Shown: positions 1-64,000, counted from the first letter of the stretch. The stretch is 64,000 nucleotides of DNA from an uncultured Eubacteriales bacterium (GCA_964406505.1 CAYORX010000007.1:10841-74840), one strand, 5' to 3'. The notes: generated by a model not told the origin, from the letters alone. A program made the numbers and translations.

Positions 1-462
1 TGCAGCATTTGTAGCTTTGTTGGGTCTAAAAGTAAAAAAGAAATAAGCGAGTCCCAAGACAGTTCCAAAAACCATAACTATGTTATCTATGGAATTTAAA
101 GGAATAAGCGTACCCTGAATCTGCCTTACGAAATCACTTTCTATAGCTTTTATAGATAAGGCAGCACCGATACCAGTCAAGAACGCCATAGGCCACCTTG
201 CTAACCATTGAATTTGGGGAAAAAGTTTCGTAAACAGCACAATACCCAAAGCAGTTGGAATTAATGCCAAGAAACTACCTCTTTGGGTAACTGGTACTAC
301 AACCTGTCTTTCCACAACGCTCCAGGCCATAACCAATGCATACCCCGCCGCCACACCAACATAGAGGTTCTGGAAAACCCTAAAGACTTTGTTTTCTTTC
401 CACAAAAAGCTATAAATGCCAATGGTACAAATGGCACCTGCCCATACTATTGCTGTATCCAC
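1..462 (-). CDS. polytopic membrane protein, paralog of 51983..52576 (cassette gene D, copy 1); 5' end present, 3' end runs off the window start
   Basis: Minus-strand frame read by eye from GTG at 460-462 (SD GGAGG at 470-474) gives MDTAIVWAGAICTIGIYSFLWKENKVFRVFQNLYVGVAAGYALVMAW..., which aligns with ORF 51983..52576 (..VWKENPFYRSAEHLYVGISAGHAVVMAY..). It is absent from the ORF track because no stop codon lies inside the window. Confidence 0.5.
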   Translation of the reverse strand, partial: MDTAIVWAGAICTIGIYSFLWKENKVFRVFQNLYVGVAAGYALVMAWSVVERQVVVPVTQRGSFLALIPTALGIVLFTKLFPQIQWLARWPMAFLTGIGAALSIKAIESDFVRQIQGTLIPLNSIDNIVMVFGTVLGLAYFFFTFRPNKATNAA

Positions 463-473
463 ATTGCCACCTC

Positions 474-1313
474 CTAATTAAATTCACGATTATTCTTCTG
501 CGACTTTTCTATGAAAAATGCAATGTTCCCAAGGATTACAATAAGAACAATAACCATATGCCCAAGTGATTGAGCATCCATAGCTGCAGTTGCAGCACCA
601 GCTTGATCAATAGCTATTTCATATTCGGCAGCGGATTTTAAGCCGCCTCCAAGCAATCCCACTAACTGTCCTGATTGCAAATATGCCTCGTTTTGGGGAC
701 CCATAACCGCCACTACCCCGCAAGCCACGAGCACGTCAAACCTCGTCTGAACTTGCCTAACCCACTCGGCAGGGCCTGGAATACCGGTAGAAAATTCAGC
801 TATTAAGTCAAAATCAGCCGCAGTACTAACTCCTTGCATTATTGGATAAGAATCCAGGCTCTTTCCTCGTGAATCTGTCGGAAACACTTCTTTAATGTTT
901 TGACCGAAAGCAGATATAGCGGTATCCGAACCTGCGGCAAAACCAAGATGTATTATATCTTCGCCATAAACTTTACCTTGTTCTTCCCAATACCCGACAG
1001 CTTTCGTTCCAAATTGAAATCCTGCTTCAATAAACGCAACACAGATAACTTTCACATCTTTACTCATAGCATGAGTAAGAACGGCCTGTGCTTGGGGATC
1101 CACGTCCGGGCCACCACCAATAGAATAATCAAAAACTAAAAGCATTTTGTCGCCCGCTTGTAAGTTTTCGACCGCATCCACAAAAGATTGTGTTGGTCTT
1201 GTCACCTCTATCGGAATTCCTAACGGTCTCACAAGGGGCACTACAACTACTAGGAAAATCACAATATACAGTATCCTACTATCCATATGGGTGAATTTAT
1301 TTAGTAAGTTCAT
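474..1313 (-). CDS. uncharacterised bitopic membrane protein (N- and C-terminal TM helices around a ~230-aa soluble domain); cassette gene C, copy 1
   Basis: 293-aa ORF. The likely true start is the internal ATG (MNLLNKF..) at 1313, preceded by AAGGAGGG, which removes the 28-nt overlap with the upstream gene. Paralog of 52577..53425 (shared ..AMDAQSLGH..IVLIVIL.. C-terminal TM and many other blocks). Confidence 0.6.
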   Translation of the reverse strand: MNLLNKFTHMDSRILYIVIFLVVVVPLVRPLGIPIEVTRPTQSFVDAVENLQAGDKMLLVFDYSIGGGPDVDPQAQAVLTHAMSKDVKVICVAFIEAGFQFGTKAVGYWEEQGKVYGEDIIHLGFAAGSDTAISAFGQNIKEVFPTDSRGKSLDSYPIMQGVSTAADFDLIAEFSTGIPGPAEWVRQVQTRFDVLVACGVVAVMGPQNEAYLQSGQLVGLLGGGLKSAAEYEIAIDQAGAATAAMDAQSLGHMVIVLIVILGNIAFFIEKSQKNNREFN

Positions 1314-1326
1314 TCGTGTCCCTCCT

Positions 1327-1947
1327 TCATTCACCGCCGAAATAAGCCCTATCAATACCTACCAACACCCTAAATCCTGTAACTACCATACCAAGAGCAG
1401 CACCTATCATAATCGCTCTATTACCGGCGACGTTTGGAATTTTCATCAACCATTCAGAGGATTTTCCGAAAAATGGGGAAATTAGATTGCCAATTGGTGC
1501 ATTACCGATCATGACCAGAATCCCAGCAATAAGAAGGAATGCAGCATCTATGTTCCTAGCCCTGAAAGCCCGTCTTGCGGCAGATGCTATAAAAAAAATC
1601 ATCATTGAAAACATTGCAGTCCCTAAAGGCTGAAACAATCCATCATATAAAAAAGTGTAGAAGTTCGCTAAATTTTTCGATAACCCCGCTATAGCCATTA
1701 ATATCATACCGGCAAATACAAAAAGTGACATCCACCAATCTTCTTGCTTTGTTTTAATTCGTTTGCCATGCACGACCGACAAATTTGCCGCGGCTAGCGC
1801 CATAGCTAATGCAGAAACGATCGTTCCCCAGTTTTGAACTGTTTCAGCAATGGGAACGACTGCAGGCAAGAATCCTTTTAAAAAATACTCTAAGAGAATT
1901 ATTATTCCGACGGTAAAGCCTATAGCTATTGGTACTTCTTTTCGCAA
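1327..1947 (-). CDS. uncharacterised polytopic membrane protein (~5-6 TM); cassette gene B, copy 1
   Basis: 206-aa hydrophobic ORF with a TTG start preceded by GGAGGT. Paralog of 53429..54061 (..NVAGNRAIMIGAALGMVVTGFRVLVGIDRAYFG vs ..NTAGMRAIMMGAALGVVSTAMKMFLGIDKSYLG). Confidence 0.6.
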   Translation of the reverse strand: MRKEVPIAIGFTVGIIILLEYFLKGFLPAVVPIAETVQNWGTIVSALAMALAAANLSVVHGKRIKTKQEDWWMSLFVFAGMILMAIAGLSKNLANFYTFLYDGLFQPLGTAMFSMMIFFIASAARRAFRARNIDAAFLLIAGILVMIGNAPIGNLISPFFGKSSEWLMKIPNVAGNRAIMIGAALGMVVTGFRVLVGIDRAYFGGE

Positions 1948-1960
1948 TTACGGCACCTCC

Positions 1961-2734
1961 TTACCATTTAAGCAATTCGACTAACTGCATATTTCCCATA
2001 GTTGCCAGCAAGGCCCCAAGAACAATAAAAATAAATGCAAATACTTTTCCATAATCTTGTGCGGCAAGATTTGCTACCTTTTCCGGGTCTTTGCTCAGGT
2101 AAGCGCCGCCTGCAAATATTTCTTCTCCTATAAGCGTATAGTCACAAGATGCCGCAAAAAACGGAACTTGCATAGCTCTAGCTGTGCCAGCAATTGTTAC
2201 AGCACCGACCATTGCCGCAGCCTCAGACAGCATCATCGACTCAGCCTGAAACTCACCAACCATAATGACACTCGCCGTTTTGTCTTGATTCATTATGGTA
2301 AGACAACCCGCTACAAAAGCAAACTGTTGAGATGACACAAATTGAACTGTTTCCGATTTGACAACTTCTGGTCTGCCCTCTTCAAGGTAAGATTGCCTAA
2401 CTACAGCATCAGCTACTGGATATACGTTCGCAGCGGCTATGGCAACTTTCAGTTCTGTATCGTATTTCGCTGTGAGCCTTGCCACGTGGCCAAGTATTTC
2501 GAGCCCTGCTAAATTCTGCGCAGCGCCTGCCGTGGTAATTTCCGTTCTTCCAGGAACATATAATACGGGGCGCCCAAGTTCTGTGGCCCTGCCCACAGCT
2601 TCTTCAATAGCATCTAAACCCGGAATTCTGCGAATATAATAAACCTTTCCTCCCGCAGCACGCTTCATAAAATAAACAACTATACTTAAAAAAACTATGA
2701 AGATGAAAAAAACTGTTTGCTTTCCCTCAACCAA
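1961..2734 (-). CDS. uncharacterised bitopic membrane protein (N- and C-terminal TM helices around a soluble domain); cassette gene A, copy 1
   Basis: The ORF track gives 1961..2752 (TTG). A TTG at 2734 sits 8-9 nt after GGAGGT and aligns better with the ATG start of the paralog 54092..54868 (MIVAGKQ vs ILVEGKQ). Conserved blocks include IRR.P.LDA.EEAVGRATE.GRPV and DY.LIGEEI.A..AYLS. Confidence 0.55.
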   Translation of the reverse strand: MVEGKQTVFFIFIVFLSIVVYFMKRAAGGKVYYIRRIPGLDAIEEAVGRATELGRPVLYVPGRTEITTAGAAQNLAGLEILGHVARLTAKYDTELKVAIAAANVYPVADAVVRQSYLEEGRPEVVKSETVQFVSSQQFAFVAGCLTIMNQDKTASVIMVGEFQAESMMLSEAAAMVGAVTIAGTARAMQVPFFAASCDYTLIGEEIFAGGAYLSKDPEKVANLAAQDYGKVFAFIFIVLGALLATMGNMQLVELLKW

Positions 2735-2890
2735 AATTGATGCACCTCCCAATAGTTAATTGTAAAAGCCTTCAAGATCCACCTCCAATTATTAGATTTC
2801 CTATGATTTCAGATATTCGCGGCTTTATTGTGGTTTTCCTTTAAAAATTTCATTAAATCCCAATATTCTGTATATTTTAGATATTTTTAA

Positions 2891-2930
2891 AAAATCAACA
2901 CCCCTACCACTTACGGTAGAGGTGTTTTAT
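2891..2930. terminator. rho-independent terminator, bidirectional (serves the amidase gene ending at 2949 on the minus strand)
   Basis: aaaaaa-ACACCCCTACC-acttac-GGTAGAGGTGT-tttatt: a 10/11-bp stem with an A-tract on one side and a T-tract on the other. Confidence 0.6.
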
Positions 2931-2948
2931 TAGTTAACTTGCCTGTGC

Positions 2949-4415
2949 TTATGGTATGCTTAAAGGCATCTTCCGATATTGGGTAATATTTTCGAACGAA
3001 TAAGCGATCTTAATTAGCGTACCTTCGCTCCACGGGCGGCCGAGAATTTCTAAACCTATGGGGACTCCGATAGGAGCATCGTCGGTGGGCGAAGAAAACC
3101 CTGCAGGTACCACAACCGATGGAAAGCCCGTGACCGAGCCCAATGCCCCATTTCTTTCAATTTGACTTCCGCCCACAAGACACGCCAACCGTTTTTGATG
3201 GGGAAATATGAGAGCTTCAATATTTTCTTTAGCCATTATCTCCATTACTTTGTCCTGAAGTTTAGCTTTTTTTAGAAGTCTGTCTTTGTAATCTACACTA
3301 TCAGTGCTTAAAGTTTGTGCGTGCTTAAGGTTCTCTTCAATATTTTTATGATACTTACCTGAGGCCAAAACATCGGCCATTGAATGTACTGATGCTCTAT
3401 CGCCAAGATTAACGAGATAGCTATCAAGATCACGTTCCAAATCATGCAAATGTACGCTAATTTCAGATACAATCTGATCTACATCTAGAATCTCTTCTAT
3501 ATCTATTAACGTAGCGCCGTTTTCAGCCATTACTTCGATACATCGTCTGATTGCGCTGTTTACATCCTCGTGTTCCGGGCTTAGCCCAAAAAAGCTTTTT
3601 AGTACACCGAGCCTTACACCTTCAAGGCCACTATGTTCAAGATATTTCGTATAGGATTCGGGAATGTTTTTCACTGCCCATGCCGTGGATGGATCACCTG
3701 GATCGTATCCTGAAATCACATCCAAAACTTTCACAGAATCTTCCACCGTTCTTGTGATTGGACCAGCGGCATCTTGGGTAAGAGAATATGGGATAATCCC
3801 ATTACGGCTTACCAATCCGATCGTCGGCCTAATTCCAACTAAACTACAAGCTGATGCCGGTGACCTTATAGAGTTTATCGTATCAGTACCAATACCTATC
3901 ACACCAAAGTTTGCAGCGATACCCGCCCCAGTTCCTCCGCTAGATCCGCCTGGTGTCCTTGTAAGGTCATAAGGATTAAGTGTCTGGCCCAGAATTGAAC
4001 TCACAGTTTCTCCCCAAACAGCAAACTCGTGGAGGTTAACTTTCGCCAATATTATGGCACCAGCATCCAAAAGTTTTTTAGTAATAAACGCATCTTCTTT
4101 AGGAACATAATCTTGCAGACTTAATGAACCGCCTGTGGTAGGCATATCTTTTGTATCTACATTGTCCTTAAGCAAAACCGGTATGCCGTGGAGTAGCTTT
4201 AATGAACCGTTTTGCTTAAACTCCTTATCTTTTTCGTCAGCTATATCCAAAGCCTTGGGATTCAAATATATAATGGAGTTTAGTGACGGTCCTTTTTGAT
4301 CATAGGCCTCTATCCTTTTCAAATAACCTTCTATCAACTGCCGAAAACTTAGTTCGCCACGCCTCACTGCCTCGTGAATACCGGCAATAGTCAATTCATT
4401 AAAACTTATTGCCAT
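2949..4415 (-). CDS. amidase (amidase-signature family)
   Basis: GGSSGG motif plus the Ser-cisSer-Lys context (..TPGGSSGGTGAGIAA.., ..GTDTINSIRSPAS..). About 490 aa. Start probably ATG at 4415 (MAISFNELT..); the ORF track extends to 4427. Confidence 0.85.
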   Translation of the reverse strand: MAISFNELTIAGIHEAVRRGELSFRQLIEGYLKRIEAYDQKGPSLNSIIYLNPKALDIADEKDKEFKQNGSLKLLHGIPVLLKDNVDTKDMPTTGGSLSLQDYVPKEDAFITKKLLDAGAIILAKVNLHEFAVWGETVSSILGQTLNPYDLTRTPGGSSGGTGAGIAANFGVIGIGTDTINSIRSPASACSLVGIRPTIGLVSRNGIIPYSLTQDAAGPITRTVEDSVKVLDVISGYDPGDPSTAWAVKNIPESYTKYLEHSGLEGVRLGVLKSFFGLSPEHEDVNSAIRRCIEVMAENGATLIDIEEILDVDQIVSEISVHLHDLERDLDSYLVNLGDRASVHSMADVLASGKYHKNIEENLKHAQTLSTDSVDYKDRLLKKAKLQDKVMEIMAKENIEALIFPHQKRLACLVGGSQIERNGALGSVTGFPSVVVPAGFSSPTDDAPIGVPIGLEILGRPWSEGTLIKIAYSFENITQYRKMPLSIP

Positions 4416-4503
4416 TAATATCACCAACCCTTTAAATTCTTATCCAACAATTCGCGTAGCACACAAAACTATCCAAAATTCACATTCAGAATTTGTGGTT
4501 GTT

Positions 4504-5685
4504 TTAGATTACTCCTTTATCCCGCAGCTGCTTTATCTCATCGGAACTAATGTTTAAATATTCATCAAGAATTTGTTCAGTATGCTCTCCCAAGATCGGG
4601 GCCGGCCTGATGGGAAGTTCTTTGCTTACAAATTTAATCGGGCATCCCGGTACCTTTAACTTGCCAGCCTTGCTGTGTTCAACCGTGGTAATCATTTGAC
4701 GTGCCAATACCTGCGGATGATTAACTACCTTGTCAATCGTGTTTATAGGCGAACATGGTATACCAGCTTCATCTAACACAGCAACCCATTCATCCACAGT
4801 TTTCGTTTTCAAATGCGTTTCAAGTATTGTTTTCAATTCATCGACATTATCCACCCTTGCTGGGTTAGTTTTAAATCTTTCATCATCAATCATCTCTGGG
4901 ATTTCCAAGATGTTGCAAAGAGTAGCCCAGAGACGATCGTTGCCCGCTGCAATGATCATTTCTCCATCTTTAGTTTCAAAAGTTTCAAACGGCGCAATGG
5001 ATGGATGGCGATTCCCCAAAAGACCGGGAATTTCCCCAGCCACTACATAACGAGCGATCGCATTTTCAAGTACAGCTACAATGCTATCAAGCATCGCCAC
5101 ATCAACCATGTCACCTTTGCCGGTTTTATCCCGTTTCTGCAAAGCGGCTAAAATACCAATAGCACAAAACATTCCTGTAAAGATATCTGCAATAGATGCA
5201 CCTACTCTCGTCGGCTTATCACCCGGGTGCCCTGTAATACTCATTATCCCACCCATTGCCTGGATCACTGCATCATAAGCAGGCCTCTCGGAATAAGGTC
5301 CGGAATAGCCAAAACCAGTGCTTGCAGCGTATATAAGCCTTGGATTTACTTCACGCAGTACATCATAGCCCAACCCTAGCCTATCCATGGTACCTGGGCG
5401 AAAGTTCTCCAATACAACATCAAATTTGGCAGCCAAACCTTTTAATATTTCTTTTCCTTCGGGCGCTTTAAGATTAAGGGTAATGCTTTTCTTGTTACGG
5501 TTAATGCTCATAAAATAAGCACTTTCACCACCCATAAAGGGTCCATATGCTCTCGCGTCATCGCCTGTGCCCGGCCGCTCTATTTTAACTACTTCAGCAC
5601 CTAAATCTGCTAATACCATTCCACAATAAGGACCTGCCAAAACTCTAGACATATCAAGTATTTTAATTCCTTTTAAAGGTAACAT
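4504..5685 (-). CDS. CoA-transferase family III (CaiB/BaiF-type)
   Basis: N-terminal LKGIKILDMSRVLAGPYCGMVLADLGAEVVKIE is the family III signature. 393 aa. SD GAGGAGG before the ATG. Confidence 0.85.
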   Translation of the reverse strand: MLPLKGIKILDMSRVLAGPYCGMVLADLGAEVVKIERPGTGDDARAYGPFMGGESAYFMSINRNKKSITLNLKAPEGKEILKGLAAKFDVVLENFRPGTMDRLGLGYDVLREVNPRLIYAASTGFGYSGPYSERPAYDAVIQAMGGIMSITGHPGDKPTRVGASIADIFTGMFCAIGILAALQKRDKTGKGDMVDVAMLDSIVAVLENAIARYVVAGEIPGLLGNRHPSIAPFETFETKDGEMIIAAGNDRLWATLCNILEIPEMIDDERFKTNPARVDNVDELKTILETHLKTKTVDEWVAVLDEAGIPCSPINTIDKVVNHPQVLARQMITTVEHSKAGKLKVPGCPIKFVSKELPIRPAPILGEHTEQILDEYLNISSDEIKQLRDKGVI

Positions 5686-5770
5686 GGAAAACCTCCTCTA
5701 TTATCCTGCTATCTACCTACCTGATTGCCTGTAAGATAAACTTATCACTGCTTGCAATTAATTGTATACT

Positions 5771-7135
5771 TTACACGGGTAAGAACAGCACTCCACCCAT
5801 GAAAATGATGCCGCTCAGTAACATTATGGCCGCAGAATATCCAACAATATCTCTAGCTTTTAAACCCGTTATTCCGAGAAGCGCTATCGCCCAAAATGGC
5901 TGGATCATATTGGTCCAGGTGTTTCCGTAAGCTACTGCTAACGATGTTTTCGTAAGATTTGCGTTCATCATCAAGGCTGACTGTATCGCTATTGGACCCT
6001 GTACTGCCCACTGGCCACCACCACTCGGAACAAAAATGTTCACGATAGAGGCTGTAATGAAAGACCAAAAATAAAACGTAAACGGGGTGCTGATACTAAC
6101 AATGCCTTTTGCTAATACGTCTACTAAACCTGAATATCTAACCATACCCATAATACCTGCATACAAAGGGAATTGAAATATAATACCGCTAACTCCTGAT
6201 ACTGCGTCCCTGACAGCCTCAACATAATTAGCAATGGTTCCATGCAAAAGAATACCTGCAAACAAAAATACGGTGTTTACTATATCTAAATCAAGGGCAA
6301 AACCTTTTGTCGCAAAATGATGCACGATATAAATCGTGCCTAATAATCCTAACGACAAACAGATTAGCTTGCTATTATTCAACTTGTCACCGACTGATTG
6401 GTGTTCGTCAGAACTGCTTTGGGCCGATTTTTCTGATATATCCATATCAGCATCTAAATATGCGGCGGTTTCGGGAGCAAGGGGGCGAATTTGATCGTCC
6501 CTAGGGTGAATCAAATATGCGAACAAAGGTGGAAGAATTATACACCCTAAAGTTATAACTATATTCATAGTATTAAACATGTACTCACTCATGGGTATAA
6601 CACCCATAACGTCTTCTAAAAAGTGCCCCGGGGTAGCTATAAGTAGCCCTACTGAAGCTGAAGGTCCACCATGCCATACCATTTGGGACAGGTAAGCCGC
6701 AGCAGCGATTAATCCATATTCAAAAGCCACATTTCTTTTACGCAATGACTTACCAACCTCTTTAGCAAGCAACGCGCCAACCGTAAGCCCTAATCCCCAA
6801 TGTATTACTCCCGCAATACATGAAACCAAACCTACCATGTACGTCGCTTGTCTGCTACCGTTTGGAATAGAAGCTAACCGTTGTATCCATTTTTTGATCG
6901 CTGGAGCATTTGAAACAGCTGAAGCAGTCACAACCATTAAAGCCATCTGCATGCTAAACGTAAGAAGTTCCCACAACCCTCTGTACCAATTCTGTACCAT
7001 GCCCATAGGGCTAACCTTCGTCACGAAAATTCCTGCAACAAATGCAATAAAAGTCAGCAAGACGGCAAAAATGCTTGGATCAGGTATATATTTCATTGAC
7101 CAGTTGGAAAACCATACACCTAGTTTTCTTATCAT
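5771..7135 (-). CDS. atoE: short-chain fatty acid transporter (AtoE family)
   Basis: Polytopic membrane protein. The N-terminus MIRKLGVWFSNWSMKYIPDPSIFAVLLT.. matches the AtoE pattern (..RF..WLPDPLIF..). The ATG at 7135 with GAAGGGAGA upstream is the more likely start (track: 7156). Confidence 0.7.
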   Translation of the reverse strand: MIRKLGVWFSNWSMKYIPDPSIFAVLLTFIAFVAGIFVTKVSPMGMVQNWYRGLWELLTFSMQMALMVVTASAVSNAPAIKKWIQRLASIPNGSRQATYMVGLVSCIAGVIHWGLGLTVGALLAKEVGKSLRKRNVAFEYGLIAAAAYLSQMVWHGGPSASVGLLIATPGHFLEDVMGVIPMSEYMFNTMNIVITLGCIILPPLFAYLIHPRDDQIRPLAPETAAYLDADMDISEKSAQSSSDEHQSVGDKLNNSKLICLSLGLLGTIYIVHHFATKGFALDLDIVNTVFLFAGILLHGTIANYVEAVRDAVSGVSGIIFQFPLYAGIMGMVRYSGLVDVLAKGIVSISTPFTFYFWSFITASIVNIFVPSGGGQWAVQGPIAIQSALMMNANLTKTSLAVAYGNTWTNMIQPFWAIALLGITGLKARDIVGYSAAIMLLSGIIFMGGVLFLPV

Positions 7136-7521
7136 CTTTGGCATTCTCCCTTCCATGTTAACTTCAGCAACAGTTTGATATGAAATTTATCGAAACTAAT
7201 AGAAATATCACCTACTTTCCTTTTGACTTCAAGAAAATCTTAATTTAGACATCTAGGAATATTAGGCACATACGAAATAAACAACATGTCTAGTATTTAT
7301 GAAATAAGTGTGTATTGCAGCATTTATTTATTGCTTTGTCTATTCTTCAAAAGCATTGAGGTACGGTAATTAATTTTTTATTCTAAATAATCATTCGATA
7401 ATAACACTTGTTATCCCTTTTTTTTACATTTAAATAACTTATATCTAAGAATCATCATTAACCTAACCGTCTATTGCGACAATTATTTGGTTTTCGCTCA
7501 GTATTAATCGCAATATTGTTT

Positions 7522-8313
7522 CTAACTAAATAGCTCCATGTACAATTGCGTTTGAGACAAAACTCGGCCATCTTTAAGTACCCTCATGCTATCGCCAGAT
7601 ATCTCATCTATAAGCACAGTTTTGCCATCTACTTCTCCAAACTCGTATTTTATATCGATTAGTTCTAAATCCTTTGCTTTTAAATGACCTTTTATAATCT
7701 CAGTCGCGTCCCAAACGTTTTGTTTCATGGATTGAATACTTTTTTTTGAAACTAAGCCAAGTGCTACCAAAGCATCTTCGGTAATAAGAGGATCTCCGCG
7801 CTCATCATCTTTTATGGTAAACTCCACGATACTAGGTAGTATCGCACCATGTTTTACAAATTTGCCATAACGACGGACAAAACTTCCCCACGCCTTTTCG
7901 CGACATATAACTTCAACATTAAAAGTTTTCGCTCGTTTGACCACTAACGTGTTAGCCTTATGTCCAAAATCGGAACCCAATCCTATGAAATGGGTTTCAA
8001 TACCCCATTGTCTTAATAAATTGAAAAAATAGACCGTCGTTTTAAGGGCTACGACACCTTTTCCTACTATTTCACCTATCACTTGATCGCCCCCAGGGTC
8101 TACTGCACCTTCTGTCCCCGTTACCGAATCTTTAAAATAAAGCAGTATATTGCCGTCGCCTTTTAAGAAAACATCTTTGGTTTTACCCGAGTAAAGTTTT
8201 TTCAATGTATAACCTCCAAACGCTTGCTTTGTAATTCCATCATTTACCACTAGGCTAATTAGTTTCATAAACTTGCTCAAACTTCTGTTTTGCCACGTCA
8301 TAACTTTACGCAA
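7522..8313 (-). CDS. SAICAR synthetase family protein (PurC-like), orphan
   Basis: Three PurC motifs in canonical order: LYSGKTKDVF, VICREKAWGSFVRRYG, LIDIKYEFG. There is a ~25-aa N-terminal extension, no convincing SD and an uncertain start. No other pur genes are nearby. Confidence 0.55.
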   Translation of the reverse strand: MRKVMTWQNRSLSKFMKLISLVVNDGITKQAFGGYTLKKLYSGKTKDVFLKGDGNILLYFKDSVTGTEGAVDPGGDQVIGEIVGKGVVALKTTVYFFNLLRQWGIETHFIGLGSDFGHKANTLVVKRAKTFNVEVICREKAWGSFVRRYGKFVKHGAILPSIVEFTIKDDERGDPLITEDALVALGLVSKKSIQSMKQNVWDATEIIKGHLKAKDLELIDIKYEFGEVDGKTVLIDEISGDSMRVLKDGRVLSQTQLYMELFS

Positions 8314-8438
8314 CTAGTAACCCAAATCTCTTCGTAATGATACATCAAACTGCAGGAAAAAATAGCTTATATAGCGAAATCGTCTGTGTAGCCTAAAATT
8401 GCTTAATGACAGGCAACCAGAAAGGAGATCATAACTAG

Positions 8439-9383
8439 ATGAAGCGAATAATTGTAACCGGGGCAAGCGGCCAAATTGGCGTTGAGCTTGTACCTTATTT
8501 AAGAAACATTTACGGTGATCTAAACGTGCTCGCTACTGCACCAGAACATGAAGTTGAAACTATCTCCGAGGGAGGGCCATGTGAGGTTTTAGATGTCCGA
8601 GATGGTAATACTTTCTCCCGACTGGTGAGTTCTTTTAAAGCTGACACGATCATACATCTTGCAGGCATCCTTTCAGCCTTAGCAGAAAAAAGACCACAAG
8701 AATCATGGGAAGTAAACGCCCAAGGCACTTTTACGGCCTTAGAATGCGCCCGTGAATCCGGGGCTGCCTTGTTTTTTCCAAGTTCCATTGCGGCATTCGG
8801 ACCCTCCACACCAGCTGACAATACACCTCAGGTAACTATACAACGACCTACTACTATCTACGGTGTAGCCAAAACTACTTGCGAATTGTTGTGCGATTAT
8901 TACCACTTAAAGTATGGGTTAGACACTCGAAGCCTTCGCTTCCCAGGCCTAATATCATATGAAGCTTTACCAGGTGGTGGCACTACAGATTATGCTGTGC
9001 ACATTTATTATGCCGCAGTATCTGAGGGAAAATACACTAGCTATATTGCACCAGGAACTTACATGGATATGATGTATATGCCTGATGCCCTTTCAGCTGT
9101 GGTACAACTTATGGAAGCCGACCCGTCACGCCTAATTCATCGCAACGCCTATAATATATCTGCTATGAGCTTTAAACCTGAGCAAATCGCAAAGTCTATT
9201 CAAAAGATCATGCCGGATTTCGAAATATCGTACGAAGTCGATCCCGTTAGGCAAAACATAGCTGAATCTTGGCCAAACTCACTTGACTGCTCTGCTGCAA
9301 AACAAGAATGGGATTTTGAACCTAAATACGATCTTGATCGTATGACTAAGGATATGCTAAATAGGCTCAAAACTAAAAAGTGA
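8439..9383 (+). CDS. tdh: L-threonine 3-dehydrogenase, NAD-dependent epimerase/dehydratase (extended SDR) type
   Basis: MKRIIVTGASGQIGVELVPYL.. Rossmann N-terminus and overall similarity to the UDP-galactose-4-epimerase-like TDH family. 314 aa. SD AAAGGAG. Confidence 0.7.
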   Translation: MKRIIVTGASGQIGVELVPYLRNIYGDLNVLATAPEHEVETISEGGPCEVLDVRDGNTFSRLVSSFKADTIIHLAGILSALAEKRPQESWEVNAQGTFTALECARESGAALFFPSSIAAFGPSTPADNTPQVTIQRPTTIYGVAKTTCELLCDYYHLKYGLDTRSLRFPGLISYEALPGGGTTDYAVHIYYAAVSEGKYTSYIAPGTYMDMMYMPDALSAVVQLMEADPSRLIHRNAYNISAMSFKPEQIAKSIQKIMPDFEISYEVDPVRQNIAESWPNSLDCSAAKQEWDFEPKYDLDRMTKDMLNRLKTKK

Positions 9384-9429
9384 AACCGTAAAGTGCCAGC
9401 TAATTCTCGCAGATAAGGAATGATTAGCC

Positions 9430-10266
9430 ATGATACGGAATAAGTCAAACACAGAATCTGTAACCCGCAATTCGCCAATTGGTATTTTTGATTCGGGAGC
9501 AGGTGGCTTAACAGTTGTAAAGCAAGTTCAAAGATTGCTTCCGAACGAAAATATTTTGTATTTCGGAGATACAGGCCGGGTCCCTTATGGACCCAGGCCT
9601 TTATCGCAAGTACGCAAGTTTTCACTGGAAATTTCGACTTTTTTGCACAGGCAAGGAGCCAAAGCTCTCGTTATAGCATGCAACACTGCCACCGCAGCCG
9701 CACTAACAGCAATCAAAAACTCTCTTTCCATCCCAGTAATAGGCGTGGTTGAACCAGGAGCTAAAGCAGCATTCGACGTTGCTGGTTCTAAAGGAAAAGT
9801 GGGCCTAATAGCTACCCAAGGTACCGTGGACAGCAATGTTTACGAGATAGAACTGACAAAACTCGGCTTACAATCAGCAGTTTTAAATCAAGCTTGCCCT
9901 GAATTCGTTATATTAGTAGAACAAGGAATGACTGACAAAACTGCCGTGGAAAATGCTACCCGAAAATGTACCAGAGTTTTCCGCGACCAACCCGTGGATG
10001 TTTTGATATTAGGATGTACTCACTTTCCATTGCTTTCAGCGTATATCCAAAAACAAATACCCAAAGTAAAACTTATCGATCCGGCTATACACACTGTAAA
10101 ATCTTTGCGATCACAGTTGGAAGAAAATGATCTTTCCCATGACCCCTCAACAAATTCAGAGTACAAGTTTTTTTGCACTGGAGACCCTTTAGAGTTTAAG
10201 AAAAATATTGACTCTATTCTTGGCTCCAATGCTCATAAAGTAGAACATGTAAACTTAAATTCATAA
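9430..10266 (+). CDS. murI: glutamate racemase
   Basis: IGIFDSGAGGLTV, YFGDTGRVPYG, ACNTATA and GCTHFP motifs. Confidence 0.9.
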   Translation: MIRNKSNTESVTRNSPIGIFDSGAGGLTVVKQVQRLLPNENILYFGDTGRVPYGPRPLSQVRKFSLEISTFLHRQGAKALVIACNTATAAALTAIKNSLSIPVIGVVEPGAKAAFDVAGSKGKVGLIATQGTVDSNVYEIELTKLGLQSAVLNQACPEFVILVEQGMTDKTAVENATRKCTRVFRDQPVDVLILGCTHFPLLSAYIQKQIPKVKLIDPAIHTVKSLRSQLEENDLSHDPSTNSEYKFFCTGDPLEFKKNIDSILGSNAHKVEHVNLNS

Positions 10267-10404
10267 CGATAGCAAACTCAATATCGCCGGGATGACAAAC
10301 AATACGAGGCTGCAATGGTTACCGCAGCCTTAATTTGTTCAAACACGATAAAACCTGACAGGCTCAATATTTGTGTCACTAAGTTTAAAAGGAGGTAATT
10401 ATGC

Positions 10405-11649
10405 ATGCCCCAAAACATCCTGGACCCAGTTTTTAAAGCCCGTCAAAAAAAATCACGGCTCATCATAGGCCTTATGTCTGGAACTTCTGCAGATGGAATC
10501 GATGCTTGTTTATGCAAAATACAAGGGGTTGGAGAAACAACTCGAGCGGAGATTTTGCATTTAACATCTGTTCAATATCCATCGTCCGTCGAAACCTTGC
10601 TCACTAGTGAAATATCTAACTTAAATATTGAGCAAATAGCTAGACTGAATTTCTTTATCGGCAAGATTTTTGCAGAGGCTGCAGTTAAATGTATCCTGGC
10701 AGCAGGTTATAATGCTTCTCAAATAGACGCAATCGCGTCACATGGACAAACGCTTGTTCATTTACCTACCGCAGATGCAAGCGATCCTATACTCGTACCT
10801 GCCACTTTGCAAGTAGGAGATATTTCAGTCATTGCACAGCGTACTGGGATACTTACCATAGGTGATTTTCGTCCAGCGGATATGGCCCAAGGGGGTCAAG
10901 GAGCACCTCTCGTACCTTATGCAGATTTTCTTCTCTTCCGGGATCCTAAAATAGGGAGGATAATTCAAAACATTGGGGGAATTGCAAACTTAACTTATTT
11001 ACCGCCAAACTGTACACAAAAAGATGTAATCGCCTTTGATACCGGCCCGGGCAACATGGTGATCGACGCTGTGGTCAATATGCTTACACAGGGTAAATAT
11101 TCAATGGATACTGATGGAGGCTTCGCTACATCTGGAAATGTAAATCAAAAATTGCTGTCTCATCTTCTAAATGATCCGTATTTCGCCATAAAACCACCCA
11201 AAACTACCGGTCGGGAAATGTTCGGCGTTAAATACGCCCGCCAAATCTTGAACATTTATGAAGACTATACAGATGCATTGTTGATTCCAAAAGACCGCCG
11301 CAAACACATATGTAGCTTAGTAGCAACCGTTTCTGAATTGACAGTTCGAACGATTATAGAATCTTATAAATCATGGATTCTTCCAAAGGGCCCCATTCAC
11401 GAGGTTATCTTAGGTGGAGGTGGCGCGCAGAATCCTTATTTATGCGAAAGATTGAACAGCGGTTTGCAAAAAATAGATCCAAACATACGCGTGCTCACTC
11501 ATGAAAATTTCGGCATTCCAAACAAAGCTAAGGAATGCCTAGCTTTTGCAGTGTTGGGAAACAACTTTTTGGGACATGTACCTAACAATATGCCTAGTGC
11601 AACAGGGGCTGAAAAGGCCGTGGTCATGGGCAAATTGGCGCTGCCATAA
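10405..11649 (+). CDS. anmK: anhydro-N-acetylmuramic acid kinase
   Basis: GLMSGTSADGIDA N-terminal signature of AnmK. 414 aa. SD AAAGGAGG. Confidence 0.85.
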   Translation: MPQNILDPVFKARQKKSRLIIGLMSGTSADGIDACLCKIQGVGETTRAEILHLTSVQYPSSVETLLTSEISNLNIEQIARLNFFIGKIFAEAAVKCILAAGYNASQIDAIASHGQTLVHLPTADASDPILVPATLQVGDISVIAQRTGILTIGDFRPADMAQGGQGAPLVPYADFLLFRDPKIGRIIQNIGGIANLTYLPPNCTQKDVIAFDTGPGNMVIDAVVNMLTQGKYSMDTDGGFATSGNVNQKLLSHLLNDPYFAIKPPKTTGREMFGVKYARQILNIYEDYTDALLIPKDRRKHICSLVATVSELTVRTIIESYKSWILPKGPIHEVILGGGGAQNPYLCERLNSGLQKIDPNIRVLTHENFGIPNKAKECLAFAVLGNNFLGHVPNNMPSATGAEKAVVMGKLALP

Positions 11650-11722
11650 ATTTGTATTATGCAGGAACCGCGTAGCTTTTTCACGAAGTGCTTTTAGTGA
11701 CTAAATAAAAGGAGGATTTTAC

Positions 11723-12535
11723 GTGAAAGTTTTCATTTCAAGCGATATTGAGGGCATTTCGGGTGTCGTTACATCCGGAGTTCACACTTCTCCTGGAGGA
11801 AAAGATTATGGGCGTGCCCGCACGCTTATGACGCAAGAAACTAATGCTGCAGTTGAAGGAGCAGTAAATGCTGGTGCTGATCAAATAATAGTAAATGATT
11901 CACACGGGCCAATGAATAACATCCTTATTGAAAAACTAAATCCAGCGGCTAATTTAATTACGGGATCACCAAAACCCCTTTCTATGATGCAGGGCATTGG
12001 AAAAGATTGTTCGGCTGCCATATTTGTGGGCTATCACTCACGCATGGGCACACCGGGGGTGCTGAGCCATACTATATCCGGCGGAAGTGTCGCTAATGTA
12101 TGGATAAACGATATTCTAGTAGGCGAAACGGGCATTAACGCAGGATTAGCGGGATACTTTGGCGTGCCAGTGGTTTTAGTCTGTGGAGATAACGTACTAA
12201 GCGACGAAGTCAAAGAACTTTTACCTCACACAAAAACAGCCGTTGTTAAAACTGCCGTAACCAGGCAATCTGCCCTATGTCTACCACCCGAAAAGGCTCA
12301 AGACCTAATTCGGCAAAAGACAGAAAAAGCGCTTAAGTCGTTGGATTCGGCCAAAGTATGGTTACCAAAATCTCCGATTACTTTTAAAATAGAATTTAAA
12401 GACTCTGGTCAAGCCGAAAATGCATCACACCTTCCTTATTCAGAAATGATCGATCCGAAGACCCTCGCTTTCACCGCAGATGACTACTTAACTGCATTTA
12501 TGGGACTTAGATCTATGATAGCTTTATCTCGGTAA
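11723..12535 (+). CDS. dppA: D-aminopeptidase DppA (peptidase family M55)
   Basis: MKVFISSDIEGISGV..VNDSHG..NN.., colinear with Bacillus DppA. GTG start with AAAGGAGG. Confidence 0.85.
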   Translation: MKVFISSDIEGISGVVTSGVHTSPGGKDYGRARTLMTQETNAAVEGAVNAGADQIIVNDSHGPMNNILIEKLNPAANLITGSPKPLSMMQGIGKDCSAAIFVGYHSRMGTPGVLSHTISGGSVANVWINDILVGETGINAGLAGYFGVPVVLVCGDNVLSDEVKELLPHTKTAVVKTAVTRQSALCLPPEKAQDLIRQKTEKALKSLDSAKVWLPKSPITFKIEFKDSGQAENASHLPYSEMIDPKTLAFTADDYLTAFMGLRSMIALSR

Positions 12536-12560
12536 CTTTCTTAGGATAAAGCAAAACGAT

Positions 12561-12593
12561 AAGGCACGTGAGATTCTACGTGCCTTATTTTTA
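12561..12593 (+). terminator. rho-independent terminator after dppA
   Basis: AAGGCACGT-gagattct-ACGTGCCTT followed by ATTTTTA. Confidence 0.7.
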
Positions 12594-12621
12594 ATTTAAT
12601 AGATTACGGTATGTAAGTTAA

Positions 12622-13542
12622 TTACTCCACCAATCTTGCGCTAACAATCTCCCAAAGTCGCCTGATAGCTTTACCTGCTTCACAATCATAATCTGTAGCA
12701 GGAACACCGTTTACCATAGCTTTTGGGACAGCATGATCGTACGGTATTTCGCCCGCAAGATCGCAATCCATTCGTTCGGCAATATCTTTAATGGTCTGGG
12801 TGTTTTCTAGGTCAATATCATATTTATTTATACAAATAAGCACGGGCACTTGGAAGTGATGACAAACATCGATTATACGCTCAAGATCACTTATCCCCGA
12901 CAAGGTTGGTTCAGTAACGATAAGCGCTAGATCTGCACCTGTGACACATGCAATAACCGGACATCCGGTGCCGGGAGGGCCATCAGTTATGATTATATCT
13001 TTATTCTTTTTCCGTTGGATCTCTTTGCCTTTTATTCTTACGGCAGAAACAAGCTTGCCAGAATTCCCTTCGGCTGGCTCTAACCGCGCATGAATAAAAG
13101 GACCATGATCTGTTTCTGAAATATACCAATGTCCAGACAATGCATCTTTCATAGTGATTGCATTTTCGGGGCATACATGGAAACAGAATCCACAACCCTC
13201 ACACAATAGTTCAATGGATTGAAATGTTCCGTCATCGTTTTTAACAATAGCCCCAAATCGGCAAGTTTCAAAACATTTACCGCAATTAGAACAAATGCTA
13301 GGATCTATATAGGCTTTTTTTGATGCATAAAATGGATACGTCTTTGTATTCCTGGGGTTCAAAAGAAGTGCCAAGTTAGCTGCATCTACATCGCAATCAC
13401 ACAGTACGGCTTTTTGAGCAAGATAAGAAAACCCTCCCGCAACCGAAGTCTTGCCTGTACCACCTTTTCCGCTAAGAATTACCAGTTCGCGTCCTTTACT
13501 TGCACTAGATGACTTGGTTTGTGAATCTACCTGCATTGGCAA
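12622..13542 (-). CDS. MinD/ParA-superfamily P-loop ATPase with inserted 2x[4Fe-4S] ferredoxin domain
   Basis: Walker A SGKGGTGKTS. Two Cys clusters: CSNCGKCFETCRFG and CEGCGFCFHVCPEN. Confidence 0.8.
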   Translation of the reverse strand: MPMQVDSQTKSSSASKGRELVILSGKGGTGKTSVAGGFSYLAQKAVLCDCDVDAANLALLLNPRNTKTYPFYASKKAYIDPSICSNCGKCFETCRFGAIVKNDDGTFQSIELLCEGCGFCFHVCPENAITMKDALSGHWYISETDHGPFIHARLEPAEGNSGKLVSAVRIKGKEIQRKKNKDIIITDGPPGTGCPVIACVTGADLALIVTEPTLSGISDLERIIDVCHHFQVPVLICINKYDIDLENTQTIKDIAERMDCDLAGEIPYDHAVPKAMVNGVPATDYDCEAGKAIRRLWEIVSARLVE

Positions 13543-13593
13543 CGTTCTCCTTTCACAACTTTAATATCTGCTTTTCATCTTGCGCGGCCGGAC

Positions 13594-14496
13594 TTATGAA
13601 CCAGCGCTTTTACGTTGGGACAATCTCTCTACTTTGAGTAATAATTCTTTAAACATGTTTCGATAGTATCTCGAGTGAGCAATGATAGGTTCTCCCCTTG
13701 CATAGAGTTCTGCTATCTTACGATCAAGCGGAATTTCTAAAAGTATCGGAATGTTTTGAGACCTGCAATATTCCTCGACCCTTGTATCGCCAAGATCACA
13801 TCTGTTAATAACTACTCCAGATGGGATGTCAAGTTTTTCCAAAGTTTCAACAGCTAACACTAGATCGTGAAGACCGAAAGGAGTCGGTTCTGTAACAAGA
13901 ATACAAAAATCCGTATTCATAACAGACTCGACCATAGAACACGAATTACCCGCGGGAGCGTCTAGAAACACGGTACCCTTGTCGCGTACCGTAGATCTTA
14001 CACAATCGATCACTGCGGGTGCTAACGGTTCACCCGGATCTAAAAACCCATGGGTGAATAATAGCGGTGCAGCCTGATTTTCGATGTGTTTCAAACTTGC
14101 CGTTCCTGATTCTACAGTACCGATCTGTCTAATAATTTCATTTATTGCTTTGGTAGGACATAGGTATGTGCATACCCCACAACCATGACAAAGTTCAGGT
14201 AATAACAGTATGCTATTTTTAGCAACCACTATGGCATTAAATTCGCAATTATCGCGGCATATGCCACAATATGTACATTTGGTTTCGTCTATTTCAGGAC
14301 TTTTAATTTCAACCGTTTGCTTATTTGCAATTTTAGGATTAAGAAACACATGACAATTAGGCCCTTCAACATCACAATCTAAAAGTTGGATTTCAGAACC
14401 TCGAGACTCATTTTGGGCAGCTTTGGTTAATGCGAGATTGACAGCTACCATTGTCTTGCCGGTTCCTCCTTTTCCACTGGCCACAGAAATTTGCAT
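13594..14496 (-). CDS. MinD/ParA-superfamily P-loop ATPase with inserted 2x[4Fe-4S] ferredoxin domain (paralog of the gene downstream)
   Basis: Walker A SGKGGTGKTM. Cys clusters: CTYCGICRDNCEFN and CHGCGVCTYLCPTK. Confidence 0.8.
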   Translation of the reverse strand: MQISVASGKGGTGKTMVAVNLALTKAAQNESRGSEIQLLDCDVEGPNCHVFLNPKIANKQTVEIKSPEIDETKCTYCGICRDNCEFNAIVVAKNSILLLPELCHGCGVCTYLCPTKAINEIIRQIGTVESGTASLKHIENQAAPLLFTHGFLDPGEPLAPAVIDCVRSTVRDKGTVFLDAPAGNSCSMVESVMNTDFCILVTEPTPFGLHDLVLAVETLEKLDIPSGVVINRCDLGDTRVEEYCRSQNIPILLEIPLDRKIAELYARGEPIIAHSRYYRNMFKELLLKVERLSQRKSAGS

Positions 14497-14756
14497 TGGC
14501 GAACTCTCCTATCTGCGGTTTCTCATAATAAACAACTTAGCGCCCCCGAGTGCCTAGATCTATTCAGATCCGCAAATTTGCATCGGCAAGCGCACATGAC
14601 TTTCTTTGTGGGAGAGGGAGAACAAAACTCCCCTCCCCATAACTTTATTAAATTTCTTGAAAACCACATTTGTAATTAGCACACAGAAAACCCATTTAAA
14701 CATTTAAAACTCTTTATGTTCTTCGTTGATTAGCATAATAAGTTTTTGCATTACAT

Positions 14757-14957
14757 TTATCTTCTACGTCTTGATATCCAACCAACCGGTCTTGACAACC
14801 ATCTCCATCCAAAACCTCTGCCCCTTCGACCTAATCCAAGACCAATCCCTCGGCCACGATTAAGAAATCCCGGAAGGAGGTATCTTGCACAATACCCTAA
14901 ACCTCTGCCTGTCATCGGACCGCGGCCCAAAGGACCAGTCCTATCTCCACCTGGCAT
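14757..14957 (-). CDS. small Gly/Arg-rich protein of the kind found next to NifX-like genes (DUF5320-like, from memory)
   Basis: MPGGDRTGPLGRGPMTGRGLGYCARY..RGRGIGLGLGRRGRGFG. ATG at 14957 with AAGGGGGA 7 nt upstream. The antisense plus-strand 150-aa ORF is rejected. Confidence 0.55.
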   Translation of the reverse strand: MPGGDRTGPLGRGPMTGRGLGYCARYLLPGFLNRGRGIGLGLGRRGRGFGWRWLSRPVGWISRRRR

Positions 14958-14988
14958 ATTTAATCCCCCTTTCAGAATTCGCATAACT

Positions 14989-15369
14989 TTATCTATATCT
15001 ATTTCCTCTTCCTCGCCTCGAAGAACCAGCTATTCCTTTATGCAACTCAAGTTCACCATCGCGGAATTTTTTAACTACTTCGGATACGATTTCGCTTGGA
15101 TCAGCATCGTACATTGCAATTTCGCAAGCAGTAAGAGCAGCAAAAGCGTTAGGCCCCACATGGTTCGCGCACACAGCTTCTACACCTTTATCAGATAAAA
15201 TCTGCGCTGCCTCAGGACCTGCGCCATGACCTGAAGTCGTGGCCGGGTTCGCGGTTGCCTCAATAGAATCAGTATCCAGATCGACTATAACAAAATAAGC
15301 ACATCTACCAAATCTTGAATCTACCTGTGCATCTAAATTATCTCCTTGAGAACAAACTGCAATTTTCAA
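14989..15369 (-). CDS. dinitrogenase FeMo-cofactor-binding domain protein (NifX/NifB C-terminal-like)
   Basis: MKIAVCSQGDNLDAQVDSRFGRCAYFVIVDLD.. is the typical small NifX-like fold signature. TTG start with GGGAGG SD. Confidence 0.7.
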   Translation of the reverse strand: MKIAVCSQGDNLDAQVDSRFGRCAYFVIVDLDTDSIEATANPATTSGHGAGPEAAQILSDKGVEAVCANHVGPNAFAALTACEIAMYDADPSEIVSEVVKKFRDGELELHKGIAGSSRRGRGNRYR

Positions 15370-15452
15370 TTTTAAAAGCCTCCCGCAAATTTAATCAAAA
15401 CCACGCTACCATACTAGCTTGCTCTTTATGTTACTGATATATACCCACAACC

Positions 15453-15480
15453 ATTGTAACGTGTTTTGAATATATGTCAA
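15453..15480 (-). promoter_or_regulatory. sigma-A-type promoter: TTGACA-16 nt-TACAAT driving the NifX-like/MinD-like cluster
   Basis: Minus-strand TTGACAtatattcaaaacacgtTACAAT. The -35 is at 15475-15480 and the -10 at 15453-15458, about 80 nt upstream of the TTG start. Confidence 0.55.
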
Positions 15481-15494
15481 TAATTCTATAGGAT

Positions 15495-16856
15495 TTATTC
15501 TTGGTTTTGCCTTCTATGCATCCGAGAACCATGAAGCACAGCCCACGGCTTGTCACAAACTGTGCCATCATCTCGATCATGAAAATAAAACCGAAGTACT
15601 CGCTGTTGTCCCATATCATCGTAAAACAAGGTGCGGTCATCACTTGCCTTAACCCGAGTCTTTGTTTCGGGGGTTTTCAATAAAATGGCGCTGCCATCCA
15701 TAAAGATCTCGATTCGCCCCCCTTCATCGTTTCGATAAAGTCCAACGAATCTTTGTAATTGCTCGGCCGTAGCATGACAATCTACCTCAACGCTTTTTTG
15801 CGTGTCCAAAGGTAAACCAAGAACTGTATTGACTGCGGCAAGCCAGATCGCAGCCGCAGGAACGGCTCTTACGTTTGTAAGCACGGCTACTGTTAGGTTT
15901 TTTTCTGGAACAAAACCAAAATTCGATGATACACCGGGCTGCGCACCGCTATGTTCTACAAGTGTGATACCGCTATCTGCATAATCAGATGTTACGCGTA
16001 GCGCAAAATTGTAATGGGTCTTTCTGTCTATGGGATACATAGGCGAGTTCCACATCTTTTTAAGCGCTCTGCTAGGCGCAATTCGATGCCCATCGGGCCC
16101 GAGCCCACCTTTAAGGTAAACTTGTCCATATTTCACAAGATCCAGAACACAAGATCTTACTCCACCCCCAACCTCATAAGTACCAAGAACAGGCCATTCA
16201 TGCTTTTCATGAGTTTTTGTTGAGTGATCATAAACATATGGAGTGGAAAGGTTACCCATCTTTTCAAGTTCCTCAATGTTATAAGTAGAACGATTCATAC
16301 CTAATGCATCAAGAATATGCTGTGTCATGTACCGCCGATATATCTGTCCACTTTTGTTTTCAATGAGTAGTCCATTTAATAAAAACGTGTCATTACAATA
16401 ACTGAAATACTCCCCCGGCCTTCCTAATAAATCATAATCTGCATTAGCAATATACCTTACGTGCTCGCGAAGATCGATTATATCTTGTCGACGCTTCATA
16501 GGCGGAACTCCAGTCGTATGTGACAAAAGGTGGCGAATTTTTATAGCTGACATATCTTTTGCACCCACAAGGCTGAATTCTGGAATATGTTTGATAACCG
16601 AATCGTCTGAATTAAGCATTGATTTACCTTCAAGTTGAGCTATAGCCATCGCAGTAAAAGATTTTGATACTGAAGCACACCCGAAAATTGTGTTAGGATT
16701 CACTGGTTCTTGTGATTCTAAATCTACAACGCCAAACCCCTTTGCATAAATTAATTCTTTATCGTTAGCTACTGCAACTGCCGCCCCGACTATATGGTTC
16801 AATTCCATTGTTTTATCAACATATTGCTCAAAAGCCGCCCAATCTACTTTTGTCAT
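15495..16856 (-). CDS. serine hydrolase of the beta-lactamase/D-aminopeptidase/PBP fold
   Basis: SVSKSF (SxxK) active-site motif near the N-terminus. About 450 aa. Likely start MTKVDWAAF.. at 16856 with GGAGGG SD (track: 16934). Confidence 0.7.
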   Translation of the reverse strand: MTKVDWAAFEQYVDKTMELNHIVGAAVAVANDKELIYAKGFGVVDLESQEPVNPNTIFGCASVSKSFTAMAIAQLEGKSMLNSDDSVIKHIPEFSLVGAKDMSAIKIRHLLSHTTGVPPMKRRQDIIDLREHVRYIANADYDLLGRPGEYFSYCNDTFLLNGLLIENKSGQIYRRYMTQHILDALGMNRSTYNIEELEKMGNLSTPYVYDHSTKTHEKHEWPVLGTYEVGGGVRSCVLDLVKYGQVYLKGGLGPDGHRIAPSRALKKMWNSPMYPIDRKTHYNFALRVTSDYADSGITLVEHSGAQPGVSSNFGFVPEKNLTVAVLTNVRAVPAAAIWLAAVNTVLGLPLDTQKSVEVDCHATAEQLQRFVGLYRNDEGGRIEIFMDGSAILLKTPETKTRVKASDDRTLFYDDMGQQRVLRFYFHDRDDGTVCDKPWAVLHGSRMHRRQNQE

Positions 16857-17047
16857 TATCGGCCCTCCCATCCTTTTACTTATTTTCAATAGTTCGCCGC
16901 GTTGGAAGGTTATTCCTATCTTAAACGTTTTCAATCAAATACTGACACTGGTCGTCGATAGCAAACTGCAATAATCGAAAACAGGCCTGCAATTTATAAT
17001 ACAGGCCCGCATTGGTTTGAAGGTGATTAGGTTGTGTTTTTACATCG

Positions 17048-17239
17048 TTATGTTTCTACATCAAACCCCAAATCATCAAGTGCTTCTACAACTATCTTTA
17101 CGTCATTATCATCGCCATCTACAGATATTGTTTTGTTATCAAGAGAAACTTCAAACTTAACACTAGCCGCGTTAAGCGCATTCTTTATTCGGCTTACGCA
17201 ATTTTCACAATGCATTTCAGGTACTTTAAGCGTTTTCAT
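17048..17239 (-). CDS. copZ: copper chaperone, HMA domain
   Basis: 63 aa. MHCENCVSRI metal-binding motif. Confidence 0.85.
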   Translation of the reverse strand: MKTLKVPEMHCENCVSRIKNALNAASVKFEVSLDNKTISVDGDDNDVKIVVEALDDLGFDVET

Positions 17240-17257
17240 GTAAACATCTCCAATCTC

Positions 17258-17542
17258 TCATTTCATGAGCCTTCGCACAATTCGTACAAGTTCATCGACA
17301 ACCTCTTTATCATCTGCCTTGATACCCTCGGCAACACATGTTCTAATATGGTTCCCTATAAGCTCTTTGTTAAATGCATTAAGCGCAGACTGAATTGCCG
17401 ACACTTGAGTAAGAATGTCTATGCAATAAACCTCATTTTCAACCATCCTGCGCACTCCGCGCACTTGACCTTCTATTCGACTCAATCGATTGATTAAAGA
17501 TCTATATTCAGTTTGCTCCCGATGTTTCTTTTTGTCGCTCAT
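17258..17542 (-). CDS. csoR: CsoR-family metal-sensing transcriptional repressor
   Basis: 94 aa. ..RIEGQVRG..RM...YC.D.L.Q..A....L is typical of CsoR/RcnR. Confidence 0.8.
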   Translation of the reverse strand: MSDKKKHREQTEYRSLINRLSRIEGQVRGVRRMVENEVYCIDILTQVSAIQSALNAFNKELIGNHIRTCVAEGIKADDKEVVDELVRIVRRLMK

Positions 17543-19788
17543 AGTTTTTTTCCTCTAAGCCTAAGCGCATTGGTTACCACAAATACTGAACTCAGACTCA
17601 TCGCCAAAGCCCCAAACATGGGAGACAAGAGTAAACCGAAAACGGGATATAACACACCTGCGGCAAGGGGAATTCCTAAAGTATTGTAGAAAAATGCCCA
17701 GAACAAGTTTTGCTTTATATTCTTTATGGTCAAGCGACTCAAATTAACTGCTTTAGGAACATCCATAAGATCGCTTTTCATAAGTACGATGTCCGCTGAC
17801 TCAATAGCAATATCGCTTCCACTTCCAATAGCGCACCCAACATCAGCTTGAACCAAAGCAGGAGCATCATTTATTCCATCGCCGACCATCATTACAAGAC
17901 TTCCTTCTTCTTGTAGACCCTGAATTACAGCTGCTTTATCTTCGGGCAAAACTTCTGCAATTACTTCATCTACTCCAACTATATTGCCTATATGTTCTGC
18001 TGCACCCTTGTTGTCACCGGTTAACAATACGACCTGTAAACCAAGCGCTTTTAATCGCTGAATTGCATTTTTGCTCGTTTCTTTGATCGAATCAGATACA
18101 CTAATAAGACCGGCAAAATTATCATTCGTTGCCACGAACATTACTGTTTTGCCTTGTGATGATAAACGTGCAGCTTTTTGAAGCATGACATCCTCCACAT
18201 CAATATTAGTATCTTGCATTAGTTTTTGATTACCTACAGACACTTTTCGACCATCCGATAATACCGCAGAAACACCTTTCCCGGAATAGTTCTGAAAATC
18301 GGAGATAGACAAATCGCTATCTACACCGTGCTCTGTCGCACCTTTTACTATTGCCTCAGCCAAGGGATGAGAAGAACCCGCCTCAACAGCCGCCGCCATA
18401 GATAATAATTGCTCAGGTTTGATTCCGTTAGGAACAACGTCTGTCACTGTCGGTTTACCTTCGGTCACAGTTCCTGTTTTATCAAGCACAACCACTTCAA
18501 CATTATGCGTAACTTCTAGCGCCTCACCACTTCTTATGAGAATACCGTTATTAGCACCTAGTCCGGTACCCACTACAATAGCTGTAGGAGTTGCAAGCCC
18601 CATAGCACAAGGACAAGCAATTACTAAGATAGACGTAAATATTCTGATTACGAAAGAAGGTTCTTTACCTACTAATAACCATACGATACTAGAGATAACA
18701 GCAATGGCCATCACGATAGGTACGAATACACCTGCTACTTTATCAGCCATTTTTGATATAGGTGCCTTTTTGCCTTGGGCATCCTCAACAAACTGTATTA
18801 TTTTTGCTAATACAGTATCTTCACCCACCCGTGTTATGCGCACTACAAGCACACCATTTTGATTCATGCTTCCACCTATAACTTCGCTACCTATAGTTTT
18901 TTCGACAGGTAAACTTTCACCCGTAAGCATAGACTCATCTACACCGCTTGCCCCGTCGGTTACAATGCCATCTAATGGAACCTTACTGCCAGGCTTCACA
19001 ATCACAAGATCATTCACTTTTAGCGTATCGGTAGAAACTTGCTGCTGAGTACCATCGGACCTAAGAAGGAGCGCCGTATCAGGAGCTAGTTCCATAAGTT
19101 TCCTAATGGCTCCCGTAGTTCTTCTTTTGCTACCTTCTTCCATGTGCTTACCCAAAGACACCAAAGCCACTACGATGGCAGCAGATTCAAAATAAAGACC
19201 ATGAACAAGCTCTGGTGCATCTGTTAGCATGAATAAAATACCAAGACTGTATAAAAAAGCTGCTGAACTCCCAATAGCTACTAAAGAATCCATGTTAGGG
19301 TTGCGATACCACAACGCCTTAAAACCGCTAATGTAAAATCTTCGTTCGATAAAAAGAATGACTATAGTCAAAAGCATTTGCACTATGGCATGGTTGATAG
19401 GATAACTTTCAATACTTATGAATTTAGGCAAAGGTGCGTTAAATATCATATTGCCCATAGATACATATAACAAAATCGCAGACAAAATTAAGGCAACGGC
19501 AATATTAGCTCGTTCTTTGCGAAATGCTGCTTGCTCCTCTTCTTCAACGACCTCAATTTTGGGGATAATTTGGTCAATTGATGGAAGGGCGCGAAAACCG
19601 GCCCGACTTACTTTTTCCATGATCTGATCCGGAGAAACTTGAGCCTCATCATATTCAATGGTCATTTTGCCTGTAGTCAAATTAACATCAGAACGGGTAA
19701 CCCCGGGAAGTTTGCGGGTAACTCGTTCTACTGCCGAAGAACATGCCGCACAATGCATACCTTCAACGATATACTCTTCCTGCTTCAT
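17539..19788 (-). CDS. copA: copper-translocating P1B-type ATPase
   Basis: N-terminal GMHCAACSS HMA domain, CPCAMGLATP, DKTGTVT, GDGINDAP. Start ATG at 19788 (MKQEEY..) behind AAGGAGGG (track: 19854). Confidence 0.9.
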   Translation of the reverse strand: MKQEEYIVEGMHCAACSSAVERVTRKLPGVTRSDVNLTTGKMTIEYDEAQVSPDQIMEKVSRAGFRALPSIDQIIPKIEVVEEEEQAAFRKERANIAVALILSAILLYVSMGNMIFNAPLPKFISIESYPINHAIVQMLLTIVILFIERRFYISGFKALWYRNPNMDSLVAIGSSAAFLYSLGILFMLTDAPELVHGLYFESAAIVVALVSLGKHMEEGSKRRTTGAIRKLMELAPDTALLLRSDGTQQQVSTDTLKVNDLVIVKPGSKVPLDGIVTDGASGVDESMLTGESLPVEKTIGSEVIGGSMNQNGVLVVRITRVGEDTVLAKIIQFVEDAQGKKAPISKMADKVAGVFVPIVMAIAVISSIVWLLVGKEPSFVIRIFTSILVIACPCAMGLATPTAIVVGTGLGANNGILIRSGEALEVTHNVEVVVLDKTGTVTEGKPTVTDVVPNGIKPEQLLSMAAAVEAGSSHPLAEAIVKGATEHGVDSDLSISDFQNYSGKGVSAVLSDGRKVSVGNQKLMQDTNIDVEDVMLQKAARLSSQGKTVMFVATNDNFAGLISVSDSIKETSKNAIQRLKALGLQVVLLTGDNKGAAEHIGNIVGVDEVIAEVLPEDKAAVIQGLQEEGSLVMMVGDGINDAPALVQADVGCAIGSGSDIAIESADIVLMKSDLMDVPKAVNLSRLTIKNIKQNLFWAFFYNTLGIPLAAGVLYPVFGLLLSPMFGALAMSLSSVFVVTNALRLRGKKL

Positions 19789-19830
19789 ATTAGCTCCCTC
19801 CTTTGCAATTTCAATTCCATTAATTACATT

Positions 19831-19847
19831 ATACCCCCCAGGGGTAT
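19831..19847 (-). promoter_or_regulatory. putative CsoR operator upstream of copA
   Basis: GC-rich inverted repeat ATACCCC-N3-GGGGTAT, 43-59 nt upstream of the copA start. It resembles known CsoR operators. Confidence 0.5.
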
Positions 19848-19995
19848 AAGTCAATCACAATAGAATCAATAACCGTAAAATCCCATTTGAACTTTTCAGG
19901 CATTTAAGCAAAGAACCGGTTAGACAATTAAACCTACTTCGCGTTTCATCTAGTGTAACCTAGCCAATGAGGATAATAGTAAGTGGGACAATAGA

Positions 19996-20036
19996 CTTAG
20001 TAGGGTACAACACCATCTGCACCCTACTAAGTTTTT
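19996..20036. terminator. rho-independent terminator-like hairpin between copA promoter region and the gene ending at 20050
   Basis: CTTAGTAGGGT-acaacaccatctgc-ACCCTACTAAG followed by TTTTT: 11-bp perfect stem. Confidence 0.55.
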
Positions 20037-20049
20037 CATAACTGCTGGA

Positions 20050-20754
20050 TCATTTCCTATACGTTGTATTCACATTTGGATTTTTATCGCCAAAAGCATT
20101 TATAACTTCGTCAATTATCTGTTTTTTGGCCAATCCCTGTTGCTCCTTTTGCTTGATCATTTCGTATGCCCCGAAAACAGTCGAAGGCCCTATCTCAGAA
20201 GAAAAATGACCTATACCCTGATTCCATGCAAACAACGAAAACACTTCGTCAAGTTCTCTTACAGTGACCCCGAGGTGGTAAGCTTTTATAAGTTCCCTTG
20301 TAGCTTGCCTAAATCTTGAAGCACCTACTGCGTTGCTCATAGATAAAAGTAGTTTAGTCTTTAAATCTAAAGCCGGATCTTTTGTTTCCCATATTAGATC
20401 CCAAAAACCTACAACGTTGTCAGCCAAGTTATCGTCGATCATTTTGTAGTTCAATATAGCGGTTGGCTTAAAAGGCATGTCCGCACTACCCTGAAAAGTA
20501 GGAGGTTTGATCTCATTCCTGCGAAAATAACTTCGATATTCACGTTCGGAAACTTTTTCGGTCATATACTCAAAACCCAAATCTCTCAAGGCAGAGTATA
20601 AGGGCTTCGGTTCAAAACTCTGCACCACGCATATTCCGTCATTTAGCTTTACCTGCTGCGCTTTGTGTAAAATCATAGGCAGAAAATTACCTGTTAGCTT
20701 TCTTACATCGATAACAGGAAATTTCACCTTTTCATTATCCCAGTTGATTTTCAT
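20050..20754 (-). CDS. two-domain protein: DUF2249-like N-terminal domain + Cys-less carboxymuconolactone-decarboxylase/AhpD-fold C-terminal domain
   Basis: The N-terminal VIDVRKLTGNFLPMILHKAQQVKLNDGICVVQSFEPKPLYSAL resembles DUF2249. The C-terminal LLLSMSNAVGASRFRQATREL.. resembles the CMD family but lacks the CxxH Cys residues. Confidence 0.4.
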   Translation of the reverse strand: MKINWDNEKVKFPVIDVRKLTGNFLPMILHKAQQVKLNDGICVVQSFEPKPLYSALRDLGFEYMTEKVSEREYRSYFRRNEIKPPTFQGSADMPFKPTAILNYKMIDDNLADNVVGFWDLIWETKDPALDLKTKLLLSMSNAVGASRFRQATRELIKAYHLGVTVRELDEVFSLFAWNQGIGHFSSEIGPSTVFGAYEMIKQKEQQGLAKKQIIDEVINAFGDKNPNVNTTYRK

Positions 20755-20785
20755 AACGTTGTTTACCCCTTATTTCGCTAAAGTC

Positions 20786-22825
20786 TTATTCGTTAAAAAC
20801 ACCGCGTTCAATCATCAAATCGAAATAATCAACGAGAGCTTCCAAATTATCAAATCCCGTTTCACTTTCTATAAGTTCAGCGATATCTGCGAGAGTCCTT
20901 TTACCATCGGCCCAATATTGCATTTGACTAGAAGGTATGCGAATTTTCCCATGTTTTTGTTTAAAAACTTTAAGCTTCTCCTCATAATTTTTAACAGCAT
21001 CTTCGCCTATGCCTGAAAAAGGTCCTCGATAAATTCGCTTTGGAATAATGTTTTGTGCCCTGTCGTACGCCCCATCTTGTTCCAGTTTCCATGCAGGAGG
21101 CAGATCGGCAGTATCGTTTAATTCGGCGATAGATGCTAATTCCCGTAAAATTTTTCTACCTAAAAAGACCTCTGCAACATTTATTAGCTCAATGACCTCA
21201 GATTTTACTTCTTCAAACCTAAGTGAATCCGGAATAATTTTACTTAAGGCCGCGACATCCAATTTCTTACGCCGTGCCAAAAATTTAATCCTAAGTTCAG
21301 ATGTCCTCCGCGCCTTAGACAATATGTCGTATACCTTATCTTTATCTGAAACTTTGGATAACTTTTTTTCAACTCGATCTAAAATGACGGAAAGCTGATT
21401 TCTTGCTTCACCTATGAATCGAACGGCAGCATCTTCCAAAATAAACGACGCATCTTCAACTGTTGCGTTAGATGCTGTATAAAGATAAGTTGCTGTAAGT
21501 ACACCCGTTACTTTCAACATTTTAGGATCTACTTTGTCTATAGTATCTTCGCTAGTATGATAAAACTTATCAGGCCATTGGATGAGCATGGGACATGTTA
21601 CCCCTACACTGGGATCACCCCATATGTAATGATCACTGCCACCTGAAAAAGGCCCTACAGTCCATCTAAAATCTGAGTAAAAATTACTGCCTCCAAGATT
21701 GCTAATGTTTTTTGTCATAAGTCCCAAAATAGCCGCTGCTAAATCTCCGCCAAACCCTGGCAACGCACTTACCGGCCTTTCTACCGTAAAAGTACTGCCA
21801 CAAAGTGCCTGATTTTGACCCACCATATCAAGGTTAATAGCTGCGACAATCTTATCAATTCTTTCTTCATTCTCTGCTAAAAACGCATAAGAACCTGTCA
21901 TTTCTGGGACCCATAAAAATCGAATGGTTCTTTGAGGTTTAGCGAGTTTACCCGAACTGATGAGTTTTGAAAGAGTCCGTGCAGTTTCCATCAATGTTCC
22001 ACAGCCAGACGCATTATCGTTTGCAGAAGGTTCAGGATGGCAAAGATGTGCTACAGCTACAACTTCCTCTTCTGTTTCACCTGGAATTATTGCAGTAGGA
22101 ATTTTCCAAATCCCGTCGGAAAATTCGGCATCGACTCTAGCATGCACCAAAAGTTCTTTTTGCCCTGATGCGAATTTTCGTCTAAGATTCTCGCCTATCC
22201 TAGGACTTACGACAAATCCGAACGCTTTATGTGTTTCGCCTTTGATAGGCCAAAACGCAAGGTACTGCCTGCCATCAGGAAGATCGAAACGGTCTCTAAC
22301 CGGTAACTGTTCCATCATTGTATCTACCACAACACCCACTGCGCCGAATTTATCCACTGCAATTTTTGCAATCTCGGCCGGGTTTCCCCTTGAAAAAACT
22401 AGTTTACCTGTAACATCAATTTCGCGATAAGACTCTGGCTCGTCGCCTTTCTCAACTAAAACCATCGTTGTTTTAATGCCTTCGGCGGGCGTTGCTGCGC
22501 TCCTTTGGACCAAAGATATTTTATGATCCCCAAAGGCGCACAATCTTTCTGTCTTACCATCTTCCAAAAGCACAAGTTCGGCATCGTTTACCTTCCATTC
22601 TTGAAAACTTTGTTGAGACCACCAGTGAACCCCTTCTTTCGCGGAAAAAGATATCAATTCATTTTGGATACCTTTTGCGGTGAGGTAGGATTGAATAAAA
22701 CGAGCAGCATCATTGTATCCGGGGCTCAACTGGATTCTGTGGAATGACGATATTCTTGCAACATCGTTGAAAGCTTCTTGGCCTCTAAACTCATTTTTTA
22801 CGTAGCCCAGCGTCTTTCTTATCAA
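20786..22825 (-). CDS. M28-family metallopeptidase-like protein (aminopeptidase-like/DUF4910-type) with long C-terminal extension
   Basis: Central ..HLCHP.PSANDNASGCGTLMETAR..NLDMVG.. resembles the M28 Zn-ligand blocks. A ~200-aa alpha-helical C-terminal region has unknown function. 679 aa. Confidence 0.5.
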   Translation of the reverse strand: MIRKTLGYVKNEFRGQEAFNDVARISSFHRIQLSPGYNDAARFIQSYLTAKGIQNELISFSAKEGVHWWSQQSFQEWKVNDAELVLLEDGKTERLCAFGDHKISLVQRSAATPAEGIKTTMVLVEKGDEPESYREIDVTGKLVFSRGNPAEIAKIAVDKFGAVGVVVDTMMEQLPVRDRFDLPDGRQYLAFWPIKGETHKAFGFVVSPRIGENLRRKFASGQKELLVHARVDAEFSDGIWKIPTAIIPGETEEEVVAVAHLCHPEPSANDNASGCGTLMETARTLSKLISSGKLAKPQRTIRFLWVPEMTGSYAFLAENEERIDKIVAAINLDMVGQNQALCGSTFTVERPVSALPGFGGDLAAAILGLMTKNISNLGGSNFYSDFRWTVGPFSGGSDHYIWGDPSVGVTCPMLIQWPDKFYHTSEDTIDKVDPKMLKVTGVLTATYLYTASNATVEDASFILEDAAVRFIGEARNQLSVILDRVEKKLSKVSDKDKVYDILSKARRTSELRIKFLARRKKLDVAALSKIIPDSLRFEEVKSEVIELINVAEVFLGRKILRELASIAELNDTADLPPAWKLEQDGAYDRAQNIIPKRIYRGPFSGIGEDAVKNYEEKLKVFKQKHGKIRIPSSQMQYWADGKRTLADIAELIESETGFDNLEALVDYFDLMIERGVFNE

Positions 22826-22883
22826 ACTAGTTCCCTCCTTAAATTAAAATAAGTACCACTTAAATATTCGGCAAGGCTTATGT

Positions 22884-24506
22884 TTAAAATCCTAGCGCAA
22901 CACCATCCACTCTCGTATCCGACCCTGCCAATAACGCACCTGTCTCCATATGCTTCATAATAATCTGTGCTCCACCGCCTCCCGAAAAAGGTCCTACCGT
23001 TTCTACCGAATGACCCATTTGGGCAAGACTATCAATGGTGTCCTGCGGAAACCTTGATTCCAACATAAGTTTAGGCGCACCTCCAACCCCGATCATGTCT
23101 GTCCCCGGATAAGACCTCCACCTCGGAAACTCCACAGCTTGTTGTGGACCCAGTTGGTGATCTAATATGAGGCTCAAAATCTGCATATTCCATTGAGGCT
23201 GCCCATCCCCGCCAAGTGTTCCGCCCACAATAAACGGCCTATCATCTTTGAAAACCATATAACAATTGAGGGTATGCATGGGCCGTTTACCGGGCATAAG
23301 GCAATTGGGATGCCCAGATATTAGATTAAAAGATCTACCTGCACGGTTGTTAAGCAATACTCCTGTTCCTGGAACCATGACACCTGATCCAAAGGAAAAG
23401 GCGATACTGTGAATAAACGAACAACAATTTCCCTGCTTATCCCACGCAACAAAAGATGTTGTATCACCGTTTATAGTGGTGTCTGTACCTATCGGGCTCG
23501 ATCTAAAACGAGTGATCCGATTCGCCATTTCGCGTGCATAATCTTTTGAAATTAATTTCGATACATCGAAATCTGTAAACTGAGGATCACCAGCAAAAGC
23601 GTTTCGGTCAGAAAAAGCGACTTTTTTAGCCTCAACCATAAGATGTATCGCTTCATATGACAATGGATTGATTTGAGGGAAATCAAAGTTTTCTATGATA
23701 TTCATCTGTTCCAAAACTAAAAACCCTGGAGAAACCGGGGCAGTCTCAAGGATCTCAAATCCTCTATAGTCTGTACTAATTGGCTTGTACCACGAAGTAG
23801 ATTCTTCAAAATGCCGTGAAAATTCGTCACCATGAAAAGTTCCTTTAGCTTTGCGATTGATCTCATAAAATTTTTCTGCGAAAGCACCTTTATAGAAGTA
23901 TTCAGCCCCTTGATGTCCAAATTCCCTAAGGGTATGAGCAAGTTCCGTCTGTTTTAGCACAGTTCCTGCTTTAGGTGCCTTTCCATTAGAAAGAAAGATT
24001 TTCGAGGATTCAGTATAACGCGAGAGCTTATTCTGCGCGTTTTGCACATCTCTTTCAAATCTTGGCGTAACTACAAACCCCTCTTCTGCTATCTTCGCTC
24101 CCGCCTTAAAGCATTTGCTGAGCGAAAATGTACCAAATCTTTTAGCTGCAAGTTCATAAACTAAAGGTGCCCCTGGCACTGCTACCGACATTATCCCGTC
24201 TTGTGGTAAAATTTCCACTTCACCTACAAAACGTTCTAACGTAGAACCATCACCTGATACACCACTACCGTTAATAGCGTGAACACCACCTTTTGTAGCA
24301 TCGTAATATATCAAAAATGCATCTCCGCCTAGGCCACACATATGGGGTAGAACCGCTGAGGTAACGCTTACCATAGTCAAACATGCATCCATCGCGTTTC
24401 CGCCGGAACGAAGCGCATTGTATCCAGCGATCGTAGCTAATGGATGTGCAGCCGCAACCATACCACTTTTTCCAAAAGTTGAATCTGCAAACGTTGACTT
24501 AAACAT
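22884..24506 (-). CDS. gamma-glutamyltransferase family protein (Ntn hydrolase), no signal peptide
   Basis: MVAAAHPLATIAGYNAL..GGNAMDA N-terminal block and ..NGDTTSF.. nucleophile region. 540 aa. Confidence 0.8.
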   Translation of the reverse strand: MFKSTFADSTFGKSGMVAAAHPLATIAGYNALRSGGNAMDACLTMVSVTSAVLPHMCGLGGDAFLIYYDATKGGVHAINGSGVSGDGSTLERFVGEVEILPQDGIMSVAVPGAPLVYELAAKRFGTFSLSKCFKAGAKIAEEGFVVTPRFERDVQNAQNKLSRYTESSKIFLSNGKAPKAGTVLKQTELAHTLREFGHQGAEYFYKGAFAEKFYEINRKAKGTFHGDEFSRHFEESTSWYKPISTDYRGFEILETAPVSPGFLVLEQMNIIENFDFPQINPLSYEAIHLMVEAKKVAFSDRNAFAGDPQFTDFDVSKLISKDYAREMANRITRFRSSPIGTDTTINGDTTSFVAWDKQGNCCSFIHSIAFSFGSGVMVPGTGVLLNNRAGRSFNLISGHPNCLMPGKRPMHTLNCYMVFKDDRPFIVGGTLGGDGQPQWNMQILSLILDHQLGPQQAVEFPRWRSYPGTDMIGVGGAPKLMLESRFPQDTIDSLAQMGHSVETVGPFSGGGGAQIIMKHMETGALLAGSDTRVDGVALGF

Positions 24507-24713
24507 AAAACATCGGCCTTTCTAGTTTTAAATCTATAGCGACTATTGAGGTTTTTGTTGCTTTGCTGTATTCAATGCGATCTAGTCAGTGGTGAAAATT
24601 GGATTATAGCATTTACGAGTCTATTCAGTAATTTCTACAAATTAAAAGATAATCCTTTACACTACGTTTTGACATGTGATAACAAAGCAGGGGACAGTAC
24701 GATTTGATAAATC

Positions 24714-25436
24714 TTAAGTTATATTTCGGGTTAGGTTTCGCCAAACTAAGTGGTTTTGAATTTCGTCGGGACTTCCTTGACATTGTATCTGCCCGTGATC
24801 TAAAACAATAACCCGCGAAGCTAAAGCCTGCACTTCTGCAAAATCATGAGTAACTAATACAGTGGTGGTTTGCTGCTCTTTTAAAATTTGTTTAAACTGC
24901 GCGACAAGGCCTTGCCGGGTAATTACATCGACAGAAGCAAAGGGTTCATCCAAAAATAAAACTTCCGGTTCAAGTACGAAAGCCCTAGCTAGCGCAGTTC
25001 TTTGGGCTTCTCCACCCGACAATGTATAAGCGGGTTGGTCTGCCAAATGAATAAGCCCGAAACGTTCAAGCCATCCATCAATATAGCTTGCATTTCTTTT
25101 GATTTTTCTCAAAGATAACCCTAGTTTTACGTTTTCTTTTACAGTCCCTTCAAGCAAGAGTGGTTCTTGGAATACTACCGCCATCCGGCGTCTTACATCT
25201 AATACATTGACGCGGGTAACCTTTTCTTGCTTAAAAATTACACTCCCGCGTTGAGGAGGGTCTAGGCATGCCATAACAGAAATCAAAGTGCTTTTCCCCG
25301 CACCATTAGGTCCTATAACAGCTACAACTTCTCCCGGATTCACATACATTTCAAACACATCAAGAATCTTCCGAGTCCCTTTCACTACTTCAACTTTGTG
25401 AATTCTAAGAACCGACGGTTTTTTCGCAAACCCCAT
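24714..25436 (-). CDS. tupC: tungstate ABC transporter ATP-binding protein
   Basis: Walker A GPNGAGKST, LSGGE signature, Walker B LFLDEP. In operon with tupB and tupA. Confidence 0.7.
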   Translation of the reverse strand: MGFAKKPSVLRIHKVEVVKGTRKILDVFEMYVNPGEVVAVIGPNGAGKSTLISVMACLDPPQRGSVIFKQEKVTRVNVLDVRRRMAVVFQEPLLLEGTVKENVKLGLSLRKIKRNASYIDGWLERFGLIHLADQPAYTLSGGEAQRTALARAFVLEPEVLFLDEPFASVDVITRQGLVAQFKQILKEQQTTTVLVTHDFAEVQALASRVIVLDHGQIQCQGSPDEIQNHLVWRNLTRNIT

Positions 25437-25482
25437 CGCTTAAACCACCCCATGCATTTGCTGAAAAATAATGATTACACCA

Positions 25483-26181
25483 TTAAGCTTTTTGACGTTT
25501 TTGCTGCAATCGCGTAAGTAAAGCCGTAATTCCATAACTAAAAGCCACTAGTATGAACCCCAAAGCAATCGCAACATCAAAATCACCTTTCCTGATCTCT
25601 AACACAATAGACGTCGTCAAGACCCTAGTTTCATGAAGTATATTTCCTCCGACAGCCATTGAGGCACCGACCTCAGCAATTACCCTTCCAAGTCCGGCAA
25701 TAATGGCTCCTAGCAATCCGAATCTGCATTCTTTAAGAAGTAACCACCAGAGCTGCAAAGGCGAGGCCCCTAGGGCAAGAATCTGTAACCTTAATTTGGG
25801 GTTTAACTGCTGAACAGCCGCCATTGTAAGGCCCGTAACAATAGGGGTAGCAATCAAGGCTTGAGCTATGATCATTGCAGCCGGTGTATACATTAACCTA
25901 AAAGTACCTAAAGGCCCGTTTCTCCATAAAAACAAACTAACCCAAAGACCTGCTACGGTAGGTGGAAGAGCCATCCCGGCATTTACGAACGAAATTACTA
26001 CGTTTCTACCTCTGAAACGGCCTATTGCAAGGCAAAGTCCCAATGGAAGCCCGATCATGACGCTTATCAATGTGGCAGACCCAGATACTTTTATAGTGAG
26101 AATTACAATTTCGACAATTGCGGGGTCTCCCTTCAGTATCAGCAATATAGCTTGTTTGAGTCCTCCCCAAAGAAATTTCAC
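25483..26181 (-). CDS. tupB: tungstate ABC transporter permease
   Basis: 232-aa BPD-type permease. Adjacent to tupA. Confidence 0.7.
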   Translation of the reverse strand: MKFLWGGLKQAILLILKGDPAIVEIVILTIKVSGSATLISVMIGLPLGLCLAIGRFRGRNVVISFVNAGMALPPTVAGLWVSLFLWRNGPLGTFRLMYTPAAMIIAQALIATPIVTGLTMAAVQQLNPKLRLQILALGASPLQLWWLLLKECRFGLLGAIIAGLGRVIAEVGASMAVGGNILHETRVLTTSIVLEIRKGDFDVAIALGFILVAFSYGITALLTRLQQKRQKA

Positions 26182-26298
26182 TCGGTTTTCTCCTTTTACC
26201 TATGATTTCATAGCTTAAAATTACGATTTGCCCTAGCCCTTCACTTGAGATAAGAAAAAGCGATACGCCCACAAGTTCTAAAGCTAGGGCATTGTCAG

Positions 26299-27159
26299 TT
26301 AGTTAGGTTCCGATTTACCCGCATCGGGAACAAATAACGGTTCGCCAAATTTGTCAACACCGAAATCGGCGATTATGTCTTGAACTTCTTCTGAAATCAT
26401 AAACTCCACAAATGCTTGTGCACCGTCTGCATTAACCTTTTCAAATTTTTCCGGATTTACTTGCATCACATGATAAATATTCAAAAGAATAAGATCTTTT
26501 TCAACTAATACTTCGAGGTCCAGGGTATCTTTAAGTGCAAGGTATGTACCTCTATCGGTAAATACGTACGCCTCTTTTTCAGACGCAATAGCTAAAGTGT
26601 CGCCCATCCCCGCACCTGCTTCAACATACCAGCTACCATCAGGCTCGATTTCCGCCGTTTTCCAGATTTCCAATTCTTTCTTATGGGTACCTGAATCGTC
26701 ACCCCTCGATACGAAAGTAGATTGATTTTCAGCTATCTGGGCATAAGCAACCGCTGCAGATGTTTGACCTTTTATACCCGCAGGATCGCTTTCAGGGCCG
26801 CAAATAATAAAATCGTTATGCATAACTAGCTGCCTATTTACAGCGTGACCACTTTCTACAATTTCTTCTTCAGATGCAGGCGCGTGCGTTAAAAGTACAT
26901 CAGCTTCACCTTCTTTTCCCAGAGCTAGTGCCGCACCGGTACCTACTGCTACTGTTTTTACTTTATATCCTGTTTCTTCCTCAAAAATGGGAATTAACTT
27001 GTCAAGTAAGCCGCTGTCTTGAGTGCTCGTGGTTGTAGCTAATATCACTTCAGTGACCGAAGTCTCTTGAGGCTGGCAACCTACAATGGTCGTTACGATC
27101 GTAATTGCTAAAATTACCATAGAAAATAATTTAAGACTCTTTAGTTTTGATTTCATCAT
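26299..27159 (-). CDS. tupA: tungstate ABC transporter substrate-binding lipoprotein
   Basis: Lipoprotein signal (..IVGC) followed by ILATTTSTQDSGLLD, the TTTS oxyanion-binding signature of TupA. Confidence 0.75.
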   Translation of the reverse strand: MMKSKLKSLKLFSMVILAITIVTTIVGCQPQETSVTEVILATTTSTQDSGLLDKLIPIFEEETGYKVKTVAVGTGAALALGKEGEADVLLTHAPASEEEIVESGHAVNRQLVMHNDFIICGPESDPAGIKGQTSAAVAYAQIAENQSTFVSRGDDSGTHKKELEIWKTAEIEPDGSWYVEAGAGMGDTLAIASEKEAYVFTDRGTYLALKDTLDLEVLVEKDLILLNIYHVMQVNPEKFEKVNADGAQAFVEFMISEEVQDIIADFGVDKFGEPLFVPDAGKSEPN

Positions 27160-27384
27160 TCACTACCCCCCAGGTGGTTTTCATCAACTTACCTAAACTG
27201 CGAAACTACGTTCACCTCCTGAATATTTGATTCAAGCGCCTACAAATCGATAGTTTGTACAATTTCCCACAAGATAAAATAAGCGCCTCCTCTGGCGTTT
27301 ATGATATTAATAGAGATCATGCGCATTGGCAGATCGCTTACCTTTCCAACCGTAATTACAGATGTACCGGCAAAGATCCCTATT

Positions 27385-27510
27385 TAATTACGGCTCCTTT
27401 CCAAAGGAGGGAGGCGGATCCGTTTGCAGATCAACCCTATCGGCTGTGGCCCATGAAGCAACATAGCTTGTTAGGAACCAAAGCTCGGAGCACATATTCG
27501 ATTTGGAGCT
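27385..27510 (-). promoter_or_regulatory. molybdenum/tungsten-cofactor (Moco/Tuco-type) riboswitch in the tupABC leader
   Basis: The minus strand reads ..GUGCUCCGAGCUUUGGUUCC....CGCCUCCCUCCUUUGGAAAGGAGCC. This matches my recollection of the 3' core of the E. coli moaA Moco element (..GUGCUUUGG....CGCCUCCC....UGGAAAGG..). It sits upstream of a tungstate transporter, the classical context for this riboswitch. Confidence 0.55.
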
Positions 27511-27551
27511 ATTTTAACATATAAATGTGAACTAAAAAACTTTTAGGTTTT

Positions 27552-27596
27552 AATAAACAAAACGAACCCAGTCCAATTATAATATGGACCGAGTTC
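27552..27596 (-). terminator. rho-independent terminator after the ABC ATPase gene ending at 27639
   Basis: Minus strand: GAACTCGGTCCA-tattataat-TGGACTGGGTTC followed by GTTTTGTTTATT. Confidence 0.5.
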
Positions 27597-27638
27597 ATTC
27601 TTCTGCTAATCAACCCTGTTTGCTTTTGGTCTATAGAC

Positions 27639-28454
27639 TTATTTGGCTGCAACCGTCGAACTTGTTAACAACATACGATCATTTACATATCCTTTACCAC
27701 TATGAGCCTCAAACAAACTAAGAACATCTTGTGGTGTCATTTGTCTTCTATCATCACCTTTGATGTTTTGTACGATCTGTCCTTCATGCATCATAATAGT
27801 CCTATTACCCATAGCTAAAGAATCAGCAATATTATGGGTAACCATTAAAGTCGTCAAACCTAAAGTCCTGACCAGTTTTTCTGTAAGTTCCAACACTTTT
27901 CTGCCGGTTTTAGGGTCTAACGACGCAGTGTGCTCATCTAATAGCAAAAGCCTAGGTTGATTAAACACCGCCATCAGAAGCGTTAACGCTTGCCTTTGCC
28001 CCCCCGACAACAGACCTACGGGAGCCTTAAGCCGATTTTCTAGGTCCAATCCAAAACGAGATAATTCTTTCTTCATACGAGTTTGTTGTTTTTCATCAAT
28101 GGCTTTTCTAAATCCTCTGTTGTGTCCTCTACGGGCCGCAATTGACAAATTTTCTTCTATTGTCATGGTAGCTGCAGTGCCCACCATAGGATCTTGGAAT
28201 ACGCGCCCGATAAACGCCGCTCTTTTGTAGCCAGGAACATCGGTAATATCCTTTCCATCTAAAAAAATTTTCCCATGCTCTAGAGAAAACACACCAGCTA
28301 TAGCGTTTAGCATAGTAGACTTACCCGCCCCGTTGCTTCCGATTACGGTTACAAAATCTCCTGGTTTCAATGTTAGATCTAGGTCGTGTAAAACTCTTTT
28401 TTCATTGACGCTATCTTGATTAAAAATCTTAGTTATTCTCTTCAGCCGGAGCAT
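27639..28454 (-). CDS. ABC transporter ATP-binding protein
   Basis: GSNGAGKST, LSGGQRQ, LLLDEHTASLD. 271 aa. Overlaps the upstream permease by 26 nt. Confidence 0.85.
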   Translation of the reverse strand: MLRLKRITKIFNQDSVNEKRVLHDLDLTLKPGDFVTVIGSNGAGKSTMLNAIAGVFSLEHGKIFLDGKDITDVPGYKRAAFIGRVFQDPMVGTAATMTIEENLSIAARRGHNRGFRKAIDEKQQTRMKKELSRFGLDLENRLKAPVGLLSGGQRQALTLLMAVFNQPRLLLLDEHTASLDPKTGRKVLELTEKLVRTLGLTTLMVTHNIADSLAMGNRTIMMHEGQIVQNIKGDDRRQMTPQDVLSLFEAHSGKGYVNDRMLLTSSTVAAK

Positions 28455-29343
28455 TCAACCACCTTCTGACCCCGAAAGTTTTCCTTTTAAATCTAAACCT
28501 TGGTAAAGACAATGCAAAAATTACTAATACTGCAGTAACCAATTTTAAATCGGTTGTCTGAAGCCCCATTCTAAGGGCTAAGGAAATTACAATTCTATAA
28601 GTTAGGGAACCGCATATGACCGAAACTAAAGACCTTGGGATTGAACGAGGAGATATCAAAGTTTCTCCTATGATGACTGCTGCAAGACCTGATACTATGG
28701 TACCTACACCCATACCCATATCCGCAAAACCCTGCAGTTGCGCCACTGTCGCGCCTGATAAAGCAACCAATGCGTTTCCCAAAGACAGTCCAAGCACCTT
28801 CATCCGGTCTACATTAACTCCTTGGCTTTCAACCATAATCTCATTGTCACCTGTACCTCTAAGCGCTAAACCGATCTCTGTTCTGAAAAACCAACACAAG
28901 AACAGTATAATCGTTACGATTAAGATGATACCGAAACATACCCATCGGTATTGATTAGGCACCCCTAAACCCAAAAGACCATTTGCCACCGTTTCGGCCC
29001 CTAATATAGGTAAGTTAGCTCTACCCATAATTCTTAAATTAACCGAATAAAGACCAGTCATAGTTAAAATCCCAGCTAATAATGGTTCTATCCCAAACTT
29101 AGTATGCAAAACGCCTGTAATTAAGCCCGATAAAGCGCCGACGGCCGGGGCAAAGGCAAAACCTAACCACGGACTGTAATTTTTGCTAATTAGCACCGCT
29201 ACAACCGATGCCCCTAATGTGATACTGCCATCAACTGTTAGATCCGGAAAATCCAATACTTTATAAGTGATATGTACCCCTAGGGCCATCACTCCAAAAA
29301 CTAAACCTAATTCCACCGCCCCTAATAAAACCCTAAAAGTCAA
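28429..29343 (-). CDS. ABC transporter permease (partner of ABC_sub_bind/DUF534-type binding protein)
   Basis: 304-aa polytopic membrane protein between the SBP and ATPase genes. Confidence 0.7.
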   Translation of the reverse strand: MTFRVLLGAVELGLVFGVMALGVHITYKVLDFPDLTVDGSITLGASVVAVLISKNYSPWLGFAFAPAVGALSGLITGVLHTKFGIEPLLAGILTMTGLYSVNLRIMGRANLPILGAETVANGLLGLGVPNQYRWVCFGIILIVTIILFLCWFFRTEIGLALRGTGDNEIMVESQGVNVDRMKVLGLSLGNALVALSGATVAQLQGFADMGMGVGTIVSGLAAVIIGETLISPRSIPRSLVSVICGSLTYRIVISLALRMGLQTTDLKLVTAVLVIFALSLPRFRFKRKTFGVRRWLNAPAEENN

Positions 29344-29361
29344 CCAAATTCACCTCTGGTT

Positions 29362-30378
29362 TTACTCGGTTATAATTTCCACTGCTTTGTCCAATATTTC
29401 TTGTGGCACATCTACATTGACTAACTCTGCAACCTTCAGATTCACTATCACTGACACTTCATCTTGAGTTTCTACAGGAATATTCGCGGGACTTTCTCCC
29501 TGAATAATTTTTAAAGCTTGTTTGCCGGTTTTCTCTCCAAGTTTGTAATAATCGACTCCGGCAGTTGCTAATCCACCTCTAGCTACAGAATCGCCCTCTC
29601 CTGGGAACAAAGGTATGTTCTCTTCATGACATACTTTTACAACACCCTCAAAAGCAGAAACTACCGTGTTATCTGTCGGAACATATATGGCATCAACTCT
29701 ACCTATTAAAGATTGTGCGGCTTGCAAAACCTCGCTAGAATTAGTCGGCGTCGCTTCTATTACCGTAAGTTGGTTGTCTTCGGCGTATCGTTTCACTTCA
29801 TCTACCTGTACTAAAGAGTTTTCTTCACCAGAATTATAAATAACGCCTAACGTTTCTATCTCGGGCACAATCGCTGTTGCCAACTCCAATTGAGTACTTA
29901 TAGATACATAATCAGAGGTACCTGTTACGTTAGTATTTGGTTTGTCCATGCTTTCAACTAGCTTTGCTCCTACAGGATCAGTTACAGCAGTAATCAAAAT
30001 AGGAGTTTCATCTGTTACGTTTGCCATTGCTTGAGCGGCAGGGGTAGCAATAGCTAGAATCAGATTGAATTCATCTTCTGCAAACTGTTGCGCAATAGAC
30101 CTGATAGTCGGCTGATCTCCTTCGCCATTTTTGATAACGACATCTAGTTGTTTTCCTTCTTCATACCCATTAGCCTTTAATACATCAAGAAAACCTTCCC
30201 GGGTAGCATCTAGCGATGGATGAGTTGCAAATTGAATGATTCCTATTCTTATCATTTCGGTTTCCGTAGCACTGCTTATCCCTTCCTGGGAAACGCAACC
30301 ACTAAGGTAAGCTACCGACAAACTGATTACCATTAACACCGCCAATTTGACTTTCAGTTTAAGCAAATTCTGTTTCAT
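29362..30378 (-). CDS. ABC transporter substrate-binding lipoprotein, ABC_sub_bind (DUF534) type
   Basis: Lipobox LSGC. IGIIQFATHPSLDATREGF..ILAIATPAAQA.. is typical of the DUF534 family (often annotated as putative Trp/Tyr transport). Confidence 0.7.
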   Translation of the reverse strand: MKQNLLKLKVKLAVLMVISLSVAYLSGCVSQEGISSATETEMIRIGIIQFATHPSLDATREGFLDVLKANGYEEGKQLDVVIKNGEGDQPTIRSIAQQFAEDEFNLILAIATPAAQAMANVTDETPILITAVTDPVGAKLVESMDKPNTNVTGTSDYVSISTQLELATAIVPEIETLGVIYNSGEENSLVQVDEVKRYAEDNQLTVIEATPTNSSEVLQAAQSLIGRVDAIYVPTDNTVVSAFEGVVKVCHEENIPLFPGEGDSVARGGLATAGVDYYKLGEKTGKQALKIIQGESPANIPVETQDEVSVIVNLKVAELVNVDVPQEILDKAVEIITE

Positions 30379-30444
30379 GATGTTCCCCCTTATAATTTAG
30401 GAAAAATTTGTTTGAAACTTAATCTCCGTACTACGGCAGACTTT

Positions 30445-30700
30445 CGGCCAATAAAAAAACTTCTCGTCCGTTAGGGACGAAAAGTCTGTTTTCGCGGTAC
30501 CACCCTAGTTGGCAGACTAGCTGCCCGCTTTGTGAACAGTACGGGAGATTACTCCGATACCTTTTCCTTTTAACGGCGGATTCCCGGCCAAGACTACTAT
30601 GAATTCACCTTAGCAGTTTAGAAGGGAACTTCAGCTGGTTTCGTTTTAAATGTGCTTTCAGTCACGGCACTTTCTCCCTAGAAAACTAACCCAACTTACT
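30445..30700 (-). promoter_or_regulatory. T-box riboswitch leader with intrinsic terminator, controlling the ABC transporter operon
   Basis: Minus strand contains UAGGGUGGUACCGCG (T-box consensus AGGGUGGNACCGCG) at 30494-30509. A terminator follows immediately: CUUUUCGUCC-cuaa-GGACGAGAAG + UUUUUUUAUU at 30451-30485, ~70 nt upstream of the SBP start. Confidence 0.7.
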
Positions 30701-30741
30701 TTCCTTCATCATTACTTTTGACAAAATTTTATCTTTGACCT

Positions 30742-30770
30742 ATTGTAGTCGACTAATTCTTCATTGTCAA
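30742..30770 (-). promoter_or_regulatory. sigma-A-type promoter TTGACA-17 nt-TACAAT for the T-box leader
   Basis: Minus strand TTGACAatgaagaattagtcgacTACAAT. -35 at 30765-30770, -10 at 30742-30747. Confidence 0.6.
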
Positions 30771-30811
30771 TTTGTTTTAGAAAATTTATGTTGCACCTTA
30801 CTTGTAAAACC

Positions 30812-31918
30812 TTAACTTTCGAAGCAGCAAAGTTCTTGATACAAAGCGCGATGATATCGAACTTCTGTTATAAGTCCTATGTTCTTTCTATAAGATAAAT
30901 GCTCTATCAATGAAACGGCATAATAAGCTTGGCGCAAAGATGTTCGATAATCTATCCCAACATTTTTGAAATACTGTTGTAAAGCATGATCATAAATACC
31001 AGACGCATAATTTAATAATGGTTTGGGATTACCGCCCATCTTTTCTGATGAAAACAAACGAAATAAATCGTAGAAGAACACATATTCTCCATTATGTTCC
31101 CAATCTAAGACATGCCATGTTCTCCCATCATACAATATATTTTCCGAATGCAAATCTCCGTGACCAGGCATGAGTGGAATAGGTAATTCGACGATAGGCT
31201 CGAGCTTCCAACACAAATATTTGAAAAAATGATCTGGTATGTATTCACGCAGTGAGTCATCTTTTAAGTAATCTTTGACAATTTTATACGAATATATCGT
31301 CACTTGCTCCAAAAACAACTTATATTGCTCAAACAGTTCATATATTACTTTTCCCACTTCATCGGATTCCCAAACAGCCAACACCTTACCACATAAAAGG
31401 GGTTCAATACAAATATGCTCTGCATTGAATTTGATTCTAGTTTGTCGAGGAGCACTCAACAAATTGCGCAATGTTTTATCGCCTGAAATACTACGCAAAT
31501 ATCCATCTTCATTTTTATATCTAGTCATCACCAAATTTTCTCGTAAATCAAATATCCTTATATTATCTGCACTGCTCAAAAACAAAACAGTTCCTTTACC
31601 AAACTGCGTAATTGATTTTGGAGTACCGTCAGATTCTAGCAAGATTTTACTTCGTAAAACGTTCTTAACGATAAACCTAAGTTTCCCTAAAACCCCGCCA
31701 GTAGCATCTTTTGTGTTTCCAAAATTACTTTGGATGTATCGTTTTGTTTGTAGATCGGATTTATACGCTAGATTACCTAATATGATATATGTTCCTGGCT
31801 CTAAATATTGCGACATTTCTTTGACCAGGCGTTTAACTTTATTACGTCTGGACAGATAATTTATTAAAGTTTTAAGTGCCCTAAATAGGAAATCCACATA
31901 TTCTACCCCGCTTCCCAC
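30812..31918 (-). CDS. phosphotransferase of the APH/choline-kinase (protein-kinase-like) family
   Basis: HGDLHSENILYDG...HVLDWEH matches the catalytic-loop/Mg-binding motif HGDLHxxNxL...DWE of APH-family kinases. 368 aa. Confidence 0.6.
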   Translation of the reverse strand: MGSGVEYVDFLFRALKTLINYLSRRNKVKRLVKEMSQYLEPGTYIILGNLAYKSDLQTKRYIQSNFGNTKDATGGVLGKLRFIVKNVLRSKILLESDGTPKSITQFGKGTVLFLSSADNIRIFDLRENLVMTRYKNEDGYLRSISGDKTLRNLLSAPRQTRIKFNAEHICIEPLLCGKVLAVWESDEVGKVIYELFEQYKLFLEQVTIYSYKIVKDYLKDDSLREYIPDHFFKYLCWKLEPIVELPIPLMPGHGDLHSENILYDGRTWHVLDWEHNGEYVFFYDLFRLFSSEKMGGNPKPLLNYASGIYDHALQQYFKNVGIDYRTSLRQAYYAVSLIEHLSYRKNIGLITEVRYHRALYQELCCFES

Positions 31919-31963
31919 CCGTTAGATATTAAAATTGCTACGGTAAACTACTTTGTTCTTGCG

Positions 31964-34069
31964 TTAAACTCCTGATGCATAATAACGAAACCAGTTTAAC
32001 ATTCTTTCAAACCGATCAAATCTGTGAAGCGGTTTCAAAAATCCATGAAATTCATCTGGATATCTAACAAACACAGCAGTTTTTCCGAGTTGTCTAAAGG
32101 ATAAGTAAAATTCTTCTGATTGTGAAACAGGACACCTTAAATCACCGTCACCATGAATAAACATGACAGGCGTTGTGACTTTAGGTACATAAGAAATAGG
32201 GGGCCTTTCTAAATACTTTTCGGACACTTTCCAAGGGAGTCCCCCCACATGGTGTTCAGCGAACATCGGTATATCACTTGTACCCCACATGCTGTGCCAA
32301 TTAGAAATGATAGCCCCTGCCGCTGCCGCCTTAAAACGATCTGTTTGGGTGATTATCCAACCTGTCACAAACAGTCGCGATGGGTCGGCGATACGTATTG
32401 TTACCACATAATCTATACCTGCCATTATATCAAGATAGTCAGCATCCCTCCAATCCCCTACACAAGCATAAACGAACTTTTGACCATACGATTGCGACCC
32501 ACGAGGGTTAGTATACAATACGGCGACGGCGCAATTTTCGCTTCCAAATATCTGGCATTGGAACATGAACGCAGAGCCATATACACCGTGTGGCCCACCA
32601 TGTATGAACAGCACCGTTGGAAAGATAAGGTCGACGTTTTCAGTATAATTCACTGGATACACTAGATAACCGTCTGTATCCCATCCCTTGGCACCTTTAT
32701 AGGTAAACCGTTCACATGCACCAAGAACATAATCCGTTAACCACGTATTCAAATCGGTAAGTTTAGTCAATTGCAAATCCGCCTCAGCACTTTCGTCAAA
32801 CAAATATAGGTCGTCAGGTGTTTCAGACGAACCAATTTGAAGCATCACGGTTTTTTCAAGGCCTCTTGATTGGTTAATATGCGACACAGTCTGATAGCGG
32901 CCATACCATACCGATTTGATCAATGGTTCAGAACTCGATTTATCGTTATTACAGTCGATTTGAAGTCGAAAAACTCCCGTTGCACCTTGGTCGCTTGCCA
33001 AAAACGTAATCGTATTCGGATCTTCCCAAAAATAAGGAGGGTTCGGAGAGAAGTAACGCATATCAGGAGATACGTAATTGCCTATAGGCCTATCAAATTG
33101 TTTAGTCAAATTTTTCGCGTTGTTCATCGAAAGTGGTTTCAAATCAAAAGATTCTTCTTGCGAATTTAGTTTTTCCACAAATAAAGCAACGTCAATCACC
33201 CAAAGTGCAGTAGTGGTAGAATTTTTGTATTTTACGTCGTGTCCCAAAAAAACTATTTTTTTACCGTTAGGAGACCAACGTGGAGCCCTTATCGAGCCTG
33301 TGCCATCGATCAGCCAAACGGTTCTGCCCGTAGATATTTCAAGCAACCAAAAGCCTTGTTTTTGAACATAATCGGCATCTTTCCGTCTTAATGCCGAAAT
33401 GACAAGATGTTTGCCATCAGGCGACAAATCTGAATCTAGATAATTATAATTTCTGTTAGTAAGACGCCCTACGAAACTTATGATTTCTGAAAATTCAGGT
33501 ACATTGATAGGAAAGTTAACCATATGTGAGTGGGAAGTCATATCGCCGAAATAACCCTCGCCGTCGAATCGATAAGATAACCGCGTAATGACCTTGATTT
33601 TAGATTCGACGCCTAGTGGTTTTTGCTTTATACCGTTTGAGCGATCATTATCGCCCTTTTTTAAAGTTTCGGTTTTACTATCCAAAAAATCAACGCTAGC
33701 CTGACACTCAGCCCTAAGTCTATCCCATTTAGGCGCACCCGGGTGCGGAATCCAATTATCGTCTTTAGCGAAAACTTTAGATGTAAACACAATATGTATC
33801 CCATCAGGTGCCCTTTTAGGTGCTCCGATTACACTTTGTTCTGTACATAAATGCCATGGTTCACCCCTGTCAGCCTGAGACACCACAAATAAAACCTTTG
33901 TATCATCTGGTGACACTTGTGCGTCCCCTACATTTTTAAACTTATATAAATCTTCAAGTTTCAAGGTCTGAGAATCACTAGGTTTGTTATCCCGATTTTT
34001 GTTAAATTCCCAACCGTTTCGTTTAAAATTATCATTAAAAGCGTCATCGGCGTTTTTGGACCTCATCAT
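31964..34069 (-). CDS. S9 (prolyl-oligopeptidase/acylaminoacyl-peptidase) family homolog with non-canonical nucleophile elbow
   Basis: N-terminal beta-propeller-like region plus a C-terminal alpha/beta-hydrolase core (FIHGGPHG..NPRGSQSYG.. ..IHGDGDLRCP.. ..YPDEFHGF). Where GGSYGG is expected the sequence reads TGWIITQ (codons GGT TGG ATA ATC ACC CAA, no frameshift). Confidence 0.6.
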   Translation of the reverse strand: MMRSKNADDAFNDNFKRNGWEFNKNRDNKPSDSQTLKLEDLYKFKNVGDAQVSPDDTKVLFVVSQADRGEPWHLCTEQSVIGAPKRAPDGIHIVFTSKVFAKDDNWIPHPGAPKWDRLRAECQASVDFLDSKTETLKKGDNDRSNGIKQKPLGVESKIKVITRLSYRFDGEGYFGDMTSHSHMVNFPINVPEFSEIISFVGRLTNRNYNYLDSDLSPDGKHLVISALRRKDADYVQKQGFWLLEISTGRTVWLIDGTGSIRAPRWSPNGKKIVFLGHDVKYKNSTTTALWVIDVALFVEKLNSQEESFDLKPLSMNNAKNLTKQFDRPIGNYVSPDMRYFSPNPPYFWEDPNTITFLASDQGATGVFRLQIDCNNDKSSSEPLIKSVWYGRYQTVSHINQSRGLEKTVMLQIGSSETPDDLYLFDESAEADLQLTKLTDLNTWLTDYVLGACERFTYKGAKGWDTDGYLVYPVNYTENVDLIFPTVLFIHGGPHGVYGSAFMFQCQIFGSENCAVAVLYTNPRGSQSYGQKFVYACVGDWRDADYLDIMAGIDYVVTIRIADPSRLFVTGWIITQTDRFKAAAAGAIISNWHSMWGTSDIPMFAEHHVGGLPWKVSEKYLERPPISYVPKVTTPVMFIHGDGDLRCPVSQSEEFYLSFRQLGKTAVFVRYPDEFHGFLKPLHRFDRFERMLNWFRYYASGV

Positions 34070-34142
34070 CTACACCCCCTCCCCATTCTTTAGGATGAGG
34101 TTCGCCGCATATATTCGGTTTTCCTTTGCCTCATTTCTTTAC

Positions 34143-35696
34143 CTAAGGTGCTTGAAGAAAAACCAGAGTGCCTAACATAGTCTGGCATCCAACTAAAAAC
34201 AAAAGCCAAAAACAATATGGCAAGCATTTTGTCAAGAGGTCACCTTCACGCCCTATAAGTCCAGTGGTACTAGAACCCAAAAGTACTTTTGATGGTGCTA
34301 TTGACGAAGCTAAAGATGCCCCTACGGTTTGAGAAGCAGCGATTAAAGTTTTGCTGAGCCCCAACGAACTCGCGGTTTCCATTTGAAATGCTCCAAATAA
34401 GACGTTAGCGTTTGTGTTACTACCCGTCATAAAGCATCCTAATGCACCGATGAAAGTCGAAACAATTGGGAATATTCCTGAAGCAACCTTCGATACTCCA
34501 ATAGCTAACTCTCGAGTCATACCTGTATCATTCATAACCAGCGCCATCATTACCATAGTCAAAACTCCAAGAGTTGTGGGGATGCATTGTTTTATGGTTG
34601 TCTTTGCCGCAGCTCCAACATTGTGTGATTTTATTAAGCCTTTTCGGAGAAACAATACCATCCCTAAAACTGCCGATAAACCTATAATAGGTGCAGGGTG
34701 AGAAAATATGCCTATAGCAGCGTAACTCTTCTCGGCAGCCACTTCATAGCCCAAATGAGTGGTCAAAGCAGGGTAGTCAAACCCCAATTTGTAAGGTGCA
34801 AAGAAAGTTTTCACTACAGGTATTTGAGATACAAACGTAAGTAACAAAAGTATTAGGTATGGCGCACCAGCCAATTTTGCAGGTTGGTAAGGATTCTTGA
34901 CATCTTTTCTGTTTCTATCTGCCGACTTGCTCGGTTTTCTAGCGCCTAAAAAAACGATAATTACAACTCCCAACAAAGAACCTAGCAACGAAGCAACTTG
35001 CGCTAAATTTGCTTTGACGGTCACCCATTGAACGGTACCCATAATAAGGCCAACGAGGATAATATACTTTAATCCGCGGCGAACGCCTTGCCAACTTTCG
35101 ACAATGTGAGCGACAGCAACTCCGGACAATATAGTCGGCAAAATGAAAGATAGTCCTACCCAATGGCCAAGTATATCTGGCGAAATCTTCGTTGCTAAAA
35201 GCAAAGTATAGTACGATGCACCCATCGAACCAAAGGTAATCGACCAGGCATGTCCCACCAACGTCGCAGCAGCTGAAATAAGCGGAGGAAAACCCACAGC
35301 GATCATTAAAGGTGCGCACACAGCCACTGGAACCCCGTAACCGGCCACAGCCTGAATAACTCCAGTTAAGCACCAAGCCATCAACAGCCCAAGAAGAAGG
35401 TTATCATCAGATAATGCCGTCATTAATTTCGATACCTCAGGGAGCAAGCCTGTCTCGTGCACTAATTGAAACATAAACGATGAAGTCCAAATTATCAATA
35501 CAACAAATAAAGTAAGGCTAACCCCCTTAGCTGACGCCATTGCCAATAAAAATGGGTAGCCGCCAAAAAAACTTCCTCCGACAAATAAAGCTACAATCCA
35601 AGCAACCAGCCCAGACCTGCCGGATTTCCATTTAAGACCTAAAAGCGTAAAGAGAAGAATGACAACTGGGCTAGAAGCCAGAATCCACCGAATCAT
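34143..35696 (-). CDS. lctP: L-lactate permease (LctP family)
   Basis: C-terminal ..TGSNTNANVLFGAFQ..IAASQTVGASLASSIAPSKVLLG.. aligns with E. coli LldP TGSDTSSNALFAALQ... Start ATG at 35696 (MIRWIL..) behind AGGGGGAA (track: 35732). Confidence 0.75.
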   Translation of the reverse strand: MIRWILASSPVVILLFTLLGLKWKSGRSGLVAWIVALFVGGSFFGGYPFLLAMASAKGVSLTLFVVLIIWTSSFMFQLVHETGLLPEVSKLMTALSDDNLLLGLLMAWCLTGVIQAVAGYGVPVAVCAPLMIAVGFPPLISAAATLVGHAWSITFGSMGASYYTLLLATKISPDILGHWVGLSFILPTILSGVAVAHIVESWQGVRRGLKYIILVGLIMGTVQWVTVKANLAQVASLLGSLLGVVIIVFLGARKPSKSADRNRKDVKNPYQPAKLAGAPYLILLLLTFVSQIPVVKTFFAPYKLGFDYPALTTHLGYEVAAEKSYAAIGIFSHPAPIIGLSAVLGMVLFLRKGLIKSHNVGAAAKTTIKQCIPTTLGVLTMVMMALVMNDTGMTRELAIGVSKVASGIFPIVSTFIGALGCFMTGSNTNANVLFGAFQMETASSLGLSKTLIAASQTVGASLASSIAPSKVLLGSSTTGLIGREGDLLTKCLPYCFWLLFLVGCQTMLGTLVFLQAP

Positions 35697-35924
35697 TTTT
35701 TGATTCCCCCTAGAATTTCGACACTGAATCACTGTTCAACAACCTAATTTTAATTCTTATTGTGGTATCAATACCATTCCTATGTCTAAGCTGATTGAAT
35801 TCCATAACATAATCAACCTATAAGACAAATCTGTTTTCGAAATACTCTAGCTCGCCTAAATTGGCAAAGGAAAATGGACATGCTTCAAGAAAACTACAAA
35901 TGCAAATGTGGAGGTGTTTAACCG

Positions 35925-37517
35925 TTGGCAAAATTAACCAATATTCACCGCCCCGCAATAATGAGTCGTAAAGGGATGGTTGTAGCAGGCCATCACCTAG
36001 CAGCACAAGCCGGGGCTTCTGTTTTGCATTCAGGAGGAAATGCAGTTGATGCTGCAATCACTGCGGCAGCGATATTGACAGTAGTTAAACCAGATGCATG
36101 TGGGCTGGGCGGTGATCTTTTTGCACTTATATATAATCAGCAGGAAAACACGATAAGAGCTTATCTTGGCAGCGGTGCAGTGCCAAAACAAGCCCCTGTA
36201 GAACGTTTTTTGAAGAATGGAATCCCTAACCGTGGTCCTTTAGCGTCCACAGTTCCAGGTATGGTTTCCGCCTGGGAAAAGATGATTTCTGATAGCGGGC
36301 AATGTACTCTTGGAGATGCTCTTGAACCTTCAATTGCAATCGCATCTGAAGGTTTTCCTGTGTCCTATTTTTTAAATGAAGCTATAATTCGCGCTCGCCA
36401 AACCATAAGTCAATTTTCCGAAACGGCAAATATTTTCATCCCCGACGGGCATGTGCCCAAGCCGGGTCAGCTTTTGCGCCAACCCGATCTGTCTAACTCT
36501 TTAGAAGAAATCGCCGAAAATGGAGCACTTGCGTTCTATGAAGGCCCCATTGCTCATAAAATCACAAACTACCTTGGACGGCTTGGGAGCGCGCTTAGTG
36601 CAGAAGATCTTAGTAAGCAAACTACCATGGTCACGGATCCTTTGGTAACCACTTATCGCGGCGTCAATTTATTAACGGTCCCACCCGTATCCCCGGGATT
36701 GGCAACGCTAGCGGCTTTGAATATTCTTGAAAACCTTCAATTCCATCCAGATTCTGGCGAAGGTGTGCACCTTACGATTGAAGCCATGAAATTGGCGCTG
36801 GGCGACCTAAAAGCATACGTGGCGGATCCATCAGCAATTAATATCAACATTCAACAACTATTAGACAAAACGTATGCATCAAAACGACGACGTCTTATTA
36901 ACCGTACAAAAGCGCTTGAACAGCCATCAGCAGGGTTTTTACAAAAACTTGGAGGCGACACCGCATATGTCGGAGTTGTAGACAATGATGGTAATGCCGT
37001 TTCGTTGATTCAGAGCGTGTTTTGGGATTTTGGCTCCGGAGTTACGATACCGGGCACAGGTATCGTTTTAAACAATCGTATGTCTAGTTTCGATATTGAC
37101 CCTTCAAGTCCTAATTGCGTAGCACCCGGAAAACGTGCACTTCATACCCTTCAAAGTCTGATGCTAATGAAAGACAAACAATTGTTAGGTGTGATGGGTT
37201 GTCCCGGCGGAAAGAACCAAGGACAGCTTCAGTTTAACCTACAAATATTAACTTCACTTTTAAATGGGAATATAAACCCTCAATTAGCCGTAGAAAGACC
37301 GCGCTGGCGTTTTGAAGGTGGTAAGAAAATTGTGTGCGAAAGCAACTTGCCAAAAAAAATTGTTTCTTATTTATTAGATGCGGGTCATGATATAGAATTT
37401 TTAGATCCGCTCGCCCAAGAATTGGGAAGCGCTAAAGTGATCTACGTAGATCCTATCAATTCTACATTGATGGCAGCGGCAGACCCGCGTCGCGAGGCAT
37501 ACGCAATAGGTTTTTAG
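35925..37517 (+). CDS. gamma-glutamyltransferase family protein (second paralog), no signal peptide
   Basis: MVVAGHHLAAQAGASVLHSGGNAVDA.., ..GGDTAYVGV.. 530 aa. TTG start behind GGAGGTG. Confidence 0.8.
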   Translation: MAKLTNIHRPAIMSRKGMVVAGHHLAAQAGASVLHSGGNAVDAAITAAAILTVVKPDACGLGGDLFALIYNQQENTIRAYLGSGAVPKQAPVERFLKNGIPNRGPLASTVPGMVSAWEKMISDSGQCTLGDALEPSIAIASEGFPVSYFLNEAIIRARQTISQFSETANIFIPDGHVPKPGQLLRQPDLSNSLEEIAENGALAFYEGPIAHKITNYLGRLGSALSAEDLSKQTTMVTDPLVTTYRGVNLLTVPPVSPGLATLAALNILENLQFHPDSGEGVHLTIEAMKLALGDLKAYVADPSAININIQQLLDKTYASKRRRLINRTKALEQPSAGFLQKLGGDTAYVGVVDNDGNAVSLIQSVFWDFGSGVTIPGTGIVLNNRMSSFDIDPSSPNCVAPGKRALHTLQSLMLMKDKQLLGVMGCPGGKNQGQLQFNLQILTSLLNGNINPQLAVERPRWRFEGGKKIVCESNLPKKIVSYLLDAGHDIEFLDPLAQELGSAKVIYVDPINSTLMAAADPRREAYAIGF

Positions 37518-37553
37518 ATCGCTTATAATTATCTTATGGCTGGACTCATTTTC

Positions 37554-38834
37554 TTACTGAGAATGAGTCCAGCGTAAAATAGCTTTACTTATGGTAAACG
37601 CCGCAATGACAATTTCGTCTAAACCCACGTATTCATTTGGCAAGTAAACGCGATCAAGGCTTCCGGGACCAAATATTACACCGGGTATACCCGCATTTGT
37701 AAAAAACCGCAGTTCGGATACTGCAGGCAAAACAGTAACCGGATCAGAATCAACTTCTCCATTGTGGCTGCTTTCCAACATGATTTTTACTAAAGGATGT
37801 TTTGGATCGGTCAAAGAAGGGCTTACTCTGACCGGCCCCCAAATAATATCCGGAGGATTCTCACTAAGCCACGAATCATTTAAGGTAACCTCATTTAGGG
37901 CTTCGGTAATCCATTGATGCAAATCTTGAAAAGTTTCTCCGGGAATATAACCGGCATTAACCTTGATATCGCATTCGTCAGGCACGACCCCTCCAAAACC
38001 CCCTCCATCGATGGCAGTTACTGTCATCGGATGTTTGATTTTAACTGATGACCAAAGAGGGTGAACATGCTTTTTATCTAGACGCTCCTCAAGTGATTTA
38101 AGGGCATTTACATATTTAACTGCTTTCGTAATGGCATTCACGCCTTGACTTGGTGACCCGGCATGAGCACTTTGTCCGCGAACTCGAATAGTCAAAAACC
38201 CAAATCCTCGACTGCCAGAACATACTTTCAACCCCGTCGGTTGAGCTACGATTACTGCATCTGCTATCTGTCCAGCTTCGATGCATCCAAGAGTACCATT
38301 GCCCCCTCCAATCTGATCTGCAACGCTTTGAAAGTAAATATTACCGCCGGGTACAAAACCGAGGCTTCTTAGCGTTTCTATTGCAAACAAAACTGCTGTT
38401 AGGGGGCCTTTAGCATCACATGCGCCCCGACCAAAAATCTTATCCCCAACTCGTTTCGCCATAAAAGGATCCCCGGACCAATCTTGAAGTTCACCTACGG
38501 AACCCACGTCAGCATGACAATTCACTATCAGTGATCGTCCTTTTCCTGTCCCACGCCACACTGCAGTCACATTTGGACGGCGCTCATAATCCAAATCATA
38601 ACCCATTGTTTGATACTTATTGCGAATACTGCCGACGGGAGGAATCCATACTCGAGGTACAAGTCCCATGTCTTGTAGTTTGGCAGCAATTAAGTGTTGT
38701 ACATTTGCTCCTCCCCGGCTTTCCGAATCAGGCTTACAAGGTGTTGAACAACCAATCGCTTCTACTAAAAATTCACCCATAAATTCTTTTCTAGATCGAA
38801 GCAAATTTTTAATTTGGTCATCAATCATTGACAT
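37554..38834 (-). CDS. M20-family metallopeptidase (ArgE/DapE/succinyl-diaminopimelate desuccinylase-like)
   Basis: ..NCHADVG.., ..GRGACDAKG.., dimerisation-domain blocks. 426 aa. Confidence 0.75.
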   Translation of the reverse strand: MSMIDDQIKNLLRSRKEFMGEFLVEAIGCSTPCKPDSESRGGANVQHLIAAKLQDMGLVPRVWIPPVGSIRNKYQTMGYDLDYERRPNVTAVWRGTGKGRSLIVNCHADVGSVGELQDWSGDPFMAKRVGDKIFGRGACDAKGPLTAVLFAIETLRSLGFVPGGNIYFQSVADQIGGGNGTLGCIEAGQIADAVIVAQPTGLKVCSGSRGFGFLTIRVRGQSAHAGSPSQGVNAITKAVKYVNALKSLEERLDKKHVHPLWSSVKIKHPMTVTAIDGGGFGGVVPDECDIKVNAGYIPGETFQDLHQWITEALNEVTLNDSWLSENPPDIIWGPVRVSPSLTDPKHPLVKIMLESSHNGEVDSDPVTVLPAVSELRFFTNAGIPGVIFGPGSLDRVYLPNEYVGLDEIVIAAFTISKAILRWTHSQ

Positions 38835-38875
38835 ACTCTCTCCTATATTTTTGTTTTGTCACTTATTCCAAACGA

Positions 38876-40519
38876 TTATTTAGCAAACCCTTTTCGAAGC
38901 AGACAATCAGCTAACAGTGCCAAATATACTCCAACCTTTTCATCATAATTCGGACGGCGTCCGCCCCAAATCTTCGACAACCTATATTTGATAGTACTGG
39001 GATGTAAATTGCAAATTTCCGCTGCCGCAGCTACCGAACCATCACAACGAAAGTAAGCTAAAAGCGTTTCTTTAAGATCCCATGCATCGTCATCATCTAA
39101 ACCTAACGGCCCAAGTTCAGCTGTAATCAACGAACGCATCTCTTTTTCGCCCATGCCAAACAAAAAGCGATGCGCTCCTACATCAGAAACATAGCTTAAC
39201 TTCCCTGGCCCATAAAGTTTACCTCCAAGTTCTAAAACTTGACACGCTTCTAAGAATCTGCTCGGAATATCTTCTACTTCACCAAATACATCGCTTGCAC
39301 CTATAGATACTAACACTGGAGATAGAGATACATCACACTCCCGCTTAAGTTTTAGTAAGAGTTCATCCAAATCCTTTTCACTAGAAATGCGGCTGAACAC
39401 AACTGCAACCATATTATTCACTATCCCTGCCAAAACTTTATGACTTTCCAAGGAAAACACCCTAGAAACTACTTCAAGAAGCGCCGGAAGTTCCCGTATA
39501 GCCGCACTTACTTGAATCCCTCTTGAATCAGACAATTCACAAACGATAACCAAAAATTTAGAATGTGGTTCCCATCCCGCGGTTTTTACCAAAGTTTGAA
39601 ATGATTTTTGCGCAATACGTCCGTTAACCACATCGTCTACCAATTTGCCTTGCAAACGTAATCGTTCCTGGTTTATAGATATTTCTTTGAACATCTGAAA
39701 CGCCACAAGAGATGCAACATAATCTAAAAACTGCATATCTCCATACACAAGAGCCGATTTCACCTCAAGAACTCTTACTGTGCCAACTGAACGCCCGCCA
39801 ACCAAAACCGTTTTCTGGTAAGTACGCACCCGAGATTTACCTTTATAGGTCTTCGGAGCAGTTTCATGCAAACGCCTATGGATATCTTCTTCTACTTCAT
39901 CCAAAACCAAGTTGTTTTGTACAGCGTCTTTTAAATAATTGGCAATGTTCAAAGAATCTTTAGTCGCGCCAGGCCAACCTCCGGCGATGAGGCGGCGGTG
40001 GCTATCTACGATAAGCAGTGGATTATCCATATGTTTAGACACTAATTTGGCAATTGTATTAAGTCCGGCACCGTCAAGAACCTTGTTCCTAAGTTGATAT
40101 TCAATGCGGCGCGCTTCGTTAGTTTTTTCAGCAGATGCCGTTCGTATTTCGTTTGCCACAGCAAGAATCCAATCAGATATATCCTGACCAGGATCCACTT
40201 TGATCAAAGGCAAACCTAATTGTTCTGCGGTACTAACTGCATCATCTAAATTCGAGTCTGTGCTTCGGGCAACTATTGCAACACCTGCACAACGTGAGCT
40301 ACTACAATAACGTAAAAATGAGCGTAAGTGTTCAGGCCTTCCTGCGAAAATATCTTCATCGGCACCGATCACAAACGAAACAGGCAAGTGAACCGTAAAA
40401 GGATTGCGAATTCGCAATACACCTCTCGCAAGTCTGTTTAAGCCTTGTTCACCTGCGATCACCGAACATGCTTTGAGCCTCCCAGAAGAGATTAGTTCGC
40501 CAAGAGTAACCTCGAACAC
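38876..40519 (-). CDS. PucR-family transcriptional regulator
   Basis: 547 aa. C-terminal ..ETLLAYFRCDGSVAAAAEICNLHPSTIKYRLSKI.. PucR-type HTH, with an N-terminal sensory region. Confidence 0.65.
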   Translation of the reverse strand: MFEVTLGELISSGRLKACSVIAGEQGLNRLARGVLRIRNPFTVHLPVSFVIGADEDIFAGRPEHLRSFLRYCSSSRCAGVAIVARSTDSNLDDAVSTAEQLGLPLIKVDPGQDISDWILAVANEIRTASAEKTNEARRIEYQLRNKVLDGAGLNTIAKLVSKHMDNPLLIVDSHRRLIAGGWPGATKDSLNIANYLKDAVQNNLVLDEVEEDIHRRLHETAPKTYKGKSRVRTYQKTVLVGGRSVGTVRVLEVKSALVYGDMQFLDYVASLVAFQMFKEISINQERLRLQGKLVDDVVNGRIAQKSFQTLVKTAGWEPHSKFLVIVCELSDSRGIQVSAAIRELPALLEVVSRVFSLESHKVLAGIVNNMVAVVFSRISSEKDLDELLLKLKRECDVSLSPVLVSIGASDVFGEVEDIPSRFLEACQVLELGGKLYGPGKLSYVSDVGAHRFLFGMGEKEMRSLITAELGPLGLDDDDAWDLKETLLAYFRCDGSVAAAAEICNLHPSTIKYRLSKIWGGRRPNYDEKVGVYLALLADCLLRKGFAK

Positions 40520-40790
40520 CGAAACGCCTCCTTCTAGACTTGGTAATCAGCTAGCATAAAGTTATTGTACCCAATCCCTACCCGGATTGCATACGCCACA
40601 GCATACTGATATAATTTGCCGGTTAAGATGCTAACGAGATTCATCATCCTGGCTCAATATTACACTTCTTTTTGTCAATTAAGACAAAGGCTGAAACTTA
40701 TGCAACATGTAATTAAAAAGTATCGCATAAACAATGCGTTAAATAAAAATGAGAGTGATTTGAGTTGTCGATCACAAGGGGGAAACACTA

Positions 40791-41753
40791 GTGCGAAAGT
40801 TCGGAAGTTGTATACTCGTCATAATGCTCCTTGCAAGTTTGGCCGCAAGTTGTACGACAACCGGTAATCAAGGAAACAAAAGCAGATTTATCTCCATCGC
40901 TACAAGTGGAGTAAGCGGTACCTTCTACCCCATCGGTGGAGCCATGGCAGAAGTTCTTTCCGATAAACTTCCTGGAGTAACAGCTACTGCCGAAGCAACT
41001 GGCGGAGGAGTGGAGAACCTTAGGCTTGTTGAAGACAATGAAGTTTTCGCAGGCGTAATAAGTGTTACAACGCTAGCTGCAGCGTACGAAGGACGTGAGC
41101 CCTTTGAAGAAAATGAATTCACCGAAGTACGCGCAGCATTTAACATGTTCCCCGGATATATGTACATGGTAACTACTGACCCCAATATCAAGTCGATATC
41201 CCAAATAAAAGGTAAACGCGTAACCGTAGGTGATGCAGGTTCTGCTAGCGTTACTGATGCTCAAGACTCGCTGCGGGCACTAGGAATCGAATTTGAAGAT
41301 ATAAAACCTGTATATCTTGGGAAATCAAATGCCATGAACGCTCTTAGAGATGGGCTTGCAGATATAGCCATAGAATTTGCCGGAGGTAGACCAGCGTTTA
41401 TTTCTGACTTCATGGCCACACGAAAATTATACTTTATTCCCATCACTGATGAAGAGACAGAAAAGGTTTCTAGCCAATTACCGTATTTTGGCGGTGTAAT
41501 TCCTGCTTCATGGTTCGGAACACCCGAAGACATACCTACTTTAGTCACTTACGTAGCAATGGTCGTCAATGACCAATCTTCAGAAGAAGACGTTTACGAT
41601 TTCGTCAAAACCATATTCGAAAATCTAGGGAAGATACAAAAATCTCATCCGGCTGCAGGCGATATGTGCCTTGACAACGCCCACCTAGATGCTGGGGCTC
41701 CTTTTCATCCGGGGGCTGAAAAATATTACCAAGAACAAGGAATAGTCAAATGA
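40791..41753 (+). CDS. TRAP transporter solute receptor, TAXI family (lipoprotein)
   Basis: Lipobox ..LAASC. ISIATSGVSGTFYPIGGAMAEV.. is typical of TAXI (TIGR02122-like). Confidence 0.8.
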   Translation: MRKFGSCILVIMLLASLAASCTTTGNQGNKSRFISIATSGVSGTFYPIGGAMAEVLSDKLPGVTATAEATGGGVENLRLVEDNEVFAGVISVTTLAAAYEGREPFEENEFTEVRAAFNMFPGYMYMVTTDPNIKSISQIKGKRVTVGDAGSASVTDAQDSLRALGIEFEDIKPVYLGKSNAMNALRDGLADIAIEFAGGRPAFISDFMATRKLYFIPITDEETEKVSSQLPYFGGVIPASWFGTPEDIPTLVTYVAMVVNDQSSEEDVYDFVKTIFENLGKIQKSHPAAGDMCLDNAHLDAGAPFHPGAEKYYQEQGIVK

Positions 41754-41828
41754 CAGTCGCAGACAGGCGATGGGCAGGCATAAAACCTGCCCATCCCTCC
41801 TTTATCAACAACCTAACTTAATCATAAT

Positions 41829-43739
41829 GTGGAGGGTCATCAATTGAACATGATCTCAAAACGTCTTACCGAAAAGGGCATTACAGCACAATGGGTACAC
41901 CAAAGCGTTACAGCCACAGCCTTTGCATTTCCTATTGTCACCCTGGTCACTGTTCTTTTTCAATTAATGAGCCCAGAACAAACCAGAGCAATGTTTGTAG
42001 GCATTGTGCTCGCTTTTGTTTTTTTGCTGTTTCCAACTTCAAAATCTCATAGTAAAAACCGTATGCTGTTGGCTTTAGATGTTTTATTATCTATAACAAT
42101 ATTGGCGATATGGACCTATATAAGTTTAGGATGGTTCGGAATTGCAGCACGAACTGGAGCATGGACTCACTTGGATATAATAGTCGCCTTAACCGGCTGT
42201 GTTCTCGTACTAGAAGCTACCCGCCGAACGGCCGGATGGGCATTTCTTATCATCTGCGGTGCATTTTTGCTTTACGCTAGGTTTGGTTACTATTTCCCAT
42301 CCTTATTTGTACACCGTGGATTTTCATGGCAGCGACTTGCCTGTTCATTGTGCCTTACTACACAAGGGTTTTTAGGTGTGGGTACATCGGTTATCCTCGA
42401 TTATGTTTTTCCCTTTTTAATTGTAGGAGGACTTTTTAGAGCTGTAGGGGGCATGGATGTATTAGGAGAGATAGCTAAACGTTTGGTGCAAGGGAAACCC
42501 GGTGGGGAAGCAAAGATTTCCGTAGTATCTAGCGCTGCATTTGGAATGTTTTCGGGAAGCGCTATCGCAAATGTAGCTACAACAGGCAATTTCACGATAC
42601 CCTTAATGGCAAAAACCGGCTATTCACCCGCTTTCGCCGCTGCAGTAGAAACATGCGCCTCTACTGGTGGCCAGTTTATGCCCCCGGTTCTCGGAGCAGC
42701 AGCGTTTCTTATTGTAGAATACACGGGAGTACCATACGTAACTGTAATGCTAGCTTCACTGATTCCTGCTTTTTTATATTTTATGAGTGTTTACGTACGG
42801 ATTGACCGCGAGGCACATCGATTGGGATTAGAACCTCAGACGGTTACAACTGAACCTTTTATTGATGTGCTTAAATTAGCTGCTCCCTACATCATCACTT
42901 TTGCATTGCTTGTGTTAGGTATTGTTTGGTGGACACCTTTACGTGCGGTGGTTGTCTCGACATTATTTCTTCTTATCTGTGGAATATTCCGTCCCAACAT
43001 GCGTCTCAGTTGGGATTCTTTCAAAAAAGCAATGCTTGAATCTACGTCAGGAATACTTTTAACTGGTACGGCGTGCGTAGCTGTAGGAACCTTGGTAGTT
43101 GTAATGGGTATCACCGGTTTAGGTATTAGGCTATCTAGCGCAATTTTAACCTTAACTAGCGGAAACCTCATGCTTGCTTTAGTACTGACAGCGCTTGCTG
43201 CAACCGTGCTAGGAATGGGACTTCCTCCATCAGTAGTTTATATTTTTTGCGCAAGCACCATGGCACCCGCATTGACGGAACTTAGAGTAGGGTTACTGCC
43301 CGCTCACCTGTTCATCTTTTATTTTGGAGCACTGGCAATGATCACACCTCCTGTGGGCATGGCTTCGTTTACTGCAGCAACCATCGCCGATGAACATCCT
43401 TTAAAAGTTGGATGGGAAGCAACTAAATTAAGTATTTCAGCCTTCGTGCTTCCATTTTTCTTTGTATTCCAACCCGCACTTTTACTTCAGGGAACTGGTC
43501 TAGAAATCGCCCAGGTCGTAATTACATCTGCATTAGGTGTTTTGGCCACAACTATCGGCGTCGGAGGTTATCTCATCGCTCCCATTAGCAAAATCCAACG
43601 TGTGCTGTGGTTGATTACAGGTTTACTTTTAATTGATGCAAGATTTTTAACGGATATTGTGGCACTATGCCTAGGCGGAGTCTTAGTTTTCTTGCAACTC
43701 CGTGCCCGAGATCACCTTAAATGCCAACCGTCATTTTAA
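41829..43739 (+). CDS. TRAP transporter fused permease (TAXI-associated DctQ-DctM fusion)
   Basis: 636-aa polytopic membrane protein immediately downstream of the TAXI receptor. Exact start ambiguous (GTG 41829, TTG 41844 or ATG 41850). Confidence 0.75.
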   Translation: MEGHQLNMISKRLTEKGITAQWVHQSVTATAFAFPIVTLVTVLFQLMSPEQTRAMFVGIVLAFVFLLFPTSKSHSKNRMLLALDVLLSITILAIWTYISLGWFGIAARTGAWTHLDIIVALTGCVLVLEATRRTAGWAFLIICGAFLLYARFGYYFPSLFVHRGFSWQRLACSLCLTTQGFLGVGTSVILDYVFPFLIVGGLFRAVGGMDVLGEIAKRLVQGKPGGEAKISVVSSAAFGMFSGSAIANVATTGNFTIPLMAKTGYSPAFAAAVETCASTGGQFMPPVLGAAAFLIVEYTGVPYVTVMLASLIPAFLYFMSVYVRIDREAHRLGLEPQTVTTEPFIDVLKLAAPYIITFALLVLGIVWWTPLRAVVVSTLFLLICGIFRPNMRLSWDSFKKAMLESTSGILLTGTACVAVGTLVVVMGITGLGIRLSSAILTLTSGNLMLALVLTALAATVLGMGLPPSVVYIFCASTMAPALTELRVGLLPAHLFIFYFGALAMITPPVGMASFTAATIADEHPLKVGWEATKLSISAFVLPFFFVFQPALLLQGTGLEIAQVVITSALGVLATTIGVGGYLIAPISKIQRVLWLITGLLLIDARFLTDIVALCLGGVLVFLQLRARDHLKCQPSF

Positions 43740-43765
43740 AAATAATTAATTCAAGGAGGAAAAAG

Positions 43766-44986
43766 ATGAATACTCAACTTCAATCCAAAGTGCCATACAA
43801 TTGGGCATTCCGAAAAGAATGGTTTTATGCACCATTCCCAATTGAAGAATACCGCAGCAGGGTTAAAACATTATCTGAGCGCTGTGCAGCTCAAGGATAC
43901 GATTTAGCCATTGTTCACAGCAACAAAGGTAGCAGAGGCGATCTGCGCTATTTAGCAAATTGGGACAACTTTATCGGCGGCGACAGTCTATTGATAGTAC
44001 CAACATCCAGTGCCGAACCAGCTCTAATAACTAACTCCATCTTCCACGGCGAACCCATGCATGCATGTATGTTTACATCATGGATCGAAAATGCATACGC
44101 AGAAGATCATCCTGGTACTGTAACGCATAAAGTCTCCCTGATGAACCTTCTTACTAAAGTGCTATCAGATTACGGCCTTCTTAAGGGAAATGCAGCGCTG
44201 ATAGGAAAAACAATGCCTGCCATCCTTTATGATGATATACAAGCTACATTTCCAAATCTAACCCTTACACCGGCCCATGACATTTTGGGCCACATGAAAG
44301 CTATTAAAAGCGACGCTGAAATTGAAATGCTCAGAAAAGTTGGTTCAATCGCCGGGGCCGGGCTTTTGGCAGGGTACAAAGCAGCAAAACCCGGTATTAC
44401 CGAACACGACATGGCGGGCGCTATATACGAAGCGATGATGAAAGCGGGCGCGGAAGAAATTCCTGGCCCACTTGCTATCGTATCTGGACCGCGGGCAGGT
44501 TTTAAACACGTATTTCCGTCAAACAGAGTGATTCAAGCCAACGAAATGGTGTGCTTAGACATTGCAGCGCTTTACGGTGGATATTTCGCAGATGCAGCAA
44601 GGGGCTTTTACGTAGGAGATCCAACTCCTGAGATCCGTCACATGCTGGATACGGCACTAGCCATGTCCGACGAAGTACTAAGCCAGATTAAGGCAGGCGT
44701 ACCTATTAAAAAGCTAATGGATATCGCAAAAAAAGTTGCCAACAAGAATAATTTGGGACACATGTATTATGCAAAAGGCTTTGGACATGGCATCGGAACT
44801 AACAAAGCTGAACTTCCGAAATTCGCAGTAGGTACTGACGATATCTTAGAGAAAAATATGGTGTTTGCGCTTGAGCCTATGTTAGTGGAAACTGGCTTGG
44901 GAACTGCAGTTGTTGAAGACATGGTTCGCGTTACAGAAAACGGTTACGAAATTTTATCTCAAGGCTGCCCACGAAAACTTTGGTAG
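43766..44986 (+). CDS. M24-family Xaa-Pro aminopeptidase/creatinase-like hydrolase
   Basis: Creatinase-type N-domain followed by the pita-bread fold (..HGIGTNKAE.., ..FALEPM..). ATG at 43766 behind AAGGAGGAAAAAG (track: 43721). Confidence 0.75.
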   Translation: MNTQLQSKVPYNWAFRKEWFYAPFPIEEYRSRVKTLSERCAAQGYDLAIVHSNKGSRGDLRYLANWDNFIGGDSLLIVPTSSAEPALITNSIFHGEPMHACMFTSWIENAYAEDHPGTVTHKVSLMNLLTKVLSDYGLLKGNAALIGKTMPAILYDDIQATFPNLTLTPAHDILGHMKAIKSDAEIEMLRKVGSIAGAGLLAGYKAAKPGITEHDMAGAIYEAMMKAGAEEIPGPLAIVSGPRAGFKHVFPSNRVIQANEMVCLDIAALYGGYFADAARGFYVGDPTPEIRHMLDTALAMSDEVLSQIKAGVPIKKLMDIAKKVANKNNLGHMYYAKGFGHGIGTNKAELPKFAVGTDDILEKNMVFALEPMLVETGLGTAVVEDMVRVTENGYEILSQGCPRKLW

Positions 44987-45001
44987 ATTAGGCCGGAAAT
45001 T

Positions 45002-45042
45002 AGATGCGGTATATCGTTACCGCCTTTCGGTATACCGCATCT
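45002..45042 (+). terminator. strong hairpin after the M24 gene (terminator-like, weak U-tract)
   Basis: AGATGCGGTATA-17 nt-TATACCGCATCT with a 12-bp perfect stem, followed by TAAAATGATATACTTTT. Confidence 0.4.
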
Positions 45043-45074
45043 TAAAATGATATACTTTTACAAGGGGATTTCAT

Positions 45075-46049
45075 GTGAAAAGAATAGTTTGCACCTCGCA
45101 AAACTTTGGTAAACACTCTCTAGATTTGATCAAACTTCATTTAAGTCAAGAAAAATGCGATCTCATATGGCTTAACAAAACAGAACCGATTACAAATGAA
45201 AATGAATTAATCGAATTAATTGCAGATTATGAAGCAGTAATATCTTACTCAGGATTTGACGCTTTTTCAAAATATGTTATCGAGTCTTCGCCGCAATTAA
45301 AGATAATTTCTCGGCACGGCATAGGATATGACTCTATCGATTTAGAAACTGCGACTCGCCGCGGAGTATATGTTTGTACAACCCACAAAGGTGCCAATGA
45401 AGAACGAGCTGTGGCTGATTTAACAATCGCGCTGCTTTTAGCGCTTACAAGGCGAATAATCGAACTGAGCATAGCTACCAAATCCGGTAAATGGGAACGG
45501 CCCTTAGCGTTTGATCTATGGGGAAAGAATTTGGGGATTATTGGTATGGGTAAAATCGGAAAGGCAGTGGCGGTAAGAGCGAAAACTTTCGGGTTACACA
45601 TCAAAGCCTTTGATCTTAACAAAGATACAGCCTTTGCCAAACGACACGAAGTCGAATACATACCTTTGAATGAGTTATTGTCCACATCCGATTACGTTAC
45701 AATTCATACCCCTTTAACCAAGGAAACTAAAGGAATGATTGGCCATAAAGAAATTTCACTAATGAAACAAGGATCCTTTTTGATAAATTGTGCCCGGGCT
45801 CCTATCATAGACACCCAAGCGTTATTTGAAGCTTTAAGAGATAAACATCTCGCAGGGGCCGGGCTAGATGTATACCACAGTGAACCACCACACGACGATC
45901 CTTTGTTAAGCCTTGAAAATGTAATTGCAATGCCACATGTAGCTGCATACACCGTTGATACTATTCAAGCGATGGATATGATTACGCTAAAAGCTTGCAC
46001 ATCGGTGCTTAACGGACACAGACCTGATAACATTATAAATAATTTGTGA
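45075..46049 (+). CDS. D-isomer-specific 2-hydroxyacid dehydrogenase (NAD-binding)
   Basis: GIIGMGKIGKAVA Rossmann motif, catalytic ..MPHVAAYT.. region. 324 aa. GTG start. Confidence 0.8.
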   Translation: MKRIVCTSQNFGKHSLDLIKLHLSQEKCDLIWLNKTEPITNENELIELIADYEAVISYSGFDAFSKYVIESSPQLKIISRHGIGYDSIDLETATRRGVYVCTTHKGANEERAVADLTIALLLALTRRIIELSIATKSGKWERPLAFDLWGKNLGIIGMGKIGKAVAVRAKTFGLHIKAFDLNKDTAFAKRHEVEYIPLNELLSTSDYVTIHTPLTKETKGMIGHKEISLMKQGSFLINCARAPIIDTQALFEALRDKHLAGAGLDVYHSEPPHDDPLLSLENVIAMPHVAAYTVDTIQAMDMITLKACTSVLNGHRPDNIINNL

Positions 46050-46060
46050 GCGCAATCAGT

Positions 46061-46125
46061 CAAATAAAAAGAAGCGGTTAACATCTTGCTAAGAAATGTT
46101 GAATCCGCTTCTTTAATTCTTTTAG
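46061..46125. terminator. bidirectional terminator between convergent dehydrogenase (+) and acyl-CoA synthetase (-) genes
   Basis: AAATAAAAA-GAAGCGG-27 nt loop-CCGCTTC-TTTAATTCTTTT. Confidence 0.5.
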
Positions 46126-48242
46126 TTAGTATCAGACACTTTAAGTCTAGCATCTAGCACGCCAATCCCAGTTGGATAAACGCGTACAGGGTTAAGTTCA
46201 ATATCTGTAACTTCTGGATTTAACGCTATGATCTCCGACATCTTTACGATACATTCCGCCAATGCGTCGATATCAAGGGGCTCAGAACCCCTGTATCCTT
46301 GAAAAATCTTAGATGCTTTTATAGATTTGATCATGTTTATAGCTGTTTCCTTTGAAATAGGCGCCATTTTAAATACCATGTCAGAAAAAACCTCTACAAA
46401 TACACCACCCATGCCAAACATGACCATAGGGCCCATTTGTACATCTTTTACGGCCCCCACTATAACCTCAGGCCCTGATTTAGCATGCGGCGCTAGCAAA
46501 TACCCATCAATAGTCGCCTCAGGCGCTTTTTGATTTACTGACTTTCGTATTTTATTAATAGCTTGCGCTAGTTCAAAATCATCTGCGATATTTAACACCA
46601 CACCGCCCACATCTGTTTTATGCACTATTTGCGGCGATACGATTTTTGCAACCAAAGGATACCCCAAATTTCTTGCTGCCTCTTTAGCTTCGTCTAGAGT
46701 TTGCACCAATGCATAAGGTCCAACGTCTAGCCTATAAAATCCAAGTAATTGCCGTGCTGTTACTTCAGTAGCACCTCGCTTTACAGCACGCCGCAAAATA
46801 TCTGACACAGTGTCACTGTCGACTGTTCTAGCAAGCCTTTTTTGGGAGTCATCGCCAAGTGATTTTAGTAGCCTAAATCTTTTTACCATGTTGCTCATGG
46901 CTCTAGATGCTCTGTCGGGCATATCGAACGTGGGATAGTTACGTGCCTCAAGAAAACGTCGCGCTTCCTTGACCCAATCGCCGGCCATAATACATGAAAG
47001 CACCGGTTTGTTTATTCCGCTCGCCGCTTTATGGATTTCCTGAGCAAGTTTAACGGGAGACAGAAAAGTTGGGGGAACACTTAAAAGCACAACCCCGTCG
47101 ACATTAGGATCCATCAACACGGTTTCCAAAGCTAATCCATGTTGCTCTTCGTCACCAGCCGCAGTCATGTCAATGTAGCCTTTAGGCTGATTGATGGTAG
47201 CCATAGGAGGCAGAATTTCCTTGAGTCGTTTCACAGTACCTAGCGACAAATCAGATAGCTCACATTCATTCATCTCGAGTAATGCATCCATAGCAGTAAT
47301 CCCCATGCCGCCCGCCTCAGTCAAAATACAAATACGATTGCCTTTGGGCAACGACTGCATACCTAAGGCTCTTGCTGTATCGAGCAGTTCTTCTATCGTG
47401 TCAACTCTTACTATACCGCTTTGTTCAAAAGCACCGTCGTATACGTCGTCGCTGCCTGCTAACGACCCGGTATGCGAAAAAGCTGCACTGGCTCCAAGAT
47501 TTGTTTTACCCACCTTGAGCACTACGACAGGTTTATCCTCCGCTATCGTCTTAGCTGTTTCCATAAATTCGCGGGCGTTAGCGAATCCTTCCATGTATAC
47601 ACCTATTACTTTAGTACTCGAATCTGTTCGATAATATTTTAAAATCTCGAGCATGTCCACGTCGCACATATTACCGACATGGGCAAACTTGCTAAACCCC
47701 AACGGCACAGGTTGATCACCGTCAAACATCAAAATAGATGCACCCAAAGACCCACTTTGAGTCATAATGCTCATTCCACCCGGCGTTTGCTTTACGCCTG
47801 GTGCAAAACTAGTATCCAAATTCATTCCTGTATTCATTATGCCAACACAATTCGGACCTAATATCCTAATACCGGCCTCATCCGAAATCCACTTTATACG
47901 GTTTTCAAGCTCAATCCGGTCGGGATCACCTGTCTCAGAAAAACCGGCGGAAACGACTATAGACGCTCTCACGTCGCCGCGTTTTCTGGCCTGTTCAAAC
48001 ACAGAAGGCACTAAAGGGGCAGGTATTACCACTATCATAAGTTCAACTTCTTCCGGTATGTCTAAAAGATTTGGATAGCATTTTAAATCTAATATTTGAG
48101 TTTCTTTAGGATTTATGGGATATATTTCGCCCGTAAATCCCAATCTTTTAAGATTAAGCAAAATCTGATGCCCCGCCTTACCAGGATCAACAGACGCACC
48201 AACAATCGCTACACTTTTCGGAGTAAAAAATGATCGCATCAT
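46122..48242 (-). CDS. acyl-CoA synthetase (NDP-forming), fused alpha-beta type (acetyl-CoA synthetase ADP-forming-like)
   Basis: N-terminal CoA-binding (..PKSVAIVGAS..), succinyl-CoA-synthetase-like flavodoxin domain and C-terminal ATP-grasp. ~705 aa from the ATG at 48242, which removes the overlap with the upstream gene. Confidence 0.75.
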   Translation of the reverse strand: MMRSFFTPKSVAIVGASVDPGKAGHQILLNLKRLGFTGEIYPINPKETQILDLKCYPNLLDIPEEVELMIVVIPAPLVPSVFEQARKRGDVRASIVVSAGFSETGDPDRIELENRIKWISDEAGIRILGPNCVGIMNTGMNLDTSFAPGVKQTPGGMSIMTQSGSLGASILMFDGDQPVPLGFSKFAHVGNMCDVDMLEILKYYRTDSSTKVIGVYMEGFANAREFMETAKTIAEDKPVVVLKVGKTNLGASAAFSHTGSLAGSDDVYDGAFEQSGIVRVDTIEELLDTARALGMQSLPKGNRICILTEAGGMGITAMDALLEMNECELSDLSLGTVKRLKEILPPMATINQPKGYIDMTAAGDEEQHGLALETVLMDPNVDGVVLLSVPPTFLSPVKLAQEIHKAASGINKPVLSCIMAGDWVKEARRFLEARNYPTFDMPDRASRAMSNMVKRFRLLKSLGDDSQKRLARTVDSDTVSDILRRAVKRGATEVTARQLLGFYRLDVGPYALVQTLDEAKEAARNLGYPLVAKIVSPQIVHKTDVGGVVLNIADDFELAQAINKIRKSVNQKAPEATIDGYLLAPHAKSGPEVIVGAVKDVQMGPMVMFGMGGVFVEVFSDMVFKMAPISKETAINMIKSIKASKIFQGYRGSEPLDIDALAECIVKMSEIIALNPEVTDIELNPVRVYPTGIGVLDARLKVSDTN

Positions 48243-48246
48243 ATGT

Positions 48247-49206
48247 TTACCTCTTCTCGAATTGATTTCCATTAGATGATCTTGTACGATACATATCCCA
48301 TGCATTTATGAAATCTATCTTCGCTTTAGTAATCACATCCCAAGGATTTTCCTCCGACCGCGGCTTTACCTCAAGTGACATGCTAGGGCGCCTATTGCCA
48401 TCCCAAAGCGTATGATTTAATGCGGTTTGAATAAATCGACTAAGATCCAGTACGCTTACTCTGCTGCCAGGAATTCCAAAAGGCGGATGCTGATCACCAT
48501 AAAGCGGATGCGTAGAATCATCAACCACTGCATTTGCCAAATGAATGTGACATACAAACCCGGCGCATTGCGTAAAAACACTTTCCGGCTGTTCGTTAAG
48601 CTGCTGAATATGAGATTGGTCGACGACTAAGCCAAAATTATCGTAATCGCGGCGAACTTCTTTTGCGAATACTGAAGTTTCAGAAAAAGGTCCCAATAGT
48701 TGTTTGTGCTGTACGGCTCTATCTGCCGGCTCAAGTGCAACAACTAATTCTTTGTGAGTAGATTTGGTCCGTGCATACGAACATAAACTTTTCATGGAAC
48801 TATATAAAGCTGAATACGCCTGCTCACGTTTCTGGGGGTCGGGATCAGGACCGCTAATAAAGAACACTGTTTCAGCCCCCAAAGAAAGAGCCTCGTCAAT
48901 TAGTTCCTTACCGCGACTTACTGCGCTCTTTCGCAAATCCGAATCTAATGTTGAAAGGTTATACTCATTAAAAACCATAGGGGGAATTGCTGAAAATATT
49001 ACCCGTATACCAAAATGACGCAAGATTTCGGCAACACGTTTGCGAGCGTTAAAATCTTCAATATGAGTAATATCAATAACCGTAAAATCACTATCGTTTA
49101 GGCATTGCTCGAGATTATCTACTATGGGTCCTTTCCCTTCAATAGTATCCAAATAACTCATATAGTGGACTACACCCAAATCGAGCGTATTTTTCCAACC
49201 GGCCAT
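48247..49206 (-). CDS. sugar-phosphate isomerase/epimerase (xylose-isomerase-like TIM barrel) family protein
   Basis: ~320 aa. Start ATG at 49206 (MAGWKN..) behind AAGGAGGAA. Family assignment by overall pattern only. Confidence 0.45.
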   Translation of the reverse strand: MAGWKNTLDLGVVHYMSYLDTIEGKGPIVDNLEQCLNDSDFTVIDITHIEDFNARKRVAEILRHFGIRVIFSAIPPMVFNEYNLSTLDSDLRKSAVSRGKELIDEALSLGAETVFFISGPDPDPQKREQAYSALYSSMKSLCSYARTKSTHKELVVALEPADRAVQHKQLLGPFSETSVFAKEVRRDYDNFGLVVDQSHIQQLNEQPESVFTQCAGFVCHIHLANAVVDDSTHPLYGDQHPPFGIPGSRVSVLDLSRFIQTALNHTLWDGNRRPSMSLEVKPRSEENPWDVITKAKIDFINAWDMYRTRSSNGNQFEKR

Positions 49207-49239
49207 TAGTGCTTCCTCCTTAAACATTTTCGTTACATA

Positions 49240-50478
49240 TCAGATAATGCCAAGTTGTTTTCCAACTTTTTCGAATCGCGATAACGCAAATTCCATATCC
49301 TCCATGGTATGTTCCGAAGAAACTTGCACTCTTACCCTTGCCTGACCTTTAGGGGTGACCGGATAACCAAATCCAGGAGCAAAAACTCCTTCATCAAACA
49401 GTTTACGCCCCATTTCCATAGTTTTCTCAGTATCCCGAATAAGTATCGGAATTACGCCAGTATCTTCTCCCAAAATTTCAAAACCGAATCCTTTTAGGGA
49501 CTCACGGAAAAACTGCGCATTTGACTGAAGTCGTTTGATAAATGAAGGATCGGTTTTCAAAAGATCAATAGAGGCAATATTCGCGCTTACCACGGCAGGG
49601 GGCAGCGCGTTCGTAAATATGAAAATTCTTGCGTTATTGATAAGATAATCTATAACCTCGCGACTAGCTGCAACATACCCGCCTACCGTACCGCCAAGAG
49701 CTTTCCCCAAAGTGCCTGTAATAACGTCTACCTGTCCAATCACATCGAAATATTCGGGAGTTCCACGCCCAGTTTTACCTACAACTCCTGCAGCATGTGC
49801 TTCATCACAAACGATAAAAGATGAGTGTCGACGTGCTATTTTTACCAACTCATCAAGGGGCACCATATCGCCATCAAAACTAAAAACTCCGTCCGTCACG
49901 ATCATTTTTAGCCCTTTGCAATCCGATTCTTCTTCAAGCATACGTTCTAGCGTAGCCATATCATTGTGAGGATAAACCTTTAAATCAGCCTTGCTCATAC
50001 GGCAGCCGTCGATGATACTAGCATGGTTGAGCTGATCGCTGAAAATTATATCGCCCTCTCCTGCTAGAGTGGAAATAGTTCCGATATTGGCAGAATAGCA
50101 AGAGTGATATAAAAGTGCTGCTTCAGTCCCTGACAATTCAGCCAAACGTCGTTCTAGTTGTTCGTGAAGTATATTAGTGCCACATAGTGTTCGACCTGCA
50201 GCCATTCCACAACCATATTTTTTGATGGCTTCGATGGCAGCCTGGCGAGGCTCAGGTCTCGATAAAAAATTGTGATAGTTGTTTGAAGCAAGCATTAAAA
50301 GTTGACGACCTTCTATCTCAACTTTAGGCCCCTGGGCTGATTCCAACACATCCCATCGGCTGAACAAACCAGATTCTTTACGTCGGTGATTAGATTTTTT
50401 ACATCTTTCATAAAGCCCTAGATCTAACATGGACTGTCCTTGTCCTTCGTCTAATAAATCTTTCCCATCGCCAATCAT
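49240..50478 (-). CDS. kbl: 2-amino-3-ketobutyrate CoA ligase (glycine C-acetyltransferase)
   Basis: ..FSDQLNHASIIDGCRMSKADLKVYPHNDM.. and C-terminal GFGYPVTPKGQARVRVQVSSEHT....GKQLGII are near-identical in pattern to E. coli Kbl. ATG at 50478 behind GGGAGGG. Confidence 0.85.
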   Translation of the reverse strand: MIGDGKDLLDEGQGQSMLDLGLYERCKKSNHRRKESGLFSRWDVLESAQGPKVEIEGRQLLMLASNNYHNFLSRPEPRQAAIEAIKKYGCGMAAGRTLCGTNILHEQLERRLAELSGTEAALLYHSCYSANIGTISTLAGEGDIIFSDQLNHASIIDGCRMSKADLKVYPHNDMATLERMLEEESDCKGLKMIVTDGVFSFDGDMVPLDELVKIARRHSSFIVCDEAHAAGVVGKTGRGTPEYFDVIGQVDVITGTLGKALGGTVGGYVAASREVIDYLINNARIFIFTNALPPAVVSANIASIDLLKTDPSFIKRLQSNAQFFRESLKGFGFEILGEDTGVIPILIRDTEKTMEMGRKLFDEGVFAPGFGYPVTPKGQARVRVQVSSEHTMEDMEFALSRFEKVGKQLGII

Positions 50479-50734
50479 GTAATACCCTCCCAAATTTATG
50501 CGCCCATGATTATAAGATAACTCGGATTACTGAAAACAGTTCAATATAGGTAGTTGGCTATATATTCAACTAAACCGATGCAGTAACCTATGCCTCACAA
50601 GATAAAGTGCCTTGACTTAACTAACCTAGAAGACAGAAGCAATCTAGTATTAGTTATGCATCTTTGTTGGGGAATCTATGAAAAGCGATAAAAACCAATT
50701 CTACTAACGTTGAAAGGTGAGGACCGAACTTGCT

Positions 50735-51709
50735 TTAAAAATTTACCGTTCTACGTTTTAAAGCACCTTTAAGTATTAATTCTATGAGCTCTGGATATCG
50801 AAGCCCTGCCTTTTCTGCAATTCTAGCCACCTCGCTGTAGTTTGGCATTAACCCTGGCAAGGTATTAATTTCTAAAACATATGGAAGTCCATTTTGGCAA
50901 ACTCTAATGTCGATTCTAGCGATATCCCGACATCTAATAGAGTTAAAAGCTCTTTTTGCAATATCTTTAATAGTTTGATTAAGGCTTTGCGGAATTTGGG
51001 CAGGGCAAACGACAGTAACTTCATCGCGTATTTTAGCATCATAAGTAAACATTTGACCCACATCAAACATAATTTCCTGAACAGGTAAAATCCAAGGCTC
51101 TGGGTACCCCACTACAGCCACGGTAAACTCCCGCCCAGAAATAAACTGCTCTACAAGTACCGGCGGTTCAAAAGTATTCAAAAGTTCCACTACCAATTTT
51201 CGAACATCTTCCGGATCCTCAATAACGCTTTGCGAAGATATTCCTAAACTAGAGCCTTCCGCGTCGGGTTTTACAATAACCGGAAACTCAATTTCTGATA
51301 TCATTTCAATCTTGTTCGCCTGATTGATATTGGTGAAAACCTGAAATTTTGGTGTGGGCACTTTATGCATTTTAAAATTCATTTTAGCTAAATGTTTAAA
51401 CAGACCCAATACATGGGTCGTAAAAGTTGAGCCTGTAAATGGGATACCGCTGAGTTCGAGCATGGCGACTACATTAGCTTGTTGTTTCTTAGTGTGATAA
51501 CTAGTGGCTAAGTTGAATATTGCATCAGGAGATAATTTCTTTAATTCCAATAAAAGCCTAGGGCCAACTTCAATGACTTCGACCCTGTAACCTAACTCAT
51601 ATAATGCACTCGATACGGCTTTACATGTTGATTCGGTCTGGTATTTGGCATAACGATCATATCCACTAAATCTAGAGGTATTTAAATTGGCGACAATAGC
51701 AATAAGCAA
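50735..51709 (-). CDS. D-alanine--D-alanine ligase family ATP-grasp protein
   Basis: ..PVIVKPDAEGSSLGIS.., ..ISGREFTVAVVG.., ..YDAKIRD.., ..EINTLPGL.. are colinear with Ddl motifs. The N-terminal domain is atypical. Confidence 0.7.
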   Translation of the reverse strand: MLIAIVANLNTSRFSGYDRYAKYQTESTCKAVSSALYELGYRVEVIEVGPRLLLELKKLSPDAIFNLATSYHTKKQQANVVAMLELSGIPFTGSTFTTHVLGLFKHLAKMNFKMHKVPTPKFQVFTNINQANKIEMISEIEFPVIVKPDAEGSSLGISSQSVIEDPEDVRKLVVELLNTFEPPVLVEQFISGREFTVAVVGYPEPWILPVQEIMFDVGQMFTYDAKIRDEVTVVCPAQIPQSLNQTIKDIAKRAFNSIRCRDIARIDIRVCQNGLPYVLEINTLPGLMPNYSEVARIAEKAGLRYPELIELILKGALKRRTVNF

Positions 51710-51900
51710 AGTATCATCCCCTTTTGGATTTGATTAAAGAAAAACGGCAGGAATTCGATTAGGTGTTGAGCCGTGCTTTGAAAATTCCAAATCATCGCAT
51801 ATTAAGCGGCGTTTACCCGTATCCAAATTATATAAAATTTTGGGTTTTTTCGCAATGTGAGTAACTTTCAAACTTAGATAAATTCAAATAAACACAAATA

Positions 51901-51944
51901 TTGAGGGTGCTTAAAGAAATTTTTAAACTTATCTGCACCCTCAA
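51901..51944 (-). terminator. rho-independent terminator after cassette copy 2
   Basis: TTGAGGGTGC-24 nt-GCACCCTCAA with a 10-bp perfect stem. On the minus strand it is followed by TATTTGTGTTTATTTG. Confidence 0.55.
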
Positions 51945-51982
51945 CCGAGTTTTGTTAATATGATTTTATTGGAATCGCGGTA

Positions 51983-52576
51983 CTATTTTATAATTCCCAA
52001 CCAATCGCCAAGAATAAACTGTATTCTACCGATCATAAGCGCCATTCGACCCATAACGGTAGTGCCAAAAGCGGCTCCGAATGCCACCATCAATACCATT
52101 CGACCTGAGCGAGGCAAGATACTTATAGGCCCTTTTAGCTCCTTAGAGAAAAAGAAATAACTTAGCGATGCGATTACAAACAACAAGAGCAACACTTCGT
52201 CAACGCTGCCAACTCTAATGGTAGCCCCCATTTGCTGGGTAAAATCACCATGGATTGCTCCGCGCACCGCTACACCTGTTCCAATTCCTACCATAACCGC
52301 AACAGGATATCTAGCAAGCCAGGCTTCTTTGGTATACCTAGCATATAGAAGTACGCCAAGTAGCATGGGAAGAACCCATACCATTTCTCCGGCTGCTATG
52401 GGCTGAAACGCTGAATCCCTAACATTGGTGTAAGCCATTACAACCGCATGACCTGCACTAATGCCAACGTATAAGTGTTCCGCCGAGCGATAGAAGGGGT
52501 TTTCTTTCCACACCAGGCTTAGTATCGCAATAGTAATTAAACTTGCTATCCAAGTACCAATATTTAAACTCATCAA
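51983..52576 (-). CDS. uncharacterised polytopic membrane protein; cassette gene D, copy 2
   Basis: 197 aa, ~5-6 TM. Paralog of the partial gene at 1..462. The C-terminal G.R..M...A.G...GT.VMGRMALMIG block resembles the C-terminus of cassette gene B. Confidence 0.6.
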   Translation of the reverse strand: MMSLNIGTWIASLITIAILSLVWKENPFYRSAEHLYVGISAGHAVVMAYTNVRDSAFQPIAAGEMVWVLPMLLGVLLYARYTKEAWLARYPVAVMVGIGTGVAVRGAIHGDFTQQMGATIRVGSVDEVLLLLFVIASLSYFFFSKELKGPISILPRSGRMVLMVAFGAAFGTTVMGRMALMIGRIQFILGDWLGIIK

Positions 52577-53425
52577 CTACACACCCCTTCCTGTGTGGCC
52601 GTCAGCTGATTTTTGCTGCAAAGCGTCACCGATGTTCCGAAGTATAATCAGCACTATAATCAACAAGTGAGCTAAAGACTGCGCATCCATTGCAGCTACT
52701 GCACTGCCCGGATCATCTAACAATAGCTCATACTCCGCAGCACCGGGAAGACCACCAAGCGTACCTAACACTTGTTTAGCATGTACATATGGCGCCACCT
52801 GAGTAATGGCAACGGCTGGTACACCGCAGACTAAAGGTGTTTTATAAGCACCATAAACTTGGCGCACGTAATCTTCGGGTCCCGGAGATCCCGGTGCAAT
52901 AGTGACAATCATGTCTAGATCTCCAGCGTCCTTAATGCCTTGCATAATTGGAAAAGATGAACTGGCAGCCCCAGAATAATCGGTGCTAAACGTTCCCACA
53001 ACATCTGACGCAAAAGCAGCGATTGCACCTTGCCCTCCGGCCCTGAAACCAAGATTGACATAATCTACTCCGTATTCTTTTTGCTCTGTCCATCCAGTAA
53101 GTTCAAAAGCTTTTTCAGCCATTAAAGGCCCATATTGAAAGAATGAAAGTCCAATTACCTTCACGTCCTTTTCAAGCAAATGCTTTAAAACAGCAAAAGC
53201 TTGAGGTTCCATTTCCGCCGCGCTGCCTGGTGAATAATCGAATCCAAAAACCACAGAAGAACCGGGTTCAAGGGCATCTATTACATTATATGAGTTCTGA
53301 GTATCACGACTAATCTTTATCGGTATGCCAATAGGCTTAATTAAAGGCCCGGCCAGCACGACTAACAAAATCACATACATCCACGTTTTAGGGATTGACT
53401 GTAGGCGTTCTATCATTGTATGCAC
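52577..53425 (-). CDS. uncharacterised bitopic membrane protein; cassette gene C, copy 2
   Basis: 282 aa. N-TM, soluble domain, C-TM (..AMDAQSLAHLLIIVLIIL). SD TAGGAGGTG before the ATG. Confidence 0.6.
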   Translation of the reverse strand: MHTMIERLQSIPKTWMYVILLVVLAGPLIKPIGIPIKISRDTQNSYNVIDALEPGSSVVFGFDYSPGSAAEMEPQAFAVLKHLLEKDVKVIGLSFFQYGPLMAEKAFELTGWTEQKEYGVDYVNLGFRAGGQGAIAAFASDVVGTFSTDYSGAASSSFPIMQGIKDAGDLDMIVTIAPGSPGPEDYVRQVYGAYKTPLVCGVPAVAITQVAPYVHAKQVLGTLGGLPGAAEYELLLDDPGSAVAAMDAQSLAHLLIIVLIILRNIGDALQQKSADGHTGRGV

Positions 53426-53428
53426 CTC

Positions 53429-54061
53429 CTAATCCCGTTGTCCAAGATAACTTTTGTCTATGCCTAAAAACATCTTCATAGCTGTTGATACTACTCCGAG
53501 AGCAGCTCCCATCATGATAGCCCTCATACCAGCAGTGTTTGGAACTTCTTGTATCCAATCACTGGCTACAGGAAAAAAATCTGAAATAATGCTACCGATA
53601 GGTGCCTTACCCAACATAACGATTATGGCAGTTGTTAAAAGTAGCCACCCTTCAACCCCTTTAGCTGAAAACGATCTATAAGCAGCAGTGACGATATAGA
53701 AGGCAATGGTAGAATACATGGTGGCTGAAGCGGGCGACATAATATTAGAGTATAAAAAGTCGTAGGCATCGCTTGAAGGTCCAAACGCAATACCAAAAAT
53801 TATCATAATTATCATCGAGCCAACCAAAAGTATGCTATAAAATGAGTCTTTATCTCGCTTTACAATCGTACCAGAGTGCCTACGTATAAGGTTTACCGCC
53901 CCAAGCCCCATAGCAAACGCAGAGATGATAATACCCCAAGATCTCATCACTATAGCTACCTGGCTTATCCAGGCAACTGCCGGAACGCTTGCTACAAAAA
54001 AGTCTAATATCATAATCAACGCAATTACTGTCATTATTATGACTGGCAAAGTAGTTTTCAA
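53429..54061 (-). CDS. uncharacterised polytopic membrane protein; cassette gene B, copy 2
   Basis: 210 aa, hydrophobic. Paralog of 1327..1947. Confidence 0.6.
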   Translation of the reverse strand: MKTTLPVIIMTVIALIMILDFFVASVPAVAWISQVAIVMRSWGIIISAFAMGLGAVNLIRRHSGTIVKRDKDSFYSILLVGSMIIMIIFGIAFGPSSDAYDFLYSNIMSPASATMYSTIAFYIVTAAYRSFSAKGVEGWLLLTTAIIVMLGKAPIGSIISDFFPVASDWIQEVPNTAGMRAIMMGAALGVVSTAMKMFLGIDKSYLGQRD

Positions 54062-54091
54062 ATCAACCTCACCTCCGTGCTTCTCTAAAAT

Positions 54092-54868
54092 TTACATATT
54101 CATCAAGTTGACAATTGCCTCGCTACCGAAAACTAAAAACACGGCTCCCAAAGCCATTATTCCAATTACAAGCACTTTAGCGAGATCTTGGCCCATCACA
54201 ACGGCCAACTCAACCGGATTGCCGGATAGATAAGCGCTAGCAGCATATATTTCTTCACCTATCAAACAATAGTCTGAAGCTACAACCAAAAATGGAAGCT
54301 GAGCTACTGTGGCTGAACCAGTTACCTGTATACCACCAGACTGAGCCCCGGCTTCTGTCAAAAGCAATGCCTCAGCCAGCCAAGAACCGATCATGATGTT
54401 CGCCGCTACCTTTTCGCGGTACATAATCCCCACCGCGGCAGCGGCATAAGCAAACTGTTCAGCACCGATAAATTGAACCATATCGGGTTGGTAATGGTCT
54501 GCTTTTCCTTCGGCAAGAAAACTTTGTTTCACAACATCTTCTGCTACAACATACACATCAGGCAACATTATGGTAGTGATAAGACCAGTATCGTACCTAG
54601 CGCACAACTTAGCCACATACGACAAAACCGATAGCCCTGCCAGAGTCTGCGGTGATCTTTCATGGGTAAGAGCCACAATGCCGGGGCTGAAATGGACAGG
54701 GCGACCCATTTCAGTTGCTCTCCCGACTGCTTCTTCAACAGCGTCCAGAGCAGGCAATCTTCGAATTTGGAATGATTTTCCCTTCCTAGCTGCGTTTATG
54801 CAATAACCAAATATTGAAAATAAAAGTACGAGGGAAATGAATGAGAATTGTTTACCAGCAACTATCAT
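54092..54868 (-). CDS. uncharacterised bitopic membrane protein; cassette gene A, copy 2
   Basis: 258 aa. ATG behind TTTTAGGAGGTG. Paralog of 1961..2752. Confidence 0.6.
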   Translation of the reverse strand: MIVAGKQFSFISLVLLFSIFGYCINAARKGKSFQIRRLPALDAVEEAVGRATEMGRPVHFSPGIVALTHERSPQTLAGLSVLSYVAKLCARYDTGLITTIMLPDVYVVAEDVVKQSFLAEGKADHYQPDMVQFIGAEQFAYAAAAVGIMYREKVAANIMIGSWLAEALLLTEAGAQSGGIQVTGSATVAQLPFLVVASDYCLIGEEIYAASAYLSGNPVELAVVMGQDLAKVLVIGIMALGAVFLVFGSEAIVNLMNM

Positions 54869-55118
54869 AAATACACCTCCTAAAATTTCTGTGGAACCGG
54901 TGTCTTTTTCCCCCCTTTTTTATCAAAATGACCATACACAACTCATGGTAGTACACCCTTGACATAGTCCCCACGAATAAATTCCTGGGATTCTACCATC
55001 ATTGAAGAATGCCTGCTAAACAGGTCTTATAACTTCTCTTGTAAAGGACGATGCCCAAACCCTATAAATTTTAAATCATAACCCTTCACAATACTTAATT
55101 ATTAAAACTACAAGCTGT

Positions 55119-56342
55119 TTATTCAGGTTTAGACTGTAAACGCGCATTTTCAAGATGTTTATTTGCTTTTTGCAACAAATCCGGTTCAAACATTAGATCA
55201 ACAGCGCTCAAGGCCAACACTTTAGCCGCAAGCAAAGTTGCGTCAATACCTTCCACGGTTATCGTATCATCTGCCATCTCCCTTGAATGTCCCCGAGCTT
55301 TCGTCATACCAAATCCGATTTGTATGCAAGGAATTTCCCAAGTTACAGCACCTACATCGGTTACGCCCCCACCTGACTTTCGTTTGTCAGGTATGATTTC
55401 GTGACCGAGAAATTTGAAATATTTCCGGGCTAGCTCTTTTAGGACAGGGTGCTCTAAAGTTTCTTTGAAAAGCGGTTCATAATGTTTGAATTTTACGCTC
55501 GCACCTACGGATGATGCCGCACCTTCTGCACATTGCTTAACTTTGGGCAGGACAGTCTCCTCAAGATAATGTGAGTTCCGAGATCTCACAGTGAATCTAA
55601 CAACTGCTTTATCAGGCACTACATTTGGCGCGTCACCACCATGAGTTATAATACCTGCAAGACGTACATCATCGCGCAAATGATTTCTCATCGTTCTTAT
55701 TTGAGTATATGCGGAAACGCAAGCATCTAATGCATTAATACCTGATCCGGGATTAGCTCCTGCGTGAGCTGATCTACCCAAAAAAGTGATTTGTAAGGGA
55801 TGGGATGCCCAAGAAGAACCACCTAGATGATTAGTTTGGCCTGGATGCGCAATAAAAGCCGCATCCATGTCAGAAAACACTCCCGCCTCGGCCATTACAA
55901 CTTTACCGCCGATAGTCTCCTCGGCGGGTGTTCCCAAAACTATCCACGATCCTTGTATTTCTTCGGGCGGAAATACTTTGTTTACGGCTATACCGGCTGC
56001 AACCGCACAAGAAGCGATAAGATTGTGCCCACAACCATGACCAATTACGGGCAAAGCATCGTATTCAGCAAGAAAAGCGATGCTCGGTCTTTGTGTTCCG
56101 CTTTGGGCTTTAAACGCAGTAGGCATGCCAGCTATCTCCCGCTCTACGTCAAATCCTTTTGACTCAAGAATTTCGGAAAGTTTCGAAGATGCATATACCT
56201 CCTCAAGCCCAAGTTCAGGTTTATTGTACAAAGATTCAGCGATATCCTGTACAAGGGACCTCAAAGAATCGATCTCCTCGATGATTTTCATACGTTTATG
56301 TTCTAGATCTAATTTTTTCTTCTTCGTAGAGTTATCACTCAA
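55119..56342 (-). CDS. M20D-family amidohydrolase (AbgB/hippurate-hydrolase/aminoacylase-like)
   Basis: ..HGCGHNL.., ..GTPAEE.., ..HAG..P..G.NA.. blocks. 407 aa. Confidence 0.75.
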   Translation of the reverse strand: MSDNSTKKKKLDLEHKRMKIIEEIDSLRSLVQDIAESLYNKPELGLEEVYASSKLSEILESKGFDVEREIAGMPTAFKAQSGTQRPSIAFLAEYDALPVIGHGCGHNLIASCAVAAGIAVNKVFPPEEIQGSWIVLGTPAEETIGGKVVMAEAGVFSDMDAAFIAHPGQTNHLGGSSWASHPLQITFLGRSAHAGANPGSGINALDACVSAYTQIRTMRNHLRDDVRLAGIITHGGDAPNVVPDKAVVRFTVRSRNSHYLEETVLPKVKQCAEGAASSVGASVKFKHYEPLFKETLEHPVLKELARKYFKFLGHEIIPDKRKSGGGVTDVGAVTWEIPCIQIGFGMTKARGHSREMADDTITVEGIDATLLAAKVLALSAVDLMFEPDLLQKANKHLENARLQSKPE

Positions 56343-56583
56343 TGTTATCCCCTCACATATTATGAATGCTTTTTAACCCATTAAAAGTATAGATATTTGT
56401 TCTTATATTCTAAATTAACTATGAATTTACCTTTGACATCTTAATTTATTTAACCAAAAATTGCTTAGATTTCGAATTTATTATCTATTCATAGCTATCA
56501 CGCCCATCCCAAGATGTATAGCGCCTTAAATTACCAGTTCACAAAATGCCAGGATCATAGCTCGGCATTTATAAACTTTGGAG

Positions 56584-58110
56584 CTATTTATCATGCCTTA
56601 ACACCATACCTGGACGAGTTCCATTATGGGTCCCATTTTCTACGACGAAAACACCATTTACGATAACGTTAAGGATTCCAGACGCGTATTGATGCGGAGC
56701 GGTAAATGTAGCGTTGTCAACGACTGTATCTCGATCAAATAGTACCAAGTCAGCCCTCATACCCTGCTTAATAAGCCCACGATCTTGGAGGCCCAACCTC
56801 ATTGCAGGCAACGATGTCATTTTCCTTACTGCCTCTTCTAATCGCAAAACTTTCTGCTCCCTAACGTATCGCCCTAAGATTCTTACGAAAGTTCCATAAG
56901 CCCTAGGATGGGGTTGCCCTATTGCCTCATCTGCATTAAGACCGCTGCCGTCTGAACCTATCATTACCCACGGGCGTTTCATAATCGTTTTTACATCATC
57001 TTCACTCATGGCAAAATTAACGATTCTAACCCGGCCACGATTCCTTTCCAGAAGCCCAAAAGCTGCTTCTTCAGGGTTAATATTTTTGATCTCACCAACT
57101 TCTCGTATACTTTTTCCGATAAACGACTGATCTTCATCATGAGAAAGGTTTGCAATGACTATTTTGTCCCAATACTTATATGCCTTTAATTGCTTAAGGA
57201 TCTTATTACGTTCTATCGGATCGTCTAAACGCTCCGACCCTTCACCCCCAGCCCAAACCGAACGTGGAACAGGCGAACTCATTCCGGTAGACGAAGCAAT
57301 ATATGGATATTGATCTGCTGTAATATCCAAACCTTCCTCCCGTGCCTGTTCGATCATTTTAATTGCCTCCGGTACCTTTTTCCAATTAACATCACGCATA
57401 GCTTTAAAATGCGAGATTTGTACGGGCACCTGAGCTTGTTTTCCGATTTCAATAGCTTCGACAAGCGCTTCTAAGAGCTTTGCGCTTTCATCACGTATGT
57501 GAGTAAAATAAATACCACGATTTTTCGCAACGACTTTCGCAAGTTCTATTATCTCTTGAGTTTTAGAAAATCTCCCAGGCGCATAGACAAGTCCGGTGGA
57601 AAAACCAAACGCCCCCTGTTGCAAAGCATCGTCTAACATGTTTTTCATCTGCTCGACTTCTTCAGCAGTAGCAACCCGACGTGCTTCCCCCATAACTTGT
57701 CGTCTTAAGGTGCCATGTCCTACTATCGGCGCAACATTTACGCTCACACCTTGGGTTTCCAAAACTTTCATGTAAGACGCCATATCAGTCCACGGAACAT
57801 CTTTATTATTATGCTTTTTTACGATGGGCGCAGCAGATGAACCGCATTGTCCGATAACCTCTAATGTAACTCCCTGCATTATTTTGCTATTAGCAGTTGG
57901 ATTGTTAACCAAGGGCCGATCTCCATGAGAATGGGTGTCGATAAATCCTGGAGACAAGTATTTGCCTGTTGCATCAACAGTTCGTTTCGCCGGGTCTTCA
58001 ACTTTGCCAACCTTAACTATAAATCCGTCTTCAATCGCAACATCCGCTTTAAACCATACAGAACCTGTTCCATCCAACACTTTCGCGTTTTTAATGATGA
58101 TATCAAGCAA
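56584..58110 (-). CDS. N-acyl-D-amino-acid deacylase (D-aminoacylase) family amidohydrolase
   Basis: ..IIIKNAKVLDGTG.., GFIDTHSH metal site, ..GSDGS.. C-terminal block. TTG start at 58110 behind AAGGAGGG (track: 58176). Confidence 0.8.
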   Translation of the reverse strand: MLDIIIKNAKVLDGTGSVWFKADVAIEDGFIVKVGKVEDPAKRTVDATGKYLSPGFIDTHSHGDRPLVNNPTANSKIMQGVTLEVIGQCGSSAAPIVKKHNNKDVPWTDMASYMKVLETQGVSVNVAPIVGHGTLRRQVMGEARRVATAEEVEQMKNMLDDALQQGAFGFSTGLVYAPGRFSKTQEIIELAKVVAKNRGIYFTHIRDESAKLLEALVEAIEIGKQAQVPVQISHFKAMRDVNWKKVPEAIKMIEQAREEGLDITADQYPYIASSTGMSSPVPRSVWAGGEGSERLDDPIERNKILKQLKAYKYWDKIVIANLSHDEDQSFIGKSIREVGEIKNINPEEAAFGLLERNRGRVRIVNFAMSEDDVKTIMKRPWVMIGSDGSGLNADEAIGQPHPRAYGTFVRILGRYVREQKVLRLEEAVRKMTSLPAMRLGLQDRGLIKQGMRADLVLFDRDTVVDNATFTAPHQYASGILNVIVNGVFVVENGTHNGTRPGMVLRHDK

Positions 58111-58369
58111 AGTTCTGTCCCTCCTTAAAATACTGTTTGCAAGATCTTGTACGATCGTTTCGCACTTGATTACCAATTTTCCTGTTCCGATCTTGTCATC
58201 CCACTATTTCCTGAAAATTTATTCAAGTTATTCCCAATCCCTTGCATTAACCAGCTGACACCGGAGTGATATAAAAAAAGGATACGAGGTTTGAACATTG
58301 AATTATTAAAAGTGAGTTAACGCTAAATGCAAATCGGGCATAACCAATTTAGGGGGCGAGGGATAGGTA

Positions 58370-59866
58370 ATGAGTCAATTCAAATACGATATTTTGATCA
58401 AGAATGGCACTGTAATTGACGGTACGGGAGAGCCACGATATCTTGCTGATATTGCCGTAAAAACAAACAAAATAGCTGCAATAGGACCCGGACTTTCGGA
58501 TGATTGCGCAACATCCGTAATAGATGCGGATAATATGATAGTTTGCCCAGGATTTATAGATGCTCACTGTCACACAGATTGGGCAATTTTAGATGAACCT
58601 TGGAACGACCGACAGGAACGTCAAGGAGTAACCACACAAGTCGGCGGTGTTTGCGGTACTTCACCGACAGACTTGGCAAAACACTTCAAACAAGTCTCAG
58701 AACAAGGGTTAGGTACCAATTATGCGTTGTTTGCCGGACATGGATCTATTAGGAAAGAAATAATAGGTGATGAAAATCGCAAGCCAAACGCGGACGAATT
58801 GAAACAAATGAAATTGTTGCTTAAAAGGTCTATGAAAGAAGGAGCACTCGGGCTTTCTACAGGCCTTATTTATAAGCCAGGTGTGTATTCAGATACCGAA
58901 GAATTGATTGAAATGGTCAAAGTGATTGCACCATTTCAAGGAATTTATGCAACTCACATGCGCAGCGAAAGCGAGCGCATCGAAGAGGCGCTCGAAGAAG
59001 CGTTTACGATAGCCAAAGCCACAAACGTCCATCTTCAAATTTCCCATATCAAAATTATAGGGCCGCACAATTGGGGAATTGCAAGTAAAATTATTAAGCG
59101 CATACATCAGGAACAAGCGGACGGGCTCAAAATAACTGCAGATCAATATCCTTACGCGATTACAGGAGGCGGGCTCTACACGCTAGCTAGGTTAGTTAAA
59201 GATTACGATTCAAAAACCGGTTTTGAAACATTTGAAAAACAATATGAAGATAACGCCCTTCGCAAGGAAATGGCCGAATATGCGACCGAAATAATCACAA
59301 AGTTAGGCGGTCCTGAGTATGTTTTCATTATTAAGGCTAGTCAAAACAAGCATATCGGCATTTTTTTGAATGAAGCAGCATCTACAGTTTCCCAAAACAT
59401 CGGTGAATTTATAATCGATGAAATATATAATACCCAAGGTCAATTTGCAATGGTGTATCATTCGCTATCAGAAAAAGAGATTAGGCAATTTATGAAACAA
59501 CCTTGGGTCATGGTTGGTTCAGACGGTGTGCCGAATGCATTTCATCCAAGAACCCACGGCACTTTTCCACGATATTTAGGGAGATATGTGCGCAAACAGC
59601 AGGTTCTAGGGCTTGAAGAAGCTATCAAAAAGATCACCGCTCTTCCCGCAGATACCTTTAACTTTGAAAACAGAGGGCAACTCGTTGTAGGTGCTATAGC
59701 AGATATCGTAGTATTCGATCCTAATAAGGTCATAGATAAATCAAACATGGTCGAACATACACTTCGCCCAGTAGGCATTGAACATGTAATCGTCAATGGA
59801 GTGCCCGTTATCGTTCACGAAGAACGCACGGAAGCTATGCCAGGGCAAGTCTTACGGCGTAGTTAA
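58370..59866 (+). CDS. N-acyl-D-amino-acid deacylase (D-aminoacylase) family amidohydrolase, second paralog
   Basis: DILIKNGTVIDGTGEP.., GFIDAHCH, ..VMVGSDGVP... 498 aa. Divergent from its paralog. Confidence 0.8.
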   Translation: MSQFKYDILIKNGTVIDGTGEPRYLADIAVKTNKIAAIGPGLSDDCATSVIDADNMIVCPGFIDAHCHTDWAILDEPWNDRQERQGVTTQVGGVCGTSPTDLAKHFKQVSEQGLGTNYALFAGHGSIRKEIIGDENRKPNADELKQMKLLLKRSMKEGALGLSTGLIYKPGVYSDTEELIEMVKVIAPFQGIYATHMRSESERIEEALEEAFTIAKATNVHLQISHIKIIGPHNWGIASKIIKRIHQEQADGLKITADQYPYAITGGGLYTLARLVKDYDSKTGFETFEKQYEDNALRKEMAEYATEIITKLGGPEYVFIIKASQNKHIGIFLNEAASTVSQNIGEFIIDEIYNTQGQFAMVYHSLSEKEIRQFMKQPWVMVGSDGVPNAFHPRTHGTFPRYLGRYVRKQQVLGLEEAIKKITALPADTFNFENRGQLVVGAIADIVVFDPNKVIDKSNMVEHTLRPVGIEHVIVNGVPVIVHEERTEAMPGQVLRRS

Positions 59867-59995
59867 ATAACGTTTTCAGGATGCCCAGATCAAAATTCAT
59901 TGCATAAATTGCAGATTAAGAATAAATGCTGGGCATCCTAAACTATCAAATGTCACGTTTGTCAAGTACATTTGTGCCCGAAAACGAAATATATT

Positions 59996-61501
59996 TCATC
60001 GCCCAATCAATTTTTTTGCAACAAAAGTCAAGGGAATAAGATCGTTTCTATTAACTAAATCGATATCAAATTTGCGGTTAAGCGCTGCAAAATGTCTTAA
60101 GCCGAAAGCGATTTTGTTTAGATAGGAAAAAACGCCTATCGCACCCGTCGAAAAATTATTGGCATCTGTCCCGTACAACACACGTAAATCAGGCAAGTCT
60201 GCGAAAATACTATCCACGGTATCCCCATATTGTTTAAATAATCTTGGGACTTTTCCTTTTTCTATCATAGTACCGATAGTTTTTGCGCTCATGGCTGCTG
60301 CCATGCTTGATCTACATAACCCGACGGCGGTTACAAAACCATCACCATAAGCCAAAGCCTTATAAACTTGATCTTCAGATGCCAGCCCACCGGTAATAGA
60401 TATTGCTGGTATGTATTTGCCTTCTGCTTTCAGTTGTTTTGCTATATCTACTACTACATTTTCCATACATACAGTAGGAAGACCCCACTCATTCATCATC
60501 TTACAAGGACTATATCCACTACCGCCGCCTGCCCCATCAAAAGTCACCATATCTACATTACATTCTGAAGCCATACGAAGCACTCGTTCTAAATCCGAAG
60601 GGTCGAAACCTGCCATTTTAAAATACACATTTTTAGCGCCCATGTCTCGTACTTGTTCTATCCTTGACGCCATGAAATCTTCATCCCACAGCGGCAATCT
60701 GCCATACATATAAAAATTCGGGCAAATGTTTTGCTCGTAAGCCTTTTGTACCTCGGGATCAGAAGGATCCGGATGTATGAGACCACCTAAGGCCTGTTTC
60801 TCTAGCGCTTCGTCCAAACCACTCAATCTGTTTACCGGTTGTGTTCCCTTTGCGCCTTGGCCGAACTTAAATTCAATAGCTTCTACTCCATGAGACAAAG
60901 CGTATTCGGGAAGACGGACCATATCATCTTCCACATTACACTGTAAAATGATTTGGCCAAAACCTCGATAGTATTTAGAAAATGAATTAGTTATTTCTTT
61001 AAGCCACGGGAAACTCGTAATACGACCCGATGTCATTTCTAACTCTGGATCTTTGCTTTTGGCATCTTCCCCTATTACACAGCACACACCTGCCATTGCT
61101 GCACCCGCAAAATAATCTTCCCAATTTAGTTTTATAAGTGCTGGTAGAATTATAGGCAACTCCATCTTAACCGGGTGTATACTTCCGAAAGAACGCGAAA
61201 GCGAAACGTTAAATATAGTAGCTTCAGCATAATTTTCCTTAACACCGGATGCGCCAAATACTCGACCGTTAATATTGTAATGCGAAAAATCTATCGGGTA
61301 GTCTTTTTCAGAAGCAATCTGATTAGCCCCTGTTGTTGTGGGATACACAGTTTGTGCTCCAAGCACGGCAGCTAAAGCAATTTCGCAAAGTCCGGCACAC
61401 TCTTCTGCACACAAAGAACACATTCCGGATTGCGGTGAAATATGTGATATGCGGTTCTGGGTATTGTTGAATGCAGATGATAAAGGCGGTTGATATGTCA
61501 T
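59996..61501 (-). CDS. glutamate-synthase-related FMN/Fe-S protein (GltB domain-2-like, archaeal-type standalone)
   Basis: N-terminal CSLCAEECAGLC cluster. ..DGAGGGSGYSP.. and ..ISITGGLASEDQVYKALAYGDGFV.. are typical of the GltS FMN-binding domain. SD AAGAGGAGG. Confidence 0.65.
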   Translation of the reverse strand: MTYQPPLSSAFNNTQNRISHISPQSGMCSLCAEECAGLCEIALAAVLGAQTVYPTTTGANQIASEKDYPIDFSHYNINGRVFGASGVKENYAEATIFNVSLSRSFGSIHPVKMELPIILPALIKLNWEDYFAGAAMAGVCCVIGEDAKSKDPELEMTSGRITSFPWLKEITNSFSKYYRGFGQIILQCNVEDDMVRLPEYALSHGVEAIEFKFGQGAKGTQPVNRLSGLDEALEKQALGGLIHPDPSDPEVQKAYEQNICPNFYMYGRLPLWDEDFMASRIEQVRDMGAKNVYFKMAGFDPSDLERVLRMASECNVDMVTFDGAGGGSGYSPCKMMNEWGLPTVCMENVVVDIAKQLKAEGKYIPAISITGGLASEDQVYKALAYGDGFVTAVGLCRSSMAAAMSAKTIGTMIEKGKVPRLFKQYGDTVDSIFADLPDLRVLYGTDANNFSTGAIGVFSYLNKIAFGLRHFAALNRKFDIDLVNRNDLIPLTFVAKKLIGR

Positions 61502-61748
61502 TTCACATCCTCCTCTTTTACTTTGATGGATGAGCTAGTTATGTTTCACAATGTCACAATGTCTAAAATTGCAGCAAACCTTAAATAGCGTTCCGATTTT
61601 TACAAAACAAAGTTAAGATCTGATAAGTTTGGGTTACCACAATTGATCGTAAAGCTAACAGGTGTGAACTGCAATAACCAAAACACTATTAGCTAGCCTC
61701 GCTGCCTATCTCATTAGTGGAAGACGCAATAAAACAAAAAAGTCGTCG

Positions 61749-61847
61749 CCTTCTTTTCTCAACTCAAAGGCTCCACGGTCGCATGGGGAATTCCGATGTG
61801 GTGCTTTTATATACCTTCTTTTCTCAACTCAAAAGCTCCACGGTCGC
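61749..61847. repeat. pair of 34-bp direct repeats separated by a 31-bp spacer
   Basis: CCTTCTTTTCTCAACTCAAAGGCTCCACGGTCGC (61749-61782) and the same with a single G->A change (61814-61847). Confidence 0.8.
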
Positions 61848-61903
61848 TGTATGAACGGATGATGTCACCTTGTGTTTCACCGCTTGTATAAAAAAGTACT
61901 ATA

Positions 61904-62110
61904 TGCAGCATCGCCTGTGCAACATCGCCTGTGCAGCATCGCCTGTGCAGCATCGCCTGTGCAGCATCACCTGTGCAACATCGCCTGAGCAGCATCGCCT
62001 GTGCAGCATCGCCTGTGCAGCATCACCTGTGCAGCATCACCTGTGCAGCATCACCTGTGCAGCATCGCCTGTGCAGCATCGCCTGAGCAGCATCGCCTGT
62101 GCAGCATCGC
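61904..62110. repeat. tandem array of ~15 copies of a 14-bp unit (GCAGCATCGCCTGT with G/A, G/A, T/A variants)
   Basis: Directly visible periodicity. The unit length is not a multiple of 3, and it produces the 14-aa-periodic pseudo-ORFs in the track. Confidence 0.9.
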
Positions 62111-62500
62111 AAATAAAATTGTAACAGACATCGTGTTTTGTTCGATAAATAATATCGTCTACCCATGCGCTTAGATCCTCAAGCAAGATACCTAGAAGGG
62201 TTTTTAACACCTGAACAACGCTTTTCGCGTAAAATTTGTGAATAAAAACGATCATATCACCTAGACCCGCATGGCCATTAAAGGGCCACTTTTCATGTGT
62301 TTTTAGCGTTTCAAACTCAGTTTCGTTAGTTACAATCTCGTATCATGTGTAGTAATTCTAAATCTAGCTAAATCAGGATTTTCCGGCCTGTCGTAGTATA
62401 CTTTTAGAAAATGACTCACAGAACTGAAACTAACAGGGCCTGGTTCATGTGATGAAAACAGTTCGGACAGTCGATGTATTCTTGGATTCCTTTGTCGGCA

Positions 62501-62816
62501 GGTGTTTAAGCGGAAACCATGCTTTGTCGGTACAGATGATGTACCATCCGACGACGATTCGGCCTCGTTCCAGGGTAAATGATACAGATGATGTACCAAC
62601 TAACCGATGTTCTGGCGGAAAACGAGGCTTGTCGGTACAAGTGATGTACCATCCGGCTGGTGTTTAAGCGGAAACCATGCTTTGTCGGTACAGATGATGT
62701 ACCATCCGACGACGATTCGGCCTCGTTCCAGGGTAAATGATACAGATGATGTACCAACTAGCCGATGTTCTGGCGGAAAACGAGGCTCGTCGGTACAGGT
62801 GACGTACCAACCGGCC
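62501..62816. repeat. tandem duplication of a ~158-bp unit (two copies, a few substitutions)
   Basis: GGTGTTTAAGCGGAAACCATGCTTTGTCGGTACAGATGATGTACCATCCGACGACGATTCGGCCTCGTTCCAGGGTAAATGATACAGATGATGTACCAAC... is repeated from 62501 and from 62659. Confidence 0.9.
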
Positions 62817-63027
62817 GGTATTTTAGTTGTTATGGCAATTAGTTGGTACATGTGGCGTACCATTCTAGACCAACGTTGTTTTCTTGCTACCAACAACGGT
62901 ACATATGATACACCAGTCAATAGGTATATGTATTAATCTAAAAGTACCCGGGTAATAATTGAAAACTTCCCCACCGTAGGATAGGCTTTTCCAGCGAAAC
63001 CGGGCCCGATGGTATATCTAATGTACC
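62529..63027. promoter_or_regulatory. array of nine 17-bp palindromes GGTACA-N5-TGTACC (candidate operator/iteron sites)
   Basis: Sites start at about 62529, 62581, 62634, 62687, 62738, 62792, 62845, 62898 and 63011. Examples are GGTACAGATGATGTACC, GGTACAAGTGATGTACC, GGTACATGTGGCGTACC and GGTATATCTAATGTACC. Confidence 0.6.
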
Positions 63028-63119
63028 AATCCGTGCGTGGTTTCCTTTGGAAGGGAATATTCCGACATATTGGTAACCAGGTGGGCAACAGAAATCCTCT
63101 ATAAATCTATTACAAAACG

Positions 63120-63977
63120 TCAATCCGCAGTTTTTTTATACTTTCCCCTACGCATATCGCGTGCTTTTCCCCTACGGTGGTAGGCTATATATTGCAAGCA
63201 TAACTCTTCTAGACCGCCTGCATACATACCATCCATATCAATGAGTTTGATCGGAACAGATTTGGGGATTTTTTTGAACATGTTTTTCAACGTAAGATCT
63301 TCTGATGTTATGGTAATGAGCATAACGTTGTGTTTGCGGCTTAGTTGCTCTTTAAGGCTGTCCCTAGCCTTGGTATTCGCCAACTTTTTTGGGTCTGGAA
63401 AATCCGAAGTAGTTTCGAAATGTTGCCTGCCTTGGAATTCGCCGGCAATCTTTGCATGAAAACAATATCGATCATACTCGAGAAACTCGCCACTCATGGA
63501 AGATTGGAGAAACCAGGGGCGGACATTGTCTATCCACGGCGATACGTCTATGATTTGCTCAAACCTTAGTTTCATTTTAAACTCGCCGACCCTTGGACTC
63601 ATTCTTATACATTCTCTAATATAGTCAAGTTTAGTTTTTTGGATTCGCTTTGGAAGTGTTGGAATCATTAACTGACTGTTGTCTAGGTGTTTGATGATAA
63701 TCCATTCCTTTTCAACCAAAGAGGCAACCAACCTACTTACTACCGTACGGTGCACACCGATACGACTGGCAAATTCACGAATGGAGCGCGGTTTTAGCAT
63801 TTGTAGCTGCATATAAAGGGACTTAGCCCTTTCATCAATCGAAGGGTCGCAAGCAAGCCCCCTAGGCATAGGTATAACCTGCCTTTGGGATGGAAGAGAC
63901 AAAGCCCGTTCTAAAATTTCCCTCAGTTTGATACTAACACCCCTTGGTAAATAATGACATTCGCCATATATTACCAC
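63120..63977 (-). CDS. hypothetical protein with N-terminal winged-HTH-like segment; C-terminal domain unknown
   Basis: ..KPRSIREFASRIGVHRTVVSRLVASLVEKEWII.. looks like a MarR/wHTH recognition-helix region. No family is recognised for the C-terminal ~150 aa. Start uncertain. Confidence 0.4.
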   Translation of the reverse strand: MVIYGECHYLPRGVSIKLREILERALSLPSQRQVIPMPRGLACDPSIDERAKSLYMQLQMLKPRSIREFASRIGVHRTVVSRLVASLVEKEWIIIKHLDNSQLMIPTLPKRIQKTKLDYIRECIRMSPRVGEFKMKLRFEQIIDVSPWIDNVRPWFLQSSMSGEFLEYDRYCFHAKIAGEFQGRQHFETTSDFPDPKKLANTKARDSLKEQLSRKHNVMLITITSEDLTLKNMFKKIPKSVPIKLIDMDGMYAGGLEELCLQYIAYHRRGKARDMRRGKYKKTAD

Positions 63978-64000
63978 GGAATGACAAGGTTTGGCAATAA

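Follow-up and report, generated by a model that had tools for sequence, protein, structure and literature searches.

Why should a regularly spaced run of short palindromes lie directly behind one gene in the chromosome of an uncultured Eubacteriales bacterium? We analysed this locus within the 64-kb stretch of DNA in which it was noticed (64,000 nucleotides in all, hereafter the window), following up a sequence-only reading that had placed nine dyad-symmetric motifs next to a gene for a helix–turn–helix (HTH) protein and had proposed either an operator array for a dimeric DNA-binding protein or an iteron-type replication or partition region. The array adjoining the gene is probably part of an undescribed REP-like repeat family with an enzyme of its own; a literature search for such arrays or for this family of winged-helix nucleases, limited in extent and not proof of absence, returned no earlier description. 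The window has a chromosomal context: a T-box leader and a Moco riboswitch occur in it, and most of its metabolic genes are on the minus strand. GC skew is negative along its entire length with no switch, and a replication origin (oriC) or terminus at the window was rejected on that ground.

A helically phased palindrome array

The window carries nine palindromes of the GGTACA-N5-TGTACC type, each 17 bp long, spanning positions 62529 to 63027. Scanning the whole 64 kb with GGTACANNNNNTGTACC at no more than one mismatch returned eight matches within this span and one other at 32268, compared with a chance expectation from shuffles of 0.05 matches per whole window, and the site at 62898 (GGTACATATGATACACC) was recovered as the ninth by its R/Y pattern. 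All nine are intergenic. The array region is non-coding, with a period that is not divisible by three and ORFs that are translations of the repeat, and the sequence-only reading was thus right that the nine palindromes are real, lie in non-coding DNA and contain no protein gene among them. Elsewhere in the window there is no second cluster of GGTACA-type palindromes or of the GGCTCT (type II) palindromes described below, and the 64 kb hold one array.

The palindromes start at 62529, 62581, 62634, 62687, 62739, 62792, 62845, 62898 and 63011, with start-to-start steps of 52, 53, 53, 52, 53, 53, 53 and then 113 bp; a strict 52/53-bp period holds for eight of the nine. As a whole, the array (62496–63027, a feature without strand, like the palindromes within it) consists of eight phased 53-bp units (62529–62914) and an out-of-phase terminal palindrome (63011–63027). 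This regular phasing, absent from the sequence-only reading, is the most informative feature of the array. Tandem Repeats Finder reports a 158-bp unit in 2.1 copies at 62496–62823 with 95% matches, and a 53-bp period underlies that unit; the duplication is therefore one of a block of three units, and six of the nine palindromes fall within its two copies, in agreement with the earlier description.

The individual sites reflect this history. Palindrome 1 (62529–62545, GGTACAGATGATGTACC) has perfect arms and is duplicated, again with perfect arms, as palindrome 4 (62687–62703, GGTACAGATGATGTACC). Palindrome 2 (62581–62597, GATACAGATGATGTACC), with one arm mismatch, recurs as palindrome 5 (62739–62755, GATACAGATGATGTACC), and palindrome 3 (62634–62650, GGTACAAGTGATGTACC), with perfect arms, has a diverged duplicate in palindrome 6 (62792–62808, GGTACAGGTGACGTACC). 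Palindrome 7 (62845–62861, GGTACATGTGGCGTACC) and palindrome 8 (62898–62914, GGTACATATGATACACC), the right arm of which carries two transitions, complete the phased series, and palindrome 9 (63011–63027, GGTATATCTAATGTACC) follows 113 bp from palindrome 8. Perfect 6-bp arms are present only in the three palindromes that start at 62529, 62634 and 62687, and the earlier statement that most copies have them does not hold.

A second assembly of the window's species (L088), 99% identical in its flanks, has six palindromes in place of nine and lacks the 158-bp, three-unit tandem duplication, the copies of which are 95% identical in the window. Variation in the copy number of this unit had been suggested as something to look for in neighbouring strains; the two assemblies do differ in it, and the difference may be real copy-number variation or an assembly collapse. 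N-gaps and contig ends occur inside or beside arrays, where short-read assemblies break.

A winged-helix protein with a nuclease-like fold

The gene beside the array (63120–64000, minus strand) extends past the end of the window, which truncates its ORF at 63120–63977 (minus strand) to 285 residues; the 99%-identical protein P0001, encoded in L088, has 294. The nearest palindrome lies 93 bp past the stop codon of this minus-strand gene, placing the array immediately 3′ of the HTH-protein gene as the sequence-only reading had it. Residues ~49–106 of the 285-aa ORF (63660–63833, minus strand) form a winged helix–turn–helix (wHTH) domain, a three-helix bundle with a β-hairpin wing to which both structure and profile matches correspond. 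The profile matches are weak: sub-threshold Pfam matches to MarR, TrmB and IclR-type wHTH families cover residues ~50–97, and HTH_36 and replication-initiator PHROGs also match below threshold. By fold, the domain matches MarR-family proteins, the centromere-binding protein AspA and an MDR plasmid initiator.

The C-terminal half of the protein (residues ~128–250; 63228–63596, minus strand) has a restriction- or homing-endonuclease-like domain. An AlphaFold model built from an alignment of 80 sequences reached a pLDDT of 94 and contains the wHTH domain and a nuclease core of α-β-β-β-α-β topology; with 15 sequences the C-terminal half was poorly modelled (pLDDT 53), and the larger alignment was needed for a good model. 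In this model two helices precede the core at residues 130–223, which runs from a helix (130–142) through three strands (149–152, 168–172 and 177–181) to a second helix (196–215) and a final strand (219–223), and a long C-terminal helix comes last. D169, E180, G183, H186, D206 and K209 are invariant over the 80 sequences, down to 22% identity, and E132 is nearly invariant in the same alignment. Both the core topology and the acidic residues conserved on the second and third strands are those of a PD-(D/E)xK fold.

Similarity searches point in the same direction. The C-terminal domain matches PHROG homing endonuclease families with an E value of 8e-9, and Foldseek aligns it with viral restriction, homing and DUF559 endonucleases and a group I intron protein at E values of 1e-7 to 1e-4; the nearest Pfam family, DUF2726, is a faint match found with 7 of 26 members. 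No curated nuclease family of Pfam or NCBIfam and no solved structure matches the domain significantly, a sequence search of the PDB with its profile gave chance-level matches only, and NCBIfam and PADLOC hold no family for the protein, returning only noise at the level of the wHTH (Csa3, CARF and MkoB). Fold and motifs together suggest that the C-terminal domain is a putative active nuclease of the PD-(D/E)xK type. The protein family is large: clustered at 50% identity, it comprises 419 representatives with E ≤ 1e-10, and its named members, from Bacillota or Symbiobacteriaceae MAGs, are all annotated ‘hypothetical protein’.

Palindrome arrays in relatives

We compared the window with fourteen close homologues and six genome loci, all from Bacillota MAGs including Ca. 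Fermentithermobacillaceae; these loci are mostly metagenome assemblies, in which arrays may be collapsed or split. Every locus that encodes a homologue of at least 50% identity and has downstream sequence carries a palindrome array of 53-bp period within ~100–470 bp of the stop codon on its downstream side, and the half-site varies by protein clade between GGTACA, GGTGCA and GGCTCT. GGTACA-type arrays occur in the window and in L013, which combines GGTACA with GGCACA. Arrays of GGTGCA-N5-TGCACC follow the gene in L001–L007, L011 and L012; among these, L003 has ~14 phased units on reading and 10 strict matches, and the contig copy of L004 stops within its array. The type II arrays, GGCTCT/C-N5-(A/C)GAGCC, belong to L009, L014, L015 and L016, which form a clade of ~54% identity. 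One MAG encodes both paralogues, and behind each lies an array of the corresponding type; it has in addition a gene-less type II array beside a tRNA-Pro gene. In 785 kb of scanned loci, type II arrays are confined to those of genomes with the type II gene.

The association extends to distant homologues. Downstream of a 36%-identical homologue (L094) lie seven CTGCCAAG..CTTGGCGG palindromes with a period of 42 bp, and downstream of a 25%-identical one (L096) lies an array of 9.6 copies of a 241-bp unit that contains a palindrome with 18-nt arms; two further distant homologues, L086 and L095, have no array in the 240–410 bp of downstream sequence that they offer. Several short contigs stop directly behind the gene, which is what a repeat at that point would lead one to expect. 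Upstream of the gene, where a second flank of the kind seen with REP-associated tyrosine transposases (RAYTs) was sought, nine loci showed no palindrome within 1.2 kb. The start of the recognition helix changes with the half-site: H-R-T accompanies GGTACA in two lineages, N-R-R/A accompanies GGYGCA, N/S-R-N accompanies GGCTCT and S-R-E accompanies GCCAAG. Adjacency of gene and array is largely inherited within the closer clades, and the independent associations are few, amounting to roughly four classes of palindrome.

Related arrays are also dispersed away from the gene. When metagenomes were scanned for pairs of perfect type I palindromes spaced 53 bp apart, 69 loci emerged, from which we excluded L024, an unrelated homogeneous 53-bp array, and L017, L019, L053, L081 and L083, classical clusters of genuine GTAG-tagged REPs that differ in appearance from the arrays described here. 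The 59 arrays reduce to 27 non-redundant loci of 3–19 units each at a strict 53 bp, including the gene-linked arrays of L001–L013 and the window. All 27 lie between ORFs, and 33 of 50 array flanks are gene tails (binomial p = 0.03; flank calls are ORF-based and approximate). Thirteen array loci carry the name of scaffold FZPS01000194.1 (1.82 Mb in GCA_900198705.1), and the gene is present in only one of the 69 scan loci, L080, which is on that scaffold. Pieces of a single 1.8-Mb scaffold of a relative hold at least 141 units in 12 arrays; the 64 kb of the window hold a single one. The sequence-only reading had named a generic, REP-like palindrome common throughout a genome as evidence against itself, and in relatives the palindrome is of that kind, with 13 loci on one 1.8-Mb scaffold and the gene at one of them.

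Comparison of 288 distinct units yields the consensus A-W-T-GGTGCA-YGTGG-TGCACC-ATTTT, in which the outer GG and CC are ~100% conserved; the remaining ~28 bp of the unit vary almost without constraint, save for a weak GAAAC motif. A central asymmetric motif (YCAYR / YGTGR) keeps a single orientation all through each array. Arrays of relatives contain higher-order repeats of two or three units, and arrays at different loci of FZPS01000194.1 have spacer families in common: 13 of the 19 units of L033 match a unit of L042 at no more than 4 mismatches in 26, and the nearest spacer in another array lies at a median distance of 9, compared with 13 in shuffles. The arrays evolve in concert. Sharing of spacers between loci could also come about by ectopic gene conversion, with no dedicated enzyme.

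Probable duplex recognition, alternatives and known systems

Are the palindromes read as double-stranded DNA or as RNA? Half-site centres are 11 bp apart, and the two periods correspond to 4.0 (42 bp) and 5.05 (53 bp) helical turns, a spacing that is held exactly even where linkers have diverged past alignment. Among 165 distinct palindromes, arm mismatches compatible with G·U pairing number 60 on one strand and 63 on the other, and across the 288-unit logo it is the identity of the bases, rather than their pairing, that is conserved. A symmetric A-to-G / T-to-C change between lineages is compatible both with a dimer site and with a hairpin. Searches of Rfam, with the whole window at gathering thresholds and with an E-value scan of 61450–63200, returned nothing relevant to the array. 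Conserved identity, the lack of a G·U strand bias, whole-turn spacing, the rarity of terminator-like calls (below) and the absence of an Rfam match thus speak for a dimeric protein that reads duplex DNA, rather than for recognition of RNA.

We consider it improbable, accordingly, that the arrays are RNA-level elements, 3′ UTR hairpins serving as terminators, 3′-end stabilisers or a protein sponge, in the way suggested for REPs, with the neighbouring protein incidental or a regulator. Dispersed arrays often begin 13–60 bp past a stop codon and are co-oriented with the upstream gene at 21 of 26 non-redundant loci, as against 12 of 24 at the opposite flank (Fisher p = 0.036); this bias would also accord with a further effect at the transcript level, but the window array has no upstream gene in the preferred orientation. 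Read in the gene-co-oriented sense, the type I unit is a hairpin followed by ATTTT, and the few terminator-like calls all fall on that strand, yet in the arrays of two relatives they amount to 2 of 13 and 1 of 13 units, not above shuffles, and the window array, the units of which have no T-run, yields none. An intrinsic terminator array was rejected on these counts. The minus strand of the window array does fold better than shuffles (z = −5.9), a value to be read with the reserve that repeats make whole-region RNA folds uninformative, whereas the exact 53-bp or 42-bp spacing between unrecognisable linkers is something that an array of hairpins would not need.

The balance of the evidence tips towards a dispersed, REP/BIME-like family of tandem repeats that is the cognate target of the adjacent nuclease, a non-RAYT enzyme for which we infer both binding and cleavage. 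The window array would be the gene-proximal member of this family, built of directly oriented ~53-bp tandem units, in each of which a linker that evolves fast accompanies a conserved palindromic core of ~17–25 bp. Most likely, this core would be where the protein of the gene just upstream recognises double-stranded DNA, binding as a dimer whose two winged-helix domains contact two half-sites that lie one helical turn from each other; with a period of 52/53 bp, or five turns, successive dimers would come to lie on the same face of the DNA. The PD-(D/E)xK domain may then nick or cut within or beside the units. Such breaks within a tandem array, and their repair, could lead to gain, loss and homogenisation of units; now and then, repair may also place copies of unit blocks at further sites in permissive 3′ intergenic DNA, which would account for the many gene-less arrays of the same type in relatives. 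The operator array of the sequence-only reading survives in part in this proposal: the geometry, with half-sites one turn and sites five turns apart, the change of palindrome with protein clade and the presence of an own downstream array behind each close homologue all speak for a dimeric protein, but ‘operator’ is too narrow a term for an array that lies downstream, not at a promoter, and whose presumed binding protein has a nuclease domain.

Could the repeats instead be passive? A minisatellite, that is, a VNTR like STAR or MIRU that spreads by slippage and ectopic recombination, with the palindrome kept for an unrelated host factor and the gene linkage merely historical, would sit well with the copy-number difference between the two same-species assemblies, with the higher-order repeats, with the permissive location behind gene tails and with the fact that most arrays have no gene nearby. 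It leaves unexplained, however, why a distinct palindromic array follows each protein clade, down to 25–36% identity, why two array types accompany the two paralogues of a single MAG and why the recognition helix tracks the half-site, and we regard it as an unlikely account.

The other half of the sequence-only proposal is very unlikely; on it, the wHTH protein next door would bind the array as the iteron replication origin or partition centromere of a plasmid or an integrated element. Phased repeats do adjoin a wHTH gene, and the weak HTH_36 and replication-initiator PHROG matches and the fold matches to AspA and the MDR plasmid initiator also speak for it, but the GC skew is uniform in a chromosomal context, plasmid and phage collections searched with blastn showed no similarity, and a motif-pair scan of viral contigs gave one contig with a single two-unit match. 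Furthermore, no locus has an adjacent Rep, ParA or ParB gene, relatives carry many arrays per chromosome, with many loci on a single scaffold, and the protein bears a nuclease domain; we rejected the reading. To a degenerate or orphan CRISPR array, rejected likewise, we give next to no credence: short palindromic repeats recur regularly with intervening sequences of ~30–36 bp, but a CRISPR array has near-identical repeats of ~23–47 bp and unique spacers and is usually accompanied by cas genes, whereas here only 17–25 bp are conserved, the ‘repeat’ has a variable centre, the ‘spacers’ are copies that have diverged from each other and are duplicated in blocks, the period is rigid, arrays are many per genome, and cas genes are absent beside the array, where the adjoining protein is non-Cas with only weak wHTH-level matches to Csa3 and CARF.

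To our knowledge, the origin, spread and persistence of short extragenic palindromes have been worked out only for REP/REPIN sequences and their RAYTs, which are essentially proteobacterial. The locus described here suggests that an uncultured lineage of Bacillota has found a second solution, independent of the first: a wHTH-nuclease gene has its own palindrome array behind it, the sequence and period of the repeat (42 or 53 bp) change with the protein and stay on whole turns, and in relatives the chromosome has dozens of further arrays without the gene. Binding and cleavage, if true, would give a function to a large unannotated family (hundreds of 50%-identity clusters, all ‘hypothetical’), a new model of how nucleases shape tandem repeats, and natural pairs of wHTH nuclease and target site of possible use as programmable reagents. 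More tentatively, and with the odds in our estimation against it, members of the wHTH–PD-(D/E)xK family may each recognise a lineage-specific palindrome and create, homogenise and disperse phased arrays of it throughout the chromosome of the host, an unrecognised repeat–enzyme partnership of Bacillota that would be a mechanistically independent counterpart of REPIN–RAYT, working through double-stranded DNA and a restriction-like nuclease in place of a single-strand HUH transposase, or arrays and protein may together make up a new chromosome-structuring nucleoprotein array. The differences in copy number between assemblies of one species make the arrays candidate strain markers.

Among known systems, the closest are the REP/BIME elements of Proteobacteria with their REP-associated tyrosine transposases (PMC2817692; PMC3116915). 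Both systems have many short, imperfect extragenic palindromes that often form regularly spaced clusters, a nuclease-type gene in single copy directly beside its cognate repeats, repeat sequences that co-vary with protein lineage and a preference for 3′ intergenic space. The enzyme here, however, combines a wHTH with a PD-(D/E)xK domain of Vsr, DUF559 or restriction-like type and is not an IS200/IS605 HUH-Y1 transposase, and the host belongs to the Bacillota. REPs usually exceed 100 copies per genome (PMC2817692), and their palindrome adjoins a GT(A/G)G or CGTC head (PMC2817692, PMC3733652); no such head is present here, where the flank before GG in the 288-unit logo is A-W-T. The present units are all direct and keep a rigid 53-bp period, whereas BIMEs alternate, and palindromes lie on one side of the gene only, whereas a RAYT gene sits between two inverted REPs.

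The arrays also resemble repeat families that vary in copy number and site arrays that bind dimeric regulators. MIRU-type VNTRs of Mycobacterium are dispersed intergenic arrays of direct repeats. The STAR elements of Staphylococcus are arrays of the same description (PMC3532100). Both have a short conserved core, a variable spacer and a variable copy number, as do the arrays described here, but the present core is palindromic, helically phased and linked to a gene of a specific nuclease family. We know of no cognate protein gene for the STAR or MIRU families. Operator, iteron and centromere arrays of dimeric wHTH proteins, such as MarR-family operators and the AspA centromere, likewise have half-sites one turn apart and sites phased on one face, next to the gene of the binding protein, a role that is putative here; the present arrays differ in lying downstream of the gene, in being dispersed over the chromosome in relatives and in having a partner with a nuclease domain and no partition ATPase or Rep.

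The enzyme itself has its nearest likenesses among the Vsr/DUF559-type homing and restriction endonucleases of phages and giant viruses, with which it shares the nuclease fold and the acidic and histidine motifs. FokI provides an example of a wHTH-plus-cleavage-domain architecture. The protein encoded beside the array resembles such enzymes in the fusion of a sequence-reading wHTH module to a PD-(D/E)xK cleavage module. In contrast to the homing and restriction enzymes, it has no intron, intein, phage context or adjacent methyltransferase, and its presumed targets are tandem arrays resident in the chromosome of its own host.

Chromosomal neighbourhood of the gene–array module

The gene–array module, which couples the putative nuclease gene to palindromic repeats, has different neighbours in different lineages. 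It is found next to a tRNA-Pro in the window species, an ABC transporter and MatE in L001–L013, and OsmC and YchF in L009 (all loci fetched from relatives), and its location therefore varies between lineages. In the window species the tRNA-Pro-like gene is found upstream of the nuclease gene at a distance of about 450 bp, past the right end of the window, and was read by eye at about 1900–1985 of L088, a second assembly of the species. This gene is nearly identical to a tRNA-Pro(tgg) called by ARAGORN in L013 (19332–19408), a locus from another MAG in which the same tRNA-Pro and a recognisably similar flank are followed by a type II (GGCTCT/C) array that has no nuclease gene. A few kilobases from the nuclease gene there is also a conserved cluster of DUF6754 and three unannotated genes (L094 8706–11580; L001 and L005 about 9800–12800). 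The presence of this cluster near the nuclease gene in close relatives and in a distant one (36% identity) suggests old synteny of that chromosomal region.

Assembly breaks at palindrome arrays

Palindrome arrays break short-read assemblies. Runs of N marking scaffold gaps fall inside arrays in L013 (11260–11355 and 19725–19830), and in several cases the contig ends shortly past the nuclease gene (L087, L091 and L092). Palindrome unit counts from MAGs are therefore lower bounds.

Further repeats and cis-regulators in the window

The window also carries, roughly 400 bp away from the palindrome array, 14.8 head-to-tail copies of the 14-bp unit TGCAGCATCGCCTG with 93% matches (61904–62110), and L088 has a tract of the same repeat at about 4177–4381. 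A 34-bp direct repeat, CCTTCTTTTCTCAACTCAAARGCTCCACGGTCGC, is present twice, at 61749–61782 and 61814–61847; the 31-bp spacer between the copies gives a CRISPR-like geometry, but with two repeats only. One copy is present at the cut end of L088, the sole fetched locus in which the repeat was found. The pair may represent a small duplication or what remains of an orphan mini-CRISPR. A lone near-match to the palindrome, GGTATATCACTTGTACC, within ORF 31964..34069 (32268–32284) is probably due to chance. The T-box leader (30470–30721, minus strand, 117 bits) and the molybdenum/tungsten cofactor riboswitch (27378–27502, minus strand, 60 bits) are ordinary chromosomal cis-regulators.

Comparison with REP/BIME clusters

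The metagenome motif scan for paired type I (GGTACA/GGTGCA) palindromes also caught classical GTAG-tagged REP/BIME clusters in five loci from unrelated metagenomes (L017, L019, L053, L081 and L083). Their GGTGCAC..GTGCACC stems and 53–55-bp spacing resemble type I units by coincidence. Unlike the palindrome arrays, these clusters have units of alternating orientation or GTAG/CTAC heads; all five were left out of the palindrome-array set.
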